Source: Octopus sinensis
Taxonomy: Eukaryota
Assembly (NCBI RefSeq): GCF_006345805.1
Contig: NC_042999.1
Span: 19,592,001-19,656,000 of the forward strand
Direction of reading: 5' to 3'
DNA length: 64,000 bases
This document shows, piece by piece, positions 1-64,000 of the stretch; position 1 is the stretch's first letter, and every line of letters begins with the position of its first letter. A program made the position numbers and the translations under genes. The notes beneath the pieces were generated by a model, which did no database searches, was not told the origin of the DNA, and saw nothing but the letters and a program-made list of their open reading frames with translations.

Positions 1-36
1 TGAATGGAACAGGAAACTATATACATACATACATAC

Positions 37-67
<31 letters not shown>

Positions 68-72
68 CGTAC

Positions 73-112
<40 letters not shown>

Positions 113-847
113 TAATAAATAAATATGTGCATACATACATACATACATATATGTACGTACCTACATCTTCATGTATATATACCTGCATATATAAATATAT
201 ATACGTGTGTACAGGACACCACAAATAGACGTAGAACTCAATGAGAAATGAAAACAGCATGGAACGGCATAAAAACAGCATGGAACGGACCATTCCTTTA
301 ACAACGAAAAAACAGAGTACAAGACAGCTACACAAGGAAAAATCCCCTTCATCAGCCGTCCCTAGTTCAACTCCAGCGTGTTTCGAAGGTGTGGACAGAA
401 CACGTCTCGTCAAACTAATCCTTCCTGCGAAAGAATTAAATAAAATTCCTTTGCAGAGGGGTAAAAACAAGGGAAAAAAAATGTGACAAAAACAGGGCGT
501 AAAAACAATACAATTAAAAACAAATACAAAAAAATACAATTACAAAAAATACAGTACAAGAAGGAATAGAAACAGGACAGGAAAACAAATAAAGAGGGCC
601 TATAAGCCTAGACGAGGAAAAAAAGATTTTTTTCACGAGCGCAGGAAGAAATGCTAAAATTGGGAAAGCACACAATAAAAGTTCCCTCATTTCTTTCTAA
701 TTTTGACATAAGGCCAGGACCTTTGAAAGAAGCAGGAAGTTGTTTATATCAATGCCAGTATGCAACTCATACTTTATCAATATTCTAAAGGATGAAAGGC
801 AAACTAGGCCTCAGTGGCATTTGAATTTAAACTGTAGAGATCTGAAA

Positions 848-1234
848 GGTGCAGGAGTGGCTGTGTGGTAAGTAGCTTGCTTACCAACCACATGGTTCCG
901 TGTTCTGTCCCACTGCATGGCACCTTGGGAAGTGTCTTCTTCTACTATAGCCTCAGGTCGACCAACGCCTTGTGAGTGGATTTGTTAGATGGAATCTGAA
1001 AAATGCCTGTCATATATATGTATGTTTGTGTGCCTGTGTTTGTCCCACCAACATTGCTTGACAACCAATGCTGGTGCGTTTATGTCCCCATAACTTAGCG
1101 GTTTGGCAAAAGAGACCAATAGAATGAGTACTAGGCTTTCAAAGAATAAGCCCTGGGGTCGATTTGCTCGACTAAAGGCGGTGCTCCAGCATGGCCACAG
1201 TCAAATGACTGAAACAAGTAAAAGAGTAAAAGAG
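848..1234 (+). mobile_element. tRNA-derived SINE, family A (full length)
   Basis: Head GGYGCAGGAGTGGCTGTGTGGTAAG with A/B-box-like motifs, internal (TA)/(TG) microsatellite, 3' end GGCGGTGCTCCAGCATGGCCACAGTCAAATGACTGAAAC and (GAGTAAAA)n tail; about 15 similar copies in the window. Confidence 0.9.
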
Positions 1235-2900
1235 ATGCCACTAAGCATTTTGTCTGATATGGTAACCATCCAGCCAGATTGCTGCCTATTCATTTATTTT
1301 TTCCTTATTGAAAGTAAATGGATAAAGATATTAGGAACGGTATAATATTTATTCCTGAGAGAAATTATAAATTTGTTATTAAAATCGCTGTCATTTATTA
1401 TTCATGTAAAATCCACACCAACTTAAATTAATGTTCTAAATTATTGGAAGTAAAACTCAGCCTTTTGCAAACTTGTAATAAATCATACCAGCAAAACAGA
1501 TGAAAGATATACAGCTCTATTCCAACTGCATTTGATTGCTGTTCTAATATACCATTAAATATTATTTACTTCGTGCTTGTGAGGGTGTATGGTATTTGAC
1601 ATTGATCATTTTGAATTATGTTATTAGTGTTGTTTAATACTAACATCGGTTCTGTTCAAAGAGTTCTGTGATCAAAGACTTTTCACCTCCGATCATCTAA
1701 TTATTAAGTATATCAAGGACTTTGTCATCCAATGTGTTTTGATTTACTGTAAGTTTGTTTGGCATGATATGATTCAACTATTTCTTGTGAGTCAAGAGAC
1801 TCTGCAGACACTCTCATGTCAGCTTGTAGTGATGTATTTCTTTGGCCAAAGGCACCAGAGTTCTTTTTCTTTGCATTAATAAAAAAACAAATCTTTCAGG
1901 TTGTGGGCTGCAAGAATTGTTAGGGCATTAGAAAAATTGCTTCATGTTATTTATTTCAATTCTTTATATTCTGAGATCAAATCCTGCCAATGGCAACTTT
2001 CTCATTCATTTCAAATAAAGTAAGCATTGGCAGACACGTTAGCATGCCAGGCAAAATGCTTAGTGGTATTTCGTCTGTCTTTATGTTTTAAGTGGTGCTC
2101 CAGCATGACCGCAGTCAAATGACTGAAACAAGTAAATGAGTAAAAAGAGTAAAGGAGAGTACTGGTGGGTCAATAGTTTTACTGAAACCCCTCCTCTCAA
2201 AATTTCTAGTCTAGTACATACCATATTTGCTGGCTTATAAGACGTACGTTTTTTACCCAAAAATGGCCTTAAAAATCCCCCTGTGTCCAATGCATTCAAT
2301 GTAGGTTCAAAATTCACTCAAAACGGTATGTATGTTTACAAAATGTGTGCTGCCATCTACTGGTGAACAATCGCCTATGGTATGTTTATATCGAATGTGA
2401 TTGCAATAAATTACTTATAATTACCGGTAATAACATAAAGTTATACAGGTAAGTGTAGGTCTTAACCCAGTTGTTGTTGTTGTTGGAAAATGAGTGTCAT
2501 GTCCTCGGAGTGTGCAATTTCGGATATATCAAAATAAGAATTTTGAAAGAAGTTTCTATAAAGCTAATTTTTAGACATCGAATGACTATGGGGATCCACC
2601 AGAAAAAAAACAGTTATCAAAGGGGTCCATAGATAAAAAATGGTTTGAGAACCCTTGTCTTAAATCTTTCTCTTTTCCGTTGTCTTTCTAGTGGTACCCA
2701 TTGATCAAAGGTGAAAAGTCTTTGATCAAATAAAAGCAATCTTGGGTGTTCATGTTTCTGGTTGTTGGAAAACATGACCTGCAAGTCTCATTCATCTTCT
2801 TACCTTAATCTCCTGCAGACTGCACTGATTAGATCTTCTCAAGACTGTATAGCTTCATTATAAATAATGTTTAGGATTTAATCTCCTCAAACCTTCAAGA

Positions 2901-3127
2901 TTTACTCTTTTACTCTTTTACTTGTTTCAGTCATTTGACTGTGGCCATGCTGGAGCACCGCCTTTAGTCAACTGAGCAAATCGACCCCAGGACTTATTCT
3001 TTGTAAGCCTAGTACTTATTCTATCAGTCTCCTTTGCCGAACTGCTAAGTTATGGGGATATAAACACACCAGCATTGGTTGCCAAGTGATGTTCAGGGGA
3101 CAAACACAAACACATACACACACATAC

Positions 3128-3190
<63 letters not shown>

Positions 3191-3687
3191 TATGGTGGGC
3201 TTCTTTGAGTTTCCGTCTACCAAATCCACTCACAAGGCTTTGGTTGGCCCGAGGCTATAGTAGAAGACACTTGCTCAAGGTGCCACACTGCATGGCACCT
3301 TGGGCAAGTGTCTTCTACTATAGCCTCAGGTCGACCGAAGCCTTGTGAGTGGATTTGGTAGAAGGAAACTGAAAGAAGCGCGTCGTATATATGTATATAT
3401 GTGTGTGTGTGTGTGTGTGTTGTGTGTGTGCGTGTGTGTGTGTGTGTGTGCGTGTGTATGTGTTTGTTTGTGTGTCTGTGTTTGTCCCCCCAACATTGCT
3501 TGACAACCGATGCTGGTGTGTTTACATCCCAGTAACTTAGCAGTTTGGCAAAAGAGGCTGATAGAATAAGTGCTAGGCTTACAAAGAATAAGTCCTGGGG
3601 TCGATTTGTTCGACTAAAGGTGATGCTCCAGCATGGCAACAGTCACATGACTGAAACAAATAAAAGAGTAAAAGAGTAAAGAGAGTA
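2901..3687. mobile_element. Head-to-head inverted pair of 5'-truncated family A SINEs
   Basis: Minus-strand copy 2901-3288 is joined directly to plus-strand copy 3290-3687; both lack the tRNA head. Confidence 0.9.
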
Positions 3688-3854
3688 GTCTAAACCAGCA
3701 TAAAAAGATATATACAAAATGAAAGAATAGATAATCATAGAATCTTGAAAGAATTTAGTGAAATATTTCATTTTAACATTACTGAGACAGTTTTAAGGTT
3801 CTAAAATAAAACTAATATATTTTTTATTTCAATAATATTACATTGAGGTTTTAA

Positions 3855-4075
3855 CCCTTTCGTTACCATATTTATTTTGAGATGCTCTGTGTTTCTTTCA
3901 ATTATTTGAAATATAACAAAGAATTTAGTAAAATAACTTAGTTATCATTAAACTAGTGTTAGGAACATAACTTGTGACTAAGGTTTGGTGGAAGATTTTA
4001 ATTCAAAACTTATGAAAGCAAAACATTTGTACTACAGAGCCAGAGCCGGTTTCAGCCGGGTTGGTAACGAAAGGG
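3855..4075. mobile_element. piggyBac-like MITE
   Basis: Perfect 14-bp TIR CCCTTTCGTTACCA/TGGTAACGAAAGGG with TTAA on both sides. Confidence 0.9.
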
Positions 4076-4284
4076 TTAAGGTTCTAAAATAAAACTGTAA
4101 TATATTTTTTATTTCAATAATATTACATTGAAGCAAGAAGTGTTTTTGATCACCTCTGATTTATTGAGCAAGGCTTGGTCTCAAACATATTGGTGTCAAA
4201 AAGGGTCAACTCTTTTCACACTAATGCTGTACAGATATTGAAAATAATATGAACTCTTTTGTAAAACAATTTATTATGACCTCA

Positions 4285-4620
4285 GGTCATTGCCTGACTG
4301 GCCCCCATGCTGTGGCATGTAAAAGGGCACCATTCAAGTGTGATCGTTACCAACGTTACCTTACTGGCACCTGTACCGGTGGCATATGTAAAAAGATTCA
4401 AGCGAGATCATTGCCAGTACCACCTAATTGGCCCCCATGCCGGTGGCACATAAAAAGCACCCATGGCGTTAGGAAGGGTATCCAGCTGTAGAAAGTCTGC
4501 CAGATCAAGATTGGAGCCTGGTACAGCCATCTGGTTCACCAGCCCTCAGTCAAAATGGTCCGATCCATGCTAGCATGGAAAGCGGACGTTAAACTATGAT
4601 GATGAGGAGGATGATGATGT
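4285..4620 (+). mobile_element. Family B 3' end
   Basis: GGCACATAAAAAGCACC units, CCATGCTAGCATGG, (GAT)n tail. Confidence 0.8.
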
Positions 4621-5519
4621 TGTGATGTATGATTAAACACAAAATTCTTCAAAGTGACTGAATGCACACATATTTTGTTAGGCTGACACACTGAGCAGAA
4701 AAAGAACTTCCCTTTCATTTTTCCAGAACATTCATGATATTAATTCTCCTCTCTAAGAACTGATTTATGTAAACTTGGAGTGCTTTTCTGTAACTTCTTC
4801 AGTATATATTAATCTAATTACATTAGCATACATTTGTTCAAAAATATTTGTCCAAAAAGTGCTGGTTGTTTTATGCATCTTCAAATATTTTTTTTCATTA
4901 CTTCAGGTTAAAGTATTTTATTTCTTTCTTAAATCTTTATATTGTTTCAGAAGAAGCATGGCAGTAAATAAAACACAATAAAAAAATATTTCGAAAAAAA
5001 AAAATAAATGAAATAAAATCAATATTTTAAAAAGAACTGATGAAAAATATTCCTTTTTATTACGTGCTGAATTGTCAAAGAATGCTGCAACTAGGGCATC
5101 TGATTTGATGTCTGTTCAATAACCTAACTACAGCAAATATTTGAGTTGCCTACAGAAATTTCATGTACTTTTGAAAAGTTTATTCCAAATCTCTATGGAT
5201 TTATTTGCGAAATATAAAACATAAAAAACGGCATAATATATAAAACACCATGTGTCACAAATAATTTTTCCATTTTCTTATATTTCAGCGTAAAGATTTC
5301 ATTGACAAAATTAGCATAAAACGTTCAATGCTTTTGAGACGCAACATGAACATAAGTGTAGTGTGCCATTTTATTACAGTTTCATTGAGTATCTTTGAGA
5401 AGTTACGTCTTTGTTTCTATGCTAATTATGAAGAAATCTGGTAAATTATATCATGTACCTAATCTAGTGAGTTCTGGAGAATTTTAAATCTATTCTTTTC
5501 TTATACAAATTAATGACAT

Positions 5520-6120
5520 GCATAGCCCCACTGTTTGAGCCAGCCTACGTATGCATACCTTCCCTTCTTGGGACACAAAACTCTACTTGTGAAGACGTGT
5601 TGAGGCAAGTGAGGATCAGAATCGAAATCGATCAATGGAAATTGCGGATGTGTTACCAGTGCCGGTGGCATGTCGAAACTCTACTTGTGAAGACCCGTTG
5701 AGGCAAGTGAGGATCAGAATCGAAATCGATCAATGGAAATCGATCAATGGAAATTGAAGATGTGTTACCAGTGCTGGTGGCATGTAAGAGAACTTTCCGT
5801 TTCACGACCGTTGCCAGCACCGCCCCGTTTCGTGTCCGTTGCCAGCCTCGCCTGGCCCTCGTGCCGGTGGCACATAAAAAGCACCATCCATTCGTGGCCG
5901 TTTGCCAGCTCTGTCTGGCACCAGTGCGGGTGGCACGTAAAAAGCACCCACTACACTCACGGAGTGGTTGGCGTTAGGAAGGGCATCCAGCCGTAGAAAC
6001 ACTGCCAGATTTGACTGGGCCTGATGAAGCCTTCTGGCTTCACAGACCCCAGTAGAACCGTCCAACCCATGCTAGCATGGAAAACGGACGCTAAACGACG
6101 ATGATGATGATGATGATGAT
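5520..6120 (+). mobile_element. Family B 3' end with internal duplication
   Basis: As above; segment 5578-5672 is duplicated at about 5677-5785. Confidence 0.8.
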
Positions 6121-6327
6121 GGTATGGCTGTGGCGTATAGAAGTTTGCATAGTAGCAACATGGTTTGGTATTGTTTTCAGTTCCTTTGTGTGGTATCTTT
6201 TTGAAATGTTTATAACCATAGCTCTTGAGTAACCAATGGTTTGTGAGTGGAATTCATTGGCAAAAACTATGCAGAAGCCTGGTAGAAGTATGTGTATGTA
6301 TCTGTGTGAGTGAATATGTATGTGTAC

Positions 6328-6379
<52 letters not shown>

Positions 6380-6597
6380 TATATGTATATATAAGAGATA
6401 ATGGTGTCATTGAGACCCAAAGGTGTCAGGTAATGCTGAATAAGTGCTATAGACAGACTATAGTTAAGTTCCAGATTCAGTAATATTGCGAATAAAGGTT
6501 CAACATTGGTTCTATGTCAGCATGTGTATATAAGAATTTTTGTGTAATAAGATAAAAAACTAAGACTGTATAGATATTACTATGACTTAATTTTTCC

Positions 6598-6647
6598 TCT
6601 CTGATGAAGGGATATTATGAATTAATATCCTAGAAACAGCTGTAAGA
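6598..6647 (+). ncRNA. Minimal type I hammerhead ribozyme motif
   Basis: TCT-CTGATGA-A-GGGATATTA tgaat TAATATCCT-A-GAAA-CAGCTG-TA-AGA: canonical core boxes, 9-bp stem II, palindromic helix III. Confidence 0.7.
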
Positions 6648-6712
6648 CCTATCTATAAATGCTCTAATATCTATACAGCCTTGGTTTTTTATCTTATTAT
6701 GCAAAAAATTCT

Positions 6713-6769
<57 letters not shown>

Positions 6770-7061
6770 ATATGATGGACAGTCCCTTTGAAGACGACAC
6801 ATGAGCATTCAGCTTTTGCTGATCAAACTGGACAAATGATTTGTTTATAGTGATCAAAGCTTGTGCCACACTTTAGCTCAGTCTCTTTATCAAATCGACG
6901 TTGCCTGAACAGGTTCACATGCGTCAGGTGTCAAAGTGATTGCAGAAAAAAATGAGATGAACTATTTTGCTCAAGAACACAGCACAACACCTGGTCTAAG
7001 AATTGAACTCACGATTGCTAGATAGTGAGGGCAACACCCTAAACACTAGGCCATGTGCCCT

Positions 7062-7600
7062 CATCATTATGATGATGATGATGATCATCATCATCATCAT
7101 CATCATCATCATTATCATCATCATCATCATCATCATCATTGTTTAACATCCGCTTTCCATGCTGGCATGAGTTAGACGGTTTGACTGGGGACTGGCAAAC
7201 CAGGAGGCTGCACCAGGCTCCAATCTGATCTGGCAAGGTTTCTACAACTGAATGCTTTTTCTAACAGTAACTACTCTGAGAATGTAGTGGGTGCTTTTTA
7301 TGTGCCACCAGCACAGGGGCCAGTCAGGTGGCACTGGCATCAACCATGCTCGAATGGTGTTTTTTATGTGCCACCAGCATGGGAGTCAGTTAGGTGGTAC
7401 TGGCATCATCCACGCTTGAATGCTGCTTTTTACATGCAACTAGCACAGGTGCTAGTCAAGTGGCCCTGGCATCAGCCACTACTACGATTTCACTTGACTC
7501 AACAGGTTTTCTCATGTACAGCATATTGCCCGATGATCAAATAGTTCTTTTAAACAGGCCAGTTATGTGACACAGACATCAGCCATGGTCACAATCTCAT
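7062..7600 (-). mobile_element. Family B 3' end
   Basis: (CAT)n followed by reverse family B sequence. Confidence 0.8.
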
Positions 7601-7664
7601 TTTGATCCGACCTTGTATACTTAAAAAACAAAGAAAAAATATCCACCAGTATTTTTCTTTTCTA

Positions 7665-7872
7665 TTCTTAGCACAAAGCCCAAAATTTTAGGCGGGGGGG
7701 GGGCAGCCAATTAGATCAACCCCAGTATGCAACTGGTGCTTAATTTATCGACCCTGAAAGGATAAAAGGCAAAGTCAACCTCAGCAGAATTTGAACTCAG
7801 AACATAAAAACGGACGAAATACTGTTAAGCATTTCGCCTAGCGTGCTAACATTTCTGTTAGCTTGCTGCCTC
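7665..7872 (-). mobile_element. tRNA-derived SINE, family C
   Basis: Reverse of head GGCRAGCTRGCAGAAA..TTAGCACG...GAGTTCAAATTC (B box) plus core GACTTTGCCTTTCATCCTTTC.GGGTCGATAAATTAAGTACC, which resembles the Nin/Deu-type SINE domain (from memory). Confidence 0.8.
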
Positions 7873-8306
7873 ATCCAGCAGTATTATTGTAAGATATTGC
7901 TAGGATCAAAACTGAGAAGAACATTGAACTGAGAAAAGAAAGTAGCAAACTTTGGTGTTTATTTTTTATACTAGGTACAACTTTTTTTTACTATTATTAT
8001 CGTATTCATCTTTCTTGTGTGTTAATTTTTTCTAATGAAATCCGATAAATCAATATCAGATTATTAATTCAGTGTTTGAAGTAATTTTTATTTATTTATA
8101 TTTTATTTTATTTATTTGAATTTTTGTATTTTTTTATTTATGATAAAAAGTTAAATTCAAAGAAACCACTGAATCAAACTCCTCTTTCTCTCTCCCTTTC
8201 TCTCTCTCCTCTCTCTCTCTCTCTCTGACTCTCTTTATGCTTGTGTAGTTCTGTGTGTGTGTGTGTGTGTGTGTGATCATAAGAAAGGTAGTGGCGTTGT
8301 TAATAG

Positions 8307-8360
8307 TGGTGGTGGTGGTGGTGGTGGTGGTGGTGGTGGTGGTGATGATGATGATGATTG

Positions 8361-8406
<46 letters not shown>

Positions 8407-8530
8407 GGTGATGATGATGATGATGATGATGATGGTGTTGATGATGATCGTGATGATGATGATTGTGATGGTGTTGATGATGATCGTGATGATGATGATT
8501 GTGATGATGATGATGGTGATGATTGTGATG

Positions 8531-8562
<32 letters not shown>

Positions 8563-8601
8563 GATGATTGTGATGATGATGATGATGATGATGATGGTGT
8601 G

Positions 8602-8633
<32 letters not shown>

Positions 8634-8745
8634 GATGATGATGATTATGATGATGACAAAGACGATGATGATGATGATGATGATGATGAGGTGGTGGTGA
8701 TGGTGGTGGTGATGGTGATGATGATGATGATGATGATGATGGTGT

Positions 8746-8792
<47 letters not shown>

Positions 8793-8817
8793 GTGATGAT
8801 GATGATGGTGATGATTG

Positions 8818-8863
<46 letters not shown>

Positions 8864-8905
8864 GATGATTGATGAAGATGATAATGATGGACATTATGAT
8901 GATGG
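8307..8905. repeat. (GGT)n/(GAT)n microsatellite
   Basis: Direct inspection; similar tracts at 9295-9535, 14660-15070 and 24200-24620. Confidence 0.95.
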
Positions 8906-9348
8906 TTGTGGTGGAAACATTTCAATGAAAGTCACAATTGCAAGAATTGTATTTCTTTGGATTTCAGACACATACATTAATGAACGTAATCTGAAGAATT
9001 CATTGAGAATAATGGTCTATGGCAGTTAATTAATTTAGTAATGAGGTAAAAATGAAAGAAAGAAATCGAAGTACCTTGGTGTGTTGTGAGAGAAAATATT
9101 CAATGTTTTCCGTTGAGCCTTTCAGTAGAGGAAAATGCTAATTACCAAATGAAGGGATCTGTCCAAGACAAATGCTTCTTCTCATGCCTCACAGTCAAAT
9201 TACTAATGAGCCAAATCGAGACTATATATATATATGGTGGCTTGATCTGCTAGAAATAGCAATAAAATCTCTCTTATTTCTTACCCTAGTCACATCAGCA
9301 TCATCATTGTCATCATCATCATTGTCATCATTATCATCATCATCTTCG

Positions 9349-9383
<35 letters not shown>

Positions 9384-9519
9384 GTCATCATCATCATCAC
9401 CATCACCATCACCACCACCACCGCCATCACCAAAACAATCATCATCATCATCATCATCATCGTTGTCATCATTGTCATCATCACCATCATCATCACTACC
9501 ACCACAACCAAAACCATCA

Positions 9520-9870
9520 CCATCATCATCATCGTTTAATGTTTGTTGTCTGTGCTGGCATGGGTTTGATGGTTTGAGCAGGGTTGGCCAGCTGAAGGGC
9601 TGCACCAGGCTCCAGTCTGATTTGACATGGTTTCTATGGCTAGATGCCATTTCCTAACACCAACCCCTTTACAGCGTGTGCTGGGCACTTTTACATGACA
9701 CCATATTGATGCCTGCTGCGTGACACCAATATCTGCCATGACTGTGATTTCACTTTACTTGATGGATCTTGTTCTCATGCACAACATACTGCCAAAGGCC
9801 TTGAGCATTTGTCATTGCCTCCATGCGGCCCAATGCTCAAAAGGTGCTTTTTGCATGCCACCAGCATGTA
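9520..9870 (-). mobile_element. Family B 3' end (diverged)
   Basis: (CAT)n followed by reverse family B sequence. Confidence 0.7.
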
Positions 9871-9909
9871 AAATATACATAGTGGATTGATATAGTTTTA
9901 TCCTTAAAA

Positions 9910-10308
9910 CTAGCAGTATCGACCGGCATTGCTCGGGTTTGTTTTCGACCCTTTAGCATTGGAATTTTTGAAAAGTAAAAATTTCGCATTATGTAGCTTG
10001 TTATTCTCTTTAAGGGAACAGTTTTTTGGTTGAAATACACCGAAAAATGGCGACACAGCAGTAAAAAAATCGTAAAAAATAGGGATCGTCATAGAAAAAA
10101 AGCACCTTTTTGATGTAAATAATTTTTGGTGTTAACATGGTCCGATTTGAATTTTTTCTTCTAAGGAAGGAAGAGCAAGCCTTCTTCTATCATTCTCTCA
10201 ATTTTGGTCAACTTGTGCCACAGGATCTCGTAGGAAATAGTGTTAGTTGAAGGCTACCAAACATGCTACACACACACACAGACAACTTCAGCTTTATATA
10301 GAGAGAGA
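9910..10308 (-). mobile_element. Non-autonomous Helitron
   Basis: Minus strand starts TC and ends CTAG, lies between A and T, and has a subterminal GC hairpin (CCCGAGCAATGCCGG); second copy at 30816. Confidence 0.85.
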
Positions 10309-10569
10309 TAAGATAAGGTGAGCAAATTATGGTTGAATTGCCTTTAATCATGGATCTGTTCAATCAGGGCTGACTTGGCACTAATCAACATCCAGAAACA
10401 TGAGATAATAAGGAATGCCAAAAGAACTAAAGAATATAATGTAGAATACCAAAGTTTGTCACACAGAAAAAAATTCTTCTTAAGTTTGTTTGACAGGGTT
10501 GATTTTCAAACGATATCCAGTTTGTTTAGGGCTAACCATGGTTTGGCTCCCTGAGTTTTTACAGCCTTT

Positions 10570-10665
10570 TCAGATGAGGCTGTCTCAGTAGAATCAGTCC
10601 TTTTCTATGGAGCAACAGCATGGACATTTACCAAAAAACTGGAATCCAAGCCAGATGGAACTTTA
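10570..10665 (+). pseudogene. RTE-clade RT C-terminal fragment
   Basis: Translates as SVESVLFYGATAWTFTKKLESKPDGT, like the RTE motif VESVLLYGxExWTLT..LE..LDG. Confidence 0.65.
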
Positions 10666-10789
10666 TTTATCTTTCTGGATGTGATGTCTTTTCTAATGAA
10701 ATCTGATAAATCAATACCAGGTTATTAATTCACTGTTTGAAGTATTTTTATTTATTTTGTATTTTATTTATTTGTATTTTTTTATTTAT

Positions 10790-11054
10790 ACTTTTATTCT
10801 TTTATTTGTTTCAGTCATTTGACTGCAGCCATGCTGGAGCACCACCTTTAGTCGAGCAAATCAACCCCAGGACTTATTCTTTGTAAGCCTAGGACATTTT
10901 CTATTGGTCTCTCTTGCCAAACCACTAAGTTATGGAGATGTAAACACACCAGCATTGGTTGTCAAGTGATGTTGGGGGGGGGACAAACACAGACACACAA
11001 ATATATACATACATATATATATACATACATATGTATATGTGTATATATATTTAT

Positions 11055-11086
<32 letters not shown>

Positions 11087-11966
11087 GACCAGAGACCGAG
11101 ACCTATGGAAGTATGCTGTGCGTGAGAAGACCCGGCAAGACCAGTGAGAACAATCAAAATCAAATCATATATCAGAAAGCAGGGGTTAAGTGACCCATCC
11201 ATTCGTGTCCGCTGTCAGCCTCGTCTGGCACCCGTGCCGGTGATATGTAAAAGCACCATTCGCTCATGGCCGTTTGCCAGCTCTGCCTGGCCCCGTGTCG
11301 GTGGCACATAAAAGCACCATCCGTTCGTGTTCGTTGCCAGCCTCGCCTGGCCCCGTGCCGGTGACACATAAAAGCACCGTCCGTTCGTGGCCGTTTGCCA
11401 GCTCTGTCTGGCCCCGTGTCGGTGGCACGTAAAAGCACCGTCCGCTCGTGGCCGGTTGCCAGCTCTGTCTGGCCCCGTGTCGGTGGCACGTAAAAGCACC
11501 ATCCGTTCGTGGCCGTTTGCCAGCTCTGCCTGGCCCCGTGCCGGTGACATGTAAAAAGCACCATCCGTTCATGGCCGTTCGCCAGCTCTGTCTGGCACCT
11601 GTGCAGGTGGCACGTAAAAAACACCCACTACACTCGCGGAGTGGTTGGCGTTAGGAAAGGCATCCAGCCGTAGAAACACTGCCAGATCTGACTGGGCCTG
11701 ACGAAGCCTTCCAGCTTCACAGACCCGTCCAACCCATGCTAGCATGGAAAGCGGACGCTAAACGATGATGATGATGATGATGATGATATATATATATATA
11801 CACACACAACAAGCCTCTTTCAGTTTCCATCTACCCAATCCACTCACAAGGCTTTGGTCAGCCCAAGGCTATAGTAGAAGACATTTGCCCAAGGTGCCAC
11901 ACAGTGGGAATGAACCCGGAATCATGTGTTTTGTAAGCAAGCTACTTACCACACAGCCACTCCTGC
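10790..11966 (-). mobile_element. Family A SINE split by an RTE 3'-end insertion
   Basis: 3' half at 10790-11085 and 5' half at 11815-11966, interrupted in its (TA)n tract. Confidence 0.85.
11087..11787 (+). mobile_element. 5'-truncated RTE-like LINE 3' end (family B) with internal VNTR
   Basis: Begins with ORF-end-like [19 protein letters not shown], then about seven ~60-bp tandem units, GGTTGGCGTTAGGAAAGGCATCCAG, CCATGCTAGCATGG hairpin and (GAT)n tail. Confidence 0.8.
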
Positions 11967-12239
11967 ACATTACAGAGGTTTTAACATGATGGTTATCCTG
12001 AAGCAGAAAGCAAACTGTTCAGTGCTAATGCCTGTGTAGAAAATCGATGCTAAAACAATATTATCCTTAGCTGCTTTGTTACAAAATGGAGTAAAGTAAT
12101 TGATTGGAATAATTCTGATGAATAATCAATTTCATTCTTTTCTAGAAATAACAATGATCCCTTTTGAATAGATTTAAGGGAGAGAAAGAGAGAGAGATGA
12201 TATGATTCACCCCATAATCTTCTTATATATGTGTTAACG

Positions 12240-12540
12240 TGGAATTGTAGTTGTGATCCCTGTGCCGGTGGCATGTAAAAAGCACCATCCAAATGTGGCC
12301 GATGCCAGTGCCACCTGGCACGTAAAAAGCACTCACTACACTCACGGAGTGGTTGGCGTTAGGAAGGGCATCCAGCTGTAGAAACACTGCCAGATCGGAT
12401 TAGTGCCTGGTGCAACCTTCTGGCTTCCCAGATCCCCAGTCGAACCGTCCAACCCATGCTAGTATGGAAAATGGACGTTAAACGATCGTGATGATGATGA
12501 TGATGAGGATGATGATGATGTTGATGATGATGATGATGAT
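12240..12540 (+). mobile_element. Family B 3' end
   Basis: Family motifs and (GAT)n tail. Confidence 0.8.
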
Positions 12541-12711
12541 GTATAGATCAGTGGTCCATTTTTTATATTTTCTTCTTCCATACTCCCTCATTATATCCAA
12601 CTGTTTTGATGTATCTTATGTGAAGAATTTTCGTTCGGTGTTCAAATTATTGTCGAATGTAATGCTTACTTTGTCGTGTCTAAGGAGAGTCGTTTTGTTA
12701 ATAGATAGATA

Positions 12712-13093
12712 GAAGCACTCTGTCGGTTACGACGACAAAGGTTCCGGTTGATCCGAATCAACGGAACAGCCTGCTCGTGAAATTAACGTGTAAGTGGCTG
12801 AGCACTCCACAGACACGTGTTCCCTTAACGTAGTTCTCGGGGATATTCAGCGTGACACAGAGAGTGACAAGGCCGGCCCTTTGAAATACAGGTACAACAG
12901 AAACAGGAAGTAAGAGTGAGAGAAAGTTGTGGTGAAAGAGTACAGCAGGGATCACCACCATCCCCTGCTGGAGCCTCGTGGAGCTTTAGGTGTTTTCGCT
13001 CAATAAACACTCACAACGCCTGGTCTGGGAATCGAAACCGCGATCCTATGACCGCGAGTCCGCAGCCCTAACCACTGGGCCATTTCGTCTCCA
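12712..13093 (-). mobile_element. Family D SINE (young)
   Basis: Reverse complement of 46872-47255; both give the same 67-aa spurious ORF. Older relatives at 6780-7058, 30540-30780 and 52110-52400. Confidence 0.9.
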
Positions 13094-13111
13094 CCGTTAT
13101 GTTAATATTAA

Positions 13112-13685
13112 TGAGAGCACTCAGAGAGCGCAAACCTCCACTAAAGCAATTAGCCAGAGATGATTTTTTTAAATGAGAATATCTGAAATAAACTCGATTA
13201 CTCTCACAAAAGAGAATACTAAAAACGAACCCTGACTGTTCTCAAAAATTTATTAAAAAAAAAAGAAAAATCAGAAAAATAATCCAGAATCTTTGTCTGG
13301 TATCTGATCGATTCCAATGGTAGTCATGGAATGTGGAGGTGGCTGTAGAAAATTTAGTAACAGTATTAAATAGCTTATCCGTATCTAATACAAGTCAAAG
13401 TTAACAAATTCACCATTCAAAATAGTTACAGCCTAAAGGGAGATAATTGAGAAAGACTTGAAAGTTAACGTAAGATCGTAATCATGTAAAGTAAAGTAAA
13501 TATAACAAATAATCCCAAATCCTTGTCTTGTACTGGATTGATCCCCAAATTTAATCAGTTTGTGCCAGTGATAAGGACAAACATCTCTGAAAGTTTCATT
13601 CGAATCCATCTCGTGGTTCTTGAGATATCTTGTCCACTTACAAACAAGCAAACAAACACAACTGAAAACAATACCGCTGCCTTTG
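13112..13685. mobile_element. Unclassified non-autonomous DNA element
   Basis: GAGCACTCAGAGAGCGCAAACCTCC start and ACAAACAAGCAAACAAAC..GAAAACAATACC end resemble a widespread invertebrate/fish repeat (recognised from memory). Confidence 0.45.
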
Positions 13686-13687
13686 CA

Positions 13688-14045
13688 ACACAGGAGAGAT
13701 GAAAGATAAACTTGCCCCTGATGAGGTGAGGGGCATTAGTTAATTAAATCTGTCCCCCAGTAATTGTCTGCCTGATTGGTGTCTTATTTTAGAGACACAG
13801 GAGAAATGAAAGGTAAACTTGCCCTTTATGAGGTGAGGGGCATTAATTAATTAAATCTATCCCCAGTAATTGTCTGCCTGATTGGTGTCTTATTTTAGAG
13901 ACACAGGAGAAATGAAAGGTAAACTTGCCCTTTATGAGGTGAGGGGCATTAATTAATTAAATCTATCCCCAGTAATTGTCTGCCTGATTGCTATCTAATT
14001 TTAGCGACACAGGAGAGATGAAAGGTAAAGCCGACCATAGTGAGG
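13688..14045. repeat. Minisatellite, ~106-bp unit x3.3
   Basis: Units start at 13688, 13795, 13901 and 14007; unit resembles reversed family C SINE core. Confidence 0.9.
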
Positions 14046-14996
14046 TTTTATTGCAAAACGTTGGGTTCCTGAATGAGGATGATAAGGCATTCGGTCTAAA
14101 GCGCTGACAGTTTTGCCAATCATTGGTTCTTTATTGAGTCATGAAAAATAAAGTCTATGAGAGAAGAGCTTGGCAACTTGCTCGAAGCAGTGTGAAATAA
14201 ATAAAGAAATAACGTGGATAGCTTCTTACAACGTGAGGAGAGAATTAATGATTTATTCATATGGTGACTACGGCTAACTTATAATAGTTTGTGGTTGTTT
14301 TCCTCAGTAGAAGAGTGATTCAACTGAATTACATAAGGAATTAATAAATCATTTATTCTCTTCTCTCATTGTAAGAAGATTTCCACAGTTCTTTCTGTTT
14401 TTCTTTTAAAGTTTGTCTATGTTGGTGGTGGTGGGGGGGGGGGGAGATAATTTTTCTCTTATAATCTATTCTAGCAACTAAAATCTTCAAAGATGGCACC
14501 ACTGCATGGTTTCAGTTCAATGACCGATGCCAAGGAAAGAATAAGAGAATGAATATACCAAAAACAGTCGAATGTGTTGCAGCTAGAATAAATTAATAAT
14601 TCAATATGTTCCACAGATTCGAATGGTTGTTTACGACTGATCTTGATATTTAAAGGTTTCATCATCCTCATCCTCATCATCATCATCATCGTCGTTGTTG
14701 TCATCATTGTTGTTGTCATCATTGTTGTTGTCATCATTTTTATCATCACCACCATCATTATAATCATCACCGTCATCATTACCACCACCACCTTCACCAC
14801 CACAATCCTCATCATCATCAATATCATCGACATCATCGTCATCATCTCCATCATCATCGTCATCATCTCCATCATCACCACCACCACGACCACTATCATT
14901 ATCATCATCATCGTCATCATCGTCATCATCACCATCATCATCACCACCACTACCATCACCACCACCACCACCACCATCATCATCATCATTATCATT

Positions 14997-15044
<48 letters not shown>

Positions 15045-15229
15045 GTTACCACCATCGTCACCATCATTGATGATGAGATTTCAGTTTCTATTTGCTGAGA
15101 CATGGATGATGAGAGATGAATTGGTCAGTGAAGGGCATCTGTGGACAATTTGACGACATATAATGATGAGGTGGAAGAGGAGGATAACAATGACAATGTC
15201 AACAATGATGACGACGATAATGATTTTTT

Positions 15230-15990
15230 TCTAAATTTGGCACAAAGCCAGCAATTGTTTTTTGTTTTTTATTTTAGAGGCGAGGAGGCATATCAATTGC
15301 ATTGATCCCCCAGTACTTGACTGGTACTTTATTTTACCAATCCTGATGGTTTGAAAGGCAAAGATGACCTTGGCAGAATTTGGACTCAGAGGGTAAGGAA
15401 CTGGAAGGAATGCTGCTAGGCAATTTTCTACCTGTCACGTTAACAATTCTGCCAACTTTCCCATCATAATAATAATAATGAGGATGATGATGATGATGAG
15501 GAGGAGGATAATGATGATGATGATGATAATAACCCTTACTGCTATAGGCACAAGGCCTGAAATTTTGGAGGAAGGGGGCCAGTCGATTAGATCGACCCTA
15601 GAACACATCTGGTACTTAATTTATTGAGCCTGAAAGGATGAAAGGCAAATTTGAACATAGCGGAATTTGAACTCAGAACTAAATACCGCTAAGCATTTTG
15701 CCTGGCATGCTAACAATGTTGCCAGCCCACCAACTTTATAATAATAATAATAATGATAATAATGATATTAATAATAATAATAAAGATAATCCTTTTGTAT
15801 TACAGGCACACAAGGCCTGAAATTTTGGGGGAAGGGGCCAGTCTATTAGATCAACACCCAGTACATAACTGGTGCTTCATTCTGAAAGGATGAAAGGCAA
15901 AGTCAAACTCGGTGGAATTTGAACTCAGAACGAAATGCCACTAAGCATTTCGCCCGGCGTGCTGATGATTCTGCCAGCTCACCAACTTTA
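15230..15990 (-). mobile_element. Three successive family C SINEs separated by (AAT)/(GAT) tracts
   Basis: Family C core repeated three times. Confidence 0.75.
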
Positions 15991-17609
15991 TAATAATAAT
16001 AATAATAATAATGATGATAATAATAATAATAATAATAATAACAATGATGATGATGATGATGATGATGATGATAATAATAATAATAGTAATAATATTAATA
16101 ATGATAATAAAAGCAGGTCACACCTTACTCACGGACTGTTAACTTTAACATGACATGCATGCATTCGATGCAATCACTTAACAAATATTAAAGTAGAGAT
16201 GTTACTTCTGTCATGACATGACGAAGAACGATGCTGATGATGATGATGTAAACATTTCGTTAATAACGAGGTCATGATTATGACTATGACACTGCTGCTG
16301 TTGCTGCTTGTGAAAATTAATATTCTTTCACTGTAACCAAATTTTGAGATTTTTTAATTCCCTAAAGTAAATGATGAGGAGGACATCACCATAGATTTTA
16401 ATCCACTGGAAAAAAAAAAAATAAAAAAAAATTGATGGTTAATTTAGTTGATATGTTGGTTGAGATGATAAATTAATGATAGCTGAGTGCACATCACTTA
16501 TATTTAGTAGTTCAATATAACATACTATCAGACTGCCTAGATGGTTAATTGACCAAGAATAAAAATTTACATACCTTAAAGCTTCCTCAAGTAATATTTT
16601 AAGTGAATGTGTGGTGACCTAATGGCTTACATATGTCAGATGATACTTTTACTGCCTTTCAGAAGGGACTGGAATCTTAATATCTTAAATGGAGAATGGT
16701 AATTTAATAGTTTATAGGAAAATGTTGACCTACCTTCTTACATTAAGAATAGCAATTAAATGTTGCTTGCGAAGAAAGATGTCGGTGAGAATTGCTGATT
16801 GCAGTCGGATGAATCTGCAAACTTGTTTCAAATCCCATCTGAAGCAGTCTAATATTGTTTATATTACAATGTCTTTGGGAGATGCTGAAATGTCACAGCT
16901 ACCATTATTTTCTGCTCTCCAAGACAGTAGATTTAATAAACACACACTGATGGATTCTCTGATTATGAAAATAAACAAGTAACTTTATATTCCAGACAGA
17001 CGTCAAATATGATATTGATTAATTGATTGTGTGTGTCTAAAGGAATGGTTACTTGATGAAGTAGTGAGTGCTCTAATGTCTTTGGAGAAAAAGAGTCTGT
17101 TAACATTTGAAAATAACTTTTATGTGCTTAAATATTGTCTATACATAGTCTCTGGTTATAATTTATAATCAGTTTTTGTGAAATAGAACACAACAATTGA
17201 TAAATACCAAACACAGACTCAAAAGACATGCTGTGCAAAATATATAATGCCAAAATACACAAACCTGAAGCTTCAAAACTTCCATGCTTCCTGAGATTCG
17301 CAAACACTACACCTGATTTTCTCCCCTCCATACACACGCAAGCATATATCTGACTCATACACTGTTCACTTCCCAGACATTTGTACATTACTGCATATGC
17401 TTTATATGCACTTTTGACAAGTTGTTGTGCACCTGAGCACTGTATACAAAAATTTCATTATTATTTTTTTTTATTGTTTTTTTTTAGACCTAGTTAGAGA
17501 GGGTATCAGTGAGGAAGTCACACACAGTAATGAAAGGAATATGGCAAACCTTGCTGATTAATTGATTGATTAAATTAACAATTAGTCAAATAATACATTA
17601 ATTAGGGGA

Positions 17610-18190
17610 CAGTTCACAAAAAAAAACAAAAGACAAAGACAGGTGGTGTATAAAACAAACTGGTGTATTAGTATAATGCTCAGGAATTGAAAAAGTCTTT
17701 TACGTTTCGAGCCTATGCTCTTCTACAGAAACGAACAGAAAAAACAAGGAGAGAAAAAAGGAGACAAAAAAGGAGATACATACATACATACATACATTAT
17801 ACATACACATACATTATACATACATACATACATACATACATACATACATACATACATACATACATACATAATACATACATACATATGTACATACATACAC
17901 ATACATTATACATACATACATACATTATACACACACACACATACACACATACATACATACACACACACACATACATATATACATACATACATACATACAT
18001 ACATACATAGGGAGAGTTTACAAAAAAGACAAAAGACGAAGACAGGTGGTGTACAAAACAAACAGATGTATTAGTATAATGCTCAGGAATAGAACAAGTC
18101 TTTTATGTTTCGAGCCTACGCTCTTCTACAGAAAGGAACACAGAAAAAAACAAGGAGAGAAGCAAGAGGAGAAAAAAAATGTGTGTAGAT
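17610..18190 (-). mobile_element. Direct-repeat pair of ~170-bp hammerhead-like elements separated by (TACA)n
   Basis: Copies 17610-17775 and 18010-18190, each with CTGTAGA-A-GAGC rtag GCTC-GAAA-CRTA. Confidence 0.65.
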
Positions 18191-18405
18191 TAATTAATTG
18201 GTTAAATGGTTAATCAATTGACAAATAAAAATAAAGAAGTGGAAAAGAACCAGTGTGTGTGCTTATTATTGGCATAATGATCCCACCCCTATGCACCAAA
18301 ATGCAACAGAATATGTTACAGTGCACGAGTTCATATTAAGAATCATGCAACCCAAATACAAGAACAAAAAAAAAGCAGAAATGAATAGTGTGTGTGTGTG
18401 TGTGC

Positions 18406-18474
<69 letters not shown>

Positions 18475-18852
18475 TGATTAGCACAATAACCCTCTTGAGA
18501 TACAACGAAGCATGTTTCAACACTTGAGTTCACATCAATGATCTTGCAAGCAAAGGAGAAAGATGAAATATTATAAATTAATTTCTTGCAAAACATGCAA
18601 ATCTTGCATATATTTAATTAATCACTACTCTTCTGATTATTCATCTAACTTAATTAGCTAATTAGCTAGGTTATATAATCACATAATCCACGTAAACATT
18701 CTTTCAGTATTCATGCACACACATGAAGCCATGTAAGCATGTACGGAGGTGCCCCAGCATGGCCACAGCCTCAGGGCGGAAACTTATGAAAAAATAAAAG
18801 AATTATGATTGTGTCTATCAGGAGAGAGAAAACTTCTGTAAAACTGAATTAT

Positions 18853-18966
18853 AGGCGCAGGAGTGGCTCTGTGGTAAGTAGCTTGCTTACCAACCACATG
18901 GTTCCTGGTTCAGTCCCACTGCGTGGCACCTTGGGCAAGTGTCTTCTACTATAGAAAGAAGCCCAT

Positions 18967-19023
<57 letters not shown>

Positions 19024-19230
19024 ATGTGTGTATGTTTGTGTGTCTGTGTTTGTCCACACCAACATCACTTGACAACTGATGCTGGTGTGTTTACGTCCCC
19101 ATAACTTAGCGGTTCGGCAAGAGAGACCGATAGAATAAGTACTAGGCTTGCAAAGAATAAGTCCTGGGGTCGATTTGCATGACTAAAAGGTGGTACTCCA
19201 GCATGGCCACAGTCAAAATGACTGAAACAA
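18853..19230 (+). mobile_element. Family A SINE (internal deletion)
   Basis: Same head and tail as 848-1234. Confidence 0.9.
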
Positions 19231-20254
19231 GTAAAAGAGTAAAAAAGAGAGTGTATTCAGTTTATACTCCTAACAATTACTATTTCATTTTTACCGCATT
19301 TGCCCTTGGAAAACATGTCCATTACAAAATCAGATTGATTTGGGGGGTTTTTTTTCCTGAAATTTTATAGGGTAGCTAATTGCATTTTCTTAAGGATACC
19401 ACTGATCAAGTTATATATTTTGTTTGCTGAGAAAGTCTATGGCATAAATATTGATCCATTACATTATGTATAAACATATGTATAATTAAATGCTGCCACA
19501 TAAATATGTATATAGGTGTATTTATCAACTTATTTGTATATTTATGTAAGCATATAGTATCAGTGATAAGATCATGTTAACGAGTCTTGGGAACATGTTA
19601 CATATCTTGAGAAATTTTCCTGTTATCGCTACAGAACATAAGGATATTGTAGGCATGACTAGCTTAAGCTTTATAGCCATAAGAGTTTTCACTTTTTGTG
19701 ATAGGGAATCTGTGTGTGAAGAACAGGAACATTTAGAAGCTAAAGCTATCATTAACAAAATGTTTCTTTATAACAGATAGAGAAATATAAATAAAGAGGA
19801 ACTTAAACCAAAAAAAAAAAAAAAAAAAATTGACAGTAACATTATGTTAATATTTTTTCATTCCTTTAAACATAGTTACACTTATTTATATTTTCCTTCT
19901 TTTCACTTTTTGCTTCTCTATTTTCCTTGCTTTTTTTTCCTTTCTTTATTTCCATCTCTCTTCTCTTCTTTATACTTTTGCTGTTAAATAATGAGAAATA
20001 TGGGAATATGGTTGTTTATCATTGTTAAAGATAATACATTTACTAAAACAAGTTCTTTTTCTACGTTTTTATTTTCTCTTTCCATTCCTGCCAACCTCTT
20101 TCCATTCTTCCTTTCAAACAGCTCTATAACTTGCATGCAGATCATGCCAAACTTATAAATATTCCCTTATTCCCCACTTCTGCTTCTTGAATTTAGGACT
20201 GAAATAATAAACCTATATACACACCCACCCACACACGTGTGTGTATGAATATAC

Positions 20255-20317
<63 letters not shown>

Positions 20318-20579
20318 TGGATAGATAGATATAAAGATATATATATATATATAGATGGATATATAGATGGATAGATAGATATAAATATATATAGAGATAT
20401 ATATATATATATATGTATGTATGTCTGTATATATATAGATATATAGATATACAGATATATATATATATCAAACTGAATAACAACTATCATATTAAGATAT
20501 CGAAAAATAAAATAAAATAAATATTTTGTTTATATATATATATATAGATATATATATATATAATATATATATACATACA

Positions 20580-20620
<41 letters not shown>

Positions 20621-20794
20621 ATATATATATGTACACTATATATACATATATATTTATCCTACATTAGTTATATATATAAACAAAATATTTATTTTATTTT
20701 ATTTTTCGATATCTTAATATGGTGGTTGTTATTCGGTTTGATTTTAAACTTATTCCCTAGCATGTTTTACTTGGTAAACACATACCACACTCAC

Positions 20795-20871
20795 CTTTCA
20801 TCTGTTTGGCTCCAAGTAAGCAGCTTCGTCGTCATAATCAAAGTGCTGGAACTCGTGTGACCTCCCGGTTG
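20795..20871 (-). CDS. Candidate 77-nt internal exon of an unidentified gene
   Basis: Minus strand TTTCTCCTAG|CAACC...GAAAG|GTGAGT; non-repetitive, CpG-retaining; two plausible frames. Confidence 0.35.
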
Positions 20872-21989
20872 CTAGGAGAAACATCCTATTTTTAATGTAT
20901 TTATTTATTTGTCTATCTCTATCTAGTCATTTATCTAGTTATCAACAGGAATCTTGAAGAATTTTGCCGATTTCTTATCAGAGAACCTTTAGATGTTGTA
21001 TCCAAATTTATTGACTGGCATGAAAATCAAATAAGTAACTATAAACACTTACTTATAATCTTCAAATATCTCAACAGAGAAAATTCTTCCATTTTTTTTC
21101 TTCTTCTTTTTATTGTTCTTTTATATCATTCATTTTATTTATTTCATTTTCATTCAAGCATTTTCCCTTTCTTGCGTTCCGTTCATCTCTTCCCTTTTGG
21201 AGCCACGTAGAGTTTCATGATACGGGGGGTTATGATCATAAAATTGATACAGTCAGCTGTTTTTCTGGAAGAACCAAAGGCTCGTACATTGATTACTCAC
21301 AAGATCAATACAATATGTGATGATCGGAAGAAAAGAAACTTTATATCCTGTTGTAAAGTTTGACTGGCTGTTATCTTCTAGTTTGGGTCAGTAAACACAC
21401 GATAAAAATCTGTTTCTTTACGCTAAGTAAAATTCCACATTTTATGTTCAGCCGTTTTTAGAAATTACTGATTAGGGGATCAAATAAATTCTTAATGCAG
21501 CCATGATGAATGATGCTTTTCATTTCATTCTCCTATGAAAGAGTTGCAATTCCTTGCAACATGACAGATAAATGAACGACTAGGTAGTTAGCATTTCAGT
21601 AACCATGGTGAGGAGAAGAATCATCATCATCATCATCATTGTCATCATCACCATCATTATCGCCATCATTATCATCATCATCATCGTCTTCCTCATCGTC
21701 GTCATCATCATCATTTAATTTCCTCTTTTCCATGCTGGCATGGGTAGGACAATATGAATAAGTTGGTAATAACGAATTACGTGTAGATTATGATTGATAT
21801 TATATATATGTGTTATATCGTAATACTACACACTGGCTGTGTGAGCTACGAAATCCTCATCGCCACTGTTATATCGCACGTTCTTATGACCTCTACTCTA
21901 CTCTGACATCTAGACTTCTCCCTCTATATCTACGTATTGAGCTAGCCTACTTCATCATCTGGAGGCGTCTACACAACAATATGACAAGG

Positions 21990-22370
21990 TGGTCAGCTGG
22001 CAGAAACGTTAGCATGCTGGTCGAAATGCTTAGTGGTATTTCGTTTGTCTTTACATTCTGAGTTCAAATTCCATTGAGGTCGATTTTGCCTTTCATCCTT
22101 TCAAGGTCAATACATTAGGTACCAGTTATGTACTGGGGTTAATCTAGTTGACTGGCCACCTCCCCATAAATTTCAGGCTTTGTGCCTCAAGTAGAAAAGA
22201 ATATGTAACTGACACAAAGATGGCGAGCTGGCAGAAACATTAGCATGCCAGGCGAAATGCTTAGTGATATTTTGTCTGCCACTACGTTCTGAGTTCAAAT
22301 TCCGCCGAGGTCGACTTTGCCTTTCATCCTTTCAGGGTTGATAAAAAAGAATAAAAGAATAAAAGAATAA
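21990..22370 (+). mobile_element. Two family C SINEs
   Basis: Heads at about 21992 and 22223. Confidence 0.8.
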
Positions 22371-22437
22371 ACCAAAACCATCTGACAAGTGGTAGCAAGA
22401 CAAACACAAAAACATGATTAAACACACATATATATAT

Positions 22438-23292
22438 CATTATCATCATCATCGTCATCATCGTCATCATCATCATCGTTTAACGTCTGTTTTCATGCTG
22501 GCATGGGTTGGATGGTTCAACTGGGATCTGGGAAGCCAGGAGGCTGCACCAGGCCCCAATCTGATCTGGTAGTGTTTCTACAGCTGGATGCCCTTCCTAA
22601 TGCCAACCACCCCAAGAGTGTAGTGGGTGCTTTTTACATGCCACCAGAACAAGGGGCCAGAGGAGCTGGCATCAACCCCACCGGATGCTGCTTTTTATGT
22701 GCTACTGGCATGGGTGCCAGTCAAAGTGGCATTGGCATAGGACATGTTCGGATGGTGCTGTTTACATGCCACTGGCACGGAAGCCTGTCAAGGTGGCATG
22801 GGCATTAGCCATGCTCGGATGGTGCTATCTACATGCTACAGGCACTGGGGTATCATCATCATCATCATCAACGTTTAATGTCCGTTTTCCATACTAGCAC
22901 GTGTTGGATGATTCGACCAGGGTCTGAGAAGCCAGGAGGCTGCACCAGGCTCCTGTCAAAGCAAATGGAAATTGTAGTTGTGATACCTGTGCCGGTGTCA
23001 CATTAAAAAATCCCGTCCACACACGGTATTGACTGGCTTCTGTGCTGATTGCACATAAAAAGCACCAACCGATTGTGGCCATTGCCAGCCTCCCCTGGCA
23101 CCTATGCCGGTGGCACATAAAAAGTACCCACTACACTCACAGAGTGGTTGGCGTTAGGAAGGGCATCCAGCTGTAGAAACACTACCAGATCAGACTGGAG
23201 CTTGTTGCAGCCTCCTGGCTTCCCAGACCCCGTTCGAACCGTCCAACCCATGCTAGCATGGAAAACGGACATTAAATGATGATGATGATGAT
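22438..23292. mobile_element. Cluster of family B copies (two minus, one plus)
   Basis: Minus 22438-22850, minus 22852-22955, plus 22965-23292. Confidence 0.8.
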
Positions 23293-23413
23293 ATATATAT
23301 ATATATATACCGGAGTAAACACATAAATGTGAAACAAGGTGGAAAAAAGAGTACTCAAATACCAGTGGTAGAGTAATATGCTTTATTTAAAGCAGCAGAA
23401 CATTCAACAAAAC

Positions 23414-23451
23414 CTGTTACTCTGAGTTTCCCGTTGCCGTTCATCGGACAG
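23414..23451 (-). ncRNA. Minimal type I hammerhead-like motif (CCGATGA variant)
   Basis: CTGT-CCGATGA-ACG gcaa CGG-GAAA-CTCAGAG-TA-ACAG. Confidence 0.6.
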
Positions 23452-23467
23452 CTTTATATATATATAT

Positions 23468-23631
23468 ACGATGGGCTTCTTAAGTTTTCATCTACCAAAT
23501 CCACTCACAAGGCTTTGGTTGGCCCGAGGCTATAGTAAAAGACGCTTGCCCTAGGAGCCAAACAGTGGGACCGAACCCAGAACCATGTGGTTGGGAAGCA
23601 AGCCTCTTATCACACAGTCACTCCTGTGCCT
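23468..23631 (-). mobile_element. Family A SINE, 5' half
   Basis: Matches the family A head in reverse. Confidence 0.8.
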
Positions 23632-24585
23632 ATATACTTAGAATATTTTATATATTTTCCTTCTTAAATGTTTCTGTCACATGAAAGTAGTCTTGTATTT
23701 ACTCTGTCAATCGCTGCAAAACTTCAAGCCACTTTTTTAAACCATCATCAATTTTCACATATTTATACAACAGACTTCATGTGCCAACTCTAAAGAATCG
23801 TATTTCGATTTCCAATTCTCAAGACTTAAGAGACAGTCATGAGAAATAGTAATTAATTTTCAATTTCAATTAGGTTTTATCACTCTTTTCTTTTGCTGCT
23901 TTTGTCTTCTTTTTTTTTCATTAATTTTTCTGTCATCAATCTATATTTGCAATAAAGGTGAATAGTCTTGGAGAATAATGTATGCGTGTAGGATAATACT
24001 AATAAACACACTAAATGTTGTTTTTAAGATGCTGGAATCGGTAAGCTTGTGCCACTTTTATCATCATCATCATCGTCATCGTTTAACGTCCGTTCTCCAT
24101 GCTAGCATGGGTTGGACGGTTCGACCGGGGTTCTGGGAAGCCAGAAGGCTGCACCAGGCTCCAGATGTTTAGGAATATGGAAAGCATATGTTAAATCATA
24201 GTGATGGTGTTGACAATGATGACGACTATGATGATGATGAAGAGGATGACGACGACAATGGCGATGATGATGTTGATGATGACAACAATGATGATAATCC
24301 TGGATGATGTTGATGATGATGATGATGATGATGACGATGATGATGATGATGATGATGATGATGACGATGATGACAATGACGATGATGATTATGATGATGA
24401 TGATGACAATGATGACTATGATGATGATGATTATGATGATGATGATGATGATGATGAGGAGGAGGAGGAGGAGGAGGAGGACAACAGTGATGATAATCCT
24501 GGAAGATGATGATGATGATGATGACGATGATGATAATGATGATGATGATGATGATGACGATGATGATGACGATGATGATGTTGAC

Positions 24586-24618
<33 letters not shown>

Positions 24619-24989
24619 GCTCTTCCTATGAATGAGAATTTTGGTGAAAGAATACAATGGCAGTTTTCTACTGCATTTTTTTCTTTTTGGTGATGACATA
24701 TTTTTCATAAGACATCACCTTGTCAGCTTGAAATAAAACAAGTTTGTCACACCTACTTTGGTAAATACAATTCAAAGAGGTGAGAAATACCACAAAGAAT
24801 TTGGCATACATGTGGAAAATTCTTTTTATTTATTGCCTCAGACTCGTCCTGTGGAAAAAAAACATGCAGTGCACACTGTAAAGCGGTTGGTGCTAGGAAG
24901 AGTATCCAGTCATAGAAACTATGCCAGAAGTGACATGGTTTTGATATCTATGGAATTGATTCCCTCTACAGACCAATGAAGTGCTCCAA

Positions 24990-26076
24990 ATTTTGGGATC
25001 AGCACTGGCACTGCAAATGCATTGTGGGATATTGTTTTTTGTAAGAGGAAAGTTCCGACTGCCTTATTTTCCTAAGTCCGGTGTAATAATCTCTGGTCAC
25101 TCTATCTTTATTCACAATGCCTTCATATGATACATTTTCGTTGATGCCTAGGTACTTGTAACATTCTTTGTGTAGAATGGGAGAGATAGAGAGACCATTG
25201 AGGCAAAGGTTTGAGGTTTGGGAGATTGACTTTCCTCACTCTATAACCAAATATGAACGTTTCTTTTGGCCAAATGCCATGCCTATATCAGCTGAAAATG
25301 TTATTAATTCCAGTTGTTTTTTAGAATTGTTAACACTTCTAGCATAAATCTTCAGGTCGTCTACAAAGAAATTATGAGTTACATTGATATTTCTAGCAGT
25401 TGAAGATCCTTGCATGTAACCCTTTGTTTTCTGCAGTAGGAACGATAATGGATTCAGTGCCAAAATGAAAAGAAGTACAGAAAGGCTATCTCCCTAGAAT
25501 ATTCCCTTTGAAATGCCTATAATATCGGAAACAATTACTTTGTTCTCAGTTGGAAGGGTGAGAACTGTTGTCCATGTCTTTGTAAGTCTTTCTATAACAG
25601 CAATTAATATAATAGGTAAATTTGCCAGATGTAGGCACTTCAACAGCCATGAATGAAGGGTTAGAGTTGAATGCCTTCTTATAGTCAAGTCATTCTGTCA
25701 CAAGATTTCTACATTGTTTTCTTACTTCAGAATGTACAGTGTTCTTTATTAAAAGTTGTTTGACACGTCTCCACACTCAACTCTTTCCACCAGCCTGTTC
25801 ATCAGTTGCAATGCTGGTCGACTCACAATGGTCCTGGAGGAATTGGTTGAGGTAACTTTTACTCTTTTTACTCTTTTACTTGTTTCAGTCATTTGACTGT
25901 GGCCATGCTGGAGCACCGCCTTTAATCGAGCAAATCGACCCCAGGACTTATTCTTTGTAAGCCTAGAACTTATTCTATCAGTCTCTTTTGCCAAACCACT
26001 AAGTTACGGGGACATAAACACACCAGCTTGGGTTGTCAAGCGATGTTGGAGGACAAACACAGACACACAAACATAT

Positions 26077-26143
<67 letters not shown>

Positions 26144-26810
26144 CATATATATGACGGGCTTCTTTCAGTTTCCGTCTACCAAATCCACTCACAAGGCTTT
26201 GGTCAGCCCGAGGCTATAGTAGAAGACACTTGCCCAAGGTGCCACACAGTGGGACTGAACCTGGAACCATGTAGTTGGTAAGCAAGCTACTTACCACACA
26301 GCCACTCCTACGCCTAACTTGTATGTAGTTTGTACATAATGTATAGGCAAGCAATGGGCCTGTAGTTACCTGCCATCTCGGTAATTTCATTTCTGCCAAC
26401 AAGATTAGCCCTTGCTGTAGCAATCCAATTTGGTATATCAATCTGACCTGCCATAGTCCTTTTGAACACACATATTAATTGGTTTCTATAAAATATCAGC
26501 TTCTTGTACCAATATCCAACTATTAGTTCCCTTCCTGGTGCCTTCCTATTCTGTAGCTTGCCTACTACTATAGCGAAGGTTTCTGTATCAATTTCGTATG
26601 TTTTACTGTTAGTGTTGGTACAGTGTTCTCTCTCAGTTGCATTTAACCATGATTCATTCAGGTTGAAATCCCACTTTTTGTTCCGAAATTTTGACCAGAA
26701 TTATTTTAGATTTTCCTGGGAGAGAGCTTTCTTAATGGCAATGTTTTCCTTCCTCGTCTCTCTGTATAATGCTTTTGGGTTGGAAGTAAACTTCTGATTG
26801 ATACTGACTC
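24990..26810 (-). pseudogene. Decayed non-LTR reverse transcriptase, R4/Dong-like clade
   Basis: Motifs APGRELIVGYWYKKL, NYRPIACLYIMYKLHTS, EQAGG, LDYKKAFNS, HSWL, GIF*GDSLSVLLFILALNPLS, HNFFVDDLKIYA, FSADIGMAFG, YKYLGI; stops and frameshifts; split by a SINE. Confidence 0.85.
25857..26314 (-). mobile_element. Family A SINE inserted in an RT fossil
   Basis: Full-length copy; TAACTT present on both flanks (candidate TSD). Confidence 0.9.
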
Positions 26811-26909
26811 GTTCAAAAATTCACATGTATGTATGTCGGTAGGTGTGTGTGTGGGGGTGAGTAAGCGTGTGTGTGGTGCATGTGTGTGCTTATGTAGAAA
26901 TATCTGTGT

Positions 26910-27548
26910 GCTTGAGATATGCTGTGCTTGAGAAGACTCGGAAAGCTCAAGTGAGACCATAACCTTGTGGCCTATGCCAGGGGTGTAACCAGCCCACTTA
27001 TGCATACCTTTCCTTCATTGGACACTAAACTCTGCTTGCGAAGGCCTGTTGAGGCGAGTAAAATTGAAATTGAAGTCAAAATCGAAATCAAATTCGATGA
27101 CTGGCATCCATACTAGTGCAGTGCTAAGAGAACCATAGGAGCATGATCATTGCAACAAGATGGCTTCCATGCTGATGGCACATAAAAAGCTCCATTTGAG
27201 TGTGATCATTACCTGCATCGTCTTACTAGCACTTGTGCTGGTGGCATGGGAAAAAACATTCAAGCGAGGTCATTGCCAGTGCCGTTGAACTGGCTCCTGT
27301 GCAGGTGGCACATAAAAAGCAGCATTTGAGCATGGCCGTTGCCAGTACCGCCTGACTGGCCCTCATGCCGGTGGCACGTAAAAGCACCCACTACACTCTC
27401 GGATTGGTTGGCATTAGGAAGGGCATCCAGCTGTAGAAGCTCTGCCAGATCAAGATTGGAGTCTGGTGCAACCATTTGGTTCGCCAGTCCTCAGTGAAAT
27501 TGTCCAACCCATGCTAGCATGGAAAGTGGACGTTAAACGATGATGATG
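26910..27548 (+). mobile_element. Family B 3' end including ORF-end remnant
   Basis: GATATGCTGTGCTTGAGAAGAC matches the ORF end seen at 11110-11135; (GAT)n tail. Confidence 0.8.
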
Positions 27549-28310
27549 TATGTCAGTAGGTGTGTGTGTGTGTGTTCGAATGAGTGTGCGTGTTTATGTA
27601 GAAATATCTGTTTCAACAAAGCTATTGTCTGATCCTGTAGACACTGAAAAGTGGTTGATAGAAGGATAAAAAAAATTATGAAAACATAGCTGATAATATG
27701 ATGAAGATGATGATGCTGCAATTGAATTCAGTTTCATTAAATAAATCCAATACCTCAAAACTATGGAGCAACAGTGATACATTGAGAAATTTTTCATCAA
27801 CTTCTTAAAGACACTTTAAGATATAAATTAAGTGCCTGCTGCTGTTGATTTGAACTTGGTTCCCTGATTATGATTATGATTATGGACTTTTGGCATTTGT
27901 ACAAAACAATGCACATTTCATAATACAGGTCATGTTGCTGTGCCATGGAAGAGTATTATTTACTCCCAACAAACACCAAGAAACAACAAACAGCCAAGTA
28001 AATGAATTAACAAACCAGCAAGGCAGGCAGTAAGATCACCAAAGAAATAATTATGAGGCTAGCTAACATTATAACAGAATTATCATTCAGCTAATGACAC
28101 ATGTTAAAGACACTAATCAGGTAATTAAGGGATAAATATCGTTGTTTCATGCAGTGCTTAATGGGAAGAGCATTGAACTACTGTAGTGGCTAAATAAATA
28201 TTCTTCATTTACTTAAAAGTCACAAAAACAGCTGTATTAACAAATCGCCAGGCTTTTGAATATAAAACTGTACCAAAAATAAACAATAGCCACACAGCCA
28301 CTCCTACATA

Positions 28311-28712
28311 GGCGTAGGAGCGGCTGTGTGGTAAGTAGCTTGCTTACCAACAACATGGTTCCGGATTCAGTCCCACTGCATGGCACCTTGGGCAAGTGTC
28401 TTCTACTAGAGCCTCAGGGTGACCAATGCCTTGTGAGTGGATTTGGTAGACGTAAACTGAAAGATGGTCGCCGTATATGTGTGTGTGTGTATGTGTGTGT
28501 GTGTGTGTGTTTGTGTGTCTGTGTTTGTCCCTCCAGCATCGCTTGACAACCGACGCTGATGTGTTTACGTCCCCGTAACTTAGCAGTTCGGCAAAAGAAG
28601 ACCGATAGAATAAGTACTAGGCTTACAAAGAATAAGTCCTGGGGTCGATTTGCTCGACTAAAGGCGGTGCTCCAGCATGGCCACAGTTAATTGACTGAAA
28701 CAAGTAAAAGAG
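28311..28712 (+). mobile_element. Family A SINE
   Basis: Family head and tail. Confidence 0.9.
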
Positions 28713-29194
28713 TATCGCCCATGTACACGTGGACGTAGCCGCGACTGATCCCGTCAGTCACCGGGAGTCTGTAGCGATATGCACCGGGTAAATATAATGA
28801 CGTGGTCTGACCCGTAAGTTAACGGAAACAGACCTGTGAGCTTACGGGTCGGCCCATGCTGGATAGTCACACTCTAGGTGACCGTTGCACCCCAAGGGGG
28901 TCAAGACTATATTGAGGGCTAGCAGTCGGCAGGCGGATGTCTCCAGGATTGTTCGGCATGAGTGTTCGGTAATAACCGACAGAGTACAAGCAGACAAATT
29001 GGGATACAAATACAAGTGGTTGAAATAGGGCTTCCCCAAAGGATCTCTGGAGTAATATGCTCTTCTATTATTAAAGCCACAAGAACATCAGTAAAAGCTG
29101 CTACTCAGAGTCTTGATGACAAATGCATGACTAACAGGAACATGAAACTCTGAGTAACAGTTTTTCATGATGTTCATGCAACTTTAATAATAAA

Positions 29195-29580
29195 AGGGTG
29201 TGCAGATCAGAGATCTTGGTGTCTGTCTGGGTGGAGCCACAACCTCTCTGCATTGAGGGATCACAGCTCCAGTACTATGGACATGTGATTAAAATGTCAC
29301 AGGAAAGAATAGGTGGGAGACCCATGGGTAGACAAAGAATGATGTGGTTGATGATATCCATCGTCCTCAGTGGGTCATAGTCAGGAATACTGCCAGAAAG
29401 TGTAATGATGATTGCTTCTGATAAGACCCTATGGTGGAGGTACAATGATCCTTCAAGGAATATTGGATGGATGGATGGATGGATGGACAGACAGATGGAT
29501 GGATAGACGGGCAGACGGACGGACAGATGGATGAATGAATGGATGGATGGAATGATGGATGGATAAATGGATGGATGGAA
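29195..29580 (+). pseudogene. RTE (Rex3/Expander-like) 3' end with (TGGA)n tail
   Basis: IEGSQLQYYGHVIKMSQERIGGRPMGRQRMMW resembles the RTE C-terminus; followed by (GGAT)n at 29464-29580. Confidence 0.7.
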
Positions 29581-29914
29581 TAAGCATCTTACAAGGCAGT
29601 TAAGGAGCCACAAAGCTCTCTCTGACCTGCCAGAAATAGTTGTTAAATCTTCCCCCAATCATTATAACTTATTGTTTTATAAAGAAAAGAGTAACTGGAT
29701 AGAAATAATACATTTCTAAATCTCTCAGAGAGATTTATAAAGTAGTAACACGATAAAGTGGTGGTATGTTGTCAATTTAATGTGACAGTCCCATGAAAGG
29801 TAATAATACTACTGCTATTTAGCCCTGGGAAGCACTGCTTCCTGTCAGTCTTGACACATTTCTTGTGTCCTTACGTTTACAAAAGGGGAGATGAGCACCT
29901 AAAATATATCATAT

Positions 29915-30324
29915 AAGACTTATATCTGATATCGTCATGGATGACATTTCTGACTGTTCCTTCTGAAACATGGAGATCTTTTGCAATTAACTTCACGGCC
30001 TTTCAAAGATTGTAATCAATAGGCTGTGAACTTGTTAGGTAAATTCAGGTGTTCTGATGATTTCAGAGCATTTAGAATGCTTTTTATGCTTTGATACTGG
30101 TGATACATTTCCATCTTCAGTCTCTAACTCCGTACAAACTTTGTAGACGAAAGGTTTCACAGCTTTTAAAAACTGAGATATTTCTAAATCCCTATGCTCA
30201 TCATTTATAACCACAATAACAATAACATGCCTCTTCATTTCTTGAGTAAGCTTAGGATACCAAGTTAGCAAAAAATGCAGCAATGACCCAAAAAAGTTGT
30301 CCTCAAATACCTTATGCACCCTGT
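29915..30324 (-). mobile_element. Tc1/mariner 5' end with transposase N-terminal remnant
   Basis: TA|CAGGGTG terminus at about 30324; QEMKRHVIVI..DLEISQFLKAVKPFVYKV..IIRTPEF. Confidence 0.65.
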
Positions 30325-30815
30325 ATATATAGTAATTTATTTTCATACATACACACGTGTGTGTGTGTATGTATGTGTGTGTGTGTGTGTTTGTTTGTGT
30401 GTGTGTGTGTGTGTATGTGTGTGTGCGTGCATGTGTGTGTTTATTTTCCTCCATCACTTCTTAACAACCATCATTGCTTAGTTTCTTCATCTTGTATCTT
30501 ACCAGTTCCTCAAAAGAAACTAACAAAATAAGTAAAGTCAGTAAAGTTACCTTCTCGAGTCATGCTGACTAATAAGGGCCGGTTTGCTGGTTTCCATGGC
30601 ATAAACTCCTGGATGGGACACTGATCCATCGCAGGATTACTCATTTTCACCAGCTGAGTGAACTGGAGCAACATGAAATGAAGTATTTTCATCAAGAACA
30701 CAATGCATCACCTGGTCCAGGAATTGAAACCACAATATTTTGGTTATGAGCCCAACACCCTAACCAGTAAGCCATGCATTGCCATGAATAAAATAAGTGT
30801 TAGGCTTATAAAAAA

Positions 30816-31207
30816 CTAGCAGTATCACCCGGCATTGCTTGGGGTTGTTTTGACCCATTAGAATTGGAATTTTTGAAAAGTAAAAATTTTGCATTATGTA
30901 GGTTGTTATTCTCTTTAAGTGAACATTTTTCTGGTTGAAATACACCGAAAAACGGTAACAGAGCAGTCAAAGAATCGTAAAAAATAGGGATTTTCACAGA
31001 AAAAAAGCACCTTTTTGATGTAAATAATTTTTGGTGTTAACATGGTCCGATTTGAATTTTTTCTTCTAAGGAAGGAAGAGCAATCCTCCTTCTATCATAC
31101 TCTCAATTTTGGTTAACTTGCACCGCAGGGTCTCGGAGGAGATAGTGTTAATTGAAGGCTACCAAACCTGCCTTACACAGACAACTTCAGCTTTATATAT
31201 ATAGAGA
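30816..31207 (-). mobile_element. Non-autonomous Helitron (same family)
   Basis: Collinear with 9910-10308, same termini. Confidence 0.85.
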
Positions 31208-31227
31208 TTTATATATATATAAATATA

Positions 31228-31673
31228 GGCGCAGGAGTGGCTATGTGGTAAGTATATATATATAGGCGCAGGAGTGGCTATGTGGTAAGTAGCTTGCTAA
31301 CCAACCACATGATTCCGGGTTCAGTCCAACTGCGTGGCGCATTGGGCAAGTGTCTTCTGCTATATCCCCGGGCCGACCAATGCCTTGTGAGTGGATTTGG
31401 TAGACGGAAACTGAAAGAAGCCTGTCTTATATATGTATATATATGTATATGTATGTGTTTGTGTGTCTGTGTTTGTCCCCCTAGCATTGACTGACAACCG
31501 ATGCTGGTGTGTTTACGTCCCCGTCACTTAGCGGTTCGGCAAAAGAGACCGATAGAATAAGTACTGGGCTTACAAAGAATAAGTCCCAGGGTCGATTTGC
31601 TCGACTAAAGGCGGTGCTCCAGCATGGCCGCAGTCAAATGACTGAAACAAGTAAAAGAGTAAAGAGTAAAGAG
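31228..31673 (+). mobile_element. Family A SINE with duplicated 5' head
   Basis: GGCGCAGGAGTGGCTATGTGGTAAGTA occurs at about 31228 and again at about 31265. Confidence 0.9.
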
Positions 31674-32348
31674 AGATTAAGGAATAGGGTTGATTTGCTC
31701 AACCAAAACCATTCAATGTGATGCTCCAGCAAGGCCTCAGTCAAATGACTGAAGCAATAAAATGATAAATGATGATATCAAATGCTTTAATTAACAACTG
31801 ATCATTCATAAACATTTGTTATTAACCATATGAAGAATCCTGAAGAGAAGAAAAACTATACAAGACATTACAAGTCACATGATACAAATTCATTTTAAAC
31901 AAATTCTCTTTGGTCACAAAGATTGTAAATTATCCAATTTTTTTTTTTTTTTTTCTCCAAAAGCCATTTATAGTGATTTCATATCAAATTTAACAAATAT
32001 GGTTTGACTAATATGGTAATAAGATTCTGCTAGAGAAGAAATAAATGTCATCTTGAAATGAAGTGTGTTCGTGTTTAAGGAAACTTTCTGCAAAATATAA
32101 GAATGAATTAAATAAAAGATGGTATGGTGAAATCCAAGTTGTGATTTATTTGATGAAGTTAGCATCAGCATAAAACATTTTTCAAGTAGTTGGGATAATT
32201 TACTCGTTTCAATAGAAAATTTTAATTTTTAGTTTCTTCTAATACATTAAGTATGTAAAAGTGCATTTATATTATGTGGCAATGACAGACAAAGGCTGAA
32301 GGTCTCATTGCAAATCACTGGATGTATTATTCATTCATTTAGTATTAA

Positions 32349-32414
<66 letters not shown>

Positions 32415-33124
32415 CATTATTATTATTATTATTATTATTCATTGTTGTTGTTATTCTGAAAGACTTTCAGATACTTCTTAATTGCCAATTATTCTTTACT
32501 TGAAAGCAGGCAATAACAAATCACCAAAGGTTTCAAATGGTGCCTTCTCCTGGTGATTCAAAGAGACAATACTCTCCTTAGAATGTGAGCCGTAAAATAA
32601 TATTTAATTATTTTAAATGTATACAAATGCATAAAAATAATTTCTAATTCCATTAGACATTCGAAAATACTATCAAATTTCATTCAGTTTTCATAAAGGT
32701 ACAATCGGACAGAACTTATGGGATGACCTGATACCTCAGCTCATGTATGCACATGGACACACACACACACATATGACTTCAGGCTCAATCCTAGTGTGTG
32801 ACACCTTAGGCAAGTTTTTCTACTGTAGCTCTGGGCCAACTGAAACTTTGTGTGTGCTTATTTATGTTTCATTGTCTTGACAAGAAGGTACAACTCTGCA
32901 CACACACACATATGAAAAAAGGGGTAAAGACTCCTCCCCCCTCACTTCAGTCATGATTGACCATGGGATTTCATTTAGAAAGTTCACCTCCAAGGTACAA
33001 GTCCGGGCAAGGGTGTTTATTGGAGACCAGCAGTTGCCCTTGCATGCCAGCCTCCTCTCTTCACACCACCGATGTTACACTCTCTTTCAGGTATCCCCAC
33101 AAGAAATAATCCAGGTTAAAGGCC

Positions 33125-33372
33125 TTTCAAGTAGACCTCACACATGGTTCCAGCAAGATGGGACAACTGCTCATACCGCTAGAGAAACAATGCAGTGACT
33201 ATTGGCAGTGCTTTTCAGAGAGAATAATCTCCCACTACGGCAATGTCAACTGGACTTCACATTCTCCAGACTTGACTAGCCTAGAGATTTTCTTGTGGGG
33301 ATACCAGAAAGAGAAGGGTTACATCAACAAACTGGAGACCCTGATGCAACTGAAGGAGAACATCAATAGAGA
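33125..33372 (+). pseudogene. Tc1/mariner DDD transposase fragment
   Basis: WFQQDGTTAHTARETM; RIISHYGNVNWTSHSPDLTSLEIFLWGYQKEKGYINKLETLMQLKENI. Confidence 0.9.
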
Positions 33373-33373
33373 T

Positions 33374-33790
33374 AGGCATAGGAGTGGCTGTGTGGTAAGT
33401 AGCTTGCTTACGAACCACATGATTCCGGGTTCAGTCCCACTGTGTGGCACCTTGGGCAAGTGTCTTCTACTATAGCCTCAGGCCGACCAAAGCCTTGTGA
33501 GTGGATTTGGTAGACGAAAACTGAAAGAAGCCCGTCGTAAGTATGTATATATATGGATGTGTATGTGTATATGTTTGTGTGTCTGTGTTTGTCCCCACAA
33601 CATCGCTTGACAACCGATGCTGGTGTGTTTACGTCCCCGTAACTTAGCGGTTCGGCAAAAGAGACTGATAGAATAAGTACTAGGCTTACAAAGAATAAGT
33701 CCTGGGGTCGATTTGCTTGACTAAAAGGTGGTGCTCCAGCATGGCCACAGTCAAATTACTGAAACAAGTAAAAGATTAAAAGAGTAAAGA
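33374..33790 (+). mobile_element. Family A SINE
   Basis: Family head and tail. Confidence 0.9.
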
Positions 33791-35789
33791 GAAATCAAAG
33801 AAGTGGGGTCTGAAACACTTGAAGATGTTATGGTGCTAGTTTTGGAAAGACCATAGGTGTGTGAAGTTGAAAATAGCTGCCATTTAAGCGATGTCATTTT
33901 GAGAATGAGTGTTGCCAGAGTGGCTAACTGGCTTCCATGCCGGTGGCTCATAAAAAAGGTACCATTGGAGCATGATCGTTACCAGCGTCACCTTATTAGC
34001 ACTTGTGCCGGTGGCACACGAAAATACATTTGAACTAGGTCGTTGCCAGTGCCACTGGACTGGCTCTTGTGCAGGTGGCACATAAAAAGCACCATTTGAG
34101 CATGGCCGATGCCAGTTCCACCTGACTGGCCCCTATGCTGGTGGAATGCTTGGTGGTATTTCGTCTGTCAGTACGTTCTGAGTTCAAATTCCACAAAGGT
34201 CAACTTTGCCTTTCATCTTTTCGGGGTCGATAAATTAAGTACGAGTTGTGTACAGGGGATAATCTAAATGACTGGCCCTCTTCCCCAAAACTAGAGTAGA
34301 AAAGGAAAGATATTCTGGTCTACCATCAAACACACATGTCTGTTCCTTTTTCGAAACAGTTCAATGTGACTTAGTGAGATTTAGCTGCTATTTCTAGCAT
34401 ACTGAGCAACCATGTAAAATCTACACTGTTGATTTACCCTATAGACAGGTGTGCCATTTATAGAATCAACCCTAACAATGCCTAATACTTATTTTACCAT
34501 CCCAAACATTTGAATTTTAAACAAAGGGCAGTTATATATAGTAATGTATTGCGTTTAATATATATAAAGTCCAATGACTGGTATATTTAATATAAATCCA
34601 ACCATTGTAGAGACACCGTTGAGCTGATAATCAAAATGTGCTACTCTATTTGCTTTGGTTAACCTACCTGAGTTAAGTCAATGGCATACTTTCATTTCCT
34701 GGTTGCAGAATTGATATTTTTGTTTTTGTTTTTTTTTTTTGTTTTTTTTGTTTTCTTTTGTTGTTTTTTTATACTGGATTACTGATGTAGTTGAGAAACG
34801 TTAGAACATCCCACAATCTCGTTTTTCCCCTTTCCTTTTAAATCTGAGAACTTGGGCCTGTGTAAGGAATCAATATTAGCATTTTATGGATGAGTGGCGA
34901 ACTATAGGGGAAAGAAGAAGAAGAAGAAGAAGTAACAAAACAAAACAAAAAAAAAAACACATCCTTTAACTATCAAAAACACCTAATGCAACAATTCATT
35001 CCGATATCTAAATTTACCAAAATTACCAACCAATGCTGGCATGGAAGAATAAATGCAAAAACAAAAAACAATAAATCAATACGAAAAACAGGAAAAAAAA
35101 ATAGACGATATACAATGCAAAACACCTACTGTCAATGAGGAATGAAAATGAGGTTGCATATCTATTTTGGTTGGCTTCCCCTAATCATATTCTGTGTTTA
35201 TTTGGAATTTCTCAAGCTTATCTCTAGTTTTCAGATACTCTTCCCTTGCATGGAAACATAGCTCTATGGAACAGTAATAACCTTATCACTGCAAAAGGAA
35301 AATAGCTGCCACTAAACTGTATACTCCAGTAACCTAACTGCAGGGAATCACAAATATTCTTCCGCCCTTTATTGAAACCAGATTCAGAAAGATGAGAATA
35401 TTTCTATAGGTTTTTCATTGCTGTTTCTTTTTGGAATACGCAAGGGAAAGTTATTGTTACATATAGAATAAATATGCAACAGGAAGCAGTGTGAATTTTG
35501 GGGATGTTTGTACTAGAAATAAATAGGATTTCTTGTTGCTGTTTTGTGACAAATATCAGCCCTGATTGGGTAAAGTGGCAGTCAAAAATCTTTCCAGCCA
35601 TGATCACTGCATTCTCGAAATTTTAAACCAGAATTGGGAAAACTGTGGCGCATGGGCCACATGTGATCCATGGGATTTTCTGAATGGCATGCTTAATGAA
35701 AATTTACTTTGAATTTATTTAGCAATGTGGTTTGCCTGATGATGAAACATCTCTCATTTGGCCTACTTCTTGAAAATGGTTTCCCATGC

Positions 35790-36142
35790 TTCATCATCAT
35801 CATCATCATCGTTTAACATCCGCTTTCCATGCTGGCATGGGTTGGACAATTTGACTGAGGACTGGCGAACCAGATGGCTGCACCAGGCTCCAATCTTGAT
35901 CTGGCAGAGTTTCTACAGCTGGATGCCCTTCCTAACGCCAACCACTCCAAGAGTGTAGTGGATGTTTTAATGTGCCACCAGCACGGGGCCAGTCAGGCGG
36001 TACTGGCAATGATTTTGCTTGAATCTTTTACACATGCCACCGGCACAGGTGCCAGTAAGGCGATGCTGGTAACGATCATGCTCGAATGGTGTATTTTACG
36101 TGCCACCAGCACGGAGGCCAGATAGCCGCTCTGGCAACGATC
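35790..36142 (-). mobile_element. Family B 3' end
   Basis: Family motifs in reverse. Confidence 0.8.
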
Positions 36143-36408
36143 ATCAAATAATACAACTACAAGCTTGTAGGTCAAAGGTCAAACTCTGTTGTACACATTT
36201 CATTTTGTTGACTAAGGATGCGACAATTAAAACTGATTGGTTAACAACAGAAATTATATCTACCCAGCTGTACATAAGTCAATCTAAGTATAAAGTAACC
36301 AATGAAAACTTTAGATATAAGTCACATGAACTAATTGTAGTCTAACTGCAAATGGATTTTGTTATTTTCTCAAGAGGTAAAAGACAATTGGAAGAGATTT
36401 GAACAATA

Positions 36409-36822
36409 GGCGCAGGAGTGGCTGTGTGGTAAGTAGCTTGTTTACCAACCACATGGTTCCGGGTTCAGTCCCACTGCGTGACACTTTGGGCAAGTGTCTT
36501 CTACTATAGCCTTGGGCTGACCAAAGCCTTGTGAGTGGATTTGGAAGATGGAAACTGAAAGAAGCCCGTCATATATATGTATATATATATATTTCCGTGT
36601 GTGTGTTTGTGTGTCTGTGTTTGTCCCCCTAGCATTGTTTGACAACCGATGCTGGTGTGTTTATGTCCCCGTTACTTAGCGGCTCGGCAAAAGAGACCGA
36701 TAGAATAAGTACTGGGCTTACAAAAGAATAAGTCCCGGGGTCGATTTGCTTGATTAAAGGTGGTGCTCCAGCATGGCTGCAGTCAAATGACTGAAACAAG
36801 TAAAAGAGTAAGGAGAGAGAGT
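36409..36822 (+). mobile_element. Family A SINE
   Basis: Family head and tail. Confidence 0.9.
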
Positions 36823-37699
36823 AGAGAAACATGGCTAAACATAGAATGTACATTTGTTGAGTGGTTCACCAGCTTTAACAAGAAAGAAAAAGTAGAAAAA
36901 GTAATCTTCTAGTAAGCTAAGTACAATGAAGTCAAAAGCACCCCAGTACCCTGTAGTACTTAAGAAATACCCTATCCAAAGCATTACTTCAGTCCTGACA
37001 AAAACATATCTTTAATCAAAGACTCTCCAACTGCGACCATACCTACTTTCAGGTATCTACATTGTCATGTTGCATTGCCTTACTAAGATAGTGTATGATT
37101 TGAAAGCTTTTTGGTTGCTATTACTAGTAGATCAAGTAACTATGCAGGGATTACTTTAATAGCTGTTATTTTATTAACATTAGGGAAAATTTGTCAACAA
37201 GGTCCCTAAACCTGCTTGAAATAACAGCAGCTAAATATATATGACAATTTAAAATAAGAGACACTGATATAGTTTTACTCCAGAAAACTAACAAGGTAGT
37301 CATGGCTGAAATACCTAGGGTTAAACGACACTGTAGAATCTCTATTGATCAATGTTCTTCTGGCATCTCTACAGGCAGATGTGGGCAGGATTTCTTTGAA
37401 AGAAAATTAACCACTGCTCCTGCATGTAAGTCACTGATGTATAAGAGAGAAGTTGTTGAATAGGTCCAATAAAGTTTGGCATCATCATCATCATTATAGG
37501 AATTGTTGTCAAAATTCAAAGAGCCAATTCTCTAACAGTTCTATTAAGCCACCATCTTTGGTTGGTCTTGTAAAACAAAACACAGCAGCATTTGAACTTG
37601 GAGCACAGAGACTCAAACAAACACTCGAGATAATCTTCTGTCTGACGCTAGTGAAACCCAAAAGAAGCAGAGGAACTCTTACATAGAACTAGATTTTCT

Positions 37700-38052
37700 T
37701 TTATTCTTTTACTTGTTTCAGTCATCTGACTGTGGCCATGCTGGAGCACCGCCTTTAGTCTTTTACTTATTTCAGTCATCTGACTGTGGCCATGCTGGAG
37801 CACCACCTTTAGTCTTTTACTTGTTCCAGTCATCTGACTGTGGCTATGCTGGAGCACCGCCTTTAGTCGAGAAAATCGACTCCAGGTCTTATTCTTTGTA
37901 AGCCTAGTACTTATTCTATCGGTCTCTTTTGCCGAAGTGCTAGGTTATGGGGATGTAAACACACCAGCCTTGGTTATCAAGCAATGTTGGGGGGACGAAC
38001 ACAGACACACAAACATATACACACACACACAAATATATATATATACATATAT
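37700..38052 (-). mobile_element. Family A SINE 3' half with triplicated 3' terminal segment
   Basis: ~54-bp segment CTTTTACTTGTTTCAGTCATCTGACTGTGGCCATGCTGGAGCACCGCCTTTAGT repeated three times at 37706-37868. Confidence 0.9.
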
Positions 38053-38284
38053 ATGATCACAATTTTATATTTTATATAGGATCACAATTTTATTGTGGTC
38101 AGCAGGTCATCTTGAGTACAACACTGTGCCACATATCTCAGTCCTATGTCATCTTCTTCATGAGGTTCACTGTTCTGAGATTGGTCTATATATATGCATA
38201 TAATCATATGTACGTGCATCATTCATGCTTATACATACATACACATATGAGCATGTCTAGATATGCAACTATATGCATGAGAAT

Positions 38285-39170
38285 ACATCATCATCATCAT
38301 CATCGTTTAACATCTGTTTTCCATGCTAGCATGGGTTGGACGGTTCGACCGGGGTCTGGGAAGCCAGGAGGCTGCACCAGGCTCCAGTCTGATCTGGCAG
38401 TGTTTCTACAGCTGGATGCCCTTCCTAATGCCAACCACTCCATGAGTGTAGTGGGTGCTTTATACATGCCACCGGCACACGCCAGAGGGGGCTGGCAACG
38501 GCCATGATCAGTTGGTGCTTTTTACGTGCCACTGGCACAGGTATCACAAATACAATTTTCATTTGGTTTTTATTTTGACGTTGATGTACTTGATTCAATA
38601 GGTCTCCTGAAGCACAGCAGGTCGCCCTATAGAATACATACATAAAATATACTAATTTACACATACATACATACATATATACATACATACAAAAATACCC
38701 TGTTGTTAATGTTGAAATTCCAATGAAGGAGCCTTGGATCTAGGTTTAAAACCAGTTCTTACTCTATTGGCAAAAAATCTTGAAATAAACTGAATAATGA
38801 CACATATACATACCTGCATTGCTTTACTAGCACTTGTGCTGGTGGCACATGAAAAAACATTCGAGTGAGGTCGTTGCCAGTGCCGCTGGAATGGCTACTG
38901 TGCATGTGCACATAAAAAGCACCATGTGAGCATGGCTGTTGCCAGTACCGCCTGATTGGCTCTCATGCCAGTTGCATGTAAATGCACCCACTACACTCTC
39001 GGAGTGGTTGGAGTTAGGAAGGGCATCCAGCTGTAGAAGCTCTGCCAGATCAGATTGGGGTCTGGTGCAGCCATCTGGTTCACCAGACTTCAGTCAAAAT
39101 CATCGTCCAACCCATGCTAGCATGGAAAGCGAACGTTAAATGATGATGATGATGATGATGATGACGATGA
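38285..39170. mobile_element. Two divergently oriented family B copies
   Basis: Minus 38285-38630, plus 38820-39170. Confidence 0.8.
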
Positions 39171-39509
39171 TACATACATACATGCATACTTACATACATA
39201 CATACATACATACGTAGTTGCATACATGCATACATGCATTCATACATACATGCATACATACATACATACATACATACATACATACATACATACGTAGTTG
39301 CATACATGCATACATGCATTCATACATACATGCATACATACATACATACATACATACATACATACATACATACATACATACATACGTAGTTGCATACATG
39401 CATTCATACATACATGCATACATACATACATACATACATACATACATACATACATACGTAGTTGCATACATGCATTCATACATACATGCATACATACATA
39501 CATGCATAC

Positions 39510-39540
<31 letters not shown>

Positions 39541-39637
39541 GTTGCATACATGCATACATCCATTCATACATACATGCATACATACATACATACATACATA
39601 CATACATACATACATACATACATACATACATACATAC
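39170..39637. repeat. Compound (TACA)n microsatellite with a higher-order unit
   Basis: GTAGTTGCATACATGCA..TTCATAC interruption recurs five times. Confidence 0.9.
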
Positions 39638-41240
39638 AAAAATACCCTGTTGTTGATATTGAAATTCTAATGAAGGAGCCTTGGATCTAGGTTAAAAACC
39701 AGTTCTTACTCTATTGGCAAGAAATCTTCAAATAAACTGAATAATGACACATATACATACTTATAGATAGACAGATAGATACTATTTCCTTTGTGTGTTT
39801 TAAACTCTGCCCTCTGTTATGCAAAATGTAAATTGACAATAAAATGTTTTGAAGTAATATAGATTAAAAGATAATTTAAAGAAAAAGTTACAATCAGTAC
39901 TAACATAGAAACCTAGAAATGGAAGCATAAATTTATGACGACAATCATAGCAATAGCTGGCAGTACCATAATGATGACGATATCCATGAATAATGAAAGC
40001 TGATGTTTGTCAATCTCTATTTAGATATATGCAATCATGAAATCTTTAATCTTTGTAAAACTGTGTATTTCGGTGATATTGTTATAGAATATCTTTAATT
40101 TTTATGTAGGTGTTATTGCTTGTGTATTTTCAGAATGCATTAAAAAAAAATATGGAAAAATCTTTATTGATCTGCAAAGACACGGATGTGAATATGCAGT
40201 CATTTGCAAGTGTGTTAGTTTTTCCTAAGCGCTTTTATTTAAAATTTGAACCATCGTTGTGACACAGTGATCTACATTTTGCAGATTTTGAACATAAAAA
40301 TACATACTTTCCAAATGTATTGCAAATAATACAACAGAATTTATTGGAATATACTCTACATTTTATATAATTGCTACAGCTTAGACATTTGAGAACATAT
40401 CAATCCAATTCATAATATTTTTATTTTGCTTCTTAGATTTTGTTCTGCTTTATGACAATAATTTTAAGTGACATTATCTGAGGCTGATGACACAGAGTTA
40501 TACATAGAGACTCACTTCGGTTATATAGTAATAGGCTTCTTGTAAAAGAACGCTTAACCATTAAAGCTATGATATTGATCATAAATTTCCTCTAGCATGT
40601 AAGAATGCTAGTTATTATAGTTATTTGAGCCATTCTGTAGTATTGTCAATGAGAAATTATATCTGCAATTTACTGTGTCAAGCAATCCATAAATGCACCT
40701 TAATAGGGGTAAGTCTTTTCTGACTAAAACCATAATTGTTGGTTCATAATTTAAGTATATTGCAAACCTTCAGGCTATTTAACATAGCTGTAGCTAAAAT
40801 ATCCTTTGAACTAGGATAGACATAAAATTTATCTTCAACTATGGCAATCTGCATTGGATAAATTGATAGCTGTAAATAAATTTATAGTGCTGCAATCAGA
40901 ATGTGCACTGGAACTGTGTAAAGGCCAGCTGTAGTTGAATATTTGGAAATATAAATTTGCTTAAAATATTCTAAGCTGTTAATATTGCGGTCAGCATACA
41001 CTCTTATATCTGGTAAATTGATGCACGAATGGCTGGTAGCTATATGGCTAAACAGTCCATTTTATAACCACAGTGTTTCAAGTTCAGTTACAGTGGAAAG
41101 AAATTACATTTGGTAAGTGATTGCTGCTATCGTCCAATACTGACCAAAATGTTGTGAGTAAATTTAGTAGAGAGAAACTGAGAGAAGTCCACTGGAACTG
41201 GATAAATAAGTAGGTAGATAGATAGATAGATAGATAGATA

Positions 41241-41790
41241 CCGTAAATCCTCAAGTATAATCCGCATTTTTCCCCCAAATTTAAAGGTCAAAATCCCTAG
41301 TGCGTACTATATACGAGGTTAAAAATGGAAAATATTTTCTAAGCAATATCCGAGTCTCTATTTGCTGTCTGGCAATGTTTATTCAGATGCATTTTGTGAT
41401 GTCGGGTGCGAAAATACCTTAAGCTAAGCCCGAAAGCAATGAAGTCATAAAAGAATCATCCATAACTTGCAGTAAGCAACATATATTAAACGTTATTACC
41501 GTTATTTCTTTATTTCCTGCAAACAAAGTGCACAAAAAAGGCTCCACAACTCACTTAATATTTCGAAATTATGTCTTCATTTTCTTTATAACGAGATGTT
41601 TTCCCCATTTGTTCCCTTATGAGGGTTGTGTCCTTCCTTTCATCAAAATACATGGCAGAAAATGGTTTATGTGGCCTTCCTTCCTGCTACAGGGAATTAC
41701 GTTTTCTGGATCGTTCACACCTTATCTTCGATGTGTCTATAACGAAAGAACATTCACCAGATGCACTTGCCGTTAATTCGCAGATGATCG
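41241..41790. mobile_element. pogo/Tigger-like DNA transposon end
   Basis: TA|CCGTAAATCCTCAAGTATAATCCGCA terminus next to (GATA)n; a similar terminus type lies at about 2221. Confidence 0.55.
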
Positions 41791-41794
41791 AACC

Positions 41795-42700
41795 TGTATG
41801 AAGAGCAGCACGGTCTGACACACTGGTACGGTCACAGACAGAAGCTAGTTCAGGGAATTTCATTCGTTTTATTGGTGTTTTTGCACTTACGTTTTTGCGT
41901 TTCCTGGAAAATGGAATTGGAAAATCTTCATCTTAACATGCTGATCCATTTCCTGATTCACTCTTTGATGAAAATGTTATCAATTCAGAATCCTTTGCTA
42001 ACTCAAAAATGCGACTGTGATCTGTGATGGATCTTTCCGGTTTGAACGGCAGTTTTTTCTAGCGGTGTCATATGAAATTGTCATCTATAATTATGACCTT
42101 AGTATCGATCTGTTGCATTTCAGTCTGTTTTAGGGTTAGGGTTAGTAAGGGTTATGGTTAGGGGTGGGGGGAAGGTATCTTTTTATCTTCAGAAATGTAA
42201 ATAAATCCAATCTGTTTCTTAAACGAGGGACATGTTCATACGGCACATAATGTTGTTTACCTCAATAGACGTCAGTGATTGGTTGAAATTGCAGAAATTG
42301 AAGAAAAAACAACAACAAATATCTTACAAACCATAGAATTTTCTCAATAAAGCCAAGAGAAAAAGATGTTTTATAAACACATTCAACCAGTATACGAAGT
42401 TCAAAATTTTTTAGTTACCTAGAAATTATGTTAAACACTGCCGTTCAAACCGAAAAGATCCTCTGTGACTTCTAATCAACCTCTGAACTTTCTGTTTAGA
42501 TACTGCTTGATCTATTCCGCCAATGATCATTTTTTTCGATTTGTCCGTTGATCCTGTAAAATATCTTATTCTTTCTGTGGTACTTTTTTCTCTCTACTAC
42601 AACTGCAGCATTTAAAGGAGTTGCACTTGCAACAGGAAATGTCAAATAAATCTTTTGTTGCATTGTTTTTAAACATATTACACTTTGTTTGAAATGATGG
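41795..42700 (-). pseudogene. Decayed hATm-like transposase N-terminal region
   Basis: LFDISCCKCNSFKCCSCSREKKVPQKE*DILQDQRTNRK.IIGGIDQ and RMKFPELASVCDRTSVSDRAA; family assignment from motif memory. Confidence 0.7.
42029..42461. mobile_element. Merlin-like MITE with internal TTAGGG-like repeats
   Basis: ~29-bp TIR GGATCTTTYCGGTTTGAACGGCAG, GG..CC termini, 8-bp flanks TCTGTGAT/TCTGTGAC. Confidence 0.8.
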
Positions 42701-42924
42701 CACATTTTTTTTTCTATTTTTCACAGATTTTAGTAATGCTTGGTACTTTGGATAAAAGTTTAAGATTTTCGGTTTAACTGACTCAATTGTAACACAAGGG
42801 ATGGATGCCTTTTGCTAAAGAAGAATTATCTTTTCTGTTACAGTGTTAACTATTTGTTTAATTGAAGGATCTTACTTAATTAGTTAGTTAGTTAATTTTT
42901 TGGCTCAAAAAGCAAAAAAGCAAG

Positions 42925-43295
42925 GCGATGTAAGGGGATATGGAGTTATGTACAGGGTGGTGTTCATGTAAAGAGTTCAGGCCACTTGTGGTCAAGGGAG
43001 ACTTTGAACTGAGCGGTCGTCGGCATCTTCACCATCTCGTCCGGCAGCTTATTCCACGGATCCGCAAACCGGACGGAGAAAGCCCCTCTCCTTCGATTGA
43101 GATGAAATCGTCGCAGATAGAGCTTTTCGGAGTGACCCCACAGCCGACGCTCTGGAGCAGGAGTGAACAGCTCTTTCGAGAGGTTACACTTTCCGCTAAT
43201 GATGTTGTGAGCAAGAATGAGATCACCACGGCGTCGTCGTTTTTCTAGAGAATAAAGGTCGAGCGTCTTCAGCCTTTCTTCATAAGACAAATTCT
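42925..43295 (-). pseudogene. CR1/L2-group LINE 3' end
   Basis: SYEERLKTLDLYSLEKRRRRGDLI...GHSEKL...FSVR..DPWNKLP. Confidence 0.9.
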
Positions 43296-43499
43296 TAACT
43301 ACATTCTTTTCTTTTTCTCATTCAGATAAAACACATTTTAGTACATCCTTGTAAATTGGCCAAACAGGATCTACGTAGACATACATTTCTTTGATTGCAC
43401 TATTCTGAAGATGGGCCTTTGTGCTTAAAATGTGTAAGGGTTTTTCAACTTTCATTTCTGCCTCATTATAAGCTTTCTTCGTTCTCCTTTTTCATATTT

Positions 43500-43990
43500 T
43501 TTTTCTTGTTTCAGCTCAGAGCTGTGGCCATGCTGATGCACCGCCGTTTTGTGCTACACTGTTATTACTAAGAGCCTCCTCTAATATGTGGCACTTGGTG
43601 AAGAATGGAGTTTGATATAGCTACCCTCGTTTGCACCTCTTGCCGTGAGGTATGTTCATCTGGGACTCTCGACATGAAGAGGTCCAGCTTTGATTTAAAA
43701 ACCGCTACATCTACATTGTGCAAGTTCCTCAGACTCTTTGGGAGAATATTAAAAAGCTGTGGGCCCTTGAAACCCAGGCTGTTGCAGTGGCTGGTCCTGA
43801 AGCGTGGTGGCATTGTTGGGATCTTTGGCACTATGAAGTGTCGTCCCGTTCTAGCATTGGTGCAGCTTTCAATGCCAAAATTTGGCCCAATTCCTTCCAG
43901 GATCTTCCAGACTGCATACCTCTCCCGTTTTCTCTCCAGGGAGTAGAGTCTTAGCTGTTGCAACCTTTCCCAGTAGTTGAGCTGTTGCAA
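43500..43990 (-). pseudogene. CR1/L2-group LINE 3' end including 3' UTR
   Basis: LNYWERLQQLRLYSLERKRERY..WKILEG..GPQLFNILPKSLRN..FKSKLD..VPDE; UTR ends in a stem-loop and A-rich tail. Confidence 0.9.
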
Positions 43991-44689
43991 ATACATTTTT
44001 ATAAAATATTACTTTAGAACATAACATTGGAAATATATTAATAGCAGGAACGCCATTTCATGAGGATAGTACTTAGAATAAGCTTCTTTGTATGAATTTT
44101 AAGACGGTTTGAGAATTCCCAAGAGAGACAGAAATAATTTGGAATGGAAATAATAAGCATAAAACAGCCATTTTTTCACGTCTCATTCTCAATGTTTTTT
44201 CAAACATAAACAAACGTTTTGTGTGTGTGTTTTTTTCACTGTATTCATATAATATTCCAAAACATATCTAAGCAACAGATAATTCGAGAAAACAAAAAAA
44301 AAAAGAAAAAAAAACAGGCTCGGATTACCAGCTAAATTATTTCAAATCTGAAACTCAGAACGCAGGTATTATAAAACTTTCAGTTTTAAGGCATTAAGAA
44401 TATTCTACATTTACGGTTTGGGTTCAGTAATTTATTGCTTTTCGGAGAAACAACAGACATTTATGCATAAATATGAACAGACGTATGACTGTATTTATGT
44501 ATGCATATTAAATGACGTAGCGTGGCTTTAGTTTACTTCGTATAGTAACCAAATTCACCGCCACCATCGTTAAATGTAACATAACTTCGCCTGTTGCAAA
44601 CACACATACATGAAGAGGCGATGGTGCGGCCTGCACAACGCTTGTTGTCCTATATTGTGTGTGTTTATATATCTGTGTATACACGCACA

Positions 44690-44826
44690 CATATCTATCT
44701 ATCCATCTATCTATCTATGCACATATATATATATACATATATATATACATATACATATATACATATATATATATACATATACACATATATATATATATAT
44801 AAATATATATATATATACATATACAC

Positions 44827-44858
<32 letters not shown>

Positions 44859-44975
44859 ATATATGTATATATATAGTGTAATAAATAAAATATATGCATA
44901 CATACAAACATATATGTACGTACCGACATCTACATGTATATATACATGTATATATAATATATATATATATATACG
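44690..44975. repeat. (TA)n/(TACA)n microsatellite block
   Basis: Direct inspection; similar blocks at 18-205, 20250-20660, 45225-45335, 45570-45790 and 61460-62340. Confidence 0.95.
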
Positions 44976-45223
44976 TACAGGACATCACAAGAAGACGAAA
45001 AAAATCAACAGAACGAAAACGAAGAAGACATTTTGTTACAACAGAAGGACAGAGACGTGGAACAAGACGAAACGAAAACGAAAACGGGAAAAACAATTAT
45101 GTGCAGCAGAAAAACGAAGTACAGGACATGCTACACGGAAAAATCCCCTTCATTAGCTGTCGCTAGCAGACACGTGTTTCGAAGGCAGAGACAGAACACG
45201 TAAGGTCAAGCAAGGCCTTCCTA

Positions 45224-45300
<77 letters not shown>

Positions 45301-45566
45301 CATATATATACATATATATATATACATATATATACATTTAAACACATAAGAGGTATCCATCATAGGACTCCTTGCACGCTAATAGTCGTTTGGAATTTAA
45401 CTGTCCTCTTTAGCGTGCAAGGTGTCCTATGATGGATACATCTTACCCTCTTATGTGTTTAAATGTACACTGTATTTATATGAATAATATATATAGTCTA
45501 TTGACTAAATTTTTACACGCTAAGCCACTGCTAACGGAAATTTGTAATATTTCTGATTACCATTTG

Positions 45567-45612
<46 letters not shown>

Positions 45613-45613
45613 A

Positions 45614-45671
<58 letters not shown>

Positions 45672-46007
45672 GTATCTATGTATGTATATATATAATATAT
45701 ATATATATATATACATAATATATAATATATGCATATATACGTACATATATGTACATACCTACATCTATATGCATATACACATGCATATATGGGTACAGGA
45801 CATCAAAAAAACGTTGAACACAATGAGAAACGAAAACATAAAAACAAAAACATGGAAACGAACTTTTTTTCAAACAACGAAAAAACAGAGTACAAGACAC
45901 ACAACACAAGGAATATTCCCCTTCTTCATTTGTCCCTGTTTCGTCTACTCCGCGTTCCGAAGGTAAGGACAAGACGCAACTTCGTTGAAACAGTCCTTCG
46001 CGCAAAG

Positions 46008-46054
<47 letters not shown>

Positions 46055-46057
46055 ATA

Positions 46058-46320
46058 TTAGCAGAGATACCCAGCGTTGCCCGGAGTTAAAGAAAATAGC
46101 GAAATTTTAAAATGATTTTTAGATCTCTAAACATGAAACATAGACTAGGCATTACCTCCTAGTAGCTGAGATGCCAACTTTATACGTAAATAACCCAGCA
46201 TTTCCCAGGTTATTGAAAATTATGAAATTTAAGTATGCTTTTTAAATCTCTAAGTAAAATGAAACATGGATTATGCAGTTCTCAACAGTAATTAGCTGAT
46301 GTACAAGCTATTAATTTCAA
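46058..46320 (-). mobile_element. Helitron-like 3' end with a duplicated unit
   Basis: TTAGCAGAGATACCCAGCGTTGCCCGG hairpin end; degenerate repeat of it at about 46192. Confidence 0.5.
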
Positions 46321-46871
46321 TAACATGTTTTATCCGATGTTATCGCTGTTAAAATTTGACATATTCCTGAATGGCATCGAACTCCATAACTTTTCATTTG
46401 TATTATCACAACTGATTATATTTTTAATTCACTCTTAACATTCAATTATGAAACTATTTAGAGAACGGAAGTATTCGATAATGGAACTATCTACATTTAT
46501 ATTATGTCTCCAAGATCATTCCATAGTTAATATTAATTAGTGTTAATGGAAGGGCCATATGTTTTCCGGTCATGCTGAAAAGTTTAATGGTAAGTAATAA
46601 AACGTCAATGCAAAATGCTGATGCTATATTAATTAAGCTATTTTACAGTATTATTTACAACAGTGAATGATTTACACGTAAGTATCTTTATTCCATAGGC
46701 TCTTTAATTCTGAGTAAAATTTTATTCAGAGTAAAATTGCGAGGTTTCACTCCCTTTCTTTTGAATTTCTCATACTCCAATGCAAGTTCGTCTGCATGTT
46801 GCTTTTGCATTATTTGTGATTTGACAGCTTCATGTTACCCTTATGTTTTTTGGTATGACAGTACACCAAAG

Positions 46872-47255
46872 TGGAGGCGCAATGGCCCAGTGGTTAGGGC
46901 AGCGGACTCGCGGTCATAGGATCGCGGTTTCGATTCCCAGACCGGGCGTTGTGAGTGTTTATTGAGCGAAAACACCTAAAAGCTCCACGAGGCCCCGGCA
47001 GGGGATGGTGGTGATCCCTGCTGTACTCTTTCACCACAACTTTCTCTCACTCTTACTTCCTGTTTCTGTTGTACCTGTATTTCAAAGGGCCGGCCTTGTC
47101 ACTCTCTGTGTCACGCTGAATATCCCCGAGAACTACGTTAAGGGTACACGTGTCTGTGGAGTGCTCAGCCACTTACACGTTAATTTCACGAGCAGGCTGT
47201 TCCGTTGATTCGGATCAACCGGAACCCTCGTCGTCGTAACCGACGGAGTGCTTCC
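46872..47255 (+). mobile_element. tRNA-derived SINE, family D (young)
   Basis: GGAGGCGCAATGGCCCAGTGGTTAGGGCAGCGGACTCGCGG...GGTTTCGATTCCC (A/B boxes, tRNA-Arg-like head); CpGs retained; near-identical to 12712-13093. Confidence 0.9.
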
Positions 47256-47285
47256 ACCACACACCAAAGCACTGGGCACATTTCA

Positions 47286-47551
47286 CCCTTTAGTGTTCGC
47301 ATCATTCTGCCAAAATTAATCCTTTTTCATCCACATTGTTTTGAACTAATTGTGCATTATCTTGTAGCTATGAGATTTTGATGAGGTAGCTGTTAATTTT
47401 CAAAACGATATTGTAGGGTTGGTGTGAGAGACCAGATCTGGCCAGTTTGAACATAAAACAGGCAGAATACTTTAGGCCAGATCTGGCCAGTTTGAACATA
47501 AAACAGGCAGAATACTTTTGGCTGGATATGGCCGGTTTAAATGCTAAAGGG
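47286..47551. mobile_element. piggyBac-like MITE
   Basis: CCCTTTAG...CTAAAGGG termini, TTCA/TTAA flanks, internal ~45-bp tandem duplication. Confidence 0.75.
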
Positions 47552-47608
47552 TTAAACGTAAATATTATCTATCCATTCCATGTGTGTGTATAGATGGTCC
47601 AGGTGAAA

Positions 47609-48500
47609 TGTAGTGTGACCATCTAATAACGGCTCAGATCAGAAGGCTGTAGTAAGGCATTTGATGTGCCAGTTGGAAAAAGAGAAGAGACACAACCGAG
47701 TAGAATGTTTGGAGAGAGATTTTATTGGTATGTCAACATGTGTGTGTCAGGTACACAAAATGAATGACAAGCCGTCATGAGAGCAAAGCGTATGTGTGTC
47801 TGTGTGTGCGTTAAGTACATATAAGAATAATGAAGAGGAAGAAAGTGAAAGACTAAAATGAGAAGTTAGAGGAATGTTCATAGACACATGAATGAGAAAT
47901 ACCACTTCGTAGTCAATTGTACACGGTGGTAGAAATACTGTATCAAGTTGTGGCGATGATGCAGAACCGGTTGCAGTACATGTCGTACGAAGTTGTGACT
48001 GTAATGCTACTGCCTAGGTCACTTGTACAGTTCTCGCAGGTTGTATGTTTGTTGTTAACCATGGTGAAGTAGTTCACGAACAGCGCTATGTTAAAACCTG
48101 TGCAGTGCTGCTGGTGCTATGTACATAGAGATGTTGTTGACAACTTTGGAGAGAGACATGATGGTGGTGACTAAGATGGAGCTCGCTGTAATGTTGTTGG
48201 ACGGGTGTTACCTGGCGTTTACACTGGAACTGGCTGTGTCGTGTGGTCAGTGGCTAGATCTTAAAAGGTCTGGCACCTAAGACCTCGAGACGAGGAGTAG
48301 CTGGGTTTTTATAAGTAACAGTAGCCTCAAATTGGATTATGAACAGGCTGTCTCACATGATCTTATTTAGGGACTCCGATTGGTTAGGTTGCATATTGGC
48401 GCCATAGAAGAAGAGACAAATTGCGCCAATACAAACCAATCAGAGTAGTGGACACAACGGGGTCCAAATAGCGGCCAAATGTTAGCTGTTATCTGCTACG
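47609..48500 (-). mobile_element. Probable solo LTR
   Basis: Minus strand runs (C/T)GTAG...CTACA with CCAAT boxes, TATAAAA at 48313-48307 and AATAAA at 47726-47721 in LTR order; no TSD found. Confidence 0.55.
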
Positions 48501-49419
48501 TATTTATAATAAAGGAGTGAGAGAGAGGAATTTCACTCGAGTGTATGCTACATGTGTATGTATGTATGTATATGAGGGATGCAAATTTGTTTAGCGTCAT
48601 CTACATACTGGTTTTCCGCCAATATATGCATGTGCACGCGCATTGTGAATATATGTAATTTATTTATATGATGCACTTTGGCCGCATCGCTATCATAATG
48701 GAACAGAATCTTGTGTTCGTTTATCTTCTCTGGAATCTTCCCTAACGTCTGCGCTGATTCTAGCATGCTTTCATTTTTAACCTATTTGTTTGTGCGGGAA
48801 TGGAACAACTTGAACATGATAGAACATTCCTGCAAGCTGATTGGTTGATATTCAGAGCACATCGCCTAATCTATGTGTAGTTTGCTCCTATTTACTAAAG
48901 CTGTAAGGTTGCGATTCTACATCAGTCTCTCTCCGGTGAGCTTTGGACAGAAAGCGAATAAAGATGACAATTGTAGCGAAAACTGGTCGTCAATACAGCC
49001 ACATGGTGAAGAATTTTCATACAGAAGGAATGTATCTGAAAATGTAAATAACTAAAAGTGAAGCAAATAAAATATTGCTCATATCTAGAGTTAATGTGAG
49101 CGAAAGTGTATTGGAAACATATGCAATAAGAGAGAGAGAGAGAGGAGAGAGAGAGAGACAGATAGAGACAGAGAAGTTTCAAGTATGCTTTACTTAAAGA
49201 ACGATGTGGTGCTTATATTTTGTGTGTTGAAGGTAGAAAATTTCATTGAAAACTAACCATTTTCCGTAAAATTATGAGAAAATCATATCGGATTGAGACT
49301 TACTTGTGTAGGTTTCTTCTTGCTATGCCCTTTATTTTTGAAACCTTTTCTCAAGTGTTGCAGTGTACCTGAGCCCTGTATAACATAAGTTCAATAACGA
49401 AATACACATTTAATTATCT

Positions 49420-49920
49420 TAAATGAATTTACAAGTGAAGTGGGGCATGGTAGCAACTTCTTGCAAAATGGGGCTACAAAATTATCAAGCAGTCCTTGTA
49501 ATATATTTTCGAATTCTTGCAGTTTGTATGCTATTCCATTATCAGATATTGTAATTTACTCTTCTGCTGAGATTAGGAAAATGACTAAAGTTTCTTGACA
49601 ATATGTCTCTTTAGAAACTTTTTCCTCTGAACGCTGAAAATTATTCCAGTAAAATCATAAACAATCTTATCCTTCTAGAGTGCCAAGCTGAGAATTTGTT
49701 GGTGATTCATTATATCAGAATGGAACATCATATCTTGTATGTTATCATCATTTTTCATTTGGGCATAGAATCTCTCCTTTTCTTCAAGAAAACTAATAAT
49801 AGGGCCCAACAGTCTCATAAAATTCCTCGTGATATTGTTGGTTGACAAACACCTCACGATACAAAGGAAAGAGATATCACAAGGTTTATCTTCAAGCTTT
49901 GTTTCTTCAATAAAATTTCT
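49420..49920 (-). pseudogene. hAT (GTF2IRD2/SPIN-like) transposase fragment
   Basis: DISFLCIVRCLSTNNITRNFMRLLGPIISFLEEK...DMMFHSDIMNH..LSLAL*KDK resembles VRWLS..RF..L..I..FL.EK / DL.F..DI..HL..LN..LQ. Confidence 0.75.
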
Positions 49921-49944
49921 AAAATATCAGAGATTCCTATTTAA

Positions 49945-50905
49945 CCCTTTTGTTACCGTATTCCTCTTGAAATACACTGCCATTGTTTCAATAAATTTAG
50001 AAAATAACGAAGAATATAGTAAAATAACTGTCCCTATTAAGTTGATGTTTGAAGGATGCGAGCTGACAGAAACGTTAGCACGCCGGGCGAAATGCTTAAC
50101 AGTTTTTCGTCTGTCGTTACGTTCTGAGTTCAAATTCCGCCGAGGTAGGCTTTGCCTTTCATCCTTTCGTGGTCGATAAACTAAGTACCAGTTATGCACT
50201 GGTCGATGTAATCGACTTAATCCCTTTGTCTGTCCTTGTTTATCCCTTCTATGTTTAGGCCCTTGTGGGCAATAAAGAAATAAGAAACGTTAGCATGCCG
50301 GGTGAAATGCTCAACGGCATTTCGTCTGACTTTACGTTCTGAGTTCAAATTCCGCCCAGGTCGACTTTGCCTTTTTAATCCTTTCATGGTCGATAAATTA
50401 AGTACCAGTTATGCACTGGGGTCGATGTAATCGACTTAATCCTTTTGTCTGTCCTTGTTTGTCCTCTCCTTGTGGGTAGTAAAGAAATAGGTATTTCGTC
50501 TGCCGTTACGTTCTGAGTTCAAATTCCACCGAAGTCAACTTTGCCATTCATCCTTTCATGGTCGATAAATTAAGTACCAGTTGTGTACTGGGTTCGATCT
50601 AATCGACTGGCCCCCTCCCCAAAAATGTCGGGCCTTGTGCCTACAGTAGAAAAAGAATCGTTAGTGCGGCGAACAAAATACTTAGCAACATCTTATGTTT
50701 TTACGCTCCGAGTTCAAATTCAGCCGAGGTCGATTTTGCTTTCATCTCCTCAAGCTGTCGATAAAACAAGTATTAGTTAGGCACTGATGTCAAAGTAAAT
50801 AAATGGCCATCACCAACAAAATTTCAGGCCTTGTGCCTATAGTAGAAAGGCATATTAAACAGGTGTTTGGAACATAAATTAACTTGGAATTTTGACGGAA
50901 GGTTT
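49945..50905. mobile_element. piggyBac-like MITE fragment interrupted by the family C array
   Basis: TTAACCCTTTTGTTACCGTA start resembles 3855; similar sequence resumes at about 50855. Confidence 0.6.
50055..50850 (+). mobile_element. Head-to-tail array of about four family C SINE units
   Basis: TTACGTTCTGAGTTCAAATTCC recurs near 50118, 50333, 50506 and 50701. Confidence 0.85.
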
Positions 50906-51430
50906 GGCAAGTTTTCGGAATAGCTGTTTATTTCTTTCTATTTGATGTTGTCTTGTGTGGAAGATGAAATAATGGTTTGTAAAATTAAATTTGAAGGGAA
51001 TTATGTCAACGTAAATAAAGAAAGTGTTAATATATTTTTGGTTTTCTTTGGATTTAGTTTTTATGTCGTATAGAACGATTTTTCAATATGGTAAATGTGT
51101 GAAAAAAAAAAAGCATATGCAAAATAACGAAAATAAAACGAAAATATTTTTATCATGACAGGTACGATGAAGTCGAGAAAAAAATTTTTTTTTTGTTAAA
51201 TGCGAATTTCAAGTACTTCAGAATGTGGAATACAATAAAATTACAAGAAATAAGGAAAAACAAACAAAAAAATCATTTTAGAGGTGGTTACTATTCCAAA
51301 GACACGATGCTGGGGTTGGGTGTGATATTTAAATTATATGGATTAAATTCCAACCCACCTACTCCATTTGAAAATGCCAAATACATGTGGTTCAGAATAA
51401 AAAAAAACACTATAACACAAGGGAGAAGTA

Positions 51431-51478
<48 letters not shown>

Positions 51479-53521
51479 GGCTCCCAGGAGGGAGAGAAGA
51501 GTAGCATAGACATTTAAAAAATTATTGTTTAAATTGTGAAGTTCATGGTACAAAAACATTGAAAAATTCCGACGTTAACGAAAAAAATATCCTATTTTAT
51601 GTGAGATAGCTATTCCAAAAGTCCACTGAAGTTTTTAGTTTCCTTTAAGACAAAACGTTTGTATCATAGAACCAGGGGCAGTTCCCCAGGCGGATTATCA
51701 AGGGGATTAACTCGTTGCCTGTCCAAAGCATTTCCATTTCTTTGTCCCGAATGCCAATGCTTGTTTTCAGACTTAGTTAACCCTTGTTTCATGTGTTTTG
51801 AGTAATGTAAATCTCACTTTTTAGGGATCTCAAGTTTTTCTAGTGATTAAGAGAAAAAATTTTAATGGGCATCATATATGATGCATGGATATCAAGGAAA
51901 TAAATGTTTCTGTTTCTTTATTGCCCACAAGGAGCTAAACATAGAGGGGACAAACAAGGACAGACAAACGGATTAAGTCGATTACATCGACCCCAGTGCG
52001 TAACTGGTACTTAATTTATCGACCCCGAAAGGATGAAAGCAAAGTCGACCTCGGCAGAATTTGAACTCAGAACGTAACGACAGACGTATGTGATAAACAG
52101 GACAAAGTTTGTTCCTTCTCGAGCCATGCCTGGCTCATAAGGGCCGGTTTCCCGGTTTCCCGGTTTCCTTGGTGTATAGGTTCTCCACCTGGACGGGACG
52201 CTTGTCTGTCGCAGATGAGGAAAGTGTGAGAGAAAATTGTGGTGAAAGAGTCAGCAGAAGTTCGCTATTACCTTCTGCTGGAGCCGCGTGGAGCTTAGGT
52301 GTTTTCGCTCATAAACACACACGTCACCTGGTTTGAGATTCGAATCCGCGATCCCTCAACCGTGAGTCCACTGCTCTAACCACTAGGCCATGTACCTCCA
52401 CAAACAGGACAAAGAGTTAAATGTGTAAAGTTGACAGTATCTAAGGCAGCTTTCATAGCATCTTCATTGTGAACCCCTTTAACACAGAGAGAGAGAGAGA
52501 GAAACTTTGGAAATCTGGGACCTCTTTTTATCAGTGAATTATTACTGCTTTTACCCTTCCATTGAACGTGAAGTATTTTTTGCGACAAAAGATAATTTAT
52601 TCAGTAGAGAACATCAGCACTCGTTCAGGCTCTGTTATGCGCATTTTAAATATAAACACCAGCTGCTTCTTTTTAATGTCACAAAGTCCAACATCTCTTC
52701 TTTCACAGATATATCAGAGAAAAAAAAACAACAAAAAGCAAAAAAAAGCGAATGAATATTGACAGTCTTAGGGTGTCATGTGTGTTAGATTTTTGAAGAG
52801 CTAAGCTGAATGCAAAGAAATTCTTTAATCATAATGCATTTTGCCTGCAACATTAGCACTGATTTAGGAGATACGCCTATCTGTAGTGTGGCAAGAAACT
52901 TCTGTTTGTATTATTAACTGCTAAAGTTCTCTTTTTTTTTTTTTATCTAATGTTGCAACAACTTCATATATATTCTTAACAAATTTGCCTCCAGAATATG
53001 AGCGTTTAGTACAAACAAAATTCCACGAAATAAAATTAGCTTTAGTCGTTGTATTGGTTCATTACAGAATATTGTCAAGAGTGTTTGCAGGCAATTAAGT
53101 GGTGATTTTTAACATAGATAACTTGATATTATTTTTTCCCCCTTAATTCTGATTTAGGTAGATAATCACAGGTAAAGATTGTATGATTTGATTCATAATA
53201 CTTTCAGATGTTGGCACAAGGCTAACAGGTTTTGAGGTGAGGAGAAAGGTGAACACAATGACCCAGTATTCAACTGATACTAATTTTATTGGCCCCGAAA
53301 CCATGAAAGATAAAATTGACCTTGGCAGGATTTGAACTCAGGATGGAAAGAGATAGAAGAAATGCCACTAAGCATTTTACCAGACGCCCTGAGATGTTTG
53401 GCAGCTCACAGCCTTTAATGGTTTCAAATTTTGGTACAAAACTAGCAATTCTATGGGGAAAGTGTTACTTGATTACATCAACCCCAGTATTTAACTGGTA
53501 TTTATTTCATTGATCCTGAAA

Positions 53522-54127
53522 GGCGCAGGAGTGGCTGTGTAACATGTAGCTTGCTTACATGGTCCTTACATGGTTCCAGGTTCAGTCCCACTGTGTGGCA
53601 CCTTGGATAAGTGTCTTCTACTATAGCCTCGGACTGACCAAAGCCTTGTGAGTGGATCAGGTAGAGGGAAACTGAAAGAAGCCTGTCATATATATGTGTA
53701 TATGTGACTGCACGTGTACCATTGGCGATTTTCTTTCTCCGTCTTTTCTTCCTTGAACCTTTCCTTTTTCTATGTTTCTGACAAAGAGCTCCGCTCGAAA
53801 CGTTGAATCTTCCCTCTTTCTTTCCTTTCCTGAGCATCCAATAACACTATACTTGTTCCATGTCCTTGCGTTGTGTTTTCTCTTTGTTCATGTTGGGATT
53901 AACTATGTATGTGTGTATGTGTATCTGTGTTTGTCCCCTCCAACATCGCTTGACAACCGATGCTTGTGTGTTTACGTCCCCGTAACTTAGCGGTTTGGCA
54001 AAAGAGACTAATAGAATAAGTACTAGGCTTACAAAGAATAAGTCCTGGAGTCGTTTTGCTCGACTAAAGGTGGTGCTCCAGCATGGCCACAGTCAAATGA
54101 CTGAAACAAGTAAAAGAGTAAAAGAGT
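53522..54127 (+). mobile_element. Family A SINE carrying a ~200-bp insertion in its microsatellite
   Basis: Head 53522-53700, foreign segment 53705-53905, tail to 54127. Confidence 0.85.
53774..53808 (+). ncRNA. Degenerate minimal hammerhead-like motif
   Basis: GTTT-CTGACAA-A-GAGC tcc GCTC-GAAA-CG-TT-GAAT; CAA could be CpG decay of CGA. Confidence 0.5.
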
Positions 54128-54359
54128 AGACAATAAAAGGTAAAGTTTACATTGGCAGAAATTGAATCCAGAACGTAAAGGGCTGGAAGAAATAACACTT
54201 CGACCAACCGGCCAACAATTCTCCATTTCCTGCCTTTAATGGTTTCAAATTTTCACATGAGACCAGCAGTTTTAGGGAAGGGTTAAGTTGATTAAATCGA
54301 CTCCAGTAATCTACTGATATTATTTTACTGACTCCAAAAAGACGACAGGTGAAGCAAAG

Positions 54360-54785
54360 CGGTGAGCTGGCAGAAGCGTTAGCACGCTGGGCGAAACGCT
54401 CAGCGGTATTTCGTATGCCGTTACGCTCTGAGTTCAAATTCCGCCGAGGTCGACTTTGCCTTTCATCCTTTCAGGGTTGATTAAATAAGTACCATAAGTA
54501 CCAGTTACACACTGGGGTTAATATAATCGACTTAATCCGTTTGTCTCTCCTTGTTTGTCCCCTCTGTGTTTAGCCCCTTGCGTGTAGTAAAGAAATAGGT
54601 ATTTCGTCTGTCTTTACGTTCTGAGTTCAAAATCTGCCAAGGTCGACTTTGCCTTTCATCCTTTCGGGGTCGATTAAATAAGTACCAGTTACCCACTGGG
54701 GTCGATATAGTCGACTTAATTCGTTTGTCTGTCCTTGTTTGTCCCCTCTGTGTTTAGCTCCATGTGGGTAGTAAAGAAATAGGTA
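54360..54785 (+). mobile_element. Tandem family C SINE dimer
   Basis: Two units joined at AAAGAAATAGGTATTTCG. Confidence 0.85.
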
Positions 54786-55209
54786 AAGTGAAGCTTTGGC
54801 AGGATTTGAACTCAAGAAATGCTGCTAAACATTTGGCATGATGCCCTGAAAATTCTGCCAGCTCGTCAGCTCAATTTGTTTCATAACGGCTGATCATATT
54901 TCTGGCATTGCTGTGTATAAAGTAACAGATAGAAATTAGACACAATGAATGCAAGTTTTTCTTCTTGCTTTGGCTTGAAGTGTTTTTTCCCATCTCTTTA
55001 TTTCCATTTCTTGCAGTTTTATGATGCCATCTGTCACATGGAACAAAAGTTGCCTCTGGGGTGTACCATGGTGGGCCTCTGACACCAGGTTCATAGGAAT
55101 AATTTCCAATAAAACCAAAGGACATTCGCATTTCACTACTCCATAACTTTACATATTATTATTTTGCTACATTAAAGGAAAGTGGTAAGCTACTAAAATC
55201 GATAACAAA

Positions 55210-55423
55210 CTCTTTTACTCTTTTACATGTTTCAGTCACTTGACTGTGGTCATGCTGGAGCACCGTCTTTAGTTGAACAAATCGACCCCAGGACTTATTC
55301 TTCGTAGCCTAGTACTTATTCTATTGGTCTCTTTTGCCGAACCGCTAAGTTACGAGAACGCAAACACACCAGCATAGGTTGTCAAGCAATGTTGGGAGGA
55401 CAAACACTGACACACAAACATAT

Positions 55424-55470
<47 letters not shown>

Positions 55471-55633
55471 CGACTGGCTTCTTTCAGTTTCTGTCTACCA
55501 AATCCACTCACAAGACTTTGGTCGGCCTGAGGCTATAGTAGGAGACACTTGCCCAAGGTGTTACACAGTGGGACTGAACCCAGAACCATGTGGTTCATAA
55601 GCAATTTACTTACCACATAGCCACTCCAACACC
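55210..55633 (-). mobile_element. Family A SINE
   Basis: Family head and tail in reverse. Confidence 0.9.
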
Positions 55634-57477
55634 TGAAGCTGCACAAAATGTTTTAACAGTATTTTGAACAACGCTACGTTCTGAGTTCAAACTCTGCTAA
55701 CGTCAACTTTGCTTTTCATCTTTTCAGGATCAATAAAATGAAGTACCAGTGAAACACTGGGGTCAATGTAAATGACATACACCCTAGCCTAAAATGGCTT
55801 CTCTTGTGACAAAATTTGAAACCGTTCTTTCTTACTCTAGAATAGCAGGAAACCAGCAGAATCATTAGAGCGCCATGTAAAATGCTTAAAATCATTTCTT
55901 GTAGTTCTTTAAGATACGAGTTCAAATCCTGCCAAGCTTGACTTTACTTTTCATCTTTTCGGAGTTGGTAAAATATGTATATGGAGTCGATCTAATCTTA
56001 ACACACAGTCACCCCTGTGCCTATACATGGATATCAACGGGGCATTACACAACAATTTCTTTATCTAAAAGGGAAAGTGGTATTTGAAGGAGATTTAGCT
56101 GCTATTTCCAGCATGTTGAATAACTTCGTAGAGGCTCCTTCATTTGCGTGTACTGGCTCTCTTGGTTTTATGCAGTTGAGAAACTGGAGCGAATGTATGC
56201 AAAACAATTATTTTAGATACGAAGTGAATTGTGTTAGAAAATAGCCCTAGAGGAACATTTTGCTAGCTCATGTATGTGTATATATACATATATATATATA
56301 TATATGTGTGCATGTGTGTGCGTGCATGTATATATATGTATGTGTGTGTATGTATGTATATATATATATATATATAGATGTATATATATGTAAATATAAT
56401 ATATGTGTGTTAGAGGATTGCCTGTAGGTCAGTTCTAATTTACTTAGTTGATAATTTAATATATTCAATAAGATTACTTCTTTCTCTTAAAAATCAGCAT
56501 TTTAAAATATCGAGAATTGTATTCCCTTTACTAATTTCTATGCTTTTGTAGTTGTCTCAGAGAAAAATCATAACAGTAAATGTTTTGTTCCAGTTTCATT
56601 GTTAATTATATTTACAAAAATAGTTCCCTTCTTTACATATTTCTTTGTATAACTGTGGTGGCAGTTACTCTTGAAAATATTCTTTTAACTGTGGTATTAC
56701 ACTTAATGTATATTCTGACAAATCTGGTGCTTGGTTACCATGCAATTTACCTGTAGATATCATACCTCCATACCCACAGTTTATATGGGTAGAGTAGAAT
56801 AGTTAGTGGGCTGTTATGTAGATAGATTTGTTGCAACAACCATGCTCTCAAAAGGTGTTTTTTATGTGCTACCTGCACGGGAGCCAGTCTGGTGTCACTG
56901 GCAATGACCATGCTCGAATGCTGTTTTTCATGTGCCAGTAAGGCAACACTAGCAACGATCATGCTCGAATGGTGCTTTTCACGTGCCACCAGCATGGAAG
57001 CCAATCCATGGCCCTGGCAACGATCACACTCACTGGTGAAATTTCCACTTATTTCTTATTTTTATTTTCATAAAATTTTCGTTGCATCTTGCAAATTTTT
57101 CAATAGTCTTGACTCGAAGTTTGCAAGATTCAACGAAAATTTTAGGAAAATAAAAATAAGAAATAAGTAGAAATTTCACCGGTGCGTGTGTTAAATTATA
57201 AGGCACAAAAAGAAAATGACTCTCCCCAGACACAACAAATTCTGTCTTTATGTTCTAAGTTCAAAATCTGCCAAGGTCGACTTTGCCTTTCATTCTCTCA
57301 GGGTTGGTGAATTAAGTGCCAGTTGTGTACTGGGGTTGATCTAATTTTGGGCCTTGGGCCTAGAGTAGAAAAGAATATTTCTTGGTACATGACTGATTAG
57401 TTCTTTGCATTCCTGTTCTAGTCAAATCTGGAAGTTTCCTTGCAACAATTCTTTATTCTTAGGAAACATGCTTTAAT

Positions 57478-57865
57478 CTTTACTCTTTTACTTGTTTCAG
57501 TCATTTGACTGTGGCCATACTGGAGCACCACCTTTAGTTGAGCAAATCGACCCCTGGACTTATTCTTTGTAAGCCTAGTACTTATTCTATCAGTCTCTTT
57601 TGCCGAACCGCTAAGTTATGGGGACGGAAACACACCAGCATCGGCTGTCAAGCGATGCTGGAGGGACAAACACTGACACACACACATATATGTACATATA
57701 TACGACGGGCTTCTTTCAGTTTCCGTGTACCAAATCTACTCACAAGGCTTTGGTCAGCCCAAGGCTACAGTAGAAGACACTTGTCCAAGGTGTCCCGCAG
57801 TGCGACTGAACCCAGAACCATGTGGTTGGTAAGCAAGCTACTGACCACAGAGCCACTCCTATGCC
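57478..57865 (-). mobile_element. Family A SINE
   Basis: Family head and tail in reverse. Confidence 0.9.
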
Positions 57866-58204
57866 TAGATGAAATTTTATTAATCGAAATGTTAAGCATA
57901 TTCACCATCATTTTAAAATCCACTTTCCATGCTTGCATCGATCAGATGGAATTTGTTGTGACAGATATTGCTACAGTCAGATAGCATTCCTGTCGCCATA
58001 CTTTACCTGTTTTCATGTGAAGTCATAATTTGCCATTAGCAGGTATGTTTCCACAGATTGGAAAGTAAGGACACAACCTGCATGACAGTGAAGCTTGTTT
58101 ACAAACATCACATGAAATCAATACAAGAAGATAGTAATGTGGATGTATGCACATACACAACACACACAAACACACATACACACACACATATGATGGGCTT
58201 ACAG

Positions 58205-58625
58205 TTTCTTATTTCTTTACTGCCCACACGGGGTTATACACAGAGGGAACAAACGAGGACAGACAAACGGACTAAGTCAATTATATCGACCCCAGTGCAT
58301 AACTAGTACTTATTTAATTGACCCTGAAAGGATGAAAGGCGTAGTCGAATTTGGTGGAATTTGAACTCAGAACATAGCGGCAGACGAAATACCTATTTCT
58401 TTACTACCCACAAGGGGCCAAACACAGAGAGGACAAACGAGGACAGACAAAGATATTAAGTCGATTATATCAACCCCAGTGTGTAACTGGTACTTATTTA
58501 ATCGACCCCGAAAGGATGAAAGGCAAAGTCGACTCCGGCAGAATTTGAACTCAGAACATAGCAGCAGACGAAATACTGCTAAGCATTTCGTTTGGTGTGC
58601 TCACGTTTCTGCCAGCTCGCTGCCT
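58205..58625 (-). mobile_element. Tandem family C SINE dimer
   Basis: Same structure as 54360-54785 in reverse. Confidence 0.85.
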
Positions 58626-59279
58626 TCTGATGGGCCTTCAGTTTCTGTCTACCAGATCATATTCACCCACAAGCCTTTGGCCAATCTGAGGGTGTAGTAA
58701 AAGACCCTTTCTCAAGATAGCATGCTGTGGGAATGAATCCCAAAGCATGTGGTTAGAAAACAAAATTCTTTCCGCACAGCCATGCATCCATCCATATATC
58801 TAAATTCCTTTTTTTCCTTTTTCACACGGAATTTACTGTAATTCAGTACCTAAATTCGTTTTAAGATTCACATACCAAAAATTGGGAACACAGACAATAC
58901 AAAATTGCTTTGTTCATTCAAAACAGTTATAGTAATATAACTTTTCCTTTTAGAACACCAAATTTGTCTTCAAATGCACCAATTCCAGGTTTCATAAATG
59001 TCAAAGATCATTAGCTGCATCTGGGTACATAACATAAAATTTCTGGTACTTTCCTGTTATTGACAGCTATTCTTTTTTTATTTACTAAAAGGTAAGCAAA
59101 TAAGTTATTATATTCATGAGTCAGGTGTAATAGTTGATAAGCAGACTTTTGAAATAGCTTTGACCGTCTCATGGCGGAGGAAAAAGTGCAAGAAATTGGG
59201 TGATTCTTTCCTCTTGTGAAAGAAGATTTTGTTCAAAACACTTAATTCCTTACATTTTTGCCCTCCACTTCCTTTATCA

Positions 59280-59515
59280 TCCTCATCATCTTCATCGTTT
59301 AACATCCGTTTTCCATGCTAGCATGGGTTGGACGGTTCGACTGGGTCTGGGAAGCCAGGAGGCTGCACCAAGCCCCAGTCTGATCTGGCAGTGTTTTTAC
59401 AGCTGGATGCCTTTCTTAAGGCCAACCACTCTGTGAGTGTAGTGGGTGCTTTTTACATGCCACTGGCACAGGTGCCAGGGGAGGCTGGCAACAGCCACGA
59501 TAGGTTGGTGCTTTT
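59280..59515 (-). mobile_element. Family B 3' end
   Basis: Family motifs in reverse. Confidence 0.8.
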
Positions 59516-60009
59516 TAGTAAATAATTTTTTAAAAATTATCAATAATAGAGTGGTTCCAAGTTTCCTCACATGAGATCTGTTGCAAGCAGCAGATATATG
59601 AAAATGGAATCTTAATGCATGCTGCAAATGTAATGCCATCTAACTCGATCTTGCACAATCTCAACTCACTTATTTCTCCTCCTTACTTCCCCTATATTAT
59701 GACCAAAATCATGGGCCCTTTGCACTAACTCCATACAATAGTTTTAATGTCACATTAAACAAAGGCTATATAACTCACCATTTTACATACCTCATGTTTA
59801 TCATTCATATCTCTGAAGATGACCAGATTAGCAGTTTTTCTCTTTGTGCTCATGCGGTGACTTATTAGGCCAGTAGTGGCACAAAATCCACAGGGAAATT
59901 GCAGGCACACTTAAGGGCAGAGCCAGGAACCAGTGGGACCCTTGCCATCTGTGCAGCTCTCCTCTAGACCATTATGGAATTATGTTTTATTTACTTGAAG
60001 TTCCAAGTT

Positions 60010-60620
60010 CATCATCAGCATCATCATCATCATCAACATCCTCATCATTTAACATCTGCTTTCCATGCTGGCATGGGTGGACGGTTTGACTGAGGACTGG
60101 TGAGCCAGAGGCTGCACCAGGCTCCAATCCAATATGGCAATGTTTCTATAGCTGAATGCCCTTCCTAATGCCAACCACTCCGAGAGTGTAATGGGTGCTT
60201 TTATATGGCACTGGCACGGGTGCCAGTCAGGCAGTTCTGGCAACAACCATACTCAAAAGGTGTTTTTTATGTGCTACCTGCATGGGAGCCAGTCTGGTGT
60301 CACTGGCAATGACCACGCTCGAATGCTTTTATTCATGTGCCACCGGCATATGTGCCAGTAAGGCGACACTGGCAACGATCACACTCAAATGGTGCTTTTC
60401 ACGTGCCACCAGCATGGGAGCCAATCGATGGCCCTAGCAATGATCACGCTCGGATGTGCTTTTAACATTCCACTGGCACAAGTGCCAATCAGGCCGTACT
60501 GTCATTGGCCACGTTAGCAATTTTGATTTGTCTTCACTTGCCTCAACAGGTCTTCGCAAGCAAAGTTCATTGTTCAATGAATGAGGGGTACTCATAAGTG
60601 GGCCAGTTACACCCCACATT
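60010..60620 (-). mobile_element. Family B 3' end
   Basis: Family motifs in reverse. Confidence 0.8.
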
Positions 60621-60719
60621 CAGATGAGCTTCAATTTCTCCATAAAATTCCCCATTTGCCATAGACCAGCTTCTCATTGCACAACAATAGAAAGGTGTCT
60701 CCATCACTTAACACTATAG

Positions 60720-61075
60720 AAGCATACTTTACTTGTACTTATGGCGACATTTACCCTGGGTGGGTTCAGTCGGCTTCTTCCTTGGAAGAAGCTTCGTGGG
60801 AATATGTGGATTTCACAAGCGGTCCCCAACAATCCCGCACGTAGAGACATCCTGTTTGCTGCTGATTGTCTGCAGACGCAGGGACAGAATGACCGAGGAG
60901 CCACCGGTTGCTGAAACAGACACTCCGAGAATTTTAACCAGAGCCCCCATCTGCCGGGTTGTGGCCCTAATACTACTCGGTGTCAGACCAATCCGCCTTG
61001 GCTGGCCCTACCAGGAACCGAAATTCCCGACGGCATAGCTCTGACACCATATAGCAGCATAAGATAAGCAACATT
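60720..61075 (-). mobile_element. RTE-like LINE 5' leader fragment
   Basis: CpG-rich; GAGCTATGCCGTCGGGAA..TTCCTGGTAGGGCCAGCCAAGGC..TTGGTC resembles Rex3/Expander 5' UTRs (from memory). Confidence 0.55.
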
Positions 61076-61522
61076 CCGATGGATCATTAAAATTTGAAAG
61101 AGGACAAAAATCTAATAGAAATTCAGAACCGAATTTTATCAATGGCCTCTGAAGAGTAACACCACTCCATACCGATTTAGATGAGACTGTTTCACAATGT
61201 GTGGCCACTAGACTGAATCACACGGCAAATGTATTTTTTAAAAGATCTGATTGACTGAAGTTTTATGTTTAATAATTTTTGAAATTCAAATGGATTCAGA
61301 GTAAGTTTTACAAGTAATTGCTTCTGAAGATTTCAAATAACTGTGTTACTTTAATGTTATGAAGCTCCCTTTAAGTGGAAAGCAGAAAAATAAAAACATC
61401 TTCTTACACGTTAATACACAAGTAGGCATGTTCACATAAACACATGTAACATTTTAAAAGCACGTATATATACATACACACAGACACACATATTTATATA
61501 TATATATATACACACACGCAGC

Positions 61523-61556
<34 letters not shown>

Positions 61557-61560
61557 TATT

Positions 61561-61598
<38 letters not shown>

Positions 61599-61599
61599 G

Positions 61600-61637
<38 letters not shown>

Positions 61638-62089
61638 CACACATACACACACATACACACGTATACATATATACAGATGCTCGTATACACACAGGTGCTT
61701 TTATTTTTCATAGATAAGCATATACTCAAAGTGTATGTTTTCAAAGACACACACATGTGTACGCACACATGCACACTCACACACATACACAAACACATAC
61801 ACATACATACACAAACATACACATATATATATATGATATACACAAACATCCATTTAATTTAAATAGAGGTACACATGCACACATACATATGCATATACAC
61901 AGCTGTGTGTGTGTGTATATATATTAACACATATATATATATCTACACACACACAGACATATGTACACTTATATATACAGACGTAGATATATGTATATAG
62001 GTATATATACATGTAAATACTTACATAGGTATAAATGTGTGTTTATGTAGATATATATATATATATACATACCTCGTTCAGAGATTTAT

Positions 62090-62120
<31 letters not shown>

Positions 62121-62202
62121 AGAGAGAGAGAGAGAGATAGAGATAGGTAGATAGGTAGTTAGGTAGATAGATAGGTAGATAGATAGACAGATAGATATAT
62201 AG

Positions 62203-62239
<37 letters not shown>

Positions 62240-63114
62240 TATAGATAGATAGATAGATAGATAGATAGAGTGATAGATAGTAAGATAGATAGACATATAG
62301 ATAGATAGACAGATAGACAGACAGATAGATAGATATAAATATATGTCCATGTTTTTATATATGTATACACAATCTCGTAGTTTCAGGTTTTCATAAGTAG
62401 CAGTCACAGACATGCTTATATTTTCAATATTTTCTCAATACATACACACGCACACAAACATTTCCTCCCCACCTCCTTTCTCTCTTCTTTTTATCATTCT
62501 TGTGCATTCATACACAATTCTACACATTCACATACGCAAAACGAAGCCAAAATAAAAATAGAATTTCACAACAACACTCTTAGACTTAAACCATTTTTCA
62601 TTCACATATTCCCATACATTCATCATATTCATGAATATATATTTATATAGACAATCACCGAAACCTACCCTCACAGCAAAGCTTACTCTTTCTACCTCCA
62701 TCCCCCCTCTCTCTCTCCCTCTCTCTCTCTTTCTCTCTCTCTCGTTCCCTGGCTGGCGAAGAGAAATGGGGATATTGAATTTTGCTCTGAAACTGGCAAA
62801 GATGATTTAAATTGTGCTCCAGAAACCCAGTGCATTGGGTCTCAGGGTAAAATACTTATAAATAGCTTTGATATTCGTTTCTCAATCTATTTTCTACATA
62901 TTTATGAGTTCTGCACAGTTTTAAAACTTTGTACATTTTCTAGCAGTAGAATATTCAATGTTGTACATTTTATCCATTCTATAAACTGACATTTGCATCA
63001 AGATATATTTTGATTTACATCTTAAGAGTATTCTTTTAGCTATCTATCTATCGATCGATCGATTGGCCCATCTACCTCTCTCACCCTCATCCCTATACAT
63101 ATATACATAGATAC

Positions 63115-63191
<77 letters not shown>

Positions 63192-63224
63192 CATACATAC
63201 ACACACAAACACACACATATATAT

Positions 63225-63645
63225 ACTCTTTACTCTTTACTCTTTTACTTGTTTCAGTCATTTGACTGCGGCCATGCTGGAGCACCGCCTTTAGTCGACC
63301 AAATCGAACCTGGGACTTATTCTTTGTAAGCCCAGTACTTATTCTATCAGTCTCTTTTGCCGAACCGCTAGGTGACGGGGATGTAAACACACCAGCATCG
63401 GTTGTCTAGCAATGCTAGGGAGACAAACACAGACACACAAACACACACAGACACAAACACACACATACATATATACATATATACGACAGGCTTTTTTCAG
63501 TTTCGTCTACCAAATCCACTCACAAGGCATTGGTCAGCCCGGGGCTATAGCAGAAGACACTTGCTCAAGATGCCACGCAGTGGGACTGAACCCAGAACCA
63601 TGTGGTTGGTAAGCAAGCTACTTATCACACAGCCACTCCTGCGCC
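63225..63645 (-). mobile_element. Family A SINE
   Basis: Family head and tail in reverse; a further 3' fragment lies at 63690-63776. Confidence 0.9.
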
Positions 63646-63797
63646 TATATATAATTTTATATATAATTTTATATATAATTTTATTTTTTTATTTCTTTCA
63701 GTCATTTGACTGTGGCCATGTGACCATGCTGGAGGCACCATCTTTAGTTGAGCAAGTCAACCCCAGGACTTATTCTGGTCCTCTATGGATCACATCC

Positions 63798-64000
63798 CTA
63801 CTTCTCAACATAGTCACCGTTTCTCTCAATAGCAATGTTCCACCTTCAAAGGAGAGCATGTATCCCTGCCCCGTAAAATTCTGTTGACTGTTCTTTGAGC
63901 CACTTCTTCACTACAGTTTTCACTTCCTCATCACTAGAATTATGTTTGCCTCTCAAATCCTCTTTCATGGGGTCAAAGAGATGATAGTCCAGTTACGAGG
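63798..64000 (-). pseudogene. mariner transposase C-terminal fragment (runs off the window)
   Basis: DYHLFDPMKEDLRGKHNSSDEEVKTVVKKWLKEQSTEFYGAGIHALL*RWNIAIERNGDYVEK*. Confidence 0.9.

What the first reader, a model, noticed from the sequence alone, without database searches (positions are those of the whole stretch)
6400..6715. Microsatellite-embedded mini-element with a near-canonical hammerhead ribozyme
Seen: a ~300-bp unique segment bounded on both sides by (TA)n contains CUGAUGA, a 9-bp stem II, GAAA, palindromic CAGCUG and a GUA cleavage triplet (cut after 6644), with a 3-bp stem I. The pair closing stem II is A-A rather than the usual G-C. Known: Penelope-like elements and retrozymes carry minimal type I hammerheads with palindromic helix III that cleave as dimers. 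Inference: a non-autonomous Penelope- or retrozyme-type element.
Basis: partly seen in the sequence, partly recalled or inferred. Interest (0 to 1): 0.75.

Follow-up and report, generated by a model that had tools for sequence, protein, structure and literature searches.

The report
Dead Penelope-element fragment with hammerhead remnant
This 320-base stretch is a broken-off tail piece of a Penelope-like jumping gene lodged in a TA repeat, and its hammerhead-ribozyme look is inherited from that gene family, although this particular copy would likely cut RNA poorly or not at all.

Summary
The letters are as described. CTGATGA is at 6601-6607, a 9-bp stem II follows, then GAAA, the palindrome ACAGCTGT, and GTA with the cut after 6644. 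Stem I has 3 bp and A/A sits next to the core. (TA)n lies on both sides. The segment is not unique: it belongs to a repeat with thousands of copies in a 2.7-Gb genome.

It is not a 300-bp mobile mini-element. It is one 5'-truncated insertion of a Hydra-clade Penelope-like element (PLE). An inverted copy of the element's last ~190 nt (6390-6579) is joined head-to-head to a direct 3'-UTR piece (6570-6722). Other copies have other junctions.

The motif is this PLE lineage's 3'-UTR dimer-type hammerhead. Sister families keep CTGATGA, a stem II and GAAACAGCTGTAAGAC, the architecture published for Hydra-clade hammerheads.

The window's own family reads CCGATGA at the source: 548 of 719 copies, against TG 88 and CA 64. 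The window's T is therefore likely a CpG-decay change in a dead copy. That copy has also lost 10 nt of stem I and has no partner copy.

This is a new member of a known kind. The C4 lineage is a modest curiosity.

The parts
6330..6393 (.). (AT)n microsatellite, 5' part of the target site
   Evidence: Tandem Repeats Finder reports period 2 with 32.5 copies. The sequence was read.
6390..6579 (-). Inverted, 5'-truncated copy of the last ~190 nt of PLE family E. It ends at the element's TATA priming site, 15 nt before the longest 3' end.
   Evidence: blastn against a 773-nt 3' reference cut from locus L055 gives 93.2% identity over 191 nt on the minus strand.
6570..6722 (+). Direct, 5'-truncated piece of the same PLE's 3' UTR (about -314 to -149 from its 3' end). 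It ends at an internal TTCTTATATA site that merges into (TA)n. Positions 6570-6579 fit both pieces.
   Evidence: blastn gives 85.6% identity over 167 nt on the plus strand.
6598..6647 (+). Hammerhead-like motif. Stem I is 6598-6600 with 6645-6647. CUGAUGA is at 6601-6607. A/A is at 6608 and 6632. Stem II is 6609-6617 with 6623-6631. GAAA is at 6633-6636. The palindrome ACAGCUGU is at 6636-6643. A17 is at 6644.
   Evidence: for the letters. Descriptor scan. Homologous motifs in sister PLE families.
6602..6602 (+). The T that makes CTGATGA. The family source has C here, within a CpG.
   Evidence: Genome-wide exact pattern counts: 719 copies in all, CG 548, TG 88, CA 64, other 19.
6597..6600 (+). 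Site of a 10-nt deletion relative to the family, which has CCTCTCACACCGTCTC before the box. The deletion cuts stem I from 4 bp to 3 bp.
   Evidence: Alignment of 27 copies. Loose ends before 6598 in four runs read CCTCTCACACCG (table 7).
6537..6707 (.). Foldback made by the inverted and direct pieces. The arms are 6537-6579 and 6665-6707, and the motif lies in the 85-nt loop.
   Evidence: the repeat finder pair I1: 43 nt, 91% complementary. The RNA fold is -70.5 kcal/mol with z = -11.4.
6713..6765 (.). (TA)n followed by (TG)n, the 3' part of the target microsatellite
   Evidence: (TG)18.5 at 6729-6765.

Best explanation
Window 6390-6722 is a single, 5'-truncated insertion of a Hydra-clade Penelope-like retrotransposon into a (TA)n microsatellite, and the hammerhead-like motif at 6598-6647 is the remnant of that lineage's 3'-UTR dimer-type hammerhead, which in this copy would likely be inactive or nearly so.

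Shown:
- The stretch consists of an inverted copy of the element's 3' end joined head-to-head to a direct copy of an upstream 3'-UTR piece.
- Other genomic copies have other junctions.
- The parent family encodes a protein with the Hydra-clade motifs.
- Sister families in the same genome carry CTGATGA, a stem II and GAAACAGCTGTAAGAC at the same place.
- The window's own family reads CCGATGA in most copies.

Inferred:
- The insertion arose by target-primed reverse transcription. It was primed on the TA repeat at UAUA sites of the RNA, with a second, inverted cDNA, as described for PLEs.
- The T at 6602 arose by CpG deamination after insertion.
- In intact elements of the U4 families the motif cleaves as a dimer through the 8-nt palindrome.
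- U4->C abolishes or cripples catalysis. This rests on classical hammerhead mutagenesis, which I recalled and did not read here.
For: Repeat family and insertion structure:
- The stretch is a repeat: 4014 first-look candidates, 40 scored, 84 matches.
- All 27 copies examined are an inverted segment plus a direct segment of one 3' reference. Fourteen have distinct breakpoints. Thirteen are symmetric at the stem II apex.
- Direct repeats of 11-16 bp flank the whole unit in 7 of 27 copies (L003, L007, L018, L019, L021, L025, L029). The other 20 sit in plain TA repeats or show none.
- 5' truncation varies between copies.
- Three alternative 3' ends occur, two near the terminus differing by a ~14-nt tail and one internal.

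PLE identity:
- The ORF C-terminus in L114 and L116 has CxCX5C, VIY...YIG, and CxxC..E..N..CxH.
- Pfam GIY-YIG matches at E=0.0042 and 17.8 bits, below the cutoff of 22.6.
- Database relatives P0001 and P0002 (~715 aa) show DKT, YRDDG, CxCX5C and GIY-YIG, and P0002 shows RWK.
- These are the features listed for the Hydra clade in Craig et al. 2021 section 11. The ORFs are collinear by eye with that paper's Hydra alignment.
- Protein-atlas neighbours carry HTH_animal, GIY-YIG and RVT_1 (leads only).

Motif homology:
- Ten of 20 more distant PLE loci, fetched by EN homology alone, hold the right-half motif downstream of the EN. Seven read CTGATGA (L118, L122, L124, L128, L133, L134, L136) and one reads CCGATGA (L130).
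- Genome-wide, 830 sites have CTGATGA plus the exact right half and 792 have CCGATGA plus it. The reversed-pattern control gives 0.
- In the 'T' family, the first 100 of 183 sites are CTG 73, CCG 16, CCA 9 and CTA 2, so U4 is a source state there.
- The published Hydra-clade hammerheads commonly read ctgatgaT-stem II-Tgaa-acag-NN-ctgt-a (File S2 of Craig et al.). That is the same layout as here.

CpG decay in the window's family:
- Box counts are CG 548, TG 88, CA 64, other 19, out of 719.
- A nearby control CpG in the unbiased sample of 30 loci shows about the same loss.
- CTG copies occur on several stem II variants that also occur with CCG.

Dimer: RNAcofold pairs the palindrome between two copies. 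The dimer is -32.1 kcal/mol against -21.0 for two monomers.
Against: - No cleavage or RNA-end data could be obtained.
- Pfam does not recognise an RT in the degenerate ORFs or in P0001-P0004. A PDB profile search found no polymerase. RT identity therefore rests on motifs read by eye, the published description and atlas neighbours.
- TG (88) is somewhat more frequent than CA (64) at the box. A small CTG-source subfamily inside family E is therefore not excluded.
- Thirteen of 27 copies share the symmetric junction. They could be a replicating foldback derivative rather than 13 independent events.
- Ten of 20 distant loci showed no motif at up to 3 substitutions.
- The window copy does have every canonical core letter, and A/A next to the core is also the commonest state in the U4 families. 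Weak dimer cleavage by this very copy therefore cannot be ruled out.
Confidence: 0.8

Rival explanations
1. One reading: a small non-autonomous Penelope- or retrozyme-type element of about 300 bp. It would replicate as a unit, and its hammerhead would be functional and cleave as a dimer.
For: - All canonical core letters are present in the window copy.
- Helix III is palindromic and is predicted to pair between two RNAs.
- The sequence is PLE-derived and sits in (TA)n.
- Thirteen of 27 copies share a symmetric foldback form that might replicate as a unit.
Against: - The window's junction (-205/-314) is shared by none of the other 26 copies.
- The family source reads CCGATGA.
- There is no tandem or second motif in the window.
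- Stem I has been cut to 3 bp by a private 10-nt deletion.
- The copy is 86-93% identical to the family reference, so it is old.
Confidence: 0.08
2. A chance look-alike: a foldback SINE or MITE whose hairpin happens to be flanked by CTGATGA and GAAA, unrelated to any ribozyme.
For: - Rfam models do not score it.
- The box is not the family consensus.
- GAAACAGCTGTAAGAC also forms one arm of the long foldback.
- A loose descriptor hits 16 of 200 shuffled windows.
Against: - The same box, stem II and right half recur in PLE families with different flanks and different stem II sequences.
- The layout matches the published Hydra-clade hammerheads.
- No shuffle out of 200 gives a hit with stem II of 8 bp or more.
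- Rfam also misses the canonical-core sister motif.
Confidence: 0.03
3. The motif is kept in this PLE lineage for something other than cleavage. One possibility is RNA dimerisation through the 8-nt palindrome. Another is recognition of the stem II hairpin by the reverse transcriptase. In that case U4->C would cost nothing, and the window copy would be a dead example of such a signal.
For: - C4 families are about as numerous as U4 families: 792 against 830 sites with the exact right half.
- C4 is found in several families that have diverged in EN protein (81%, 79% and 61% identity to the query) and in stem II, yet they keep the right half.
- Craig et al. note that PLE clades without hammerheads proliferate well.
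Against: - Copies of a transposon keep the source's letters without selection, so conservation among copies is weak evidence.
- Only single copies of the diverged C4 families were examined.
- There is no experimental handle here.
Confidence: 0.09

Closest known systems
Hydra clade of Penelope-like elements (Craig, Yushenova, Rodriguez & Arkhipova 2021, PMC8557442). I read passages, section 11, and supplementary File S1 and S2 sheets.
   Same: - The ORF is short, about 700 aa, with a C-terminal GIY-YIG.
- It carries the CxCX5C linker, DKT, and CxxC/CxH around the conserved E and N.
- Insertion is into (TA)n.
- 5' truncation, attached inverted 5'-truncated copies and an optional short tail are all present.
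- A hammerhead lies near the 3' end. It often has a non-Watson-Crick pair next to the core and helix III reading acag-NN-ctgt-a.
   Different: - The listed octopus family Hydra-1_Obim has a different hammerhead sequence, so the families seen here are further, apparently undescribed ones.
- Helix III here has no loop at all; it is a perfect 8-nt palindrome.
- Stem II is longer, at 7-11 bp.
- The window's family and its near relatives read C at core position 4.
- The 3' UTR is about 1.3 kb. The motif is at L090 9363 and the ORF stop at 8271, so the element is probably longer than most listed families.
Minimal PLE hammerheads that act as dimers (Cervera & de la Pena 2014, PMC4209133). I read passages.
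   Same: Type I topology. Long helix II, short helix I (3-4 bp here, 4-5 bp there). An extra or unpaired nucleotide after position 9. A palindromic helix III that cannot form within one molecule.
   Different: That paper stresses a conserved G10.1-C11.1 pair. Here the position next to the core is A/A, U-A or C/A, and the G-C pair comes one step further in. The window's family also has U4->C.
Animal non-LTR retrozymes (Cervera & de la Pena 2020, PMC7229834; Li, Clavereau & Pollet 2026 preprint). I saw the search listing only for the first and the abstract and outline for the second.
   Same: PLE-related sequence carrying a type I hammerhead.
   Different: Retrozymes are tandem arrays of short units, each with a hammerhead. 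Here there is one motif, no tandem copy, and the junction is private to this copy.

Membership tests
Hammerhead ribozyme (type I, dimer-type minimal form) | Core box C3-U4-G5-A6-N7-G8-A9 | tested here: inconclusive
   The window copy has CTGATGA. The family source has CCGATGA: 548 of 719 copies. Sister families have CTGATGA.
Hammerhead ribozyme (type I, dimer-type minimal form) | G12-A13-A14 followed by A15.1, with U16.1-H17 at the cleavage site | tested here: met
   GAAA at 6633-6636, U at 6643 and A at 6644. These letters are nearly invariant across families.
Hammerhead ribozyme (type I, dimer-type minimal form) | Helix II closed next to the core by a Watson-Crick pair (usually G10.1-C11.1) | tested here: not met
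   A6608 faces A6632. The 'T' sister family has U-A there. Published Hydra-clade motifs often have U/U.
Hammerhead ribozyme (type I, dimer-type minimal form) | Helix I pairing the flanks | tested here: inconclusive
   3 bp in the window and 4 bp (GUCU/AGAC) in the family. The published clade range is 3-7 bp.
Hammerhead ribozyme (type I, dimer-type minimal form) | Helix III, formed here between two molecules by a palindrome | tested here: met
   The 8-nt palindrome at 6636-6643. Cofold predicts the intermolecular helix. This is a prediction only.
Hammerhead ribozyme (type I, dimer-type minimal form) | Self-cleavage | not testable with these tools
   No raw-read RNA run was on offer. Contigs cannot show RNA ends.
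Hammerhead ribozyme (type I, dimer-type minimal form) | Match to the Rfam hammerhead covariance models | tested here: not met
   No match. The control with a canonical-core sister copy is also negative, so the test is insensitive to this form.
Penelope-like element, Hydra clade | Single ORF with RT and C-terminal GIY-YIG, a CxCX5C linker, no CCHH, and CxxC/CxH around E and N | tested here: met
   Seen in family copies L114 and L116 and in relatives P0001 and P0002, not in the window. Pfam GIY-YIG is below its cutoff. RT was not recognised by Pfam.
Penelope-like element, Hydra clade | Insertion into (TA)n, variable 5' truncation, an attached inverted 5'-truncated copy, and an optional short tail | tested here: met
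   compared with the passages read.
Penelope-like element, Hydra clade | RT or EN coding sequence at this locus | tested here: not met
   tblastn of five PLE protein queries against the window gave no hit at E<=1e-3. The window holds only a 3' fragment.
Non-LTR retrozyme | Tandem repeats of a short unit, each with a hammerhead | tested here: not met
   Only microsatellites were found in 5500-7800. The whole window holds one descriptor hit.

The most novel reading that the evidence does not exclude
A whole branch of Hydra-clade Penelope elements has spread to hundreds or thousands of copies with cytosine at hammerhead core position 4. It keeps stem II, GAAA, the 8-nt palindrome and the cleavage triplet. 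Either C4 is tolerated in this dimeric hammerhead, which would make it a natural core variant, or the motif's real job in PLEs is RNA dimerisation or template recognition rather than cleavage.
Probability: 0.18. Interest if true: 0.6.

Novelty: new member of a known kind. Interest (0 to 1): 0.3.

Why it matters
For this window it matters little. It is a dead transposon fragment, and the ribozyme look is explained.

Three side results may be useful.
(1) Rfam's hammerhead models miss this dimer-type form even when the core is canonical. Genome annotations therefore undercount such motifs. About 1,600 sites in this genome match the strict pattern.
(2) Hydra-clade PLE families other than the one listed for an octopus are abundant here. 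There were 12,522 first-look candidates for the EN C-terminus.
(3) U4 and C4 families are about equally numerous. That is a natural experiment on whether hammerhead catalysis is needed for PLE spread, a question that Craig et al. 2021 leave open.

Tried and rejected
- SINE reading. My first reading was a SINE-like retroposon with a chance hammerhead look-alike. I abandoned it when the copies turned out to have different junctions, the parent turned out to be a PLE, and sister families turned out to keep the motif.
- MITE or DNA-transposon reading. Rejected because direct repeats of 11-16 bp flank the whole unit and truncation is one-sided.
- Rfam searches. Nothing relevant. Hits to miRNA and snoRNA families come from hairpins and microsatellites.
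- Upstream of one family copy. L090 showed no long RT ORF. The 110-aa ORF gave no Pfam hit.
- RT identification. Pfam on the degenerate RT-like ORFs and on P0001-P0004 found no RT. A PDB profile search found no polymerase.
- RNA evidence. No RNA holder was listed. Logan contigs from four runs were laid on 6150-6950. They show only that the repeat is very abundant in the runs of four organism labels, and they give no RNA ends.
- Earlier findings of this scan. None for this genome.
- Literature on core mutations. The effect of U4->C is therefore recalled, not read.
- Search for 'hammerhead', 'Penelope' and 'octopus'. Five papers held the terms and 4 were listed. None describes this motif.
- Host species. 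I did not determine it.

Full report
**1. The observation**

The letters are there.
- TCT 6598-6600 can pair with AGA 6645-6647.
- CTGATGA is at 6601-6607 and A at 6608.
- GGGATATTA 6609-6617 pairs with TAATATCCT 6623-6631. That is 9 bp, the outermost a G-U, around a 5-nt loop.
- A is at 6632 and GAAA at 6633-6636.
- (AT)32 lies at 6330-6393. TA then TG repeats lie at 6713-6765.

I wrote a loose descriptor: box, stem II of at least 4 bp, GAAA, a short helix III region, U-H, and stem I of at least 3 bp. It finds this one site in the 64-kb window. It finds at least one site in 16 of 200 dinucleotide shuffles. With stem II of at least 8 bp it finds a site in 0 of 200 shuffles.

Rfam gives no hammerhead, either at gathering score or at E<=10 on 6350-6760. 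It also misses a sister copy with a fully canonical core. The negative result is therefore uninformative for this loop-less form.

It puts the motif in the loop of a long foldback.

**2. Not unique, and not a mini-element**

In its own 2.7-Gb genome the 316-nt stretch has 4014 first-look candidates. Forty were scored and gave 84 matches, the full-length ones at 79-89% identity.

I aligned 27 copies and at first read them as a SINE-like family. The left half of the central region differs from copy to copy.

Copies picked only by the box-side 18-mer show the motif sitting in a longer element, which I call E. Its leftward extent varies, as in 5' truncation.

In 8 of 20 such copies the sequence continues 3' into the reverse complement of the window's 'left half'. 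The 3' end comes in two forms that differ by a ~14-nt tail.

I mapped the 27 copies onto a 773-nt 3' reference cut from L055.
- Every copy is an inverted segment running from about -15 (or -1 to -11 with the tail) inward, joined head-to-head to a direct segment that ends at -149.
- Fourteen copies have distinct breakpoints. The window's are -205 and -314.
- Thirteen copies are symmetric at -257 to -263, the apex of stem II.

This set was chosen by similarity to the window copy, so the common outline is partly a selection effect.

Direct repeats of 11-16 bp flank the whole unit in 7 of 27 copies, for example 15 bp in L025. The rest lie in plain (TA)n or show none.

In the window, 6390-6579 is the inverted piece (93.2% identity) and 6570-6722 the direct piece (85.6%). 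There is no tandem copy. No PLE coding sequence lies in the window.

**3. The parent is a Hydra-clade Penelope-like element**

About 1.1 kb upstream of the motif in L090 an ORF ends. That ORF has 12,522 first-look candidates in the genome.

Longer open versions in L114 and L116 read CxCX5C, then VIY...YIG, then CxxC-E-N-CxH. Pfam GIY-YIG scores E=0.0042, below its cutoff.

Upstream frames in L116 carry FDI..YY....MGS.., and FLD..Y.KPN.. motifs. Their database relatives are P0001-P0004, of 671-723 aa; P0001 and P0002, which I read, carry DKT, YRDDG, CxCX5C and GIY-YIG, and P0002 carries RWK.

These are the features that Craig et al. 2021 list for their Hydra clade. That clade has short elements, (TA)n targets, no CCHH, CxCX5C, DKT, and CxxC/CxH around E and N, with hammerheads 'readily detected' (section 11). 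The ORFs are collinear by eye with the Hydra alignment in that paper's supplement.

Pfam does not see an RT, and neither does a PDB profile search. Atlas neighbours carry HTH_animal, GIY-YIG and RVT_1 (leads only).

[quoted passage not shown] Frangieh et al. 2024 tie the tail to two adjacent internal start sites of reverse transcription.

**4. The motif is the lineage's hammerhead**

I fetched 20 more distant PLE loci by EN homology alone, at 53-66% identity to the 110-aa query.
- Ten hold the right half (AGAAACAGCTGTAAGAC, up to 3 substitutions) downstream on the EN strand.
- Seven of them read CTGATGA.
- One reads CCGATGA.
- The others are degenerate, and one match (L127) is doubtful.
- Ten of the 20 loci show nothing.

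Flanks and stem II differ between these families while the box and the right half persist.

Genome-wide, CTGATGA-N16-46-right half occurs 830 times and CCGATGA-N16-46-right half 792 times. The controls give 0.

The commonest U4 form has a 7-bp stem II, GGGAUAU with AUAUCCC, flanked by A and A. A 'T' family has U-A next to the core and a stem of about 11 pairs with one A/C mismatch.

In that 'T' family the first 100 of 183 sites read CTG 73, CCG 16, CCA 9 and CTA 2. CTG is therefore a source state there and not a decay product.

File S2 of Craig et al. shows that Hydra-clade hammerheads commonly read ctgatgaT-stem II-Tgaa. That puts a non-Watson-Crick pair next to the core. They have helix III acag-NN-ctgt followed by a. 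The motif here is the same, with no loop in helix III.

Cofolding two copies pairs the 8-nt palindrome between molecules.

**5. Why this copy looks canonical**

In family E the 18-mer TCNNATGAAGGGATATTA occurs 719 times: CG 548, TG 88, CA 64 and other 19. A control CpG five bases upstream has decayed to a similar extent in the unbiased sample of 30 loci.

CTG copies occur on the same stem II variants as CCG copies.

The source RNA therefore read CCGAUGA. The window's T at 6602 is best explained as CpG deamination after insertion; this step is inferred.

The window copy has also lost 10 nt just 5' of the box, which cuts stem I from 4 to 3 bp. It has lost 3 nt after 6648 as well.

There is no second motif nearby, the copy is 86-93% identical to the family reference, and stem I is weak. 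I therefore predict no meaningful self-cleavage. Weak cleavage in an artificial dimer cannot be excluded. PLE minimal hammerheads are feeble in vitro even when canonical.

**6. Comparison and novelty**

This is a known kind: a Hydra-clade PLE with a dimer-type hammerhead. One such family, Hydra-1_Obim, is listed for an octopus. It is 2507 bp long, targets (TA)n, and has a different hammerhead sequence. The families seen here appear to be further members.

What is mildly new is a group of families that carries C at core position 4 and A/A next to the core, yet is as numerous as the U4 families.

My search for 'hammerhead', 'Penelope' and 'octopus' found five papers with all three terms, of which 4 were listed. 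None describes this motif. I could not see Repbase.

The effect of U4->C on catalysis is recalled from classical mutagenesis.

**7. Verdict**

The window holds a dead PLE tail fragment. Its canonical box is likely an accident of CpG decay.

Interest is 0.3.

Noticed in passing
L011 about 2973-2999; L018 3' flank; L026 about 899-925; genome-wide: A second, classical minimal hammerhead repeat. It reads CTGATGA-A-GAGC-NNN-GCTC-GAAA-CG-TT, with a G-C closing pair, a 4-bp stem II, a 4-bp stem I and a CG palindrome. The exact pattern occurs 711 times in the genome and the control gives 0. It probably belongs to another PLE clade.
   Followed up: partly
G000, many loci: Within this PLE lineage, hammerhead motifs with C at core position 4 (792) are about as numerous as those with U (830). 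C4 goes mostly with the long AT-rich stem II families.
   Followed up: partly
window 5829-5948 and 7290-7479: Two short tandem arrays of a 63-66-nt unit lie in opposite orientation about 1.4 kb apart, on either side of the finding. Similar sequence occurs in the flanks of L002. It is probably another common repeat of this genome.
   Followed up: no
window 6825-6930: Contigs from four runs pile up here at depths of hundreds to thousands, and many joints skip about 60-67 nt at 6858-6925. This is another high-copy repeat with a length variant.
   Followed up: no
L090 7682-7861 and 8521-8700: A 180-nt inverted duplication, 99% identical, lies at the 5' edge of one family E copy. An internal piece of the element is attached upside down at its 5' end.
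   Followed up: no
runs X14, X16, X17: The family E fragment is present at very high contig depth in runs carrying three other organism labels. The family is therefore shared by related species.
   Followed up: no
window 6100-6122 and 7061-7139: (GAT)n and (TCA)n microsatellites lie near the insertion. The region is rich in simple repeats.
   Followed up: no
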